A stretch of 61,834 nucleotides of DNA, counting the filler, from Rhabdomonas costata (Eukaryota): NCBI GenBank assembly GCA_019059605.1. It is 10 parts of 10 records of this genome, joined end to end, with 100 filler letters (N's around TTAATTAATTAA, not from the genome) between each part and the next. Parts side by side here need not be neighbours in the genome. Positions count along the whole stretch, not along the records: positions 30,231 to 36,085 come from JAHMHO010000033.1; 9 more parts are not named here. One strand, given 5' to 3'. The translations under genes and the position numbers were made by a program. This document shows positions 1-61,834 of this stretch, in pieces. Every line of letters begins with the position of its first letter. The stretch's first letter is position 1. The notes under the pieces were generated by a model, which ran no database searches, was not told the DNA's origin, and saw only the letters and a list, made by a program, of their open reading frames with translations.

Positions 1-269
1 CATGGACCCACCCCTCACCGCCACAACCCTGTCGTGCAGCACGGGGGAGGGCGAGTAGAGCAGATCCACACCTATGTCAGAGCAGGCGCGAACACATGGG
101 GCTTGACGCCCCGGAGGAGCACGACGAACAGCACCGGCACGAGCACGAGCACCATGACCCACCCCATGGATGTGGATGGCGTCGTGGATGGGTGCCATTT
201 GGTGGTGGTGATGTTGTTCTTGCTCTTCGCGTCTTCTTCTTCTTCTTCTTCTTCTTTTGAAACTTATAG

Positions 270-1209
270 TTTCTCCGCTGGTCCAGGCGCTGGCCACCAT
301 CCCTCAGTTTGACCAGATTCGGCAAATGGCAGCTGCTAGCGCGGAATTTCTCCCCGCTGTTATGCGCCAGCTCAGGTGTTTTTTCACGAGGGTTTTTTCT
401 GCGTTGTGTTTTGTGGTTCCGCATGTTTTATAAAACATATGCCGACATTCACGTTTGTTTGTGCAACTGCCGCAACGGACAACGGCAAACGTTTGGTTTG
501 TGTGCTCTTCTTTGTGAGCTATGCAAGTAGGCACTATGGTTTGCCTATGGGCAAGGACTACTTGCAGAGCTTTATCCCACCCCTCCACACACGCGCACAC
601 ACACTTCCTGCTTTGCTGCGTCCCGTTTCGCTCGTCGTCTTCCATCCGGTACAGCTCACATTCTTTTGTTTTCCTATTTGATTTAGGGACCGTTGTGTTT
701 GTGTTCGTTCGATGTAAAATTGTGCGATGAAAAGACTGTTTGCTTGACACTTTTCTTGCAACAGGCAGCAAAATCCTGCACTGTTCAATCTCATCAACGA
801 GAACCCTCAGGAGTTCATTCAGCTTTTGCAGAATGGCTTGCCGGCTGGTGTCCGTGCTACGCCAGGAGCTGGAGGTAGCTTTCTCTTATCTTCGCCTCGC
901 GAACCTGGGGTTCGTGGGTGGTTGCAGTTAAACGATAATGATGGCATCATTTTGAAATGAAATGTTCCATCCTTTGCGTTTCGCCGGTAAACGCTGTAAG
1001 CACGGCAGGGGAGGTAATTTTGTACCAACCGTTTTTTTCGTGCCAACCAGTTGAAATCGTTCGACGGCAGCTTTGCTTCTGCTGTCGAATTGCGGGGAAT
1101 CGGGGGCTCACCTGCACTTTTATGGGCAGGTCGGCCATCTGCTCCGGCTCCCCCGGTCGCGGGCAACGTCGTCCACCTCACACCCAACGAGAAGGCTGCC
1201 GTTGAGAGG
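270..1209 (+). CDS. RAD23: RAD23-family ubiquitin receptor, partial: XPC-binding domain and start of UBA2. Exons 270-375, 765-874, 1130-1209
   Basis: Phase-consistent GT-AG splicing gives SPLVQALATIPQFDQIRQMAAASAEFLPAVMRQLR|QQNPALFNLINENPQEFIQLLQNGLPAGVRATPGAG|GRPSAPAPPVAGNVVHLTPNEKAAVER. This matches the RAD23 XPC-binding (STI1-like) domain and the 'xTPxEKxAIERL' lead-in to UBA2. Confidence 0.85.
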
Positions 1210-1999
1210 GTCCTTTGTGCTTACCGCTGTCTTTTGCGTGCTAACCTGCAGAAAAAAGGAAAGCAATTTCCCTTAAAGAACTTGGAAACTGGTTTATCCC
1301 CCCTCCCCCAGAGGCGTCGAGTGCCTTGTTCTTCTGCAATATGTGCTATGTATGCTATGTATGTATGGGGTGGCTCCCTGAAATGCGGTTTAAGGTGCCA
1401 TTTAAGCGGTCGGAAACGGAGGCTATCCTCCCACCTAAACGAAATAGTTCCGCCAGGAATGTCAGGTTTTTTTGCAGCAAAGAATGAAAAAGACGTGAAA
1501 AAAAAAAGAGGAGGAGGCATCGGACCACCAGAGGCTGCAGCCCGTGCTGCCCACCACACAGCCTCTACGAGCCGAAGAGGGGATCCTCTCTCCCCCTTAA
1601 TTGAGAGAGTGTCATCATCAAGGATCCGGCTCTAGCGGGACCCGAGCTCCTGCGCCACCACTCATTTCCACATTCCTCACTCAAAGAGAGAGAGAGAGAG
1701 AGAGAGAACTAGCGTAAAGCAGCTGAACGCCGAACCATCATTCGGACGGTGTCAAGGTCAGAAGTGATCAAATGAACGATCGGTCGGGAGCCGCGCCCCG
1801 GCCAGGCAAGTCGAAAACGGCCGGAAAGGCACAGGGGGGGGGTCGACCTGGGGTTGGGCGGTTGCATTTGGCCGTTTGGGCGGCTGTGTCATGTTGCAAG
1901 CTAGCTTTCCTGATTTGTATCCTTTGAAACGCCTCTTCCGGTTCCTTAAAAAAGATCTGACCATATATATATGGCATTTGACATATGGCTGCTTTCCAG

Positions 2000-2810
2000 G
2001 GCCTTCGGCTCAACTTCTCCAAACCTGCGCGGCCAACTTGTCGTGTGCTCAGCTCTGCGGCCTTGTCCTCCTCAACGTCCTCTTGCGAAACGGGCTCTCC
2101 TCAGCACCGTCCTCCTGCGCCTTCTCCTTCTTGTTTTCCGCCGCCTTCGCTGCCAGCTTGACCGCCTCCGATCCTAAAACTAATTTTTCAACCTTTCCTT
2201 CGGGAAACCTGCTTCCCACAGTTGCTTCTCCACTTGCCTTTGCTCTGCACAATTGCCTTCTCCCGAAAGCTGTCCTTACGATTTGCTGCTGCCTTTCTAC
2301 TTCTCTTTTGAAGATTACCGAATTTCTTGCACACCTTCAAAGACTCAACTGATCTCCGCTCTTGAAACGGGCCCCTTCTGCGAACAACCAAAGCCTCCAA
2401 GCTACTACGAAATTGTTGTCTAGATTACTGTTACCCCTATCAAGGATGGCATTTACCCGATACCTGGGGTGCCAAACAGTGTGTCGGGAGCAAGTCTGGG
2501 TGGTGGGCGGTTATCGGGGTTGACTTTGCCACGGCAGCCACCCGGCATTTATCCATGTTATCCATGGCAAATCCCTTCGGTTTTCGGGGCGGTGGAACCA
2601 TCCCGGTAGCACGCTGCCAGGCCGGTTCGTGCCACCAAAATTTGTGTTGAGTCGCAATCTCCTCGAAGATTTCGGCCAAACCGCAAACCATAATGCTCCC
2701 GTGATATTTGGGGTTGCGGCAAATCGGAGGTTAAAAACGATGTTCCGAGGAAGTAGTTATACCCCGCTATAGTATCGGGATTGGCAAGGGGTACGGACCT
2801 TTCTGCAACC
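2000..2810 (-). mobile_element. Possible degenerate DDE (pogo/Tigger DDE_1-like) transposase remnant
   Basis: Broken minus-strand frames read FAMDNMDK...CLAPQVSGKCHP/(L)DRG...AWRLW, resembling the DDE_1 'L.MDN...LPP.T...QPLD.G' pattern, followed by a K/E/A-rich tail. Several stops and frameshifts; no TIRs identified; boundaries approximate. Confidence 0.3.
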
Positions 2811-3357
2811 ATAACAAACCCTCACGAACCCAGAGAAAGCGCTCTCACTCACATGTCTCGCAGTGGAGACACCGAAGCAGCAAATGCCGTTTGGATGTCA
2901 TTTGCGCAATTTCAGCGCCTTAAAAATCAGAAGCTTAAGCTATTCCCACTGTTTGCTTCCTCACCGCTGACAATAATGTGATACATTGATGGTGGTGATG
3001 CATCCTCACCTGAAGCTATGGATCAAAACGGACGAGAAGACAAACAGTGCCAGAGATGTACGGGAGCAAACCACAGAAACAAACAATTCCATGCAAACAA
3101 GACGCGGTGCCCTGGACTGCTTGAGGGCGGAAGATCGCAGAAGAAGAGAGGCGAGAGACCAAAAACAGACTGGGATGCGGGGTGAGGCGAAGGTCTCTCT
3201 GGAACGGTAAGAACACAGATCGCCTTTCTGAGAACGCACGCACACGCACACATAAACTCACCCTAAGTAAGCTGAGAAGTACACTCGCGCAGGGCTCTGA
3301 CTTGGTGCGCGAGAGCGAAGACTAAAACCTCTGGGGTTGTGGGGAAGAGGAAGCAAC

Positions 3358-3421
3358 AGAGAAGCCGTCATGGAAACCCTCTGATCAAAACGCCATAGAG
3401 AAGCCGTCATGGAAACCCTCT
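3358..3421. repeat. 25-bp direct repeat AGAGAAGCCGTCATGGAAACCCTCT x2 (period 39), downstream of the dynein stop codon
   Basis: Read directly at about 3358-3382 and 3397-3421. Confidence 0.85.
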
Positions 3422-3522
3422 CATCATGAAAAAATCCCGGCAAGCGAGCGGAGGAGGGGAGAGAAGGGGAAGGGAAAGAGCAACTGCTTTTGGTGTGTCG
3501 TAAGTGGATCGAGGCCCGCCGA

Positions 3523-5873
3523 TTACGTGTCTGTGTTGAGGCAGACAGCGACCCCCTCAAGGATCCAATGCGAGGCGTGCTTCTCGGTGGCCAGGTCGGC
3601 CTCGAACACCAGGCCCACCCCCGCGGCGTTGCGGCGGCCCTGGGTGACGTACACGGGGGTGCGCAGGGTGTTTTGGAGCTTCAGCTTCGCCGCCTCCATG
3701 GGGATGACCTGCACCACGGGCAGCTCATAGATCAGCACCTTGGGGTCCTGCACCGCGAGCTGCTGCGCGGCCAAGTCCCACTTCGCGCCCTCCAGGAACA
3801 GCCCCGTAACGAAGCACCCGTCTGTGGGCCTAAACCGCACATACATATACACACACACACACCAACCCGCGTCATAGACACAAACAGAGAGACACACTTG
3901 GAGTACGGCGGGGACTATCAGCAAGTGAAAGAATGCTGAACTGTTACCTTCGGCGAGTTGCTATTCCGTAAACAAGAAAATGTCAACAGCAGCAGACAGG
4001 CCAATTTTTTTGAACGTGCTCGTGAAGCTATCTATCTAAAAGTAGGGACCCTCGAAACCTCGAGCACAGTATTGGGTCAGGCCAAACTCCGCGCAGTCCC
4101 GTGGTCGTTGTATAGACAGACCAGGCCTCCCTAAACGTAGTGTGACCTGTCAATTTCCCTTCGGGCGTGTGATAACCTCCTGAAGGCTCCTTTTGCGCCC
4201 CATGCCATGTTTCTCGACATAAGCGTTTTGGGGCACTCGAACCTCCCGAAACACATATACACTCCACTATGACACCCACATCCACACCCACACACAGTCA
4301 GCTGGGTGCGAAAGGCAGACACTAGTTCGGACACCGTCAGGCAAATCGGCTCGAATCCATATTCACCCCAACAACAGGTTGAGGAGGAGGAGGAGGTGCT
4401 GCTGGTGGTGGTGGCCGTACCTTTCCTTGACCTCGGCAGCGGTGGCAAAGGAGGTGACGCGGGTGAACAGCGTGGACTTGTCCAGGGGCCACTTGTACCT
4501 GCGGCAGGTGGTCTGCACTAGGGCGGTGAGGTAGCTCTCGGGGATTCCCAGCCCGCTCAGCCACATCACGGTGGGCTCCCCGGCCTCCACCCACCGCCGG
4601 TACTGAGTGTGGCGGGTCTCGAAGTGGTTCAGCCAGCTGCCCAGGTTCTTGCGCGTCGCCGGGGCCAGCGCGCGCCAGGCCTTCGGGAGCTGACCATTGT
4701 AAAGCGCGCTGGCCAAGTCGTCCAGCTCGGCGCTCATACCGATCACCCCGGCCAGGGCCTGCACAACACAGATGGAGAGGGGTCATATCATATAATTTTG
4801 CGGCTCTGATTACTATGAACAGCATAGCAACAGTAGGTTGACAACCTGCAGCAGGAGTACATTCAGTTTGGTTTCAGTTGTGCAAGCAGTCATCCAACAG
4901 GAAGAATTGAGTGACAGGTTTCCTTCCCTTTTTCTTAGACAGCTTTCACACCACCCAAGAAAAGCAGAAAAACAGCAAAGCTTCGTCAATCAAAATGTAC
5001 CAAACCTGCAGAGTGAAATCGCACGAGAAGATGGAGGAGAAAACACAAGGTGTGAGACAATGGGAAGAGCGCACGACACACACACACGCACAACCACAGA
5101 GCGCGAAACATGCATCGGAGCACAGGACAAGCCCCGTGGCGAGCAGGCGGGGGGACCCTCCTCCCTCCGACACAACTTAACATATCCATAGAGGACAAAG
5201 AAGCACGGAATAAAAGAGGCACGGGATGCTTTCAACATGTTCAGTGGCACGCTGATTTTCACAAGGATGCTGTCCTTTCAGTTGCCCTCCCTAGCTGACG
5301 TGTGCAAAACGTGAGGTCACTGGATGCTCGACGTGAACGCGATGACGTATGTCCGGCAGACGCAATCCCCCTTCTCCCTTGCGTAGGGCTGGGAAAAGAC
5401 AGGCTGGAAGCAGAAACAATCTTCACCGCAATGCCTTGTCATCGTAGTGTGTGTGTGTGTGTGTGAGGGAAATCTGTCCTCGGCCGCAGGATACCCGCGG
5501 AGAGGGCGGGGATGTTGTGTACGGGAAGGAGCAGGTTGTGTGGGTGGATACGTAAAGCCAGTGCTTGCCAGATGATGATGATGATGATGGGTTCTTTTCT
5601 CCTTCTGTGCCCCTTTGCGCTTTTCTACTTCTTATGCATACGCACCTTCTGGAGGTCCTTGAGGGTGGACATCATCCTCTCCACGAGGTTGTTCCATCGC
5701 TCCAACTCCTGCAGCAACACCACCTGGGTGGGCTGCAGCAGGCCGTCCTTGTTGCGGGCCTTCTCCTTTGCGAATATCTGCTTGCGATCCATCGGCCCCG
5801 GGATCTGCCGCATCACGTCGCCCACCACGCGCTCCAGGATGGTCTCCCGGGAGGCCTCCCCACTCCCTGCGGC
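3523..5873 (-). CDS. DNAH10: Axonemal inner-arm dynein heavy chain (DNAH10/I1-alpha type), last three exons: 5873-5646, 4758-4421, 3829-3523
   Basis: GT-AG exons splice in frame: ...PTQVVLLQELERWNNLVERM...LQK|ALAGVIGMSAELDDL...WLSGLGIPESYLTALVQ...KER|PTDGCFVTGLFLEGAKWD...RRNAAGVGLVFEADLATEKHASHWILEGVAVCLNTDT*. The final motif is characteristic of DNAH10. Confidence 0.93.
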
Positions 5874-6185
5874 CTGTTTTCCACCACCAATCCAACCATC
5901 CAACCCACCCACCAACCGACACACACACACACGCTTCATGAACTCGGCAAATAAATATTCGGCACAACTCCAAAAGTGGAACACCGCTGGGAAAGGCCAA
6001 AAACAGACAACATCTAGTGTTTGTCCAAGGTCAGCACAGAGAGTTGGTGCGCTAAAGTTTCTTCGTGAGCGTAGGAGCTAATAATAAATATTCTCTGCTC
6101 TTCTGGGCTTCCCACCCACGATGGGGCAAAGGCCCCATCTCCCCCTTCTCCGTCCGCTCTGCGCTTCGCGACCTACCCAACCACC

Positions 6186-6285
6186 NNNNNNNNNNNNNNN
6201 NNNNNNNNNNNNNNNNNNNNNNNNNNNNNTTAATTAATTAANNNNNNNNNNNNNNNNNNNNNNNNNNNNNNNNNNNNNNNNNNNN
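6186..6285. other. Artificial contig spacer (N-run + TTAATTAATTAA + N-run). Repeated at 12167-12266, 18167-18266, 24171-24270, 30131-30230, 36086-36185, 42981-43080, 48908-49007, 55130-55229
   Basis: The same 100-bp structure, with a six-frame-stop linker, occurs nine times. Separate plain scaffold gaps lie at 37993-38395, 51457-51811 and 57767-57774. Confidence 0.97.
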
Positions 6286-6371
6286 GTTTTGTTTTACAAT
6301 TTCTGAAGTATTTTTTGCAATGAAAAATTCCTAAAGGAGGGAGGGGGGACGGGGCGAGACGGGATGGCTGC

Positions 6372-8294
6372 CTGCGGGAGCGGCGGATGATGTCCACGTA
6401 GTTTTTCAGCCCGCCCAGCAGGATGCTGCCCTCGTCGAACTGCACCCGTCCCCGCATTGTGTTGGCCAGGCTCTCGGGCTGCTCATAGATCTCCTTCAGC
6501 ATGAAGTGTGGGAAGTTGCCCTTCATGATGCCCTCCAGCTCCAGGTCCAGGGTCTGCACCACCTTGCTCTGCTCCACCAGCTGCTGGGTCTCCTTGTCCC
6601 GGTTGTAGATCGCCAGCCGGCCATCCCCGAAGTGAACCACGTCGTCGTCTTCCAAATAGATCACCTGGGACCAATACAAAAGTAAAGTAGTGTAGTAGTT
6701 TGGATTACGTTTAGAGGGCTAAGGCAGGCCTGGGGTCTTTTGGTATGTGACAAAAAAACCACTGTGGCTTGATGGCAGAGCGGCGGGGGCAGCAGAAGGT
6801 GCAGCAATCTTCTGCCTTCTGCTCCTCTTCACCCCGATAGTCGGAGAGACCACGGCTGGAGACCACCCTCCCAGACCTTCCTGCTGAGGCTTTTCCGGGC
6901 CGACTGGTTTTGTCACCTTGGTAAGAGGAAGAGCGAAAGTCGGCGTTGTGGTGTTGTGCCGAATCTCATTGGGGTTTGCAAAGGCGGTGGGGCGGCAACT
7001 GCAAACACAAGGAGGTCAACCCAACAAAGTTGAGCGGAGGTTGCTAAACAAAAACCTTGGTTAACTGCAGCTAAATGTCAGAGTGCTGCAATGTTTCCCA
7101 GAAAAGCACTCCCTTTCAAAGCACGCAGACGTGGGGAATGCAGAGTGGGGCACCGCGGTCGGCAGATATTGAGTCCAGATTGGCTTAGTCCACATAAAAA
7201 TCAGCCCCTGAACAAGAAAACGAACCAGGAAAAAACCGCACTCAGGAGAAAGCATATCGTTCTACCTTTCGCGTGTGCTCGACAATCGCGCTCGCGTCTG
7301 AGGCCAGGAAAAGCTCCATCGCATCACAGGTCTCGCTCTGCACCACCTGCACCACACAGAGCGGGAAAAGTTTGCGAGGTGTGCATGTTTGTTTTCAAGT
7401 TTCCAGCGGCTGGCGGCCGCTCGCAATCCGAAAAGATGTGTTTTGCCCTTTTTCATTGCTCGTTGACCCTAATCCCAAACGGTGACCCTCCTTATTTTTT
7501 CACTTTCAAAGCATCTTTCAGCTAACAAAAACCGACGGAGACGGGGCAGCGAAAGGCACACAAAACATGCACGGTCCATATTCCACGTTTGCTTTGTTGA
7601 ACAGTGAACAGTTGTTTGTGCTCACAAGTGTGAATGATTGCAGTGCCTTTCCCACGGACCCGGAATCTGTGTGTGCTGCTGCCTTTGTCAAACATGTTTA
7701 TATGACGTAATTGAAAAAACATGTGAATGTAACGTCAGCATCAGAAGAGGCAGCAGCAGCAGCAGCAGCGACACCACTTCACCAACCAAAACTAATTATA
7801 ACCAAAATCACAAAGGAGGATGGTTTTGTAGTTACTCTCTGATGGTGGTGGTGCAAACCGAGATAAGCCCGCCCAAGGGGTGCCCGTCCTTCTTCTTCAG
7901 GCCAAGGATGAGGGGGCTCCCCCGCTTGCATGCCACCACATCGTTGGGGAAGTGGCTGCTCTTGAACAAGAAGGCATAGGCGCCGTTCAACGCTTGCAAG
8001 ACCTGAGTGCACGCCAAAAACGAGCAATCTTCTTCTTCTCCCAACATAAACCCTTCTTTAAAAATGCAAAAAGGTCCGCACAGAAGAAGTATAACATCCC
8101 CTATTTTTGTGGCGGTTGCTCCTTCGTCTCACTCGGAGCAAAGGGGGGCGTCTTCTAATGAAACAAAACCCCCAAAAAGATTATACTCGACATTAATGCC
8201 TCACATTGAAGAGAGAATGATGCCCCAAAAGTGAGGGCATACTTCACTTGAGCTTTCTTTTCGAGGGTGGGATTGCAATTTGCACGGTTGCACA

Positions 8295-8327
<33 letters not shown>

Positions 8328-9458
8328 CAACCTCCATCACCAACTGAGGAAAAGTGATGCTATCGTGCTTCTCGGCGTGCTTGTCCCAAATGTGTTTGGT
8401 CAGCTTAGCCACCACCTGCAGAAGGGACGTGGATACAATTGCGGACAGCGTGCCAAGAAAATGCCGAGATGCCAAGTGCCAATGGGCAATAAAAACTGAG
8501 AGGTAAGGGGTAAGGGGTAAGGCTCACTGCACAAACACACTTTGCTCACACGGTTTGCTGGAGGATACGCCATGGAAATATGATGAAATAAAGACCTCCG
8601 GCGCCGTACCTCCGTGTCGGTGTCCGACTGAAACACGTGACCGTTGTTCTGAAGGACCTTCTTCAGCACATCGTAGTTGGTGATGATCCTAATTTCAAAA
8701 ACACATGCAAAAACGCAGTCGCTGCCATTTTTGCAGCATCCATTACCACAAAAATGACCACGCCAAAACCGTATCTCAACGACCGGCTCCCATTGGACGT
8801 ATCCGTACAATGGCAGTACATTCATCATGGTAAAAGCAAAGGCGGCCATGGCTGCTACCCGTTGTGCACCACCACGAACTCGTTGTTCGGGTCAGAGGGC
8901 TGAGGATGGGCGTTGGTGTCCGAGGGGGGCCCGTGGGTGGCCCACCGTGTGTGTGCAATCCCGATGTGAGTCTCCAGAATGGGCTCCATGGGGAGCCTCC
9001 CACTGCTGGCGATCTCGTCAATGCCGGCCTGAAGCTGGTTGACGTTCCTGAAAAGTGAAACCATACGCGACCGTTTGAAATTAACAAAAAAAAACGGGGA
9101 AAAGCACAAAACCACCGAGAAGCCAGATACGATGGGAACCAAGCCGTTAAACCTCAAACAGGGACTTGCTTCTGTCCCACTCCACACATCATAGAAGAAG
9201 AACTGCTGGGCCAAAATTCAAAACGCGAAATGAATTCTCCCCAGCGAACATCTCAAAGGATCTGGAACTGAGGTTTGAAGATTTCGCGCACCCGCTTCGC
9301 TTCACCAGCACGTTTTTGTTGTTGTCATCGCTGACAGCGATGCCCGCGGAGTCATACCCACGGTACTCCAGGCGGCGAAGCCCAGAGACCAGGGTCTGGG
9401 TGATCTGGCCTCGGGAGCGCGAGAACTTGTAGTTAATGTAGCCAAAAATGCCACACAT
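6372..9458 (-). CDS. GFPT1: Glutamine:fructose-6-phosphate aminotransferase, 5' part. Exons 9458-9292, 9047-8859, 8688-8610, 8415-8332, 8002-7859, 7346-7266, 6664-6372
   Basis: N-terminal MCGIFGY (Ntn catalytic Cys), [72 protein letters not shown] and [13 protein letters not shown]. All exon phases are consistent; truncated by the contig end. Confidence 0.96.
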
Positions 9459-11199
9459 TTTTTCTTGGGAAAGGAAATAGTGAACTGTGTATGGCAAAAA
9501 GAAGAAGAGCGACGGAAAGCAAAACCAACCCGGAATGGTCCCCCTCCCCGCTTTTAGTCGTATTCATTTTATCATTCATGAGATTATCTGCTCGACATCC
9601 CGTTTGCGAAATCGAGTGGAAGGTATGGTAGCTGGACGATGGTGTCCTGGTCGGGGATTCCGAGGCTCTGACTGATGCTCTCCAGCCTCACAGCCACTGA
9701 CAGCCAAGTTTCCCTCGCTCAGCCTGAATTTGAAAAGGCTTTCGTCATTTTTAATTTGTGTTCCGCTCTTTTGTTCTAAATCCAGTGTGCATTGTTTGCT
9801 GTATGCCTGTCCCTTGGTCTCAAGCAGTCCACTACTGTTGGGCACCCCGTCTGTGCGGGCATGCCGCTTTTATTGGTGACTAGTCTGCTTACCACGGCAA
9901 AATACAGCCTGTCTTTTTTTTTTTGGAATAGAGAATCACGGGGGCACACGAAATAAAGCTTGTGCACATGTACAACTGTGTGCTTGATGGGAATGGCGTC
10001 CGTCCTACGCCGACCAGGATGATTGCTACGAGCTTATTGAACAAATGCAAGCATTACTTCCTGCAGAGCGCCGGACTTAGGTAATTGTATTTTCTCTTCT
10101 CGCCCACAATTGGGCTATCCCAAGCCAGGCTGGTGGTTCCATCCAGTCGAAATGTGGCCGAAAGGATAGAAAGCGCATAAGTTGAGCTCGCGGCAAGATT
10201 AGGCTCCCTCTCCTCAATCAACCGTCGAATAAACAGTCCACCATGCAACATGCAAGTCGCGGTCCAGTAAGCTGAACATGTTACCACAGGGGTTGAGCAC
10301 AGACATCTCTGGAAGGCTATGTTACAAGCAAGGAAGGCGAGCGCCACTGCACCGTGCGTGTACTCCGGTGCATGAAAGGGGGAGGGGCAGGTTAGCGCAT
10401 CGTCTTGTACGTGGGCTGGAAAATCTTTCGGGTAATCTGAGTGAAGAAATAGAACGACCACAAAAAAGGTTAAAGAAGATTTTTTTTGTTTCCTGCGCAA
10501 AGGAAGGAATGCACCTCAAAAAGTCACAAGGATTCTTTTCGACCTGTTCATGGTTTATCTGCCCCATGTTTTTGAGATGTAGCGGGCAACGTTACACTAA
10601 TTATTGTTTTTGGTTAATATCTGTTCGTACCTTCATCATCAGCAAAAATTGAAATGAGTATAAAGTACTCACATTCAGGAACCTAGAACACAAATTTAAC
10701 CCACTATTATAATGTTGGTAATATTATCCGACGCTTTGGTAACGGAAAATAGGGTAATTCTTGGTGGTGCGGGATCGTCGGAAAATTGCTGTTGAAAACC
10801 CAAATATAAGGAAAGTGTTAATTACATTCTTAATTACTCATATCTGGTGTGATTTTAAGCACTGTTCTGATAATTTTTACATTCTGCAAATGAGTTAAAT
10901 TGGCTTCGAATCGTCACATAGGATAGGATTCCACGCCGAGGTGGCTGCTGGTGTTGCAGCATGGCGGCATTTCTGGTCTTTTTTTAGGGATCTCGCGCGG
11001 TCCAAAAAATCCGCACCTTACCCTAGTAATTTTCAATATCAAAATCGAAAATAGCACTCCTGAAAACGCTTGGCAAACCAACCCGGAACTTCAGAGCACA
11101 AGCAACTCAGAAAATAAACAGCACAGCGTTATCTGAAACCTGGCCACCCAGCCAAACTATTTTCAGTCAGTCAGGGTGAACAACCACTGCGACTGCCTT

Positions 11200-11898
11200 T
11201 CAAACACCATGAAAACAAAAATCCCTTTGCGTAGTATTGCAACAGCGGGTGCAGACAAGTGCCTTTTTCGCATGCATTGGGCCGATCGACAACAGAGCTC
11301 CACTTTCGTCCACGGCAGTCATCGTCATCACCCCCTCGTCATCCACAGAAAGCTTCAACTCCAAGGCCGTGGGCTTCTTCACTATTAAATTGGAAACCAC
11401 AGAAGCGTGTTGGCAACGAACGTGCCACCCTCAGATGGGCAGCGAGTGGCAAGATGAGTGGATACCATCAAAGCCAGTGATTCCCATGAAGCCAATGACG
11501 TCCAGGTACTTCCGGTCCTCCATGGCAGTGGAATTCCCAATGAAAACGCGAAGTGGAATGGTGGATTGGTTAGCCGCCGTTTGAATGCGCCGTGTCACGG
11601 TGACCTGTAAAAGAAAAGGTAAGGATAGGGATGAACATCCCCCCCCCCGTCCGCCTTCCTTCTCCGAGTTCTTGGAGCAGGTTGGGGAGAAAGAGCAGAT
11701 CGAAACCGAGACAAGGATGGTGAATAGAAAGATCGGAGTGTGGAAACTAGTAAAATAGAAAGGCATGCCCATACTGGAAGTCTTTGCTCCTTGGCGACTA
11801 ACGTGTGAAAGTCTCCCTTGCGAGAGGCGTCTTCGAGCAAAACTGCCGAAGGAGCCACAAGTAGTCTGTGGGTCTCCTTGGCATTCTGGTGCTGGAAG
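11200..11898 (-). CDS. Divergent Hsp70 substrate-binding (beta-sandwich)-like domain, partial. Exons ~11898-11775, 11604-11466, 11381-(11263 or 11200)
   Basis: Spliced peptide LLVAPSAVLLEDASRKGDFHTLVAKEQRLP|VTVTRRIQTAANQSTIPLRVFIGNS...GFMGITGFD|VKKPTALELKLSVDDEGVMTMTAVDESG aligns by eye to the Hsp70 pattern LLDVAPLSLGIET.GG.M..LI.RNTTIP...T..DNQ..V.I.V.EGE...F.L.GI...P.IEVTFDIDANGILNVSAVD. Confidence 0.6.
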
Positions 11899-12522
11899 CT
11901 GGAAAAAAAACGAGGACATGTCCCACAGGCTGTGCGCGCACAACAGGTTGCTGAAACGGAACCCAGATTTTACCGAAACGACATCTTGGCCTGGGGCACT
12001 GACGACTTGCAAACGAACGCTCATGAGATTGTTTGAATTTTTTGAATGCCGTTTTGCTTTTTTTGTAAAGCTTTGGGTTGTCGCTTGGTCAAAGCCAACG
12101 GCCCAACGGAATAAAAACGACCACGGTGGGGAACCGGAAAGGCGGTCTCTATCTCCACACAACCCCNNNNNNNNNNNNNNNNNNNNNNNNNNNNNNNNNN
12201 NNNNNNNNNNTTAATTAATTAANNNNNNNNNNNNNNNNNNNNNNNNNNNNNNNNNNNNNNNNNNNNGTGGTTGTGGGAATATCCAGCATAGTAAAACTTT
12301 TGCCCGACGGTCGTGTCGTGTGCTGTCTGCGAAACTCTGTGCCTCGGGAGATTGATCCCCTTTCATTCAGTGAGGCCCCTTTGCCTCTGCACATAGCACT
12401 TGTTTTTCACCACCTCCCCCCAGGAAAAGGAAAAAAAGGAAAGCGGTTCGATTTGCAGTGCAGCTCAATGAATGTGGCGTTTCCCCGCGTTTTCCAATTT
12501 ACGGGGTGTGGGGGAATTGCAG

Positions 12523-15500
12523 GCCATTGCGGCCACGGCGATATGCAACATGGCTGGGGACCCTAGTGAGACGGCGATCCGGTCCGCGATTCGCAGCCGG
12601 GTCACAGTATTCCCCTTCCTGGGGCTGACCGTGAACAACCGCAACCCCATGGTCCTGAACGCCGCAGCGGGAGGGTTCTCCATCGTCCTCTCCTCAGATG
12701 CAGAGGTCTGCCTCTGCGCGGCAGAGTGCGCGTCCCCCCATTGTGCACGTATGTGTGGTGTACAGATATCGGTGTTGTTGGATTGCCACGACCTTCGGGC
12801 CGCGTGCGAAGGACAATGCCCTTTATTACCTTTGCTGGTATTTTTGGCATATATACCACACTTACCTACCGACGTTTTGGGGCCTTTATTCCATGGCCAT
12901 CACCTAGCCCCTTCGTAGTGGTTTCTGGAGTGTTTCCTTCACTTTCCTCTCGGTGCTGTTCTTGCAATACACAGACCCTTTATTCTTCTCTGCCCTTCTC
13001 TGCTTTCAGTTTCTGCACACCGTGCACACCCACGGCGTGTCTGCCTTTGTTGCGCTGCTGTTCGCGGATGACCCCAGAGCCCTGCAGTACGCCGTGGAAC
13101 GGTCTGTGTGCCTTTCAGCCTCTCGACCCAACACACACCCGATATTTAAAATTTCTGGTGTGCGAAATGTCTGAGTGGCAATTGACCTTAGGGTTGGGCG
13201 GTGTAGAGCAGCAAAGGTTACCAGTGGTCAACTGTCACCAGTCCGGTCCCTGCAAGAAGAATACCTCGTACCCCCACTGATGTTCTCCGACTCATCCACC
13301 CTAACCTGAATGTCCTCCACCCCTGAAACTATGGGCTGCTTCGCATGAACAGGTGAGATTTTTGCATATCCAATTTTAAAATGTAAATTGTTTTAGTCTA
13401 ACTCCAGAGGGTTATGCGTCGCATTTGGGACAGCGACTTTTGACTTTCTTCCTGTCCTCATCCTTCACACCTCGCTCACGCCCCTGGCTACCTCCTTTTG
13501 GTTTTTGCCCCAACACCGAACTGTGGCGTAATCGGGTTCAATGAATGGTTTGTGTTGATCCTGGCAGCTCTAGCAGGTCTAGCTATGCAGCAGTTTGATT
13601 TTCTTGCTCAACATGAGAGGCGTTCGACAAACTCGGATTTTACCTGTCGTTTCTGTCCGCATCTCGGCGCGCAGGCTTCGGAATCTGGCTGCGGTGCGGT
13701 TTGCATGCTCCCTCTGCACCACGTGCATCACCTCAACGCGGTGGCACTGCCATCAGGTTTGTCCGGAAACGGGCAATGCGGTTCCTTCTTTCTTCGGGAT
13801 CTAAAACCGTTTTTAACCGCCTGCCATGTCCCAATGCAGTCCCACCTGCCTTTGCCCAACCAAGGTGGGAGTTTAGGGAGTTTAGGGAGTTTAGGATCAC
13901 CGTAATTTGGGACCACTGTAAATAATAACCCCCCTCCATATACCATTTACCATTTACCATTAACCAGTTACTTCTCTCACTCTTCCCCAAATGCCTCCCT
14001 TCTCTCTTGGCTATTATCCGCTCTTCACTGTTTTCGTTGTGTCCTCACGCGTGTCGTAATCCCTCTTATTCCGTTTTTCGTAGACCTCCCTTTGTTGTAC
14101 CATGAAATCTCCCCGTGTGAATATATTGTTCTTGCTGTGACGCCCATCCTTTCTTCTTTTTGGTGTCTCTTGTTCTCCTCCGCCATGGCGCTTTTGTGCT
14201 TTGTGCCGCTTTGGACGCTGGAGAAATCGAAATGATAAAATTAGCATTCGAATATTAATGATATCCCGTTAAAATGCAGGGCTCCTCTCCTCACCTCTCT
14301 AAAACGTTCTTCGTTGGGGACAAGACAGGCCGTCTGTGTTGGAAGTCAGTTTCGAAGGCAACCTGAAGTTGAATACAAACGGTTGCCATCCGGAATCCGG
14401 GATCAGTGCGTGTTTTTCACGTTATCACACCGCCTTCACCCCTCCACCGCGCAGTGTGAGGACTGGGACAGCTGCGACCTGTGCCACCAGAGCAGCACCC
14501 ATCCCCCGCACTGCCCCACTCACGAGGTCACCCCTTTCGAGTGCGACTTCCGCAAGCCCATCGTGGAGTCCGGTGCCCCACCGCGGCTGGCCTCCCTGGT
14601 GTGCCCCCGTCCCCCTAGCACACCGTTTTTCATCGTGGAGCTCAACCCCAAAAGCAAACACGAGCACTCTCCATTTACACAGACACACCTAAAAGGACTG
14701 CCGTTTTGGGGTGGGTATAGCGACCTGCGCGGCGAAGGGTTGTTCCGTGCCAGTTTTGTGAAGGCCCCACGCCATACCCACCATCCCTTCCCCTCCGAAC
14801 AAAGGTGTGCACCGCAATACTCCCGTAGGGTATGTCCATTGAGAGGCTTCAGGTCATTGCCAAATGAGCCCTGTAAAGAAGGTCTCCGTCAAGTGACCCC
14901 ATTGTCGCCTAGCCTTTGCAAAATAATTATGCTGTGATACGTCTGCCAGTGTTGTCTGCGATGCGCTGTGGTGAGGTTGGGCTGGTGAATAAGCATGGGA
15001 TTGGGCTTTTGCAGGCGCTGTCCCACTTCCCCCCCAAAGACGCGGCGGCCAGCGCCCTGGTGCAGAGCGCACTGGAGGTGCTGGCCATTCTCTCCGAGGA
15101 GGTCTGGGTGCCCCCTCCCCTGCTCCCTCCGGTTCTTCCGTGTGGCGGATTCATTTTGAAGGCAACGGACCATCAATAACTCGGCCACTTGGGCCCTCCT
15201 CCTGTTGGCTGCAGATTGCTGACACCTTGGCAACTGTGAATCCGAACCACAGTGAGAAGATGACGCTCATCGTTTTGTCTTCTTGAGGAACTGATTTGGG
15301 GTTTGAATGCAGTGCATTCTTGGGTTGCTTTGCGCATATGCTGGGGTCATTATGAGTTTATCCCCTCCCTCGCTTCCTCCTTTTTATCTTTATTTAGGAA
15401 CTTGCACGGTACGGGATGCTGGACGACGCCGTCCTAAACATGGTCCGTCTGGTGCTCACCTCCCGCGGAGACGGTCATCCGAAGTTCTCGGTGTGTGGAT

Positions 15501-17166
15501 CTTTGGGATGCTCTTTGTGTGGCACATGCGCCCTTCCTGGTGGATGTATAGCACTGCTTACCCGAGCATGGTCCTTTCCATGGAAGATCCCAACTCAGCC
15601 GCCCGCTCCAGCCACAGCTCGCCTTTGCGACTTTGACGTCCGATTTTAAAATAAACCTGACCTCCCTTGTTCGCCTGAGTCCAGCAACAGAAAATAACGT
15701 CGACAAAAAATCCACAAGATCCAAAATTGTGTTGTTTGGCGGTGAATGGGTGAATTGGTGAATGGGTGACGCCCGGTTTTTTGTGCAGACCTTGTGGGTG
15801 CCGTAAACCTTCGGCGGCATAAGATTTAAGGAAAGAGCCGCCAAGGGGCACGGGTGGGTACCGGCCTGAGCGTGCAAGGACCGGCCACATAGCGTATCGA
15901 GAGGCCCACTGTATATACAAAAGACCCCGGGCCTGCTTCTGCTTCGCTCTCTCGAAAAAAAAATTGAATATTGTGAAGAAAAAACACCCCACTGAATTAA
16001 AATACACTTGCATTCCATCATTGACCTTCAACGCACACGGATTAGGTTGTCTGCCTCCTGTTTTCCCGTCAATCATGTGATGCTTTACCCTTTAAAAAAA
16101 GGGCGGAGTGGCGAAGCAGCACTGCCTGACCATTTTGGCCAACCTCTCCGACCTGGACTCCAACCGCGAGAGCCTGGCTCAGCGTGGGCTGTTGAAGGTG
16201 CTGCTGCCTTTCCTTCAGAGCGCCTCTCTGGCGCTGCAGAGGGATGCCGCGCGGGCCGTCGGCAACCTCGCCGCGATCTCTGGCAGCGACGGTACGCGTT
16301 TGCGCAGCACGAGCCCGCACGTATTTTAACAATCATTGCTTGGCGGAGAGTCACCTCCAGAGGCAGGGAAGCTTCCAGCAAAACTTCATTCAGAATCTGC
16401 GCCCCCTTTACTTGTCGACTTCCCATTGTCATGATGGATTGAAATTGTTTGAAACCAAAAGTGTTCAATGAATTCCTGCTTTGGAGAAATGCTATTGGGG
16501 AGGGGGCACCCATCTGTCTTGTCTGCTGATTTGGAACCAGCACCAATCGGCAAAAAGAGTTCGGCTCAGAATATGTGCCCCCTGTAGTTGGCAGCTTCCC
16601 ATTGTCATGATGATCATCGTGACTTCGGATCGCGCCTGCTCACCTCAGGGATTCCTGTGCTGCTCTCCTCGGAGGGTGCTCTTGGAACATTCCTCACGGT
16701 GGCGTACAGCGATGACCGCCTAGTACGGCTCGCCGTGGCACAGTGCCTGCACAGCCTGGTAAAGCTGCCGATTGCCGAGGTACCCGGCGTGTGTGCTGCG
16801 CCCCACCAGGCACAGAGTCATAGGCGCATGCCTTGAATGAATTGATACCAAAGCAGCGTGGTGCAACGGCCCAATTTTTCTTGCTCTGGCATTTTTTGCA
16901 TCCTTGTCTTGCCAAAGCGATTACAGACAGATGAGACAGAGTATGTTCAGCTCTGCACACCACCCTTGGGGAGTGTAAGTGATTAATGGGTTTGGTGTTG
17001 GGATGCGGTGCCGGTTGTGGCCTCTTTTCTGTTGCGCTGCGTTTTTCAGTTTCCGTCGCACCGTCTTTTTTTTCCTTTGTACAGATCTCCACAACTATGC
17101 TGGAGAGCGGTGCCCTGGACCGCCTGTTCTACTACCTCAGTGAGAGAAACTTCCCGATTGTGGTCC
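12523..17166 (+). CDS. Armadillo-repeat protein with an embedded ZZ-type zinc finger, partial. Exons 12523-12705, 13010-13101, 13675-13756, 14455-14598, 15015-15101, 15398-15490, ~16102-16291, 16649-16779, 17085-17166
   Basis: Phase-consistent GT-AG chain. ARM-like helices: IVESGAPPRLASL, LTILANLS..DSNRESLAQRGLLKVLLPFL, QRDAARAVGNLA, MLESGALDRL. ZZ motif CSLCTTCITSTRWHCHQ|CEDWDSCDLCHQSSTH...H. Confidence 0.75.
16390..16612. repeat. Degenerate 47-bp direct repeat within an intron (16390-16436 and 16566-16612)
   Basis: TCAGAAT.TG.GCCCC.T.TA.TTG....CTTCCCATTGTCATGATG is present twice. Confidence 0.7.
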
Positions 17167-17460
17167 GTAAGTGATTGCATATCCCTACGAAGTGAAAAGT
17201 GCATGTCATGTACCCGCCAGTGAAAGACGGGGAAGATTCAGAGCAAACGTGGAGCATGGAATGGAGAGATTCAAACCCTAACATACGCTCTTTAACTCGT
17301 AACCCAATTCGAAGTGGGGACATCGTTTTTTTCTTGAAGCGCTTAGGCTCAGCATTCTAGTGACCAAATGACTGTGTTGAGAGCTGGGAGAGGTGCAGGG
17401 TTATTTTCTGTTGGATCTCTTTGTTCGCTTTTCTTCCCTCCTTCCTTCCCTATTTCCCAG

Positions 17461-18155
17461 GACTCGGAGCCACCGTATACGAGATGTACTGCGGGTCCCC
17501 GCCGTACTCCGGGATATCCAACCCCTTTGCCGTGATGTTTCGGATCGTGAAGTCAGGTTTGGTGGCGCTTCATCATCAGCGCGCATTGACAATTTCGTCT
17601 TTCGGATGCCTAGAAACGACCAGAAGACTGGGACATGAGCGCAACATCAGCTTGCCCACGTTGCGGCGCGACTCACCACGCTGCTGCACATACGCCCACC
17701 CAACGACTTGCTCGTTCAACCTCTTTGTCTCCCACGGCTACTTCGCTATTGCTTGAGTTGTATTCGTATGATTTGGCTGTGTTTTGAGTTGATTTCTCTG
17801 AAAAAGCATTGCCGTCGTACGTTTTCTTGGTCGTAGCACCGTCCGGAAAAAAGCTTGCCTCCCATTCCATTGTTCTGCATGCTGCTTTCGGTGAGATTAG
17901 CCTTACCTCTGGGAAACCACTCCCCAACCAGTCCTCGAGATCGAAACATGAGATGCACTGCTGAGCTGCTCAGCAGAGTGAGTTCACACCTTTCACCTTA
18001 ACACACACGTACGCTCTCTCTGTGTCCTCCTCTGCTCAGGTCCGCCGACCATCCCTGACCGTGTCTCCGCAGACGCCCGGGACTTCCTGGAGCAATGCTT
18101 CCAGCCCAACCCCGTGCAGCGCCCCACGGCGCTGGAGCTGCTGCAGCACCCCTTC
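17461..18155 (+). CDS. Ser/Thr protein kinase (STE/MAP3K-like), subdomains IX-XI only. Exons 17461-17556, 18040-~18155
   Basis: LGATVYEMYCGSPPYSGISNPFAVMFRIVKS|GPPTIPDRVSADARDFLEQCFQPNPVQRPTALELLQHPF. Confidence 0.85.
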
Positions 18156-19174
18156 TCCACCCACACNNNNNNNNNNNNNNNNNNNNNNNNNNNNNNNNNN
18201 NNNNNNNNNNTTAATTAATTAANNNNNNNNNNNNNNNNNNNNNNNNNNNNNNNNNNNNNNNNNNNNTGTGTGTGGGCTGCAATCTTCGTGTTAGTACGAC
18301 TTCACTTATATTCTTCTTCGCACGCTCATTTTTCCTTTGGACACGTGGGAATATTGCGGTAACACACTGCTTCCACTTGCAGCATAAGACGAAAAGAACA
18401 CTTCAGTTTTCCTCGGGTAAGTTCTGGTTGCTGCTGCTGCTGCTGCTGCTGTTGTTGTTGTTGTTACAAAAGTGAAGCAGACCAAAATTGGAACAGCAGT
18501 CAGCACTGTTTGCTGTTTGTTCGAAAGGAAAACGCAATGATTTGCAGCTGACTATACTTTAATGTTCTGCAAACTGTAAGACAGACTGTAGGCAAGCACA
18601 GGGGGGGGGGGTGAAGGCAATACAAGTGGCTGGGCGAGAGGCTGCTGACCAGTTTCCAGTTTCGAAGAAAAGGGAGCAGCACGCCAGGTGAAGCAAATAT
18701 ATTGCGACTCGGTAGGGCTGGGAGCAAACACGGCCGGAAGCATTCTGTTTTCAGGAGTGTGCCGAAACTTCAGTTTTAACCAAAAAAAATATTTGGCAAA
18801 AAGAAAAAGCCCAATCGTGGGAAATGAGCTGGGTCCTTTGTTTCCATAGCCGCCTCTTCAGCTGGGCTTTGAGTGAAACGTTGGCATTCCCCTTTCCTCC
18901 ACGTACGTCTGTTCCACTCAAAAATCTCCTGCTGCGATCGAAAGCAAGGAAGGAAACAGAAACGGAAATAATATTTAAACGCTTTTTTTGTGGGGGGGCT
19001 TGTTTTTTCTTTTGAAAGCTCGCTTTGGGTCGTCGCACCCCCGGCCCTTAATCACTGCGAGCTTGTTCAATGCCACCGGAATTGGATATTTAAACGCTGA
19101 CAAACTGCTCGTCTCATTACGGAACAAAAGTGCATGCCTTTTGTTTTTACAGGTTCACTTTTGTGGTGTTTTAG

Positions 19175-20641
19175 GTGTCCCCCATCGTTGAGGCAAGGCG
19201 TGGAAAGCTCTCGGACTACTTTGCGAGAACCCGCTCCCTGATAGAAGCGCTTTGGATCGAGTTAGACATCCCTCAACCAGAACAGGATAAGGTTAAGCAG
19301 GCCCACTTCTTCCCCGAGAGGGTGGGCAACTACCGCCACATCAACACTGAAATACAGCGCCTTACCGCGCGTCGGGACCAGCGGGCTCAACTGATACGTT
19401 TGATTGAGCAACGGGAAGCGGTTGTTGCTGAGATTTTAAGTGTTTCCAAAGCCGTAAACCTCCAGGATGGATCTGTGCGGCAAAAGTTAGTGGTGACCTC
19501 GCTTGTGGACCTTCTGCTGGGAATGCGGAGGCTGACCTGCCGGATTGTGAAGGATATAGTTGCGCTTCGGGAAAGCGAGCGTCCTGCACGACCTTTCATT
19601 TGGAGGGGTCAGAATTACATGCTGAAGATCCGAGAGGATCTCCGCCCGCTGGAGGGCAGTGCTTTGGGTCAAGCTCTGGCCTGTACCTTTCAGAACAACC
19701 CTTTCGTTCTGCCGGGGCGGGGCATGAGCGCCTCCAGGGGATTGACAGCGAACCAGCTGATCAAAGAACGGGCCTCATTGGACGTCGGTGCATACACGTC
19801 AAAACGGCCTGCTTTCGATGCTTTCTCAATTCCGAACAGTCCCAATTTTGACTGCAATCAGTTGCTTGGAGATGACGCCCATCAGTTGCGTGACTGGGCG
19901 TTACAGCGAACATCCGCTCTTTCCCAGGCTTATGAGACGCGAGCCAGCGTTGAAAACGATGTGCCTTCTGCGCCCGATATCAGCCCCGCGGATTTTGCCC
20001 GAGGGCGCATGAGCGCTGCCGACTTTTCTCCACGAGGGTTTACAACACCTTTCCCTGAGAGAAAACTTGGATCCATGATGATGATGCGCCCTAATTCAAC
20101 CCTGCCTGTTGGTCGTCCTCGTGGCTCCCAAGTGAAGACTTCCTTGCAGAACTCCGCAGAATATCCGCCCAGCTCGTTTCCCCCGAAAAGTCATGAGGCT
20201 CAGCAGTGCCACGTGAGGGAGTTTTTGCGCAGTGCTCTCTCTGCCGAGCAGCGTCGAGGAGCTGGCATTTCAATGTTGGGCACAGATCGTTCTTCCTCTG
20301 GGCGATCGAAACCGTTCCCGAACTTCGGGTCAGAACTGCGTCTCCGTCAAGATAATGGGGACATCCCTTTTCTGAGCCACATCAGCGTTTCTGCGGGACC
20401 TGATTTGGCAGAAATGCTTCTAAGCGAGGGAATCATCTTTTGCGAGGAGGAATTTCTGCACAGCCAGGGTGTATACGACAGGCAGGTTTCTGCGGCATCA
20501 AAGATCCAAGCCTTTTACCGGCGCTACTCCAGAAGGGTTCACTGTGTCGCAAGAACGCGCAGGATCCAGAAAGAGCGCGTGGCAAAAGCGTGGATCGCCC
20601 TATGCAACAGCCTTGTGAATCCAAACACGTACAGTCAATGA
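19175..20641 (+). CDS. Large terminal exon of a coiled-coil protein with a CCDC87/MAP65-like region and a C-terminal IQ motif
   Basis: 488-codon ORF starting right after a TTTAG acceptor. Contains LIEALWIELDIP...PFIWRGQNYMLKIREDL and the IQ-like AASKIQAFYRRYSRR. Start codon not found. Confidence 0.65.
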   Translation: MSPIVEARRGKLSDYFARTRSLIEALWIELDIPQPEQDKVKQAHFFPERVGNYRHINTEIQRLTARRDQRAQLIRLIEQREAVVAEILSVSKAVNLQDGSVRQKLVVTSLVDLLLGMRRLTCRIVKDIVALRESERPARPFIWRGQNYMLKIREDLRPLEGSALGQALACTFQNNPFVLPGRGMSASRGLTANQLIKERASLDVGAYTSKRPAFDAFSIPNSPNFDCNQLLGDDAHQLRDWALQRTSALSQAYETRASVENDVPSAPDISPADFARGRMSAADFSPRGFTTPFPERKLGSMMMMRPNSTLPVGRPRGSQVKTSLQNSAEYPPSSFPPKSHEAQQCHVREFLRSALSAEQRRGAGISMLGTDRSSSGRSKPFPNFGSELRLRQDNGDIPFLSHISVSAGPDLAEMLLSEGIIFCEEEFLHSQGVYDRQVSAASKIQAFYRRYSRRVHCVARTRRIQKERVAKAWIALCNSLVNPNTYSQ

Positions 20642-21460
20642 AAGCGGCAAAACTTCCAGCATGCTGAATGTGATGAATGTTTTCGCACCTGTGGGTATAC
20701 ATCGTAATCCTGGGTGTATGTGATTTCAGTTGTTGTCTTCGCTTTGAAAAGCAGCTGCGTATTTTGTGGAATACTCCCTGCTTGTCCACCCCTGACCTAC
20801 CCTGACCTACCCCTGACCCTAATGACGCGATATTAGTTCAAATTGTGTGTGTTACTGTTGGTGCCATAGTCGAGCATCTTGTGGGCAATTTTGTCCGAAT
20901 AAATAGACTGTTCTTTGAGTCCTCCTGGAGACAACACCAGCGAGCAAGGAAAGTGACGGTGCTAGAAAGAATTTGAGAGAGGACTGTTCTTCTCTTTCTG
21001 TGGTGGTTGTTCTTTCGTCTCACTCAAGCGTGCACGCGAGGCGAGAAAGAAGAACAAAAGGGAACCTCGTCAGTGAAACAAAACTGCACATGACAGCGAT
21101 GTAACAAAGCGTCACAAGCGCTGGTTTCTGCCCCCGGTCCACACACAAACCCTACCCGCACCCAACCACCTTACATCGTCGTGCTACTACTCACGGTCAC
21201 CTCCTCAAGGCGGGAGCTTCTAGTACTCACAGTCCCGCCCATGCTGCCCATTGTTTCGCTGACGGGGCCGCAGCACCGCTTTTTTTCACAGGCGGGGGGG
21301 AGCCGAAAATGCTATTAAAAATTTTCAAACTGATGGAACGGACGTATGGATTCCGTGTGTACCCGCAAGAGCTGGAGAATATCACTGGCTCATTGGTTAC
21401 CGTGTTCTGTGTTCAAAACAGACAGCCCGGTAGCCTTTCTATTTTTCTTGATCTCTATAA

Positions 21461-23134
21461 ATGCAATTTTGGCGATCCTCGCGGGGGAGCTCCTTCGCTC
21501 TGACCGCCTTAGGGGCGTGGGCTTCCCTTCTTCTGTACGGCCTGGTCACAGAGCAGCTGCAAGGGCTCTCCTCAGAGCATCGCCTTCAGCCCACCATCGT
21601 TGTGCTGGTGTCGGCGCTTTTCAGCGCGGCAGTCGCCACCGCCACTCATCGCTGGGAGGGTCACTCTGGGATAACCCCTCCTTTGCTTCCCTTTCGAACC
21701 ATGGCGATGATCTCGGGTGCTTATTTTCTGTGCCACACCTTTGGCCAGGCCTCACTGAAGACATCATCTTCCCTCTGCAGGTGCTTCATTCACGACTCTA
21801 TTTTGGGCGAAGTGTCGTACCGATGACTGCTTTTGTTTGCTTGTATATGCAGTGCGGCCGCCACGGTAGCAGTAATAGGTGAAGAGGAGGGTTAGGGCCG
21901 GGCAAGAGTTTTCCGGTAAACGAAGAGCGGGGTTAGGGAATGGCAGCCGAAAGGGGGGGTTTGTAGCGGGAGGTCGGATGGTGGCAGGCTGAGAGGGTGG
22001 TGCCAGGAAGCTGCGGCCGATTTCTGAAATTAGTCTTTATGTTATGTACATCCCTTTGGGGCGGCTGGGCTGAGGCAGACAGTGCCAGACTCTTTTCCTG
22101 AAACAGGTTGTGGTGAAGTCCTGCAAGTCCATACCCGTGCTCCTGGGAGGTTTATTGCTGGCCCGAAATTCCTATACGTGGCCTGAGATTCTGCTCACCG
22201 TTGCTCTGTCGGTCTCAGTGGCCGCTTTCAGCATGGGCGGCTCTGTGACTTTTAAGCACTCCAGCGCCTCGGAACCTCACGGCTTGAAGGCCGAAACGCC
22301 GTCTGCACTCCTGGGTCTCCTGTTGGCGTCGCTCTCGTTGGTGTGCGATGGGATCTACGGACCTTTGCAGGTCTGTTCACCGTGCATACCGTATTTTGTG
22401 CAAATCAAGCCTTTTCTCTTGGTGTTTTCTGGTGCTGCTCATTGCTCATGCTCTGCAGCGCATTTCTCTATTTTTGCTTCGGTTTCTGGTGTATTTTTCC
22501 ATCAGGACAAGCTCAGCCGGGAGGTCCGCCCCACTGCTGTGCAGCTGATGTTCAACGTGCACGTTTGGGAGAGTCTCTGGGCGGCAGTGGCGTCCCCCTT
22601 TCTCGGCGCGGGCACCGTCTCGGCTTGGGCCGTACTGTGGCGCCAGCCTGCTGTGTTGGCCGCTCTGGCAGCGTCGTGCCTGCTGATGTCTATGGGGCAA
22701 AGCTTTTTATTCAGGCTGCAGGTATGCAGCAGCCCCCTCTACCCACTCTTCGTTACTCGCGAAGTGAAGTGTGTGTGGCCGAGTACATGAGTGCATCACC
22801 TGAAATTTTGTCCACTGGGCAGTGCACAAGGAAGTTGAGCATTTCCGGCACAGCGCAGCACACCGCCGCCTTTGGAGTAGATTCGGTGTGGATTTTTGTT
22901 GTAAGGGGGCTTGCTTTGTCGCACGACCCATCTCCACAGGTACAGCACGGCAGTCTGGTGGTGAGTCTGGTCACCACAGGTCGCAAGATGCTCACCGTGT
23001 TCCTGAGCACGCTGTGGTTCGAGCACTCCTTCACATGGGTGCAGTGGGCCGCGGTCTTCGGCGTCTTCGGTGCTCTGGCCGCGCAAACTCAGCAGCTGCC
23101 GTTCCAAGGCGAAGCCCATGGGCTGCAACCATAG
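21461..23134 (+). CDS. UAA-family nucleotide-sugar transporter (SLC35B1/UTr1-like). Exons 21461-21780 (frameshift near 21760), 22107-22370, 22506-22721, 22940-23134
   Basis: FPLQ|VVVKSCKSIPVLLGG, SLVCDGIYGPLQ|DKL, MGQSFLF, HGSLVVSLVTTGRKMLTVFLS..WF.H....QW are all SLC35B motifs. Confidence 0.85.
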
Positions 23135-26100
23135 CTCGCTTCACTCAGACACGAAGCAGGCGTCGTCCTGCCTCGCGGTTTAAGTGGAAGGAATCTGTGG
23201 TGAGGTTTTTTGTCTTCGACCCAACCACTGCCCGTTTGATTGGGATGAGTATCGGCACAGCCGGTTCTGAGAGTTTTGGTGTCACGGAATTAACAATCAG
23301 AAAGAGGTTTGGGGAAGCTAAAAGGAAGGAAATCGAAATGGCTCTATACTCGAAAGCAAATTGCTCTGATGGCCATCAACACCACCCCCTTCCCTCCCCT
23401 TTTTTTTTGGGGGGGGGGGGCGGAGGAAAATTGCAGCTGGCATCGCGTCAAAAAGCAGCGTCAAGATTTGGACAAATAGCTATCCAGAGCCGTTCATAAA
23501 GCATTTTTTTGAGCGGTACCAGTGTTATCTGCAGTGGGAAGCAATTGGGAGCAGAAGGGAGCAGCGCAGTGTCTATCTATAAAAAAGTCTGCACACAGGC
23601 GCAACTGGGATCCGATAAAGACAGACATGACAAGGGAAGGGAGGGGACAGGAGGGGAAGGGATGGGATTATCGATTCCTTAGTTTTCCACCCGAAGGCAG
23701 TGCTCCCTTGCCTTCCTCTTCCAAAGGGCACCAAAAAACCACTACTGCCACCGTGCACAAATGTACACGTAGAGAAGCTCACGATGCGAGGAGATGCGTG
23801 CATCGAGCACAGCACCCATCACAAACAACAAAACCCAACGGGGCAGACGGAACAGGGGCAGCGTTGCATGTTCCGGCTGCAACCAGGACGCGGTTGGAAT
23901 GTAGATTCCCACCCACGCACACACACTCGCCCACCTTTTTGTCCCCTCTGCTCCCCGAGAAAGGAACTCCAGCACATCAGAAGAGCAGAAGGTGGAGGAG
24001 CTCAGGCTCCCCGCGTCGCGAAAAGGAGAAAGCCCCACAAGGTGCGGAACCCAAAACACGGAGAAAGAGACGTGACGCCCAGTGCCAACCGCGCGCAGAA
24101 ACCTGCGCCGCTCTCGGTCAGCTCCGCTTCCACACCCGGAAAAACAAGCACAAAAAAAAAAATAAAAATANNNNNNNNNNNNNNNNNNNNNNNNNNNNNN
24201 NNNNNNNNNNNNNNTTAATTAATTAANNNNNNNNNNNNNNNNNNNNNNNNNNNNNNNNNNNNNNNNNNNNTTGTTGAGAGGATGGGGTGAGGGCTCTTGT
24301 TTGCTGTGTTTTTGTTGCAACGTTATGTAGTAGATAAGTGTGGGTTTGGTAGAAAGGACCTTCGAAAGACCCTGTGTGTAAGGTGCCAAATGACAGGCGA
24401 TTAAAATCACTCAGGTGTATTTCACGGCACGGCGAAAGCCGTACTTAGTCATAGCCATGGCACCCCAGGTGACTGCATTCTAAGCCTCATTTTGAGTCTG
24501 CCTTTGGTTTTGTTGGTTTTTATTCGGCTTTTTCTTTCGGCATTCTTTTGGCATACAGATGTCACACCATTTTGGGACTCTGTTTACACTGTTTCCGCCC
24601 CTGTCCCGCTGTGAGGAGCGGAAAGGAGGATGGGTTAGAATGGGGATAGAAATGGAACAGAATGGGAGTGGGAATGTTGATGAGACTCGGGATGGGTTGG
24701 AATGGAGGATAGGTTATGATTTTGAGGCTTGTTTTGAGGTGTCCTCCTGCTGCAGCATAGAGCCGAGCCACCCAGCCCACCCACCCTTCTGTGTGTTGGC
24801 TTCTGTGGGTTTTGAAGGCTTTCCCTTCTCTGTGGGTTTTTCGCGGTTGTTTCATTTACTGTGGAGTGTGAGTGTGTTCCTTTTTCTGGACTCTGTGGAA
24901 CCTCCCTGCCTCCGTCCCTCCCTTCTGTTCTCTTTTGCGCACGCGTGTAGTTGTACTTAACCAATAGTTGAGGCATTGCCATCTCCGGATTCTGGATAAG
25001 GTTGTTACCCCTCCCCATCCATTTCCGTGCCGGCCGGACTGCGAAGGTAGCAAACCATGGGATTGTTTGGGCTTAAGAGGAAAGGGGGGGGCCTCCGAGC
25101 TTGGGCCAGATGCAGGGCAAAAGACACCATGAGATGGCCGGAGCGGGGGCCGGGAAATGGGGTCGACCAGCCAGAAGCCCACTCGCCCATTGCCCTGAAC
25201 CCCTACACTGAATTGTACGATATCCCTTTGCTGCCCTTGCTGCCTTCTCTCTCTCTCTCTCTCTCTCTCTCGTCATTCGCCGTGGTTTTCTTTTTACCCA
25301 ACCTCCCAGGTCTAACTCTACTTAAATCGCCCTTTTCTGTCTTTCCTTCTCCGGATACTCTCGTGCCTTTGTGTTGTGGTGAGAACTTGCGGACAGAATT
25401 CGTAGTCCATTCGTGCCTTGTGCGTTGTTATGGCTCCCTGGTTTGGGGTCCGGGATTGCGGCATCACCCAACAAGTAGCAAGGCTCCCTCACTCACACCT
25501 CGTGCCTCGCCCAAACGCAATACCCGTTGCACCGTTGCGGTGTGCCTGCTGCACCTCTCCCTTCTCGTGGCAAAGTCACCTGAACTCCCCCCCTAAAAAA
25601 ATCAGGGACGCCAGTCATCTCGAGGCCAGTGTCGATTGTTTCGGACGGAGCCCCTGCCAATTTTTAAACGAATTTTTTGAGAGCAAAAAACTAAAACTCT
25701 CAAACTTATGTTTCACTATACTAATCCTTAACAAAGAACCCGCCAATGGAGAAAGGACCAGTCCCGAGCGTTTTCGGCAGGCCGTCTGTATTTTGAAAAG
25801 ACCTTCAGCTCTTCAGTTCTTCAGCTCTGTTGTTGACAGCTCATTGCAATAATTGCAGCAACGCAAAACAGTACTAATTGATAATCAGCTTTTCTCCCCA
25901 CCTTCTTTCAAGGCCCCCCAAGCCTAACCAGTTTTTGCACGAAATGCGAAGCTGGGGGGATCGGGGGGCTCGATGCTCCCGGGTCACTTGCACAGGGCTT
26001 AATTTTCCAGTTTCCGTTTTTATATTCTGTGCTTATACTTCGAACGCCAAGGTGTTTGAGTTTGGGTTGTTTTAATCGGGAGGGGGGGATATGGAAATTT

Positions 26101-26203
26101 ATTATGTTAACTATACCCTTCTCTCAGAGCCTGTGTGTGTTTGTGAGTGGTTCAGGTGTGGTTGAGCTGGTGGGTGACGTGAGGTGTGGGGGGGTGGCTC
26201 CAG

Positions 26204-28127
26204 GATGTCCCCAATGAGCACATCGCGGCGATGGTTATCAAAGGCTTGCACGGCCAGGTGGGGGAGAACAAGCGTGAGATCCGTGCCGAGCTCTTCGCAC
26301 CCCCTGAGGACCCTCAGCAGCTCGATGGGGCACCCTTGCGAGGAGGGGCCTACCCGTCCTCCTCTTCCTACGGAGGTTCCTTCGACTCACACATACACAC
26401 AAGTTATGTCCTTAACACAAGCAGACACACGCACACACACAACACCAGCCAGAAAACTTCAGACGCGGCTGTTAGCTTAACGGGTGTACGAAGGCAGCTG
26501 TCTTGCCTAATGATGCTCAGGATTGCCTTCCGTACGTTGAGAACTAGGTTGGCAGCGGCACAGTAATAGAGCTCACCTAATGAGCTTTTGGCAGAGTAGG
26601 TGTGTTCACTCCCGTGCAATTCTCTGTCGGCCTCTTTTTGTCTCCTCTCCGCAGATGGTCAGCCAGGCTACGGAAGCCAGACACAGGTGCAGCACACCTC
26701 CCCATGTCCCTTTGTGAGCCAAAACGAACTTTATTTGCTGTCTTTCACACTTTCACACCTTTTCCGCTCTTTTTATTTGTTCTGCTAGGGCCGTCACTCC
26801 TCGCCAAGCCGCGACTTTGGCAGCGGGAGCAGATCAGGACATGGTGCTTGCTAATTGAAAACAGCGTTGGAAAGGGGGGTTCATCAAACCTCATAGGATG
26901 GAGCCCCTAGTGGGGTGCCGTGGTTGGCCCTTCCCGAGCGCTCGATGAACGCCGGGGTAGCGCGGGCCCTCTTGAGGGGCGGTATGCCATCCAGATCCCC
27001 CGAGTGGGGGCGCTTCTGGCAGTATACGACCTCCCCAATAAGCATTAGGCCGTCATCTTCAAGACGTCACAAAAACGGTTTATAAACCGCTGGGGATGCG
27101 GAAACATAATTAGAGCCTGCTCTCCCCGCTTTCCCGAGATGTCACAATACAGGCCTAACTTCGACGCAACATTTGGGTTTTGGGTTTTGAGTTCTCTGAA
27201 GCTGACGGCCACCTTCAGAAGAACGTAAAAAATTACTCAGCATTGAGCTCCGCAAGCTTGCAAAGGTGGCTAACAGTTCGAAAACGTTCCTCTGCTTCTC
27301 CTGAGCTGGTAGCGTTTTTTATACAAAAGGGTGACTTCACCAAGGGCACCCAGCATGTCGGTCAGGCATCGGGCCACCACAACCAAACGAGGTTCTCGTC
27401 TCAATTAACCATTGTATTTGCTTTGAAGAAGGGGACGGGGGGGGGGAGTATTGGCGATTAATCCAACTTCTTGGTCGTCTTTCGTCTTTTCGTGTTTTAT
27501 GGTGGTGGTGGGAACATAGGCCATGTCTTTGGGTTTGAGATACCGAGGAACATCGATTCAGGGGCGGGGGAGGCTCTCGCCCTGCTCAGCTATCCCGGTC
27601 ACTTAAAAATAAACAAAAGCAATTTGGCCCCCCTCCTGCGCCAAAATGCAGTACTCGCGGGCTCTTTTCTTCGGTAAACAGCCCTGGCCTCCGTGAAAAG
27701 TTAAAAAGCAAAAAGGGAGAAGGAGAAAAAAGCTGGAAAGAAGTTGAAGCAATAATTAAACGCATGCCGGCCCAACAACAGACAGTCCGCTGGAACAACC
27801 CCCTTGGCAAGGAGGGAGCAGGGATGACAGTGTCCTCACTCAGGTCTCTGGTACGCATGCGGGGGGACCGCCAAGGCGCAAGAGGGGTTCAACGGCTGCG
27901 CAAGCGTGGGCATGACGGAACCAGCAAGACACCAAGCATTGCGGGAGGGATTCCGCCAGGCGCAGCCGGTGTGGGGCGGGGTGCCTTTCTTGTTTGACTT
28001 CCCCACCACAGCAGCACCCGAAGCCAACGGCACCACATATCGCTCCTCGAACCTCCCGCGGGAGCCCGGCGGCGTTGGCAATACTTTGGTTAAACCTCAG
28101 CCGGCTGAGCGAGGCGCAGTTCTGTGA
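26204..28127 (+). CDS. Probable RRM-containing protein, 3' part. Exons 26204-26375, 26655-26686, 26789-26843, 27844-28127
   Basis: Phase-consistent GT-AG chain. DVPNEHIAAMVIKGLHGQVGENKREIRAELF resembles RRM helix 2/beta 4, followed by a G/S/P-rich tail. Confidence 0.45.
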
Positions 28128-28449
28128 ACACAAATCCCGCGTTTCATCAAGAACAATGAAGCGATACTATTATTAGTAACGAACAAACAACGGATTTCGG
28201 CACATATGCGCGCAATGAGTCTTCGTGAGCACAGCACGTGAACCCGAGCATTGCTCAGATTGTTCAGTGTCCTTTGAATTGAATTCTGAGTGTGTCTGTG
28301 GCGCCCAGAAACATTTTTCAGGATTTCTTTCTTTCAGGGACTCAGGTAAGCCCAAAGCACAACAAAACAGCTCCTCCACTTTTTTACACACGTACGTCCG
28401 TACTACACGTACTTTTACACACGTACGCACACGTACGTATAGACCAGCG

Positions 28450-30130
28450 TTAGAATAACCACGAATATCCACGAATAACCAGACGCATACGTTGGGTGTC
28501 TTCGAAGAGGTTCGGGTCAAGAGGGGAAGGTGAAGCTGATCCGAACAACAAAGGGGTGTTGAAGAACTCCAGGCTTACGTTCATCTGCCTCCGCCCTGCA
28601 GTGAAGTCAAAGGGAACACGGGCCTCCCGATAGCAGCTGAGGTCACCCGGGCGGAACCCGACGGGGTCCTCCACAAAGCCTAGAATGCAGAGCGGAGGGC
28701 AGAAGTCCGAATCGATAGAGTTCAGAGGGGCGGAGTGAGCGGAGTACGGAAACTCCGCGAGGGTCCAATTGGGGTGCGTTTGGTGCAGTGCCAGCACCCC
28801 TTCCATCGGGGAGGCCACGTCCCAGTCTCCGCTCACCAAAAGCACCGGATACTGCACCACAGGGTGCTTGTGGAAATACTCATCTTTCGGAAAAATGGGA
28901 AACCCCCTTTCCTTGAGCTTCTGTGCTCCCTCCGTAGTGTATTGCAGAATGAGCGCCCGATCCAGGATCGCCTCGATCTGCCGTGAGGATGGCTCTGGCC
29001 CCGCCGCAGGATTCCACCAGAGCTCAGACAAGAGAGCCATGTAAAAATAGATATCATTGGAACGGGTGTTGTACTGGGGGTTGAACTGGGCGGGAGGAAA
29101 CGAGTTCTCGGGAGTCCAATTCGGATCATCCACACCATTGACATCGACAAGGAAGAAGCGCAAGGCCCGGACATCCTCACTATCGCAGCGAGAGAGGCGA
29201 TACAGCACAGCAGGAATGACGGTACGTCTGTAAATATCAGAGTTAGCGCGATGCAGAGCAACCTGCAGCCTCTTGACCCCTTGTGGCCCGGAAAGGTAAG
29301 GGAAGTTCTCCAAAACACAACGGTGCTTCCTAGCTTTGATTTTAAGAATCACAGACTGCAGCGCATGGCGGGTGAGGGCTCCACCCCACAACCTGCTGCA
29401 GAACCCATTGAGATCTCGGTCGCAGCTGTCGAGGAATCGCAGGTGCGCCAAGTTTTCTATCTTGTCGAAGTATGCCATTGCGATAAGGACTGGATTCAAG
29501 GCAGAAGACAGGACTACCCCAGCAAAAGCATCCGGGCCAGCGATCTGCATCGTCCGCTGTGCCCAATACGTGCCAAAGCTCTCGCCATACAAGAAAACCT
29601 TAGCTGAGGGAAGGGCAAGGTCGCTTACCAACTTCAGCACATCACGGGCGGCATTGGTAATGGAGAAGTGCTTGAGGTCTGATCGAGCTTTCAGCATTGC
29701 GATGCAGGCGTCGTCTGGGTAGGACACGCTCCCATTGCAATTTATCTCAGAACTTGTGCCTACGCCACGATAGTCAGGTACGATAATTTCAACGTCCGTT
29801 CCGTCAAAAAGCGTGAAAACAGCAGGTGCCGACGCTGTTCCGGCTTCTCCCGGGCCACCAGCAAGAAAGACAACTTGGGCCTTCACGTCCCGGCGAGCGA
29901 GGAGCCTCCGGCGAGCGACCAGCGCAAAGAGATTGATGAGAGAGCTCTTGGGAGCTGAATAATCCAGAGGTAAGGGGAGGTTGAAGCAGTCAATGGTGTA
30001 TGTCGCGGTTGTCAATGCATGAGAAGAAAAAGCTGCCTGAGTATGTATGCGTAGTTTTCACGGATATGTGGGTTTTCTCCCACACCGTCCCGCTGGCATC
30101 CTCGACACAGTCCACGACCCGCTCGTAGAA
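28450..30130 (-). CDS. Alpha/beta hydrolase, peptidase S33/TAP-like. Exons 30130-30086 (partial) and 30036-28450
   Basis: FLAGGPG, PDYRGVGTS, nucleophile YGESFGT, acid SGDWDVAS and His YSAHS form a complete Ser-Asp-His triad. One 49-nt GT-AG intron at 30085-30037. Confidence 0.9.
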
Positions 30131-31663
30131 NNNNNNNNNNNNNNNNNNNNNNNNNNNNNNNNNNNNNNNNNNNNTTAATTAATTAANNNNNNNNNNNNNN
30201 NNNNNNNNNNNNNNNNNNNNNNNNNNNNNNCCTCTCCAAATCTCCCTGCAAACAAGTGCAGTGTCAGCCCCCTACCTGCTAGTGAGCGAGCCCTCTACCC
30301 CTTTGAGCTTTGTGCGCTGTGTTCGGGGCACAGGGTTTACTTGAATGTTTTTGTCATTCCTTCCTACGCCGCTTTCACTGTTTGATCCCATTTTTTGTAG
30401 TGCTTCCGTCCTGTAACACGGGTGCATCCCAGAATCTGCTCTCAGGTTTCCATTCCTTGGTGGCCTGCCGTGATTGCACGTGCTGCTTTGCACGTGATGC
30501 TTCCCTGTCCCACACCCTTTACTGGCTGTGGTATACCATGGTTCTCTCTCAGCATATTCCTGCCTGGGGTACGTGTCAGCTCAACGCTGCGGGTTGGGCG
30601 TAAGGAGGATGGCACTCTCCAGGCGGCGGTTGTGCGTAGGAATAATGTCATCCTTATTGTCGTGGTAGAGCTTTTGCGTTTTCCTCTCTAGTGTCCCGCG
30701 AATAACACCGATTGGTTTGCGAATTGGGCATGGGAAGGGAAGGGCTGCTCGGATGTGGCTTGTGGCTTCGTCTGGCCTTCGGCGGTTGATTTGGGAAGGT
30801 ATATGGTTTTGTACAGGATGCTTTTAGACTTCTTCTGTTGTGCCGTTTAGATTGTGTGCGGGTTGCATATGGTATACAACACACTTGTGGGTGTGCTTTG
30901 GAGGTTAGCTGGTGCCATGCCCGTGGTGTGGCTTCGGGACCTCCTGACGTACACGTGTTAATCACTTTATCGTGTCTGCTGACATGTTTTCCCCCACCAC
31001 CCCCGACCTCCTGCATTAACCTCGCAGGTTGTGCCCACCTTCCAAGGTTTCTGTGTGTGTGTGTATCTTCTACCAAGCAGCGAGTCCCAAGAGCAGCAGT
31101 CCTAAGAACAACTCTTGATGAGTAAAGTGCTGTTGGATGCGTCTTGCTGCGACCCATGTCTTTGTTGGGTTGCGCAGATTTTTGCCCGCCTTCGAAAGCT
31201 TCCGGTCTTTTCAGTCTTTCGAGACTGGCGCTCTACGGGTCCTGTTTGCACTGTGTTTTACTTGTGGTTTGATGGACATCTGCCTTGCTGGCGTTTGGGT
31301 GGGAGTGAGGGGGACGGGGTACAAAGATCTGAGGCATCCACCAACAGCGAAGAAAGAAAGGGGACTTGTACGTATATTTCCCGCTCGAGAATGACAGTGC
31401 TTTGGCGCTGCGGCTGCGACCATGATGGCGGCAGTTCCAGCTAAGGACCGTGCCACCGTGTCATTCAGCGCTGCGTTGGAAGCAAGCTTAGCCCATCTTC
31501 ATTCGCTCTTTCTCGTCGGTGGCGTGTGAAGGTGCTGGCGAACAGAACAGACTTGCCTATCAACAAACCCCCATTCGTTCTTTTCAAGCAGTGTTTTTCT
31601 CAGTGTCGCTCTTTTTTCTTGCTCCACTTTATTGAACCCTGTGAAACTGAGTCTGCTGGAGAA

Positions 31664-34600
31664 ATGGCGAAGGCCCACCTTGACAGGTCAGCCTTAAAAA
31701 GAAACGTGTTTCTCGCGGTGGTGGTCATGGCGGCACTGCTATTTCTCAAGGAAAACATGCCGTTCTTCGCGCGCTTTCCTCCTCAGCACGAACCAAAAAT
31801 AGGTACTCCACTCATTATGCTATGCTTCATGCGCGTCTACTTCGCTTCTATCCACTCAGTGTCATCGGGCTTCAGCCAATGAAGGGGTTTTGAATATATT
31901 TTCATTCTGCTAACGATGAGAATGGCGTCGGTGTTTTTATTTTCGAGCGAAACGGCGGAGGGGTGCCACAGTGGTGTTTCTTAGATGTGGTGGTCAAGGC
32001 TCCACAAAGCATTCTGTTCTGTTGTTGAATACTCATTTCAGTGATCGATTTTCAGTGATCGATTTTCAGTGATCGATACTGCAGCAAGTACCATGCAAGA
32101 GCAGCAAACGAATAAACATGGGAGCAGAGAGACACACTTTCCCGAAGAAAGGGTGGGGGGAGATTAGCTGATGACAATCGGCTCCAGGCTGCGCCTGGAT
32201 TTTCCCGGAGGTTTGGAAGGCCTGCATCCACGTCGGTGGCAATGGGTTGGGAGGATGGTGCTCCGCGTCGGCGGTCTTCCTGCCCCAAAACCCGCGGAGA
32301 TTGAGCAGGGCACCCTAACTGCCGGTGGAGTATCGTTACTCATTCTTACGGGCTCGCAGTCTCACGGGCCTCGATCGTCGAACCCTTCCTCCCCCAAATA
32401 AGAGAGTGACAACGCATGAGGGGCGAAGATGTGTTAGATTTCAGGCCACGCCTGGATTTTTCCCCATGGCCTGCACCCACCTATTAAGAAGCTCCGAAGC
32501 TGGGCGTCGGCCGACTTTCTGCCCCCAAACCCAGGGAGATAGGGTTGTTGGGTAGTAGGGCTGGCCCTACCTTCAAGTTGCTTTTTTTTTTGCTCCCGCA
32601 GGCCACCATCGCGCAGAAACAGCGCCGGAGAGGAGAGAGAAGGGGTTAAGGGAGTATTCTCGAACAAAAATTTGACGATGTGATTTTATCCAACGTCCAT
32701 ACCATTCACGCCCTCACCCCTCACTGTGCTGTTTTTAAACGAAAAATGGAACTCTCTGTGACTGCGTATCGGACATTCTTTTATCGTATAATATTCCTTT
32801 GTTTATAAATGTGTGTGCAAAACGGGCCAAGAAGGACAACTGAGTGTTGAAGGGTTGGCGAAGGGAAGGGAACGCTCACAGAACTCCCAGCCCTGACCTG
32901 CACCACGATGAGGTCCTGTCGCAGCAGCACCATTCTCCGCTTGGACGCTGCCCTGAAGCATTGCATGGCGAGCCCGTGCACACAAGAGGAGTGCTGCGTG
33001 CCAGGTTCGTTCGATGTGGGCTGCAAACACAGGATGTGCAATGGGAGGGTGAGGGGTTCGAAAGTCGAATACCCTTTTCGAATACCCTTTGCGCTTCACA
33101 CTGCTTGTAGCGCATGTGCCGGCACAACCACGCCGATATTTGGTGAACCCCAAAACAATTGAGCCTGCAATAGAAATGCTTTCCACCACTTTGCCTACAG
33201 TTGTCAAAGAAACAGAGGTGGTAAGGGTTATTCTATGGAAGGGAGGCTGTGGGGTTTGTGGGCTCTTCCCAGCACCAAGTTGCGACACGAGGCCTGACTC
33301 ATGGTGCCCGCCTGGCACCGTTAATATTGCGGATCCGACGTACGTGTATTGCAAGACGAGCGTGTGCACGCCGAAGGATTGCTGCATCCCCGGTGTTTGT
33401 GAGCAGATGGGGGCTGCCTCCTCTTCTCATTTCTCGTTAGGATTTGCCGGTAGCCAGGCTCCCTCGTCTTTGGGACCGCAGCCTGGCCCCAGCTTTTAGT
33501 TTTGTCCTTTTTCTACAAGGCACTTGATTGGGCCCTCATTGTAGTTCACGAGTGGGGCTGCATTTTTCCCTTTAGAGCATTGCTGTGGATGGTCATGCTC
33601 GTGGTGTGATACTGCTTTGTTGCATTTTTCTTGCGTACCTCTTCAGCTCTGACCTGCGCCACGGTGACCTGCCCGAAGAATCACTTGCTGCCCTCCAGTC
33701 CCTCCTCCACCTCATGCCGCCGGGCAGCGTGCACCACAGCGGAGTGCTGCGTTCCAGGTATGCAGCAAATTCCGCAAAGCCTTCAGAGGTTGGGAATCGT
33801 GACGGTGACGGGAATCGGAAATGGTGGGTGGGGCCGTGCTTTAGCGAAGCCCCCAGTACCCTTTTGTGTGCGACTTTCCGCATTTGCGTATATTCAGGCG
33901 CTTCCAGATTTTGAGCTCCCATTGAACATATGCGGTAGTCCACGCCTGAGGCTGGAGGCTCGGTTTTCATCCTCCCCGTTCGTTGGGCACGGGTGCAGTC
34001 GCACCGCGATTTGTTTGTGGTTGTCCGAAGCGAAACCAGTGCTGGCACATTTTGCGGCAGGGTTGCAGGGGTTAATTGTGTTGTTCTATGGTGCCGTTGC
34101 GATTTGAGTTATTTTGAGCAAAAAGAGATACACGCGCCCTGGAGGATCACTTTGACGGACGCGCTGGCACTGGGAGGAGCCGTCATGACCCTCATGGGAC
34201 GCGACCTGTTCGAGGGGGCCGTTTTGCCCCTATTGCAAGTCGGACCGTTGCTTGTTGACCATGAACATTTTCCGGCTCAGTCAACTCAGACTAAGAACTG
34301 ACCGCATACACGGGGCGAAGAAATACAAAAAAAAACACAAACCGGCGTAACTGCAACAAAGCGAAAACCTCATCATGTTGGGTTCGGTTTGGGCTGTGCA
34401 GGCAGCCATGCAGCAAGCCTTGAAAGAGAAAGAAACATGAGCGTAGCTTCAGAGTCGATTCCACCCTGGCTTCGGGCGAGTGGGTGTGGACTCTTCCCAG
34501 CGTCCACCTGCGAGACGATGTCTGCGGGCTCGTGCCCTTTGGGCACCGTGTCCGTGGCCGATCCGTCTTCCACGTACTGCAAGGCCAGCGTTTGCAGTGC

Positions 34601-35591
34601 GAAGGATTGCTGCAGCCCCGGTATTTTTGAGAGCGACACAGTGTTTAGTGTTTGTATGTGTGCCCTTGCTCCTGTCACGCCACTGCCCTCTGCTTTTCCT
34701 GAATGGGCTCGGCTTGTGAGCATTCTCAGCGGTTGTTGTGTGCCGCTTCGACGTAGTACATGTATATGGTAGAAAGTTGAAAAAGGAATCGTTTCTGGAC
34801 GCTTTTGTGCGTCTCGCTGGTCTTCCCTTTTTTTCGGTCGTTGTTTTGGGTCTTGTGTTTGGGCTAAAGCTTCGTCCTGCGCCACGTTGATCTCCTGCCC
34901 GAAATACAAGATGCTGCTCCTCAACCCCAGCGTGGCGTACTGCCGGGCGTTTGTGTGCACCCCTGAGGAGTGCTGCGTTCCATGTATGCGTGGAAGCAGG
35001 GAGCTGGGCTGGGTGCTGCAACCAGATCCCATGGAGATTCCCATTGCTCTCGTTGATTAAGGGAATGGGTGCGTCAGAGTTAGTCAGGACTAAAATTCAA
35101 AGTTAACTAACAGGCAAATATAAAAGAGTTTACAGATACTTTGGCAAGGTGCAGTATTTTTCCCTGTACGTTTCGGAGATGTAGAGATCACTTCTGTTGA
35201 ATCAATTAACCTGCTCTCCTGCCCTTGGGGTTCTCGGCCATTGTGTTTTCGCCCAACGTGCTTGGTTACATTTTGGGGGTTTTGTCCCGAAGCCTTTTTC
35301 GCCCCACAACGTACCTTTTATACTCCGCACTTTATTTATCAGGGTTTTTGGTTACCTGAACTGCGATGCGTTCAGTGCAATGGATGCCTTTGTGTCGAAT
35401 AGAGGTTGAGATTGTCAGAAAAGGATTATGCATCGCGCTTTTGGCATCACTTTCGATTTGGCCGCTATGGTCGGTTTTAGTGCCGACCTGTTCCACGATG
35501 AGCTGCCCCGAGAAGAGCGTGCTCCGTTTGAACCCGTCCTCCATCGTTTGCAGCACCAAAGAGTGCACTCCACAGGAGTGCTGCATCCCAG
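31664..35591 (+). CDS. Signal-anchored protein with tandem 6-Cys modules, one per exon. Exons 31664-31802, 32891-33004, 33273-33392, 33647-33757, 34501-34620, 34870-34983, 35481-35591 (3' end missing)
   Basis: Exon 1 reads MAKAHLDRSALKRNVFLAVVVMAALLFLKEN... (basic then hydrophobic) and ends in phase 1. Six AG/GT-bounded exons of 111-120 nt, all phase 1-1, each encode (T/S)C-x4-7-C-x14-C-x4-C-x4-CC-x-P. Confidence 0.85.
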
Positions 35592-36216
35592 GTGTCTGCA
35601 GGGAAACGAATAGAATAAGAAAATCCCGAAGAAAAATAAAGCGGAAGAGATACAAGAATGATCTCCCTCTGCAGTTTTGAATGGTGTCGATGCGCTATCC
35701 AAGAGGGAGGTTTAGTTGGCTGTTGGCACCAAAGGAAGGGCTTGCTCGGCCATGATTCTGAAGTATGGGATGCTGCTGGATACACTGCAGTGTGCCGCTT
35801 AAAAATACGAAAAGAATTACGAAAAGAAATGCGAAAGAAAAGTTAGGAAAGGTTTTCAGCGGTCGATTTGTGCGAAAAGATTGGCTACCCTGTCAACTGA
35901 CGGCGCATTGTTTTCAGTCCCTGTTTGGGTCAGAGCGAAGGAAAAAACGCTCTTGACACGTAGGCATTTTCTGATTTTTTGCATCTGATAAAGGCGACTT
36001 TTTCTTTCCTTCTTCAAGCCCCATTTCCAGCGCGCAGTGTCAACAAACCACATGTGCTCGGTACCCAAGTGCTATAACACAAACCNNNNNNNNNNNNNNN
36101 NNNNNNNNNNNNNNNNNNNNNNNNNNNNNTTAATTAATTAANNNNNNNNNNNNNNNNNNNNNNNNNNNNNNNNNNNNNNNNNNNNGGGTTTGTGTTGTTG
36201 AATGCTCGCGCATGCC

Positions 36217-36630
36217 TCATGCCAGCACCAGGCTGGCCAAGTGGGATGCTTGCGAGCGCAAGTGCTGCAGCGCGGCCAGCGACGTGTCGTTGTGGCTGAC
36301 CTTTAGCCGAGCCGACCGCAGCGACGGCAAAAAAAGGTCCAAAGGTTTGGCAGGCGGCAGAGCCTTTGGAGGCGACAGAGCCTCTGGCTGCGGCAGCGAC
36401 AGCGGTGGCCGTGGCGGCTGATCAGAGCCCTCCTCGGGGTCGGGAGGTGGAGCGGGAGGCGGGTCTGGCGCTGCCTGGCGTGGGCCCAGCAGGGTGGCGA
36501 TCTCGCGGACCCCTGCGTCAGACAGGCCGTTACTGCTGACGTCCAGCACGAGGGCCTCGAGGCGGGTAGCGTGGCGGAGGCCCCCACACAGCACAGCCAC
36601 CCCGCCATCCCTCAGCTGGTTGATAAACAG
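36217..36630 (-). CDS. Leucine-rich-repeat (RNI-like) protein, terminal exon
   Basis: After a CACAG acceptor: LFINQLRDGGVAVLCGGLRHATRLEALVLDVSSNGLSDAGVREIATLL...LRSARLKVSHNDTSLAAL...*; LxxLxLxxNxL pattern and GC-rich codons. Confidence 0.75.
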   Translation of the reverse strand: MFINQLRDGGVAVLCGGLRHATRLEALVLDVSSNGLSDAGVREIATLLGPRQAAPDPPPAPPPDPEEGSDQPPRPPLSLPQPEALSPPKALPPAKPLDLFLPSLRSARLKVSHNDTSLAALQHLRSQASHLASLVLA

Positions 36631-37548
36631 CTGTGGGCAAAGATGGCAGAACTGGGAAGATAGATCGGGGAAGAAGAGGGGGGCTCAGGAGTCGCAGTTA
36701 CTGCAATCCTGCACGCGGCAAAAAGACCCACAAACAGCAGCTCCGACTCAATCCGGTGCTAGCATGAAGTACTACGCCTTGGTTGGCTTCGGATGGGTGC
36801 AGGCCTCTAAAGTTCCCATAAATGCACGTGCCGCCTTTGACAATGTGGTAAAGGCCATTCGAAAAAACCATGATAGGACAAAAAATTGGGAGGGGGTCAC
36901 TCCTCCGCCCGGAAAGTGGATCTTGGAAAGTGGTGTTGCGATTCCGGAGAAGCTTCAAATCAACTCATCATCTCAGGAGTGCCACCAAACCACCAAATGT
37001 GAGCCCCAATTCACCACTGTGGCTGCACCGAAGAATCCATCACAAGGAAGTACGAAAGAAGAACTCAGTATAAAGACCTAATCCCCATTCTTCATTGGAA
37101 ATCTTTCGATCGCCATCTGCGGGGGTTGTCGTGGAGGTTTATGATTGCAAAACAAAAAGAGAAGCCCCCAACTATCGCCATTCAAACTCCTGAACTCGCG
37201 AATGGCAGAAGCTTGTCAAAGAAATTTGGGGGAAACCATTTGCAACGTGTGAGAGGACTTGACGAAGTGCTGGGTGGCAATAGAGAAATTAAAATAAAAG
37301 AATGTGTGAGCGAGCGAGTGAGCGACATCATGCGGTCACTCCCAACGTGATGCCTTCTGCGGAAGACCGCGTGTGAGTGTCATTATTCAACAACAACAAC
37401 AACAGCGTGATTTCTGGGATTGTCATGGATATGCAGAAGCATCGGAACTGCACTTACGGGACAGGCCGCTTGCAGTGTGTCCTCGAGCTGTTTTGTGGTG
37501 GTGGTGACTGCGGGGTTGGGGACGCTTTTCTGCCACGTTGGCTCACAG

Positions 37549-40500
37549 GTGTGGAGATGCTGTTCATTCTTTGCAAGCAATGGCAGAACCACCGGGTTCT
37601 CGCGCAGTGGTGTGAAAGAACGTTCAGACATCTGGTATCCCCCTTTCCTCCTCTCCCTTCTTTGCTGAGGAGTACTTTGCGATATATTGTGCGCGATCTC
37701 CCTCCCCTGCCCACTGCCCATCGGCCGAGATCGGTAGCGCTTTCGTTTCGGTTTAATCGTTTGAGATGATTGAGGATGTTACAGGTGGGGGGATCGCCAA
37801 AATTCACGAGCGCCGGATATTAACGTTGTGATTTGCGAGGCGTTTCAGTCTAATCTACCCCTGGCTTGTGCGTCACCGTTGATGTCAGCACAGCGGTTGT
37901 GCATTGGGTACAAGCAGAGGGCCTTTTTACTACTTTCCGATGGTGCGAAATTCTTTGAGTTTGCTGCCGTGCTTAGTTCGACTGAGTCTCACNNNNNNNN
38001 NNNNNNNNNNNNNNNNNNNNNNNNNNNNNNNNNNNNNNNNNNNNNNNNNNNNNNNNNNNNNNNNNNNNNNNNNNNNNNNNNNNNNNNNNNNNNNNNNNNN
38101 NNNNNNNNNNNNNNNNNNNNNNNNNNNNNNNNNNNNNNNNNNNNNNNNNNNNNNNNNNNNNNNNNNNNNNNNNNNNNNNNNNNNNNNNNNNNNNNNNNNN
38201 NNNNNNNNNNNNNNNNNNNNNNNNNNNNNNNNNNNNNNNNNNNNNNNNNNNNNNNNNNNNNNNNNNNNNNNNNNNNNNNNNNNNNNNNNNNNNNNNNNNN
38301 NNNNNNNNNNNNNNNNNNNNNNNNNNNNNNNNNNNNNNNNNNNNNNNNNNNNNNNNNNNNNNNNNNNNNNNNNNNNNNNNNNNNNNNNNNNNNNNTGTGT
38401 TGGCTGTATTTGGAGGTTAGGGTAACCGGTAACCTGAGAACACCGCACGCTTGGCACTTTAATGGTTTTTTTTGGTAATGCTGCCCTTGGACAGCGCGGC
38501 AGGAGCAGGTGGCTGATTTGGGACGCTCCTTGGGTTGCGTGACGCTTCCTTTAAACGAAGGCAATCCACTGAACCGGTCACTTCTTTTTTACGTTATCAT
38601 TTTTAGTGCTCGGGATGTTCGGTAAATTGCATTAATTACTTCTCACTACCCCTACCCAATTTATTACTTATACTGATTTTGTTGGCAAGAGGTACACAGC
38701 TTTCCGGCCGCGTACATAAAATCTGATAATATGATAATATGATCACGTATGATGACGATGGTAGCGTCTTGCGATGCTGAATGTTTGAGACCCTCCTGCA
38801 GTTTATAAGAATTCCAGTGTGCGCAATTGAGGGTTCTACCCGAAGCCACTTCTTGAAAGTCGTTGTTTGTTTTGGAGAATTTAAAGCGCGTTTTTCGTGT
38901 TCCAATACCTTGAAACGGGGGGTAGGTCACCCCAACCCTCTCTGTCCGTGTGTGTGCGCGCAGTATGGAAGGGTGAAGCAGTCGTTTGTGGTGGCCATGC
39001 TGGCTGAGATTGAGAAGGACCGGAACGGCGCGGTGGCCGACTTGGGGGCTGTCAAAGTGGGCACCACAGTGTGCCGTGCCGTTTTGTTGTTCTTTCCCAT
39101 CTCCCTTCTGAGCTTCGCTGCATTCTGGGGTGTTTTTGTGGTGTGTGTGTGTGTTTGTTTTTCTTTACTTTGTGGTTCTGCTTATGGTGGTGGTGGGGAG
39201 AGCTCGCGGAGCACCCATCTTGAAGGGACGGGAAGGAACCACTTGCTTCGGCTCACATATTTACCTAATTTGCTGAAGAATTTCCGATGTGGGCCCCCTT
39301 GGGTCCCGAGCCGGACCTGGGAGTGTGGCATATGGAAATCACCACAAACCACAACTTCATTGGACAATTGGCGATTGGCGCCCAAATTTTATGGGATTTT
39401 TTCCTTTTAGTAGTGAACTGGCAGCTTCCCTGCCCCTGCGCAAGAGACTCTGCGTAGGTCTTTTCTTAGTATGTCGTTCTTCTAAATATGAGGCACTTTG
39501 CAGGCAGCATATTTCCACCTCTATCCCTCTTACTGTGCTCTTGCTGCGGAATTCCAGATGCTGTTGGAGCTGGGCGTTGGCGAAAGAAACGAGACGAAGC
39601 TCTACTGTGAAGACTTCCAGAAGGCCTTCCTGGAGGCCACCCGGGTATACTACCACCGTGCCTGCGCGGAAATTCTGCACCAGGAGGGCGGGCGGTGGCG
39701 GTTTTTGGAGTGGGCGGAGCAGAGGCTGGCCCAGGAAGCCCGCCGTGTGGCTCAGTGCCTGCTTTCCATCACGGCCGAGCCTCTGCAGAAAGTCCTGGAC
39801 GAGGTCATTCTGAAGGTTTTTGTGTCAGTGTCTGTATGCAGATGTGAGAAGCAGAGAGGGTCGATAGTCCAGTTCCCGACCTGACGATCCGAATTCCAGA
39901 GAAACAGGAAAGAAGTCTTGAGTCTTTATGCCTGATTCCCCCCGCGCGGTGGATTCTGCGACCGATCTTAGCACGATGGTCCGAGGCAATATCCGGTAAC
40001 CTTTTGAGTATGACTTGAGGCAAATCGGAGAGAGGCCAAAGTGCCCTGTGGGCCAGTTGGTGGAGAGCCCGTTGATAGATGCCAATGTAGGGAATTCTGT
40101 ACTTCATGGAGGTGTTCATGGAGGTGGTTTCTGGATCTTGGCTGCGAAACCTTTTGTGGTGATTCTTCTGAGCTTTCTGTGGAGATGGGATTAGGTGGAT
40201 GTTTTTATGCGGTTTTCGGGTGATCACTTTCACCTCTTGGGTTTGCTGAGATGTCTGTCTCTCCCCCCACAGGACCAACTGCCGACCTTGCTGGTGGACT
40301 TGAAAGGTAGCTCTGAGGCCTTGGACCCTTCCAAAGCCGAAGGTGATGCTTTGTGTGCGTGTAATTTTGGTCGCCTTCTTCATCCTTCTTACACTTCTGT
40401 TTGCTCGTATTGTTTTTTTTTGCAATACTTGTCCATTCTTGTCCATACATATGGGGTTGGCGGTGACGTCGGAAAAGTGGTTATTCATTCTTCTGCCCTA

Positions 40501-42980
40501 CCCCGAGTTTTTATTCAGGATTTTTTCCCGATCGCTCACCGCAAGTAGCGGCACAGAATTGATTCGAAACAGCCGCCAAGGGGCACCCCAACCGGACCGG
40601 ACGAAGGTGAAAGTTCAGGAAACCCTCTTCCCAAAAAGACCCTCCCCGCAGTGTATTAGAAAGTGCACATATAAATGACCCCAGTCCTTCTTCGACGTCG
40701 CCCGATGCCGGCCACTTCAAATTCTCGATATTTGCTTGGTAACGGGCTTCGCGAGCGGAAGCTTCTCGTTGCTGTGGTGGGAGGACTCTGTCTGTAGACC
40801 AGCGGCGGATGTTCACTCTGTGCAAGCGGATCGATGGAGGGCTGGCGAAGATGGCCGATGTGTTTCGAGAGCTGATCAGCAAGGAGGGTGCCAAGCTCAA
40901 CGCAGCGTTCTGCAAGGTTGCTCCGCACTCATCCTCGATGCCCACCGCTCCACTCCAGACTCTGTGTCAGCTTGTGTCACCGTCGTTTCGGTGTATCCGC
41001 CGACATCCGCGGACTGTGTTAACTTTTCTTGCCCGAGTTTGCAGTACTTGGCTTCGAGTTGCGGGCACCTCGTTTGTACGAGCTTGCACGGTTAGCTTTC
41101 ACCCGGCTCGGCTCCAGTCTTTTGCGTTGCAGAGCGTGCCAGCTCTGTGGTCAGGAAACGCCAATCCATACACACCGTGACATCAACCGACCAACTTTCG
41201 CGCTAGTGCATTTAATCCCCCTCCCACCTCAATTGGTCGGTCAATAGAAGCTTTTTGCAGGGTGCATAAATGCACTAATGCCCCCATCGGTTTGAATTGC
41301 AGGCACCCTGCTTGTACTTGCCGTGTTAGCTTGTTGGCTGTCTTGTCCGCATCATCTGTGAAGGTCCTGCTGGCTTTGGTCCCGGGAAAGGCTACCCAGA
41401 TATTGCGTGTAAGTGTCAAAGAAAGCATAGCATGCGCAGTAGCTTGGGTGAACAGTACGGCAGGAAATACCGTGCACGTTTCGTTGAGGGAGGAGGTAGC
41501 AAAGTGTCTTCATCAGGATAGAAACCCGACAGGTAGGAAATTTGTTCCTCCCGAACGCTTCCGAGGAGATGTCTATCTACCTCATGGAGAAAGCGTCACC
41601 ATGGGCAGAATCCGGATTTTTTTTTTTTGCAGAGACGCACACACGCACTTGGACTCAGCTAATAGAGGGAGCTTACATGCACATGGACGCCTCCCGATCC
41701 GAAGAGCTGAATTCCGGGGCCCTCAATAGCAATAAACTGTTAGCGAGCTGGAATCAGCCGCTTTACTGGCCCTGTATGGTTGAATGTCTCGTGACAATAG
41801 GGGGAGAAGGACCTGGTGGCGTACGTAGAGGTGGTGTTGGAGTTGCACGGTAGGTGCGAGGAGATGATCTCCACTCGCTTGGAGAAGTGCTCCACGTTCT
41901 TATCAGCGCTGATGTCGGTGTGAGGGATTGTGCTTAGCTTTGGCGAAGAGAATGGGTATGCGCAGGTGTGATTTGGTTCACGGGCTTTGCCCCAAAATAT
42001 TCTTGTGCCCATGAAAGTTCCACCTCAATCGATTGCCAAGGTTTTAGATCCGCTGATACCCCCCCTGCTATCGCATTGTTCTTCGTTGTGATGATGCTCA
42101 CGGTATCCCATACAGAGTTTTTTTTGGGGTGGGGGTGCTGTTTAAAACTTCTATCGCCATGCCTAAGTGGGGCAACTTGACCCCCAAAATCCGGGCGCCG
42201 CCCTCGCATCCCGCAGCGAGATTTCTGTTTCTGACGGAAACCCACATCACCCTCCCTTCAGAAACTGCTCTGCGCTTCAAGGGAACGTCATCAGCAGAAT
42301 CCCTTGCCGTGATCGTTCTATTACTTTATTTTCGTACCGTGAACGCTGCTTCTCCTTTACAGCACGAGTTATTTGTCTCGCGGCAGTTTTAGCTTGTACC
42401 CTTCCCTGCGTCTGTTCTGTGCATCCCCCCCTCCTGGTGTGCCAGGGGTTTGAAGCCTTCATTAACGCCCCTCTGTGCCGGGAAGTCCAGGAGAACAAGA
42501 CGGTGAAGTACTGCTTTGCAGGTTGGCTTTGTTGGTAATGGTGGTGGACAGGTATCGAAAAGTTAGTGAGGTCCGTTCGCCGCATCTGGTCGGCCACAGT
42601 CCATTTGCAACGAACTAAGAAAAGGTTTCTTCTGCTGATAAAAAGCTGCTTTTTCCCGTGGGTGGGTGCACCGGCAGAGATTCTCCCGACGTTTTGTGAT
42701 CACATCATGAGAAACGAGAAGATCACACCCGACCAATTTGCGGCGAAGCTGGACAGCATCATGAGCATCTTCGCTTGTATCAGGTGCGCCCGGCTCATAC
42801 CAAAGCTGCCTCCTTGCCTGCTGTTCTGCCTCCTCTGCTCTGCCTTTTGACCGAAGGACGCATTCCAGGGTGGTTTGTGCTTCGGCTCAGTGACAAGCAG
42901 CACTTCGAGGAGGTGTACCGTCATAAACTCTCCAAGCGGCTCGTGGTCACGAAGACCGATCCGGACCACGAGAAGGAGCT
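37549..42980 (+). CDS. Cullin (CUL1-like), internal exons: 37549-37635, 38964-39068, 39558-39815, 40273-40342, 40798-40916, ~41854-41917, 42446-42502, 42678-42783, 42891-42980. Some exons unresolved or lost in the gap
   Basis: Cullin motifs: QWQNHRVLAQWCERTFRHL, IEKDRNG, YCEDFQKAFLEATRVYY, QEARRVAQCL, RMFTLCKRIDGGLAKMADVF, FLSALMS|GFEAFIN, EILPTFCDHIM, DKQHFEEVYRHKLSKRL. Confidence 0.88.
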
Positions 42981-43249
42981 NNNNNNNNNNNNNNNNNNNN
43001 NNNNNNNNNNNNNNNNNNNNNNNNTTAATTAATTAANNNNNNNNNNNNNNNNNNNNNNNNNNNNNNNNNNNNNNNNNNNNTTTTGTTGTTTCCTCTTACA
43101 CACAGACGAAAGTGAACCACTACACCTATATTCTGACTTGGTTTTCCGGTCAAATGACCCCTTAATTGAATCGTGAAGGGTTTGGCGGCTGATTCGTTGG
43201 TCACCAGGATAGTTGTTCAGAGCGGTTCTTTTTACACGGCGTCACTCAG

Positions 43250-43468
43250 ACGGAGGAACGGGAATGGATGTACACGCTGGAACAGCAGGACAAGAGCAAC
43301 CGCTACGGGGACTACACCCTGGCTTTCACGGAACTTCGGCGCGGGGAGCTTGCCGGGGCCAAGGCGGCGGTGGAGAAGTACCTCAGCCGGAATCCCAACG
43401 ACGACGATGCGCTGCGGCTCCTGCAGACCATCCAGGAGGACCCCAAGGCCGGGGTCGATCTAGTGTAA
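43250..43468 (+). CDS. Terminal exon with an EWMY motif and TPR-like helix pair; possibly the C-terminus of a protist nucleotide-cyclase-like protein
   Basis: After a CTCAG acceptor: TEEREWMYTLEQQDKSNRYGDYTLAFTELRRGELAGAKAAVEKYLSRNPNDDDALRLLQTIQEDPKAGVDLV*; high GC3. The family assignment is from memory. Confidence 0.6.
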   Translation, partial: TEEREWMYTLEQQDKSNRYGDYTLAFTELRRGELAGAKAAVEKYLSRNPNDDDALRLLQTIQEDPKAGVDLV

Positions 43469-44928
43469 GCGTGCCCCCTGTACATACAATTCACTTCACG
43501 CATCTGTTTACGGCGGACGCCCAGAGTAGAGGAGCGCAGGGGAGTGCGGTTTACTCCACTCGCCTGCCTGCTCCTTTTTGTTTGTTTATCTGGTTTGTAA
43601 AGTGTGAGGCAAGGCTTTCTTGAGACGATTCGTATCACATAATGTGATGCTGCTCGTTGGAATTTATGCACGACCGCATGAACGTTGTGGCATTTTTGTG
43701 GTGTTTCGTTGAACTGTGGTTGCTCCCCCTTTTTCTTGTTTCTGCTTCCTATTTTACAGGAGCTCCTCCACATCGCCCTGTATGTGTTGTGTGTGTGATT
43801 CAGTGCAAGTGCCTTTGCCTCTTGTGCGTTGTTCACATTGTCGTGTATGCACCACTTCGTCTTTTCAAAGCTGGGTGGGTTTGCGACTTCTTGTCCTGCG
43901 TCCCCTGGCCCAGATGTGCCTTGTAGTGTGACCTCTGCGGCATCCAATTTTTTTGGGGTGGGTTGGCATGCACCCTCGTTTGTCTGTTTGTGGTTTGGGG
44001 GGTGAGGGGTGGCATTTTTCTCATGTGCAGCTCCCTGCATTGACTTTTATATTCGTGCTGGTTTGAGAGGCATTGCGCTGCCTCGTCTCATGCTCTGTCG
44101 TGCTGTATCAACTTGCCGGCTGTTGCGACACCCCCATGTCGGGGGGTTCTCAGAAACGGGCGCCACTTTTACTCGTTTTCCAGTATGGTATGGTGCAGTT
44201 ATTAGTTCTGGGATTCTGAGGCTCAGTTTACTTTCATTCGACCCATGCGGTTGCGGTTGATGGTGATGACCGCCAAACGGAGCTCTTTGGCAGTGCGGGC
44301 AGATAGGCGGAGACTTTGAGAAGCCTCATCATTTGATCCCTCCTGGTAAGCAGTCGGGGGCCTGCGTCGCTGGGTTGTAGACGTGTTTGCCTTTTGATTA
44401 AGAACGTAGAAGTTTGGTGGATTGACGCAGGTCTGAAACCGCAGAGAAAATTACACCGTTACACCGTGGCTGTGCCGGAGTTGAGGATCATTTTTCTCTT
44501 GCTGCGAGGTGAGCGGTCAGTTGAATTCGGAAGAAGACCTGATGCCGCAGGGTTCCAAATCAACAATAAGGAGACTCTGCTCGCAGGCATATTGAGCATT
44601 AGGAACTTCGCGGTTGTAACGGTGCACTTACTGCAGACGAAACGTCGCCAGGTACCTAAAAAGAAAGTGTCGACATGGTTGGTCGGAGAGTGATTCCCGA
44701 AAGTTGGGCCCCAGACGGGGGGGAGAGGGTCTGTTCTTATGGGTATCAACCTCCCCTCCACAAGAAATTGGCACAGCTGTAATCAGTATATCATAATTGT
44801 GAAATGGATTTCTGCCGAGCTTTCCTCTAAAGGTTGTGATGGCACCCGCCACAATGCGTGTGCACGGGCACCCGATCATATGTCTTCGACGGTTGTGGCT
44901 TTTCTGTGCTGCAGTCCCTTGCCAGAGA

Positions 44929-47900
44929 ATGATATCGGAGTGCAGCTCTGAAGCATCTCCTAGGCAACTCGTGAGGTCCACGGGTTCACATGCCTCCGAC
45001 CTGTCGGGTGAGGGCGAAGCCGTCGGAGGCAGCTTCTCTGAGGCCTCCTCAGAGGATGGCGGTGCCCTCGACCCGTTGATGGACGACGACGAGCAGGCGG
45101 TAGCGGAGTGCCGGAATTGCGTGGTGTGCCCCAAGGACTTGCCGTTCTCTGTGGACAGCGCGCTGGCAATTGCCTCGAACCCGTTCAAGATGGGCTTCCC
45201 CGGGGCCCTGGAGCAGGAGTACCGCGACTGGGCCCACATGCGGTACATCCCGTGCCGGCTGTGGCTGCTGATCTCGGGGTTCCTGGCGGAGGTGGACATC
45301 TTCACGTACGGGGAGCTCTCGCACTCCGTGGACATTGTGCTGATGCACCTGGTGGTGCTTGCCCAGGTGGTGCTGGTGGGGCTGCTGTCGATCCCGCGGC
45401 TGTACCCGTACCGGAGGTTCCTAGTGCTGGGGATGGGCCTGCACAACCTGGTGTGGACGGGGCTGTGTACGCAGCAGGTGGTGCACCAGGTCTCTGGGGT
45501 GCACCAGAACACGTTTGTGGTGCTGCCGTTCTACTGCAGCTTCGCGTGCGTGGTGGCTGCACAGGTGTCTGGGATCGCGGGTGGGGGGAGGAGAATAGCA
45601 GGATCCTGTTGCAGCGGTTTTTGGTTTTAGTTGAAATGCAGCGACCGACTCAGCAAAGCATGCAATGATTCAATTGTGTAGGGAGTGGGGCAGTCCCGTT
45701 TTAGATGGTGATAAATCTTGCTGATAAATGCGGTGAAAGGGAAGTGTTGGATTGTTTGGTTTGTCCGGGACCCGTTTGCATATGTTGATTCGTTGCTTGT
45801 GAAGCACCCGCCTTCTTCTGGTGCACTCTGGGTTCTCTGTAAGTTGTTTAGCGTCCTCTGTGTGTATGCTCAGATTCCTGCCCGCTATGTGATGTTCATC
45901 TTCCTGCTTTTTCCCTTGGCGAACGCTCTCTGGAGAATTGTTCTGTACTACAACACGCGATCCGCAGTGGTACTTCTGCTGTGGTGGTGGGTGATTGCGG
46001 CATGGTCGTACCTGTTCGAGCGGGTCACTCGGGGGCTCTTCGTTTGGCACCGCGCTGCTACCCAGGTATTGTCAATTTTGCCATGTGCTTCTTTCCGTGA
46101 TGCGACGGGACATTTTGGCTGTGGTGCTGCTGCTACAGTTTTCTCACCGCTCATTGTACTTCGCCTTTGCTCCGATTATCCTGCTTTCCTTTCCTTTTTG
46201 CAGGCTCAGCAGCAGCAAGAGAAGCTTCAGCAGGAGACGCGATCTATGTTGCAAGCCATTCTTCCCCCTTCGCTTTGCCAGTACCTTCGATTGTGTGCGG
46301 GAAACGCGGCGAACGCGGGGAACTCAGCCTCCGCCACCGATGGGAAGCAGCCACCGGTGATCAGCCGATACATGGAGCGCGTCCTGATTGTTGTTATGAG
46401 TCGTATCAGAGATCCAGAGGCGGCCGGAACCGCCGGAGCCGTCTTGGACGGGGCATCCCAAATATTTGAGCAGCACGGGTTTCAGAAACTGAATTCGCAA
46501 GCTGATTCTGTTGCCTTGATGAAGGTTCTTGACAGCGAAAGCAGTGACACGCAGGACAAGCTCGCCTTGCTTGAGCTTCTGCGCCTTGCTGCGGCCTCGC
46601 TGCTGCCCAGCACGAGCACCAAGGCAGTGGTGCGGTTTGGGATTCACCTGGGGTCGGCAGTGAGCGGGCTTATAGTCACGCGGGCTTTTGTGAAACAAGC
46701 GATGCTATCTACTGGGCTGGTCACTGCCCACAAGCTTGGCAAAGTGCAAGTTGAAACCATTGTTCAGGACGACTCCCTTGTGCTTGCGTTGATGCTGCAG
46801 TCTACGCTGACCGCGACAGATATTCCAGTGAGCTCCGTCGCCTTCACGGAAGCCGCAATTACGTCGACCTCCAGTGCAGATGTGGTTGCCGTTCTGAACC
46901 TCAGCCGTCAGCCCACGCGAGGGTCGGCGCTGGCCCCACCTCCTGTGAACTCCTCCTCGAACGCCCCCGATGCAGGCGAGGCGGTATCGCTGCTGAAGAA
47001 TCTGATGTGCGAGGCTTCGGTGACCCACGATGAGGTGCAGTTGGGTCCACTACCGCGTCTGCCGTGGAAAAGCATATTCAGCCTGTCCGGGTTGAGGTTT
47101 GAGTTCAGCCTGTTCGAGGCCAACTACCGCGAGTTCGTGCTGTACACCTTGCCCGAGCTTTTCTACGTGCTGGTGGGGTGCCAGCTGTTTTGTGGGCTGT
47201 GGAGCATCGTGGGCTCGCTGGCGGTGATCCTTCCGTGCCACCCTGTGAGTCTCCCGGCGGGGATCCTGCCGTGGGTGGGAGCCCTTGTGGTGCTTTTGGG
47301 TGCGAGCATTCCTCCCTCAGTGTCGCTTTTGCGGGAGCTGCGCCGTCCCGAGATCCGCCGAAGCAAAATCAACGGCTTGCTGGCCGTGCTGCTGAGCATC
47401 ATGCTGGGATACTATATTGTGTGTCTCGTGCTGGTATACATGCAGCCGGGGCTTTCTCAGAGCAGTGACTGGGACGACTATGTTTCAGCAGCGACTCGAG
47501 GGGAGTCCCACTTCAGTCCCTTTGATGGCCAGGAGTGCATCAACATGCTGTACAACATGAGCTTCTTTGTTCTGTTTGGGATTTACTTCTGCGTGTCTGT
47601 GATCCCGCTGCACATCTGCACTACGTTGCGTGTGGCGGGAATCGCGGTGCTGTTCGTGTCGACCTCTGCGACGGCCACGGTGATCTTTCACCACACGGAC
47701 TACAAGGAGAACGTTCTTGCCCCTGTGGTGTGCCTGATGGTGATCATGGTGGAGCTGCTGGTGCGGTACTTCTACAAGGCCCTGCTTACGGCACACCGCT
47801 GCCACCTGGACATTGAGCAGCAGCCCGAGATGCAGGCCCGGCAGGCCGTGATGCTTGCCAGCATGCCCGCCCGGCTTTCGCAGGCCCCGGAGAACACAGT

Positions 47901-48846
47901 GATCCACCGCACGGCTGCGGTGGTGCTTCTGCACTTCCCTCTGCTGGACGCGCTGGTTGGGGACCCGGAACTGTCGTCAGCGAAGGCTCTGCGTGCGTTT
48001 GAGGACCTTGTGAAGCTGAACAAGGTAGTGCAGCGGAACCTTGTCCGAGGCAATGTTGGGATCGAGGCGTGTGTTGTGCAGGAAACGCTGTCGTCGGGGC
48101 GATGTGGGCTGCAGTTGTTTGTACCCTGTCCTGCTGATGTGGGCAGCTTTACCCAGGCTTTGGTGGCATTCGCGGAGCACCTGGCGCTGCAGCTCCGATG
48201 CAGCACCTCCATTGGGCTGAATTACCCCGCAGTATTCTTCCTTTCCATGGGTGTTTCGGCGATCACGGAGAGCTTCCGTGATGGCAGCCACCAGGTGGAC
48301 GGCGCTGCCGTGGGGGAGGCGGAGAGGTTTCTGACGCGATGCCCTTTGAATGGCATAGCTTGCGGGTTCCTCACGGAGACCACCAGAGCTCAGCTTTCCT
48401 TCTGCTCCATGAGATCTGCGGTGAGCCGCCGCTCTTTTTGCAGCGCTGTGAGCCGGATGAGTCGCCACAGCTTTCGCAGCACCAGCACCGTTTCGCGTAA
48501 AGCGAACCCAAGCAGGCCCCACACCCATTCGGGTCCTGAGAGGCAGTATGTTTGTCTTGCTCTGGTGTGGACTTACGTCGCCCCACAGGTTAGCTCTGAG
48601 AACATCAAGGGTCTCCCAAATTCAACAAGCGTTAGTTCCCTGACGGCTTCTCCGCCAACCGTGGCGCCGGGCTTCACTGCAGGGCATGCCCAGGACCTGG
48701 AAATGGTGAGCGACTCCCTGCGGGGAACCGCGGTGTCCGTCCAGCTGGATCTGACGCAAGGGTGCGTACCCGAGGAAAAAAAGAGAAAATCTTGCTTTTG
48801 CGTTTGCAGCGATGAGTTCGAGCTGCTTTGGGCTATTTTCCGGTGA
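44929..48846 (+). CDS. Polytopic membrane protein with two degenerate class III nucleotide-cyclase-like domains. Exons 44929-45564, 45874-46065, 46204-48846
   Basis: Two multi-TM blocks, each preceded by a 'F...(L/F)E..Y' motif (GFPGALEQEY; FEFSLFEANY) and followed by a coiled linker and a cyclase-like segment (QKLNSQADS...VVRFGIHLGSAVSGLIV; QVDGAAVGEAERF). Confidence 0.7.
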
Positions 48847-49234
48847 TCAGCTCTGCAACTTCCCCGAAAATGTACCATTCCAATTGACTGCGTGTGTCCA
48901 AAAAACCNNNNNNNNNNNNNNNNNNNNNNNNNNNNNNNNNNNNNNNNNNNNTTAATTAATTAANNNNNNNNNNNNNNNNNNNNNNNNNNNNNNNNNNNNN
49001 NNNNNNNTGCTGCTACCGTTCAGCACGTGGTACGAGGTCTTTCAGATGATTAAGCGCCAGCCTCGAAGCAGTTCCTGGAGTCTGCTGTGCAGCATGGGCG
49101 CAGTGCAGGTCTGTCCCAAGCCTTCTGCGAGCAACAGACACCCCTCCGCATAGGTTGAAACTCAGAGCGCATTTGCTTTTCCTCTCTTATGCTGACTACC
49201 GACCCAAGCTGCACCGAATGCCACTGAAAAGCAC

Positions 49235-52200
49235 ATGAGCCAGCCCAGGAATGCGCTAAAGGTGGTGGAAACCCTCGAGAGAAACGAGTGGGGAGTCAAA
49301 GTGGATGCTCTTGTCCGAGCTTACCCGAGAGGTTTCACCACGGAAACACCAAGCCGAGAGCCTCTGTGAGATGTTTTGTGGTTGCCTTGTGGCGCGTTGA
49401 AAGACCCGCTTCCCGTTCTGTCCACCGTATCACTGCGGGAAGTGTGCCTGCCAGTCTTGTTTCACTTTGGATTTTCTTCAGTGAGTGGTAGTGAGTGGTG
49501 GTTCTATTGCTCTTAACGTGCTCTCGTGCTCGCCGCTTGTCACTTTTTTGACACACCCTCTTCGTTTTTCTGCTCTCAGATTTTTCCTAAGTGTCTGCTG
49601 GTGCAAATTTTCCTTTCCCTTTCTTGTGTGCATCCTTTGCTCTGAGCCTTCCAAAATGGAGCAGCAGAAGCAGCCCTGCCCCTGTGCGGCGCCGAAGCTT
49701 CGCGGACTGCGGTCGCCTCGCAGCAGGTCAGCATCATCAGTGCCCTGGAGGCGGAGCTGGAGGTGATGAGGGCGGTCAAGGCGGAGCTGAAGGGCCGAGT
49801 AAGGGCCTCTTCGACAGAGCTGGCACAGGAGAAGCTCCGCTCCGAAAAGCTGGAGACCGAGTGCCTTGTCCTCCGGGAAGAGGTGGCAGCACGTGAAGTT
49901 GTGTACTTTCGCGAAGAAAATTCTCTCTGGTTTTGGCCTGTGCTGTGCATCCAACCTGTTCTTTTCCCTGCAAGAGTGCTGCTAACACTGATGACTTGCA
50001 CGGGATTCACCCTCCTTCCTCGCGTATTCTTGTGTGTTGAAGCTTGGGTTGTCTTTTTTGTAATGCCTCAAATCTCTTACAGCCTTTGAGGGTAGAACCT
50101 TCGTGGATAGAACCTTCGTCTGGTGTGTTAGAGGCGGGCCAACCAAAAGAGTCTCTGCCCCTTCGTTTATTTTTTCCAAGTGAAAAGTTTTTCATTCGTT
50201 TGATTTCTGATTTCTGAATAATTCCAGGTACTCTCGTGGCGATTGTGCGGGTTCATTGTAGTTTTGGTCTTCTCAGGTAAAGCGTGCCCACGAGACAACT
50301 GCGGGCATGCAGGCTCTGCTGGCTAAGTACCTTGGCGAGGGAACTCCGCTTCGCGCGGAGGTGTGCTTATCTGTTTTTGCTGATGCATTGTACCCTGCAC
50401 TGCCTTTCCCTCGCGGCGTTGCCTCCACTCCTGACAGGTCTTCTCCGCGTGCACCATGCTGATTAGTGCGGCTTTTTGGGGAGTAAATTGAGAATAATGG
50501 GCCATAGATATTGTGTTTGCCGTGGCAGGTCAACTTTTTGTTGTGATTAGAGGTATGACGGGTCGCGGCATTTCGCGTTTCGCTAACTCCTCGTACAAAC
50601 TGGGGTGCAGGTGTTGTATCATTCGATTGACAACTTTCGAGACGACTGTATGTCACGTTGAGATTACCTCCCGGCACTTGGGGCGGAGTCTTTCGTGTGG
50701 CTCTTTCTTCGGTGAACTTATTGGCCACGCGGTGGTTTTTGCAGTAATCCACCATAATCATTACCTCTTTTTATGATCTTGCTGCGGGTTCTGCCTTGGC
50801 TGGCTCTGTTCTTTTCCAATTATAACCTGTGTTGCGCACTTCTCACACTCTTTTCGTTTCTCTCAGGTCCACGATACGGCTACGAGCATGCTGGCTCTTC
50901 GTGAGGAGGTGCGTTTGGGAGGGAAATGGTTTAGGTGTCCTTGATCCTTCATCGGCCGATCACAATGACTGAGACTGATACTTTTCGCCATTTCACATCG
51001 CATCCAGATTAGAAGTAGGAGGAAACTGTGGTATGAGAATATGGTGTACCTCCGGGCAAATTAAACGGAGAGAGAAAGGCCGTCTTGGGGTTTCGCAGAT
51101 AAGCACGGCTCTCTGTTGTCTATAGTATCAATCCCCCCACTACGCAGTTTTTCAGCATATGATGCTGTGTACGTGTACAGTGTTGCAAACGGGAAGGCTT
51201 TATCAGTCGTGCGTGTGCGGTTATGCTCACCAATGGAGTCATGCAGTCGATGTGTAAACCAGCGCCGGGACGCCGGCGGTTATTGCATCTCTTCCTCTTC
51301 ATCATACCTCTGTACGTAAATGATGGTGTCGCTCATTGTTTGTGCTTGTTGTGGCGGATTTCTCAGGTGAAATGTGGCCGCGACACCACTGCGGCTAGCG
51401 TGCAGGCTCTTCACGAAGAGGTGCGTCCGTGTCTGTGCGTGCGTGTAAATGTGTACNNNNNNNNNNNNNNNNNNNNNNNNNNNNNNNNNNNNNNNNNNNN
51501 NNNNNNNNNNNNNNNNNNNNNNNNNNNNNNNNNNNNNNNNNNNNNNNNNNNNNNNNNNNNNNNNNNNNNNNNNNNNNNNNNNNNNNNNNNNNNNNNNNNN
51601 NNNNNNNNNNNNNNNNNNNNNNNNNNNNNNNNNNNNNNNNNNNNNNNNNNNNNNNNNNNNNNNNNNNNNNNNNNNNNNNNNNNNNNNNNNNNNNNNNNNN
51701 NNNNNNNNNNNNNNNNNNNNNNNNNNNNNNNNNNNNNNNNNNNNNNNNNNNNNNNNNNNNNNNNNNNNNNNNNNNNNNNNNNNNNNNNNNNNNNNNNNNN
51801 NNNNNNNNNNNNTATCTTTTACCCCAGCCTTCTCCTTCTAAAGTAAACTCCCACTTTTTCGCCCTTCCTGGGTTCTTTTTGGTCCAACCCCCAACCTCTG
51901 CCTTCTGTTTCCTGTGTTCTGCAAATGCGCTTCGTACCTGGAGTTTCCGTACTGCTACTGTTTTTATTTTCCTGTGGTCTGTTCTCAGGTCAAACACACC
52001 CACGAAACCACGGCGGCTCTTGGCGAGGAGGTGCGTTTGAAGGATCGATGTCCAGATGAATGGTTCTGTGTGGTATGCGAACCGATTTCCTTCGGAAACT
52101 CTGGGATGTCAACTATAGTAATTCTTTGTTTTCCGGACGATAGGGCCTTCAGCTCTGTGGAGTTGGACTGTTAATTATGCTGTTCTGCGGGACATTCTTG

Positions 52201-55022
52201 TGCGCTCGTCTCAGGTCAAGCTGACCCGCGAAGCTACTGCGAGCATTCCGGCATTTAGGGAGGAGGTTTGCGTGGGGTTGGGGTTGGGCGCGTATGAAAA
52301 CGGCGTGAGCCTCACGGCGGCGTGCTACTTTTGCTTGAGTGTTGGCCGAGTGTTGGGCGTCTGGGAGAGAGGGAGCAGAGAGGATTGTATGCGTGTTTTC
52401 CTGTCTGAGACCCGCGGGGCTGGCGGGCCATCCTGTCCTGTCTTGTGGTGAACCGGCACCCCGCGGCACCTGATAGTTTAATAGGACCCGTGCGAGCACC
52501 CAGGCTGCGCGCGTCTTGACTAGGACACCCTTTCTTTTCTTCCCCTTTTCTTTCCCGTGTTCCGCTTCATATCCATCATATGCGCACAAAATATACGAAT
52601 ATTTTAAACTTATACACTGTCCCAGTCACCCAAACCAAAAATGAGTGTTTGCTTTTGTGTGATGTAAGCGGTTCCGTTCCATTTTTTCGGTTTTCCCTTT
52701 GTGCAGCTTTTGCCGTCAGGCTGCCTGGTGCATCCTGCGCCTTTTGGTTTATTCCTGGTCAGCCCATATCTGTCTCCTGAAACCAGCGGATGCTGCCATC
52801 CGTGGGCATTTTCTCGCGCTTATGACTTTTAGGCTTGTGTCGAAATCTTCCCTCCCGATTCTTGGTCATTCCTTCACCCTTGAGGTTCAGCGTCTGGTAA
52901 CGCAGTCAAGTGGTCGCCTCTTTCACTCTCGTCGATTGCATCCCGGAAGTATATGTCGAATATTCGCATGAAACAGAATAAACCTTGAATGTTGGGATTT
53001 AAGGTGCGTCTACACTGAATATTCATCGCTTCTTTCCGCTTTCATTGGTGGTAGGTTCTTATGGACTCCTTCATAGATCTCGATGCTCAGTGCAGAGCTG
53101 CGGCGGCTGACCTCCAGCGAGGAGTACATGAAGGTGCAGCTGCGGCTGCTCGAACTGGAACTGTTCCCCCTCCCCTTCCTCTTCCTTGCCATCCTCCAAC
53201 TCCTTCAACCCTCGCAATCCTCCAACTACTCTTCGGACCTCCTGGTTGATCCACAGCATCAAAGTTCCCCAAAAACTTGTGGACAGGTGCTGAGTTGGGC
53301 TTGTCGTGTGTTTCTGTGGGATGAACCTCTCGTCGTTTCTTTTTGCTCGCGTTTATTTTCGCTACCCCTGGTTTGGTCTCGCCTGAGATGTCATTGCTGA
53401 CCCCACACACACATAGGCGCACAACTCTGCTGAATCTGGTGCATGCCTTCCTCCTTCTCCTTTCAGCTACCCTGCGCTTGTGAATTAGTCTTCCTGTTTA
53501 GTTGTGTGTTCAGTGGGGCTCTTTGGTGGCCCGGCTTCGTGGTTTCCCTCATGCCTCCATGTACATCTGCGATACTTGCTTCTGTATGTTCTTCGCTGCA
53601 GCTGTTCTCATCTTCGACTGCTCAGCTCGTAAACTCGTCTTGCATTTCCGAAAGGTGGTGACTGTCGATGGCTCGTTTTTGTTCGGTATCAAACGTCCTA
53701 GTCCTTTGACCATTTCGGCCCTCAGGCACCCGCAGGGCAACGTCTCCGTCCCTTGGCACTATGGGATCATGATGGACCTGGGTACGCCCATTCACGCCCC
53801 CCGACTGACTGCGGCAGCAGAAAACTGAGTGAAAACTGGATTATGCAAACTGCACATAGATACAAAACGGACCTAGACAGCCACGGCGAGCTTGGTAGAA
53901 ACTTTCCATCTTAAGTCTCCAGCTGCGAGGTAGGAAAGAAATCAAGTCTCAGTGCTCTCGACAATTCTTGCTTTCATTTTAGGTCGGATCTGATGACTCT
54001 CGTTTTTCGGTATTCACGATGCGTTCGTCTCAAACTGTGGTTTTCCGAAGCGCCGAGCAACCTGTTTCTGTAAGGGATTGGTGCACACACATGCCCAACA
54101 TGCTTCTTCCTTGTTTGTTGCTTTTGCTTTTCTTTGCGCATTGCCGTTTCCTGCTTGCGTGATCGTGTAGTGATAGTGTAGTCATCTTTCATTGGCCGGT
54201 GAGTTGGGCTACAACTGCAAGTGCGGTTTTTTCCGTGTTTGGGTCTCGGGACTGTGTCTTTCCTGTGCGCGCGTCGCTAGGCTCCGATGGCTCACGGGTG
54301 TTTGTGTACCGCTGGCAGCCGATGTACCCGATTCGTTCCATTGTGCAGCTCGGGAGCTACGCCGCCCAGCCCGGGGTATCCTTCTACGCCCTCAACGGTG
54401 CCAACACCCGCATGCCCTCCCTCCCCACTTCCCACTCCCATGCGACCATGCCGAGTGTTGCCGGATGCAACTCAAGGGTAAGGTTGCGCTCTCCCTGCTG
54501 CTGAACGGCTACTTCCAACTGCTGCATACCGTCGCTTTCACCCACCGTCCTGCTTCCCTATACCCCGCTTCTGCACAAGCTGGCGACAATTTAATGTGGA
54601 CAACGAGAAACTAGAAGCGAAGAAGCTTCAACTCCTAGCGATACAGGATGCAGTGAAAGCACCCAATGGAACCCGATTTAGTAAGCACGACTTGTCCGAG
54701 CTTTCCATGCGTAGTTGCTCTTCTATGTATTCACGCGGTTTATGTTTTTCTTGGAAATATGATACCCTCCCCACCGTCCCAAAGCGCCCTCCGGGAAGCA
54801 GCAGCTCAGCCTAGTCTCCGGGCGGGTGGAGATCTCGCTTCTCCCGCTGCTCTCCTTCGCGAAGTCTCTGGTGCCGCCTGTACTGCGCCCGGTCAGCCCC
54901 ATTCACGCCAAGTGCACTGCGGGGTGCCGGCTGCTCAGTGGTGCCTTGCCCCCTCCAGCCCCACACCACGCACGCACCCACGAGCGCCGTTTACAAGAGC
55001 TTCAGCGCCGATGAGGAAGTAA
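49235..55022 (+). CDS. Coiled-coil protein with a micro-exon repeat array and a P/S/T-rich tail. Tentative exons 49235-49331, 49647-49882, 50277-50360, 50867-50908, 51367-51420, 51989-52030, 52215-52265, 53077-53244, 53726-53781, 54319-54477, 54785-55022
   Basis: A phase-consistent GT-AG chain can be built. Coiled-coil segments ALEAELEVMRAVKAELKGRV...LREE and ISMLSAELRRLTSSEEYMKVQLRLLELE. The micro-exons are well supported; the outer exons less so. Confidence 0.55.
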
Positions 55023-55043
55023 ACGAAGCCCTGTGTTTGAGCC

Positions 55044-55123
55044 GGGTTAGCGCCAGCGTCATTCCTGCAAGATTGTCGTTTTTTTAACGATCTTTTGTGT
55101 TTGAATGACGCTGGCGCTAACCC
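55044..55123. repeat. Perfect 21-bp inverted repeat (hairpin)
   Basis: GGGTTAGCGCCAGCGTCATTC (55044-55064) and GAATGACGCTGGCGCTAACCC (55103-55123). The loop is partly self-complementary (AAGAT..TCGTT / AACGATCTT). Confidence 0.9.
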
Positions 55124-55234
55124 AACACANNNNNNNNNNNNNNNNNNNNNNNNNNNNNNNNNNNNNNNNNNNNTTAATTAATTAANNNNNNNNNNNNNNN
55201 NNNNNNNNNNNNNNNNNNNNNNNNNNNNNGTTGG

Positions 55235-55678
55235 GTGTGGATGGCATCTCCTTGCTCACCAGTGGGACCCTGGTTGGCTCCCGTGTACCTCTCTCTCTAC
55301 ACTTCCCCTCCCGGTGGTTATCTTCTACCTCTCCGCACCTTCTCTTTCATTCTTACAGCATTTCTTTATACCCTGCTTCCAGCCCGTCCACGACCCATCC
55401 CTCCACCAATAACCATGCCTCCCTTTTTTGCGGACGCTGCGCCATTTGGTTCCACCTTTCTAGTGTCTGCATTCCGCCATCGTTCCTTTGCGACCACTGT
55501 CCAGTTCCCCGCACGGGTGAGCTCTCAGCAAGACGCTGAGCTCTATGCCACCTTCCATGCTCTCCGTCAGGTCTCCCTCCGCTCGCTTCCACGGGTGTGT
55601 GTTTTTGCCGACAATATCTCTTCTTTATTAACTCTGCAAACTAGTCTCTACTCTGCTCTGATGGTAGATCTGCAGTGA
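55235..55678 (+). mobile_element. Retroelement RNase H fragment, most like tyrosine-recombinase retrotransposons (DIRS/Ngaro/VIPER/TATE type)
   Basis: D-E-D layout FFADAAP...SSQQDAELYATFHAL...RVCVFADNISSL, preceded by the WMASP...PWLAPVY connection-like segment. Confidence 0.55.
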
Positions 55679-55954
55679 GTGCTTTTTCAGGCAAACATTT
55701 TGCCTTATTTCTACCTGTGATTCGGAATTTTTAATGCCAAATGTGGAATGGTTGGTGGGTGTGATTCTTGCAATGGGACCGCCGTTCACTTGACACTCTA
55801 CGCAATGTTAACGCGATGGTTTGTTGTACGAACGTTTAAAATCTGTGTTTGTTGATTGAATGTGTGAGTGGAAACAAAAAACAACACTTCCAAAAAACGT
55901 TTCCAAGCCGCTCCATCTTCTCCATCTTTTGATTATATCCGTGCCTGTGGAACG

Positions 55955-58900
55955 TTAGTAGCTCGTGTAGAACTCCTTTCTTGCATTGCACTGGAATACA
56001 CATGTGTACCTATACACTGATGTATTAAATGCGTCCCCACCTGGCACCCATTTACTTGCTTCAACGATGTGATTCGGTGAAACTACCTTTGCGGCATCGC
56101 ACCGTATTCCAGATTGATGAGGAGGGAGTGGTAATTTCTTGTTTCTTTTACACGCGTACCAAATGTTAATTGTGCACTGAAGGCTCCTCCGCATATCGCA
56201 GATTCACCACTACTTTGCTGTGCGATGAGGAGGTGTGGGAAGCGCAACGCAACAGGAAGATTATGAATTGCGCAATGATCTCTTTGGCTCTCTATTTCGT
56301 CAAAACAAACCTTTCACGTTCTAAATACGGCAATGATTGAAACAAGTTCAACTTCTCAGTTTCATCCAGAAAATAATTCTTCCTGACAAATTGTTTATCG
56401 ATGTAGTCTTGCAACCAGTCTGCAATTGGCTCTGAATCCAAAGGTGCTGCAATTCAAAGCTGGAAGAAGACATCATTGCCACGCAAAGACCATAAAATTT
56501 AATTCAGAAAAACTGAAAATGTGGCACTAGAAAGTCACCATCTGATGGTAAGGAGCTGCAGAACCCAGCAGTTATTCCGCATGTACAGAAGCGGATAACG
56601 CCGAATCCTTAAACGGAACAGCCGGTACAAGCGTGGTGATTTTTTTCTTATGTACAACAGGAACTGAAACCACCGACTCATGAGAATTAGCGGCCGTTCT
56701 CAGTGCATTGTTCTCTGGACAACTGGAATCGTTGTCACGCAACAGCAAACTGCTGGGAAACGCGTCAGCTGCAGTGTTAGTTTTCACAGTGATATGAGCG
56801 ATATTTATCGGGCTGTACACCTGCAGATTTTCCATACATAATCATCTTACGAGAGGAAGGACCAGAAGCGTTTTTGATGTACCGCAGAGGTGAGTTATCG
56901 GTATAAATGTGGAACTCTTAGCCTATTGTATAGTGTTTCCAAGCATCCAGCGCATCAGCAAAGGCAAGCATCTACTTAATAGTTTCATCAGAGAGCATCA
57001 ACTGAGAGTTTTTCTGCTTTTTTCACATGAGAGTTTTTCAACTTTTCAGCTTCTTTGAGCGACAGGCTACCAGCCTCGGTACGCCCTCCGAATCCAACTG
57101 AGACAGCGTTGCACCAATGCTCAAGTATGACGCATCTGTGTGTATGAGAATGTGATTCTAAATGTCGAAGTGAATGAAAAGTGGTGCCTTGAGAAGGTGC
57201 AAATTCAGCAACTCAAAATCTTGCCGCTGTTTTGACAACCACCCCTACTCGCGGCACTTTTGCATTATGTATGTCAATTATGTATGGCATACTCTGCCAA
57301 CCAAAAGCTCCTGACGTATGCGACTGTGCAGTGTCTGATAGCCAGCAGCTCCTGTGGCTGGGGGTGTGATCTTGGATCTGATTCAAGCTCTTCCGAGAAT
57401 GTACCAGAATTACTCGATCTCTAGCATGTGCACTTCTCGTGTCCAGCAAAGAAGCTGTACTCACATCCAGAGTCTTGGTGTAGACCAAAATGTCGTTGGT
57501 GTAGGCTCCTGCTGATTTCCTAATATTTTGGAAGATAAAGTTCATTGTTTTGTGGAATGTAGCTGCGACATGGCAGAGTACAAGTGGAATCACATGATAG
57601 GCAATGGCGCCATAATTAGTTTTGATGGCTGTGCGCTCAAAAAGATCTGGGTGTACAATGATCTAGTGGAAATCAAAGTGCATGTCAATCTTGGAGAAAA
57701 AGCATCTGTCTCCAACGTGATCAAGCGTCTCGTCTATGCGCGGAATGATGCACATGTCCAATCAGCNNNNNNNNTGGGTGGACAATGATCTAGTGGAAAT
57801 CAAAGTGCATGTCAATCTTGGAGAAAAAGCATCTGTCTCCAACGTGATCAAGCGTCTCGTCTATGCGCGGAATGATGCACATGTCCAATCAGCTTGCTAA
57901 TGAGTCTGTAGTACACAACCACCAGCACCTTCACTTTGGCTTTATCGAAAAAAGGATCCGCATGTAAATTTGAATTCCTTTTTGTATTGATGGTGAAGCA
58001 AGTCCTTCAGCTGACGCTGTAACGAAGCATCTCCACTGAACATGCGCTAAGTTGCGATGCGAAACGTGTCTGGGAATTCAATGCAGTTGTCGCCAGGACG
58101 AGCTGGTGGTAACCAGGGCAAAGATCATCTGTAAATATATCTTGTTCTTCTCTTTGTGGTTGAGAACCTCTGGGGGAATTTGATCTGTATAAACTGGTGG
58201 ACATAGGTCTCTGAATTAAGTTTACTGATAAGACTATGAAATTCTTTGCGCGCATACAGCTTCTTATTCTTCCCCATCTTACTTTCGGTGTCGGATGCGA
58301 GCAGAGCACGCCTGTTCAGATCGTAATGTTCCTCCTATTCCAGAATGTGGAGGCCAGAACAGGTGGATATCGGCTTCTTCATTGATATTGGATGTTACCG
58401 CGTGTGGTTTGGGTGCTGGATGATGAAACAAAAACGGAGTAAAAGTTAGCTGATAATTCGACTCTGCAAGACAAACTTCTCTGAAAGTGCAACCTGTGGA
58501 TATATAAGGAGAGGAATTTTTAGGCCTCAATGGAAGATACCGCATACCGTACGTCCAATTGCCGTGTGACGTCGGCTTTACTATAGCTCACTCATTCTTT
58601 GAGCTCTGAAACACCAGGAGCGGCCTGTGGCTATAAAACATAACAAATCCAGAGGATCCAAACCCGTCTTCACCTCGAAGACTCTGCGGCAGCTGTGGAA
58701 AAACTTGCACTGGTGGTGTCGCAATTTACTCTTACTTTTAATTGCACGAGCACACGTTTTGAAGTGGTAGCCCACAATTAAGTGATTGAAAAACAAAACC
58801 TTCACAGTACATCTGTAGTCGTGATTAATTACTACATCTGCAGCCAATATGTTGTGCTTCAAGGCCAATCCAATGCGCGTGGCAATGCGCTCATACATGA

Positions 58901-59900
58901 CGGTATGTATAGCAAAGACAAAGTGGAAATTAGCGCATCTCAATCTGCAAGAAACACATCTTTTAAAATGTCCAGTTTATTACCTGAGGCAATGAGGGTG
59001 CATAGGCGGAAAAAAGTCTTGCCTCTGGAACAAATTTTCCGCCAAAATCTTCTCCGGAGCAGCCGGGTGTGCTACAAACACGAGATGGGTTGACTCAGGC
59101 TCCACAACACGTTACTGAGCTGAAGGATTGGGTGTGTGCTCAATGGCATTCAGTTGATGATATGGTACAAGTAAGCTTCTTTTTTCAATCACAATCTGCA
59201 CTGTTATCTCCAAGTTAATTAAAGGGTTCAATTTATGCTGTAAAGGAAAGCTTAACACAATAAAGAGAAAAGTTTCAATCACACACAAGAAAAGCCTCAC
59301 CTGCAACTCTCCTATCTTCCATAGCAAAAGAACATAGTGCGGTACTGTTAGGGTATTTCCATTAGCAATCTTCCCATAATCTGTGCCTTTAAAGGCAATA
59401 ATTTGTAGCCTGATTTACGCACAACGCCCAAACTGATGATCGAGTTCAAAGATACATAGTCCACAAACGCAAAGTGTGCTGTCTCTCCAGAAGAGAAAAG
59501 TGCCGTTGCTGGCAGAAAGAGAAAAGTCATTGTGGCTTATAGGACAATTCATAATCAAATGTGGAGTACAAGTCACATTGGTCAGTTAAAAATGGCGTTA
59601 CTGATGTTAACGAGGCTGCTGTATGCTTCGACTGTTCCGCCGCCATTGCGCACAAAATGGGATGCAAGCCTTGCATTGACATCGGAGCGGCTGATGTTGA
59701 TGATTTGATTGCTAGCGATGGAGAGTGTTGACGACATTTAAGACACCGCAGCGGCCTATCTGGACGAAGGAAGTGCTGTAGGTGTGTCCGAAGAAAACAC
59801 CTGAGCCGCACTTGTCGGCTCGGCTGATATCTGGGCTCGTACTGGTTGCCAATAAAACTTAAAACTGCTGGTACTGGACAACCTAATGTTTCCAGCATTG
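55955..59900 (-). mobile_element. Fossil Ty3/gypsy LTR retrotransposon (gag? - protease? - RT - RNase H - truncated integrase)
   Basis: RT at ~57470-57900: IIPRIDETLDHVGDRCFFSKIDMHFDFH*IIVHPD..ERTAIKTNYG...ATFHKTMNFIF...YTNDILVYTKT. RNase H at ~56760-57170: HTDASYLSIGATLSQ...VACRSKKL, LAFADALDAWKHY..G*EFHIYTDNSPLRY, NTAADAF. Many stops and frameshifts; LTRs not found; outer boundaries approximate. Confidence 0.88.
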
Positions 59901-61834
59901 TATTCTCTCCGTTGAGATGGACAAATGGACAAAAAGCAAGACAAGGTTATCAGCAGACAAGGTCTCTCTAAATTAGTCGGCTGCTGCGTGGACTCACGTG
60001 GACACTCGGCATGTCTCATGACATGGCACTGCAAATGTCTCGGGCACTCTACCGGCCTCCTCCTCACACAGCACTCCGCATTCCATCTGCTAAAGCACTA
60101 CACATGCTTCAGAGAGCAATCTGGTTTCTCTAAGAATGAAGAATGAAGAAGTAATTCACTGTTGTCTCTGGATCACTGTAGATGGCTCTCCTCAAACAAC
60201 CCCCAGATGTCCCGAGAACTGTGAACTGACGGCCAGAGGTTCGCACTCGCATCTTTTGTCACAAAGCTCCCGTCGAGATCGCTCCTCAGGTGCTCCTGTA
60301 GAACTTGATTGTCTAATCGTCAATATATGTTTGGGAGACTCGTCAACCTTAATGTGCACTGGCATGGTGGGTTATATGCTGCACACGCCAAATGTCTTTA
60401 TTGTGGAGTCCACAAAATCAGCTTTCCGAAATCAAGAGAGTCCATCTCCGCAAGGAACAAACTCAATCAATTTAGATACGTAACCACACTTACACGGCGT
60501 TTTGTGCTGTGCACAGGTTTTTGTCAATGAATCCCAACTCAACGACAGCTCACTTTCCCCAAATGCCTCGAAGGGGATGACTCTGAACAGCAACATTCCT
60601 GCTGGTGGGAAGGGTTGTGCGCCCAAGCCCCGGGGAGATGTTGACTCAAGGGCATGGATTCCAAGGGTGCAGTCTTTGGGCCTTGATACTCCGCTGGTCT
60701 CATCTCTTGTTTTGTGCTGTCGTGATGTGGGCAGGATTTGGCGGCCGGTCTGGGGGTTCCCGGGCTTTCTTGGCGGTAGGCTTGGGCCTCACAAGCCAAT
60801 TTTCGACTGGGGGCTTGATAGGGCACTAGAACGAGCTGCTGCGTGCCGGGAAACTGCAGGGTCGGCTGGTCACTCGCCCTCATTCCGCCGCTTCTTTGCC
60901 ATTCATGCGTGTCTTTTGCGGTCCATGGACATTGCTTTGCCGTTTCTTGGCCGTGATGTTGCCCTTGGAGGTGTTGGCCGGCCCGGACGTCGTAGTTCCT
61001 CCGTCCAAGGCTCGGTAGGCGCATCGTGCCGCTTTCATCTGGGTATCCGGGACGGAGAGTGGAAGAGAAGGAGGTGGTGGTGGTCTGACTCCTGACGAGG
61101 ACCTTTTGGGGTGTGCAATTTCGTGTCCTCCGATACCGGTTGCGGCCACACTCTGCGTGTGTCCCAGCGCGGTGCTCTCCAGAACCACGCCGCGAGCTTG
61201 AGATAGGAGTGGAAGGAAACGTCTGAGCTCTCGAAATGCATTCCGCTTTGACTATAGAGCGATTCGAAAGCGATAGCCAAAGGATCAGCCTGGGAAAAGA
61301 TGGGGCGCGTGTTGTTGGTTGCGCGCGGGGGCACTCTCAGCACAAGAATGCTACACAGCTTCGACATACGCGGTGGTCATTCTTTTCGTGCGGAATTTTT
61401 TCTTGCGCTGTACAACTTCTCCGGCGTGAAAATGGTTCGCATGAAGTTGCTTCCGCCGCGGCGTACGGCCTTGAACCCGGCCAAACTGTCAACGTCCCGT
61501 GGTGGTGATCGATATTTACTTACCCTGCCGGCCACCACTTCCATGGACACGACGGTTATGGGGTCGCGGTCCATCGGCGCGGCTTCACATACGAGGGAGC
61601 AGAATCCAAATTTCTTTCGGAGGCAATGGGGTGTTTGTAAAACCGAAGGCAAAGGAGGAGCTGGAAGAAGAGAACCTGACACAGAGCGTCGTCGAGAAGA
61701 GTGCCGGGGCAAAATAGAAAGGGGGGTTAGGCCGCATGTATCGCGCCAGGGCGCGGGCGGCGAGAAAAAGCCCACTACAGCAACGCACTGGGAGAACACA
61801 CACAGAAGACGGAAAGATGAAGCACAGAAAAACA

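What the first reader, a model, noticed from the sequence alone, without database searches (positions are those of the whole stretch)
31664..35591. One-module-per-exon cassette array of 6-Cys domains on a membrane-anchored protein
Seen: six exons, all phase 1-1 and all multiples of 3 (114, 120, 111, 120, 114, 111 nt). They encode ALTCTTMRSCRSSTILRLDAALKHCMASPCTQEECCVP / APSCDTRPDSWCPPGTVNIADPTYVYCKTSVCTPKDCCIP / ALTCATVTCPKNHLLPSSPSSTSCRRAACTTAECCVP / ASTCETMSAGSCPLGTVSVADPSSTYCKASVCSAKDCCSP / ASSCATLISCPKYKMLLLNPSVAYCRAFVCTPEECCVP / LPTCSTMSCPEKSVLRLNPSSIVCSTKECTPQECCIP. Cys spacing after C2 is invariant (x14, x4, x4, CC) while the loops are highly variable. There are two subtypes in the order A-B-A-B-A-A, and the two B exons share their acceptor (GTGG.CTCTTCCCAG), showing duplication of exon plus intron. 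Established: phase 1-1 exon-bordered disulfide modules (EGF, sushi) are the signature of metazoan exon shuffling. Inference: an independent protist exon-shuffling module that I cannot assign to a named family. Any subset of exons can be skipped in frame, so combinatorial surface/secretory isoforms are possible.
Basis: partly seen in the sequence, partly recalled or inferred. Interest (0 to 1): 0.82.

Follow-up and report, generated by a model that had tools for sequence, protein, structure and literature searches.

The report
One-exon-per-module cysteine repeat gene
This is a real-looking protist (probably euglenid) gene whose product is a membrane-anchored or secreted string of six small disulfide-rich modules, each on its own exon; the module is an unnamed family also found in other protists and giant viruses.

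Summary
Seven GT-AG-bounded exons (31664-35591, + strand) splice into one open frame of 276 codons with 36 Cys and no stop. Exons 2-7 each hold one six-Cys module and all are phase 1-1. The first module exon is therefore more likely 123 nt (32882-33004) than 114 nt.

The module (C-x4-9-C-x12-17-C-x4-C-x4-CC) has no Pfam or PDB sequence match. It is not private to this gene. It recurs in a euglenid Kelch protein, Picozoa, an ichthyosporean, two dinoflagellates and a giant-virus contig, there inside uninterrupted ORFs.

The array looks like an old intragenic exon duplication, because the introns share nothing except 16 nt before the two B exons. Exon shuffling between genes and combinatorial exon skipping remain untested, since no RNA reads or whole genome were available.

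Most likely product: an N-terminally anchored or secreted, disulfide-stiffened extracellular stalk or coat protein. The gene's 3' end is lost at the contig end. Interest is moderate.

The parts
30131..30230 (.). Assembly linker (N44-TTAATTAATTAA-N44) marking the left end of the contig that carries the gene
   Evidence: N runs listed; the window is a chain of ~6-kb contigs, so neighbouring genes are not syntenic
31664..31802 (+). Exon 1: ATG, 46 codons + 1 base (phase 1). Basic N-terminus followed by a 14-residue hydrophobic stretch (signal anchor or signal peptide)
   Evidence: Kyte-Doolittle 19-residue maximum 2.03 at residue 10, and the only windows above 1.6 start at residues 9-18. The start MAKA.LD is shared with transcript-derived P0008
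31803..32881 (+). Intron 1 (GT...AG), ending at 32881 or at the alternative acceptor 32890; holds a 14-nt x3 tandem repeat and an internal imperfect duplication
32882..33004 (+).
   Evidence: P0008 residues 44-84 match 32881-33003 at 97.6% (40 of 41), including E-L-P encoded upstream of 32891
33273..33392 (+). Module exon B1 (120 nt), phase 1-1, long C1-C2 loop (x7), CPPGTV...KDCC
33647..33757 (+). Module exon A2 (111 nt), phase 1-1
   Evidence: P0008 residues 85-122 match 33646-33759 at 89.5%, and the junction falls exactly at this acceptor
34501..34620 (+). Module exon B2 (120 nt), phase 1-1; shares 16 nt of upstream intron with B1
   Evidence: (family D2, 147 nt at 72%)
34870..34983 (+). 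Module exon A3 (114 nt), phase 1-1; last base T, so the next codon is TTG (Leu)
35481..35591 (+). Module exon A4 (111 nt), ends in phase 1 with a GT donor, so the coding sequence is not finished here
35592..36085 (+). Unresolved 3' part up to the contig end: read-through gives a 29-residue basic tail and then a stop; several AG acceptors would give short tails; no further module
   Evidence: none of these alternatives is supported by any transcript evidence

Best explanation
This is a genuine nuclear gene of a euglenid-like protist, complete at its 5' end and cut off at its 3' end. Its closest named relative is a transcript-derived Rhabdomonas costata protein. Exon 1 encodes a basic N-terminus plus a hydrophobic segment that takes the chain into the secretory pathway, as an uncleaved type II anchor or a signal peptide. 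Six exons follow, each encoding one 36-40-residue module with six Cys (C-x4-7-C-x14-C-x4-C-x4-CC), presumably forming three disulfides. All introns are conventional GT-AG and lie in phase 1, exactly at the module borders. The module belongs to a rare, so far unnamed repeat family. That family also builds tandem arrays behind terminal membrane anchors in other protists and in giant viruses. The array arose by old tandem duplication of a symmetrical phase 1-1 exon, probably as an A+B pair (A-B-A-B), followed by further A copies. The Cys framework was held constant while the loops diverged. The product most likely works as a disulfide-stiffened, rod-like ectodomain (a surface stalk, coat or adhesion protein). 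Its variable loops are the exposed, possibly ligand-binding, part. Shown: exon structure, open spliced frame, coding composition, family membership, and expression of a near-identical paralogue or orthologue. Inferred: topology, disulfides, rod shape, surface role.
For: Splice sites, phases and the open 276-codon frame come. GC3 is 0.80 in the exons against intron GC of 0.46-0.54. P0008 comes from a proteome that its paper says was predicted from the transcriptome (PMC8219788, passages). It matches A1 at 97.6% and A2 at 89.5%, with junctions at the predicted borders. The profile of the six modules finds 18 proteins at E<=1e-3 among 1.84 billion representatives. In one search, 17 of the 25 proteins P0008-P0032 examined had every regex-matched module with C2-C3 spacing x12-17 and C3-C4, C4-C5 spacing x4, x4, then CC; P0012 and P0020 each had one module deviating at C3-C4 or C4-C5; P0010, P0013, P0025 and P0032 each had one match carrying an extra Cys; and 2 (P0016, P0024) had no match. 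The 19-module profile finds 22 proteins at E<=1e-3 among 2671 candidates. Named sources are R. costata, Picozoa, Pirum gemmata, Polykrikos kofoidii and Karlodinium veneficum. One relative is on a viral contig beside a giant-virus (NCLDV) major capsid protein gene. A terminal hydrophobic segment is present in 14 of 26 family proteins by a crude hydropathy cut-off, 10 N-terminal and 4 C-terminal, and in the window's exon 1. AlphaFold gives pLDDT 80.2 for a single module and 64-92 per 10-residue block (70-92 from residue 41) for the six-module part of P0010, after an N-terminal helix at residues 4-23. Introns are unrelated except for 16 nt before the B exons, so the duplications are old.
Against: There is no RNA evidence for this locus itself. 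P0008's exon-1 part is only 52.6% identical to the window's, so P0008 comes from another locus or organism. No full-length product of this gene appeared in either protein collection. The 14-residue hydrophobic stretch is short for a plasma-membrane span. The C-terminus is missing, so the true architecture is unknown. Disulfide pairing was not obtained, because the tools return no coordinates. Fold searches gave no significant analogue, so 'rod-like stalk' rests on analogy. dN/dS among A modules is 0.71-1.10 on about 36 codons, which is compatible with weak constraint on the loops. The organism assignment rests on one near-identical protein. A 535-residue ORF on a neighbouring contig found no close relative.
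Confidence: 0.7

Rival explanations
1. Cassette use: the symmetrical module exons are skipped in varying combinations, giving a repertoire of surface isoforms.
For: All six module exons are phase 1-1 and multiples of 3, so any subset can be dropped in frame. The transcript-derived P0008 joins a module identical to A1 directly to an A2-like module with no B module between. The A1 acceptor has an in-frame alternative 9 nt away.
Against: P0008's first exon is only 52.6% identical to the window's, so it reflects another locus that may simply lack a B exon. Only one such protein was found (1 hit of 17 candidates). No reads could be laid on the locus. Symmetrical phases are an automatic result of exon duplication and need no splicing function.
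Confidence: 0.15
2. Shuffling between genes: the module spread among unrelated genes of this lineage as a phase 1-1 exon, an independent protist version of metazoan-style exon shuffling.
For: The same module sits in different contexts. It flanks a Kelch propeller in R. costata P0013 and follows an EGF match in P0025 (E 2.3e-4, 21.8 bits against a cut-off of 21.5). It also occurs with other unassigned regions in P0009, P0011, P0012 and P0022. The module is exactly exon-bordered here. In the metagenomic ORF P0019, a Phe/Leu-rich stretch between two modules begins 'G-T' right after CC-x-x, as an in-frame read-through of a phase-1 GT donor would (my inference).
Against: No genomic DNA of any other module-bearing gene of an intron-rich organism could be obtained: there is no whole genome and two metagenome scans were empty. 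In the viral and metagenomic ORFs the modules are contiguous. Domain mobility can arise without intron-mediated recombination.
Confidence: 0.3
3. Recent acquisition from a giant virus (or the reverse), with the euglenid gene being a domesticated viral membrane protein.
For: A family with the same layout (N-terminal hydrophobic helix, six modules) lies next to a giant-virus (NCLDV) major capsid protein gene on contig L001.
Against: The window gene has six spliceosomal introns, and its exon GC3 of 0.80 differs from intron GC as in a resident gene. Module identity to the viral-type proteins is only 30-56% to the query in the listing. No tree was built, so no direction of transfer can be claimed.
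Confidence: 0.1
4. Dead or artefactual locus: a pseudogene or an assembly chimera whose exon-like pieces are not expressed together.
For: The contig ends 494 nt after the last module exon and no stop codon is defined. The full-length product is absent from the protein collections searched.
Against: The locus has seven exons with intact GT-AG sites, no stop in 276 codons, 36 of 36 Cys positions kept, TGC used in 34 of 36 Cys codons, and GC3 of 0.80. Near-identical modules are present in a transcript-derived protein.
Confidence: 0.05

Closest known systems
Unnamed six-Cys repeat family seen here in Rhabdomonas costata (P0008, P0013), Picozoa (P0026), Pirum gemmata (P0012), Polykrikos kofoidii (P0017), Karlodinium veneficum (P0042) and giant-virus-associated ORFs (P0010, P0025, L001)
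   Same: The Cys framework (C-x4-9-C-x12-17, mostly 14, -C-x4-C-x4-CC) is the same, as are the roughly 5-residue linkers and the tandem arrays. Short and long C1-C2 loops often alternate, and many members have terminal hydrophobic anchors.
   Different: In the metagenomic and viral ORFs the modules lie in one uninterrupted frame, whereas here each module has its own exon. Partner domains differ (Kelch, EGF, none). None of these proteins has a described function or a Pfam model.
EGF-like and other class 1-1 modules of animal extracellular proteins (Patthy's exon-shuffling modules; recalled, and cited in PMC6547436)
   Same: Both are small modules of about 40 residues with six Cys. Both are encoded one per symmetrical phase 1-1 exon, repeated in tandem in secretory or membrane proteins, and occur in several domain contexts.
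   Different: There is no sequence match to any EGF-type Pfam model (0 of 6 window modules; 0 of 19 A2 members). The Cys spacing differs and ends in an adjacent CC pair. No significant structural match was found.
TNF-receptor cysteine-rich domains (TNFR_c6)
   Same: Both are elongated ladders of roughly 40-residue, three-disulfide units. TNFR-type chains were the only kind of solved structure to surface, weakly, in the fold searches of the six-module model: RANK and DR6 at Z 2.0-2.2, rmsd 2.6-3.9 over 41-53 residues. TNFR rows led the Foldseek lists at E 0.058 or worse. TNFR-Cys proteins also appear in the viral library.
   Different: All these scores are below any significance threshold. There is no Pfam TNFR match and the Cys pattern is different. 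I treat this as an analogy of shape only.
Apicomplexan 6-Cys (s48/45) domain
   Same: Only the count of six cysteines and the surface-protein context are shared.
   Different: That domain is about three times longer (recalled, not tested), and no Pfam match to it was returned.

Membership tests
Unnamed C-x4-9-C-x14-C-x4-C-x4-CC repeat family (defined here from the hits) | Six Cys with spacing x12-17 (mostly 14), x4, x4 and a terminal adjacent CC | tested here: met
   6 of 6 window modules. Of the 25 proteins examined, 17 had only conforming modules, 2 (P0012, P0020) each had one module off at C3-C4 or C4-C5, 4 (P0010, P0013, P0025, P0032) each had one match with an extra Cys, and 2 (P0016, P0024) had no match and are probably false hits.
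Unnamed C-x4-9-C-x14-C-x4-C-x4-CC repeat family (defined here from the hits) | Significant profile match between the window modules and family members | tested here: met
   The profile of the window modules gives E 2e-26 to 7.6e-4 for 18 proteins. The 19-module profile gives E 4e-68 to 3.2e-7 for 22 proteins.
Unnamed C-x4-9-C-x14-C-x4-C-x4-CC repeat family (defined here from the hits) | Tandem array attached to a terminal hydrophobic anchor or signal | tested here: met
   Window exon 1: hydropathy maximum 2.03 at residue 10. 14 of 26 family proteins have a terminal hydrophobic segment by a crude cut-off; many of the rest are fragments.
EGF-like domain | Match to an EGF-type Pfam model or EGF Cys spacing | tested here: not met
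   0 of 6 window modules and 0 of 19 A2 members match at E<=10. The only EGF hit, in P0025 at residues 124-153, lies outside its modules.
EGF-like domain | EGF fold (two small beta-hairpins with 1-3, 2-4, 5-6 disulfides) | tested here: inconclusive
   The single-module model found no match in Foldseek or VIA-align. A 40-residue model is too small for these scores, and disulfide pairing was not obtainable.
TNFR cysteine-rich domain | Sequence match to TNFR_c6 | tested here: not met
   No Pfam hit.
TNFR cysteine-rich domain | Structural superposition on solved CRDs | tested here: inconclusive
   Best Z is 2.0-2.2 and Foldseek E is 0.058 or worse, all far below significance.
Apicomplexan 6-Cys s48/45 domain | Match to the s48/45 Pfam model; domain of about 120 residues (recalled) | tested here: not met
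   No Pfam hit at E<=10. The modules are 36-40 residues long.
Exon-shuffling module in Patthy's sense (class 1-1) | The module coincides with a symmetrical phase 1-1 exon | tested here: met
   6 of 6 module exons.
Exon-shuffling module in Patthy's sense (class 1-1) | The same module occurs in otherwise unrelated proteins | tested here: met
   P0013 has Kelch repeats (E 1e-23) between modules. P0025 has an EGF match. Other members have differing unassigned regions.
Exon-shuffling module in Patthy's sense (class 1-1) | The module is flanked by phase-1 introns in those other genes too | not testable with these tools
   No whole genome is held. Metagenome scans with P0008 and P0019 found nothing.

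The most novel reading that the evidence does not exclude
The module is an undescribed extracellular domain family shared by distant protist lineages (euglenids, dinoflagellates, Picozoa, ichthyosporeans) and giant viruses. In euglenids it would be propagated within and between genes as a phase 1-1 exon. That would be an independent, non-metazoan instance of the class 1-1 exon-shuffling mode, possibly with in-frame cassette skipping that varies the exposed loops of a surface protein.
Probability: 0.25. Interest if true: 0.65.

Novelty: new variant of a known kind. Interest (0 to 1): 0.45.

Why it matters
Euglenid nuclear genomes are barely annotated. The paper on the closest named organism says its genome draft was too fragmented for gene prediction (PMC8219788, abstract and passages).

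A clean seven-exon gene with strictly module-bordered, phase-1, conventional introns shows that this lineage builds repeat proteins by symmetrical exon duplication. That is the substrate exon shuffling needs.

The module is conserved across several eukaryotic supergroups and in giant viruses, yet it has no Pfam model or solved relative. It is a reasonable candidate for a new domain family entry. It could also serve as a marker for surface or secreted proteins in poorly known protists and their viruses.

The function is unknown and the locus is incomplete, so the value is descriptive rather than mechanistic for now.

Tried and rejected
- No whole genome is held.
So there was no RNA evidence for this locus and no search for paralogues in the genome.

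**Named-family and sequence searches**
- Pfam on the six modules, 20 family proteins and the 19 A2 members gave nothing for the module. The only row was TILa, for 1 of 19 members at E 0.26.
- PDB sequence profiles gave only chance rows: an antibody heavy chain at E 9.6 and a mu-conotoxin at E 0.76.
- The ESM Atlas gave no usable hit for P0010. For the P0012 array it returned unnamed 'hypothetical protein' clusters at 0.82-0.87.
- P0008 against proteins of similar length found only itself among 17 candidates. The 'longer' range was not searched with P0008.

**Fold searches**
- The single module found no match in Foldseek PDB or VIA-align wide.
- The six-module model gave no Foldseek PDB row at E<=0.001. 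Only 3 chains reached Z>=2, all TNFR-type.
- BFVD gave one row at E 7.1e-4 without a name, then TNFR-like rows.

**DNA-level searches**
- tblastn of P0010 against the phage collection found no match.
- Metagenome scans failed three ways. The A2 alignment was rejected for lacking a conserved stretch. P0008 gave 424 pattern matches, none confirmed. P0019 gave 235 pattern matches, none confirmed.
- Rfam on the whole window gave 0 matches.
- Long antisense ORFs over the exons (5 tested) have no Pfam family and are taken as by-products of GC-rich exons.

**Literature and other**
- Searches for exon shuffling in euglenids, for phase 1-1 in protists, and for cysteine-rich repeats in giant viruses or dinoflagellates found no description of this module. 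These cover only the open-access library held.
- A 535-residue hydrolase-like ORF from a neighbouring contig was tried as an organism marker. It gave only 27-31% identical relatives.
- My first exon-1 coordinates were wrong and were corrected.
Full report
**Setting.** The window is not one chromosome stretch. It is a chain of roughly 6-kb contigs joined by N44-TTAATTAATTAA-N44 linkers. The finding lies on the contig spanning 30231-36085, so genes on either side say nothing about it. The contig ends 494 nt after the last module exon.

**Observation.**
- Each coding piece is preceded by AG and followed by GT.
- Exon 1 is 31664-31802 (139 nt). My first attempt used coordinates off by one or two bases and produced stops; one search corrected this.
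- Joined by coordinates, the seven exons give 829 nt: 276 codons plus one base, no stop, 36 Cys.
- Reading through any intron meets a stop within 25-116 codons, and four of the six intron lengths are not multiples of three. The frame therefore exists only after splicing.
- Third-position GC in the module exons is 0.80 and exon GC is 0.59-0.67, against 0.46-0.54 in the introns.
- 34 of the 36 Cys codons are TGC.
- A profile of the six modules finds exactly these six in the six-frame translation of the whole window (E 6e-15 to 3e-20; next best 0.032).
- Cys spacing after C2 is x14, x4, x4, CC in all six, and C1-C2 is x4-5 in the A modules and x7 in the B modules.

The anatomy is real and far beyond chance.

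**Transcript-level support and a boundary correction.** The best hit of the module profile among 1.84 billion representative proteins is P0008 (E 2e-26). The collection names it as a Rhabdomonas costata entry. The paper on that organism states that its protein set was predicted from the transcriptome, because the genome draft was too fragmented for gene prediction, and that the introns it checked were conventional GT/AG (PMC8219788, abstract and searched passages).

tblastn of P0008 on the window gives three relevant matches.
- Residues 44-84 match 32881-33003 at 97.6% (40 of 41).
- Residues 85-122 match 33646-33759 at 89.5%.
- Residues 1-54 match exon 1 at only 52.6%.

Three things follow.
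- The family is expressed, and the module-to-module junction (…CCVP|A…) falls exactly at the predicted donor and acceptor.
- P0008 carries E-L-P before the first module. With that acceptor the two proteins align without a gap from FP..HEP to the first Cys. The first module exon is therefore more likely 32882-33004 (123 nt), still phase 1-1.
- P0008 comes from another locus, or a close relative's orthologue, given its divergent first exon. Its direct A1-to-A2-like junction, with no B module, cannot be read as skipping at this locus.

P0008 ends with G plus 28 unrelated residues after CCVP. That is what an unspliced G|GT donor would give; this is my inference.

**What the module is.**
- No Pfam model matches the six modules at E<=10, any module region of 20 family proteins, or the 19 aligned modules taken singly (one TILa row at E 0.26).
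- PDB sequence profiles give only chance rows. The ESM Atlas gives only unnamed clusters.
- The module is nevertheless not private to this gene. The window-only profile finds 18 proteins at E<=1e-3, and a 19-module profile finds 22 among 2671 candidates.
- Of the 25 proteins examined for Cys spacing, 17 show only the same framework (C2-C3 x12-17, mostly 14, then x4, x4, CC). P0012 and P0020 each have one deviating module, P0010, P0013, P0025 and P0032 each have one match with an extra Cys, and P0016 and P0024 have no match and are probably false hits.
- Named sources are R. costata (P0008, and P0013 with five modules around a Kelch propeller), Picozoa, the ichthyosporean Pirum gemmata (15 modules), and the dinoflagellates Polykrikos kofoidii and Karlodinium veneficum.
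- A subfamily with an N-terminal hydrophobic helix, six modules and a conserved tail has a member on viral contig L001. It sits two genes from a giant-virus (NCLDV) major capsid protein gene.
- In these metagenomic and viral ORFs several modules lie in one uninterrupted frame. One exon per module is therefore a feature of this gene or lineage, not of the module.

**Structure.**
- AlphaFold2 on the 19-module alignment gives a 40-residue model at mean pLDDT 80.2, with a short C-terminal helix over the ..ECC motif.
- For P0010 with ten relatives, the module part scores 64-92 per 10-residue block (70-92 from residue 41) behind a helix at residues 4-23. Each module shows a small strand pair and a four-residue helix.
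- Fold searches find nothing significant. The single module gave no row.
- For the six-module model, Foldseek rows start at E 0.058 and are mostly TNF-receptor ectodomains, EGF arrays and a mastigoneme protein. VIA-align gives three TNFR-type chains at Z 2.0-2.2.
- The viral library gives one unnamed row at 7.1e-4, then TNFR-like proteins.

I read this as an analogy of shape, an elongated ladder of small disulfide units, and not as membership of any of those families. Disulfide pairing could not be extracted.

**Topology.** Exon 1 encodes a basic 14-residue N-terminus, then a 14-residue hydrophobic stretch. The Kyte-Doolittle 19-residue maximum is 2.03, and the only windows above 1.6 in the protein are at this end. 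No small-residue cleavage motif follows, which is my reading. So it is a type II signal anchor or a signal peptide, with the Cys modules on the lumenal or extracellular side. Of 26 family proteins, 10 have a strongly hydrophobic N-terminal segment and 4 a C-terminal one by a crude cut-off; many of the others are fragments. This fits a secretory or surface family.

**History of the array.**
- B1 and B2 are each other's closest relatives (54% aa, 68% nt), and A-B pairs share 28-41% aa.
- The order A-B-A-B-A-A suggests duplication of an A+B pair followed by extra A copies.
- The two B exons share 16 nt of upstream intron and about 12 nt downstream (family D2). Otherwise no pair of introns scores above shuffled controls. 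The best pair, introns 2 and 4, reaches z 3.3, and that score is the acceptor match itself.
- The duplications are therefore old. The conserved 16 nt is as likely a splicing constraint as a relic.
- Identical phases in all six exons are what descent from one symmetrical exon predicts. They demonstrate intragenic exon duplication.
- They do not by themselves show shuffling between genes. That claim needs the gene structures of other module-bearing genes, which I could not obtain.
- One hint exists. In the metagenomic ORF P0019, a Phe/Leu-rich stretch between two modules starts G-T right after CC-x-x, as a read-through phase-1 intron would (inference only).
- dN/dS is 0.32-0.48 for 8 of the 10 estimable pairs that involve a B module or A3-A4 (B1-A2 0.62 and B2-A4 0.71 are higher; B2-A3 was saturated), and 0.71-1.10 among the other A pairs, on about 36 codons each. 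The loops are weakly constrained or diversifying; the data are too short to say which.

**What remains open.**
- The 3' end is unknown. After the last donor, read-through gives a 29-residue basic tail, and several acceptors would give short tails. There is no further module on the contig.
- Expression of this very locus, the use of the B exons, any exon skipping, the disulfide map and the function are all untested.
- PMC6547436 (passages) reports that exon-domain border alignment is general across eukaryotes, including some protists, with phase 1-1 enrichment in metazoans. A protist example fits known trends and does not overturn them.
- Three literature searches found no description of this module, within the open-access library held.

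**Verdict.** The gene is an N-terminally anchored or secreted array of six-Cys modules, one per phase 1-1 exon. The modules belong to a rare, unnamed but widely scattered family. Intragenic exon duplication is shown; shuffling between genes and combinatorial splicing are open. This is a new variant of a well-known kind of gene architecture, of moderate interest.

Noticed in passing
window 6186-6285, 12167-12266, 18167-18266, 24171-24270, 30131-30230, 36086-36185, 42981-43080, 48908-49007, 55130-55229: Regular N44-TTAATTAATTAA-N44 linkers show that the window is a concatenation of separate contigs of about 6 kb. Adjacency of genes across linkers therefore means nothing.
   Followed up: partly
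window 32036-32077: A perfect 14-nt x3 tandem repeat (TTTCAGTGATCGAT) lies inside intron 1.
   Followed up: no
window 32185-32301 and 32442-32540: Two stretches of intron 1 about 240-257 nt apart are 81-86% alike (repeat families D6 and D8). This is an internal duplication or a small repeated element in the intron.
   Followed up: no
L001 107-1819 and 3534-5219: A 570-residue module-bearing ORF on a viral contig lies two genes from a giant-virus (NCLDV) major capsid protein gene, and a PI-PLC-like gene follows. Giant viruses therefore carry this module family.
   Followed up: partly
protein P0019 (metagenomic, 188 aa): Between two modules lies a Phe/Leu-rich stretch that starts G-T directly after CC-x-x. 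It looks like an in-frame read-through of a phase-1 GT intron at the same module border in another organism. Its DNA could not be fetched.
   Followed up: partly
window 28450-30057 (- strand): An uninterrupted 535-residue alpha/beta-hydrolase-like ORF on the neighbouring contig has only 27-31% identical relatives in 5.8 billion proteins.
   Followed up: partly
window 45715-48846 (+ strand): A 1043-residue open frame with many hydrophobic stretches is the longest ORF in the window. It was not examined.
   Followed up: no
window 32803-33426, 33593-34108, 34373-35096 (- strand): Long antisense open frames (171-227 residues) run over the GC-rich module exons. None has a Pfam match, so they are taken as compositional by-products.
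   Followed up: yes
proteins P0012, P0010, P0013: Short (x4-5) and long (x6-9) C1-C2 loops tend to alternate along arrays in distant members too. This hints that a two-module unit like the window's A+B pair is an old feature of the family.
   Followed up: no
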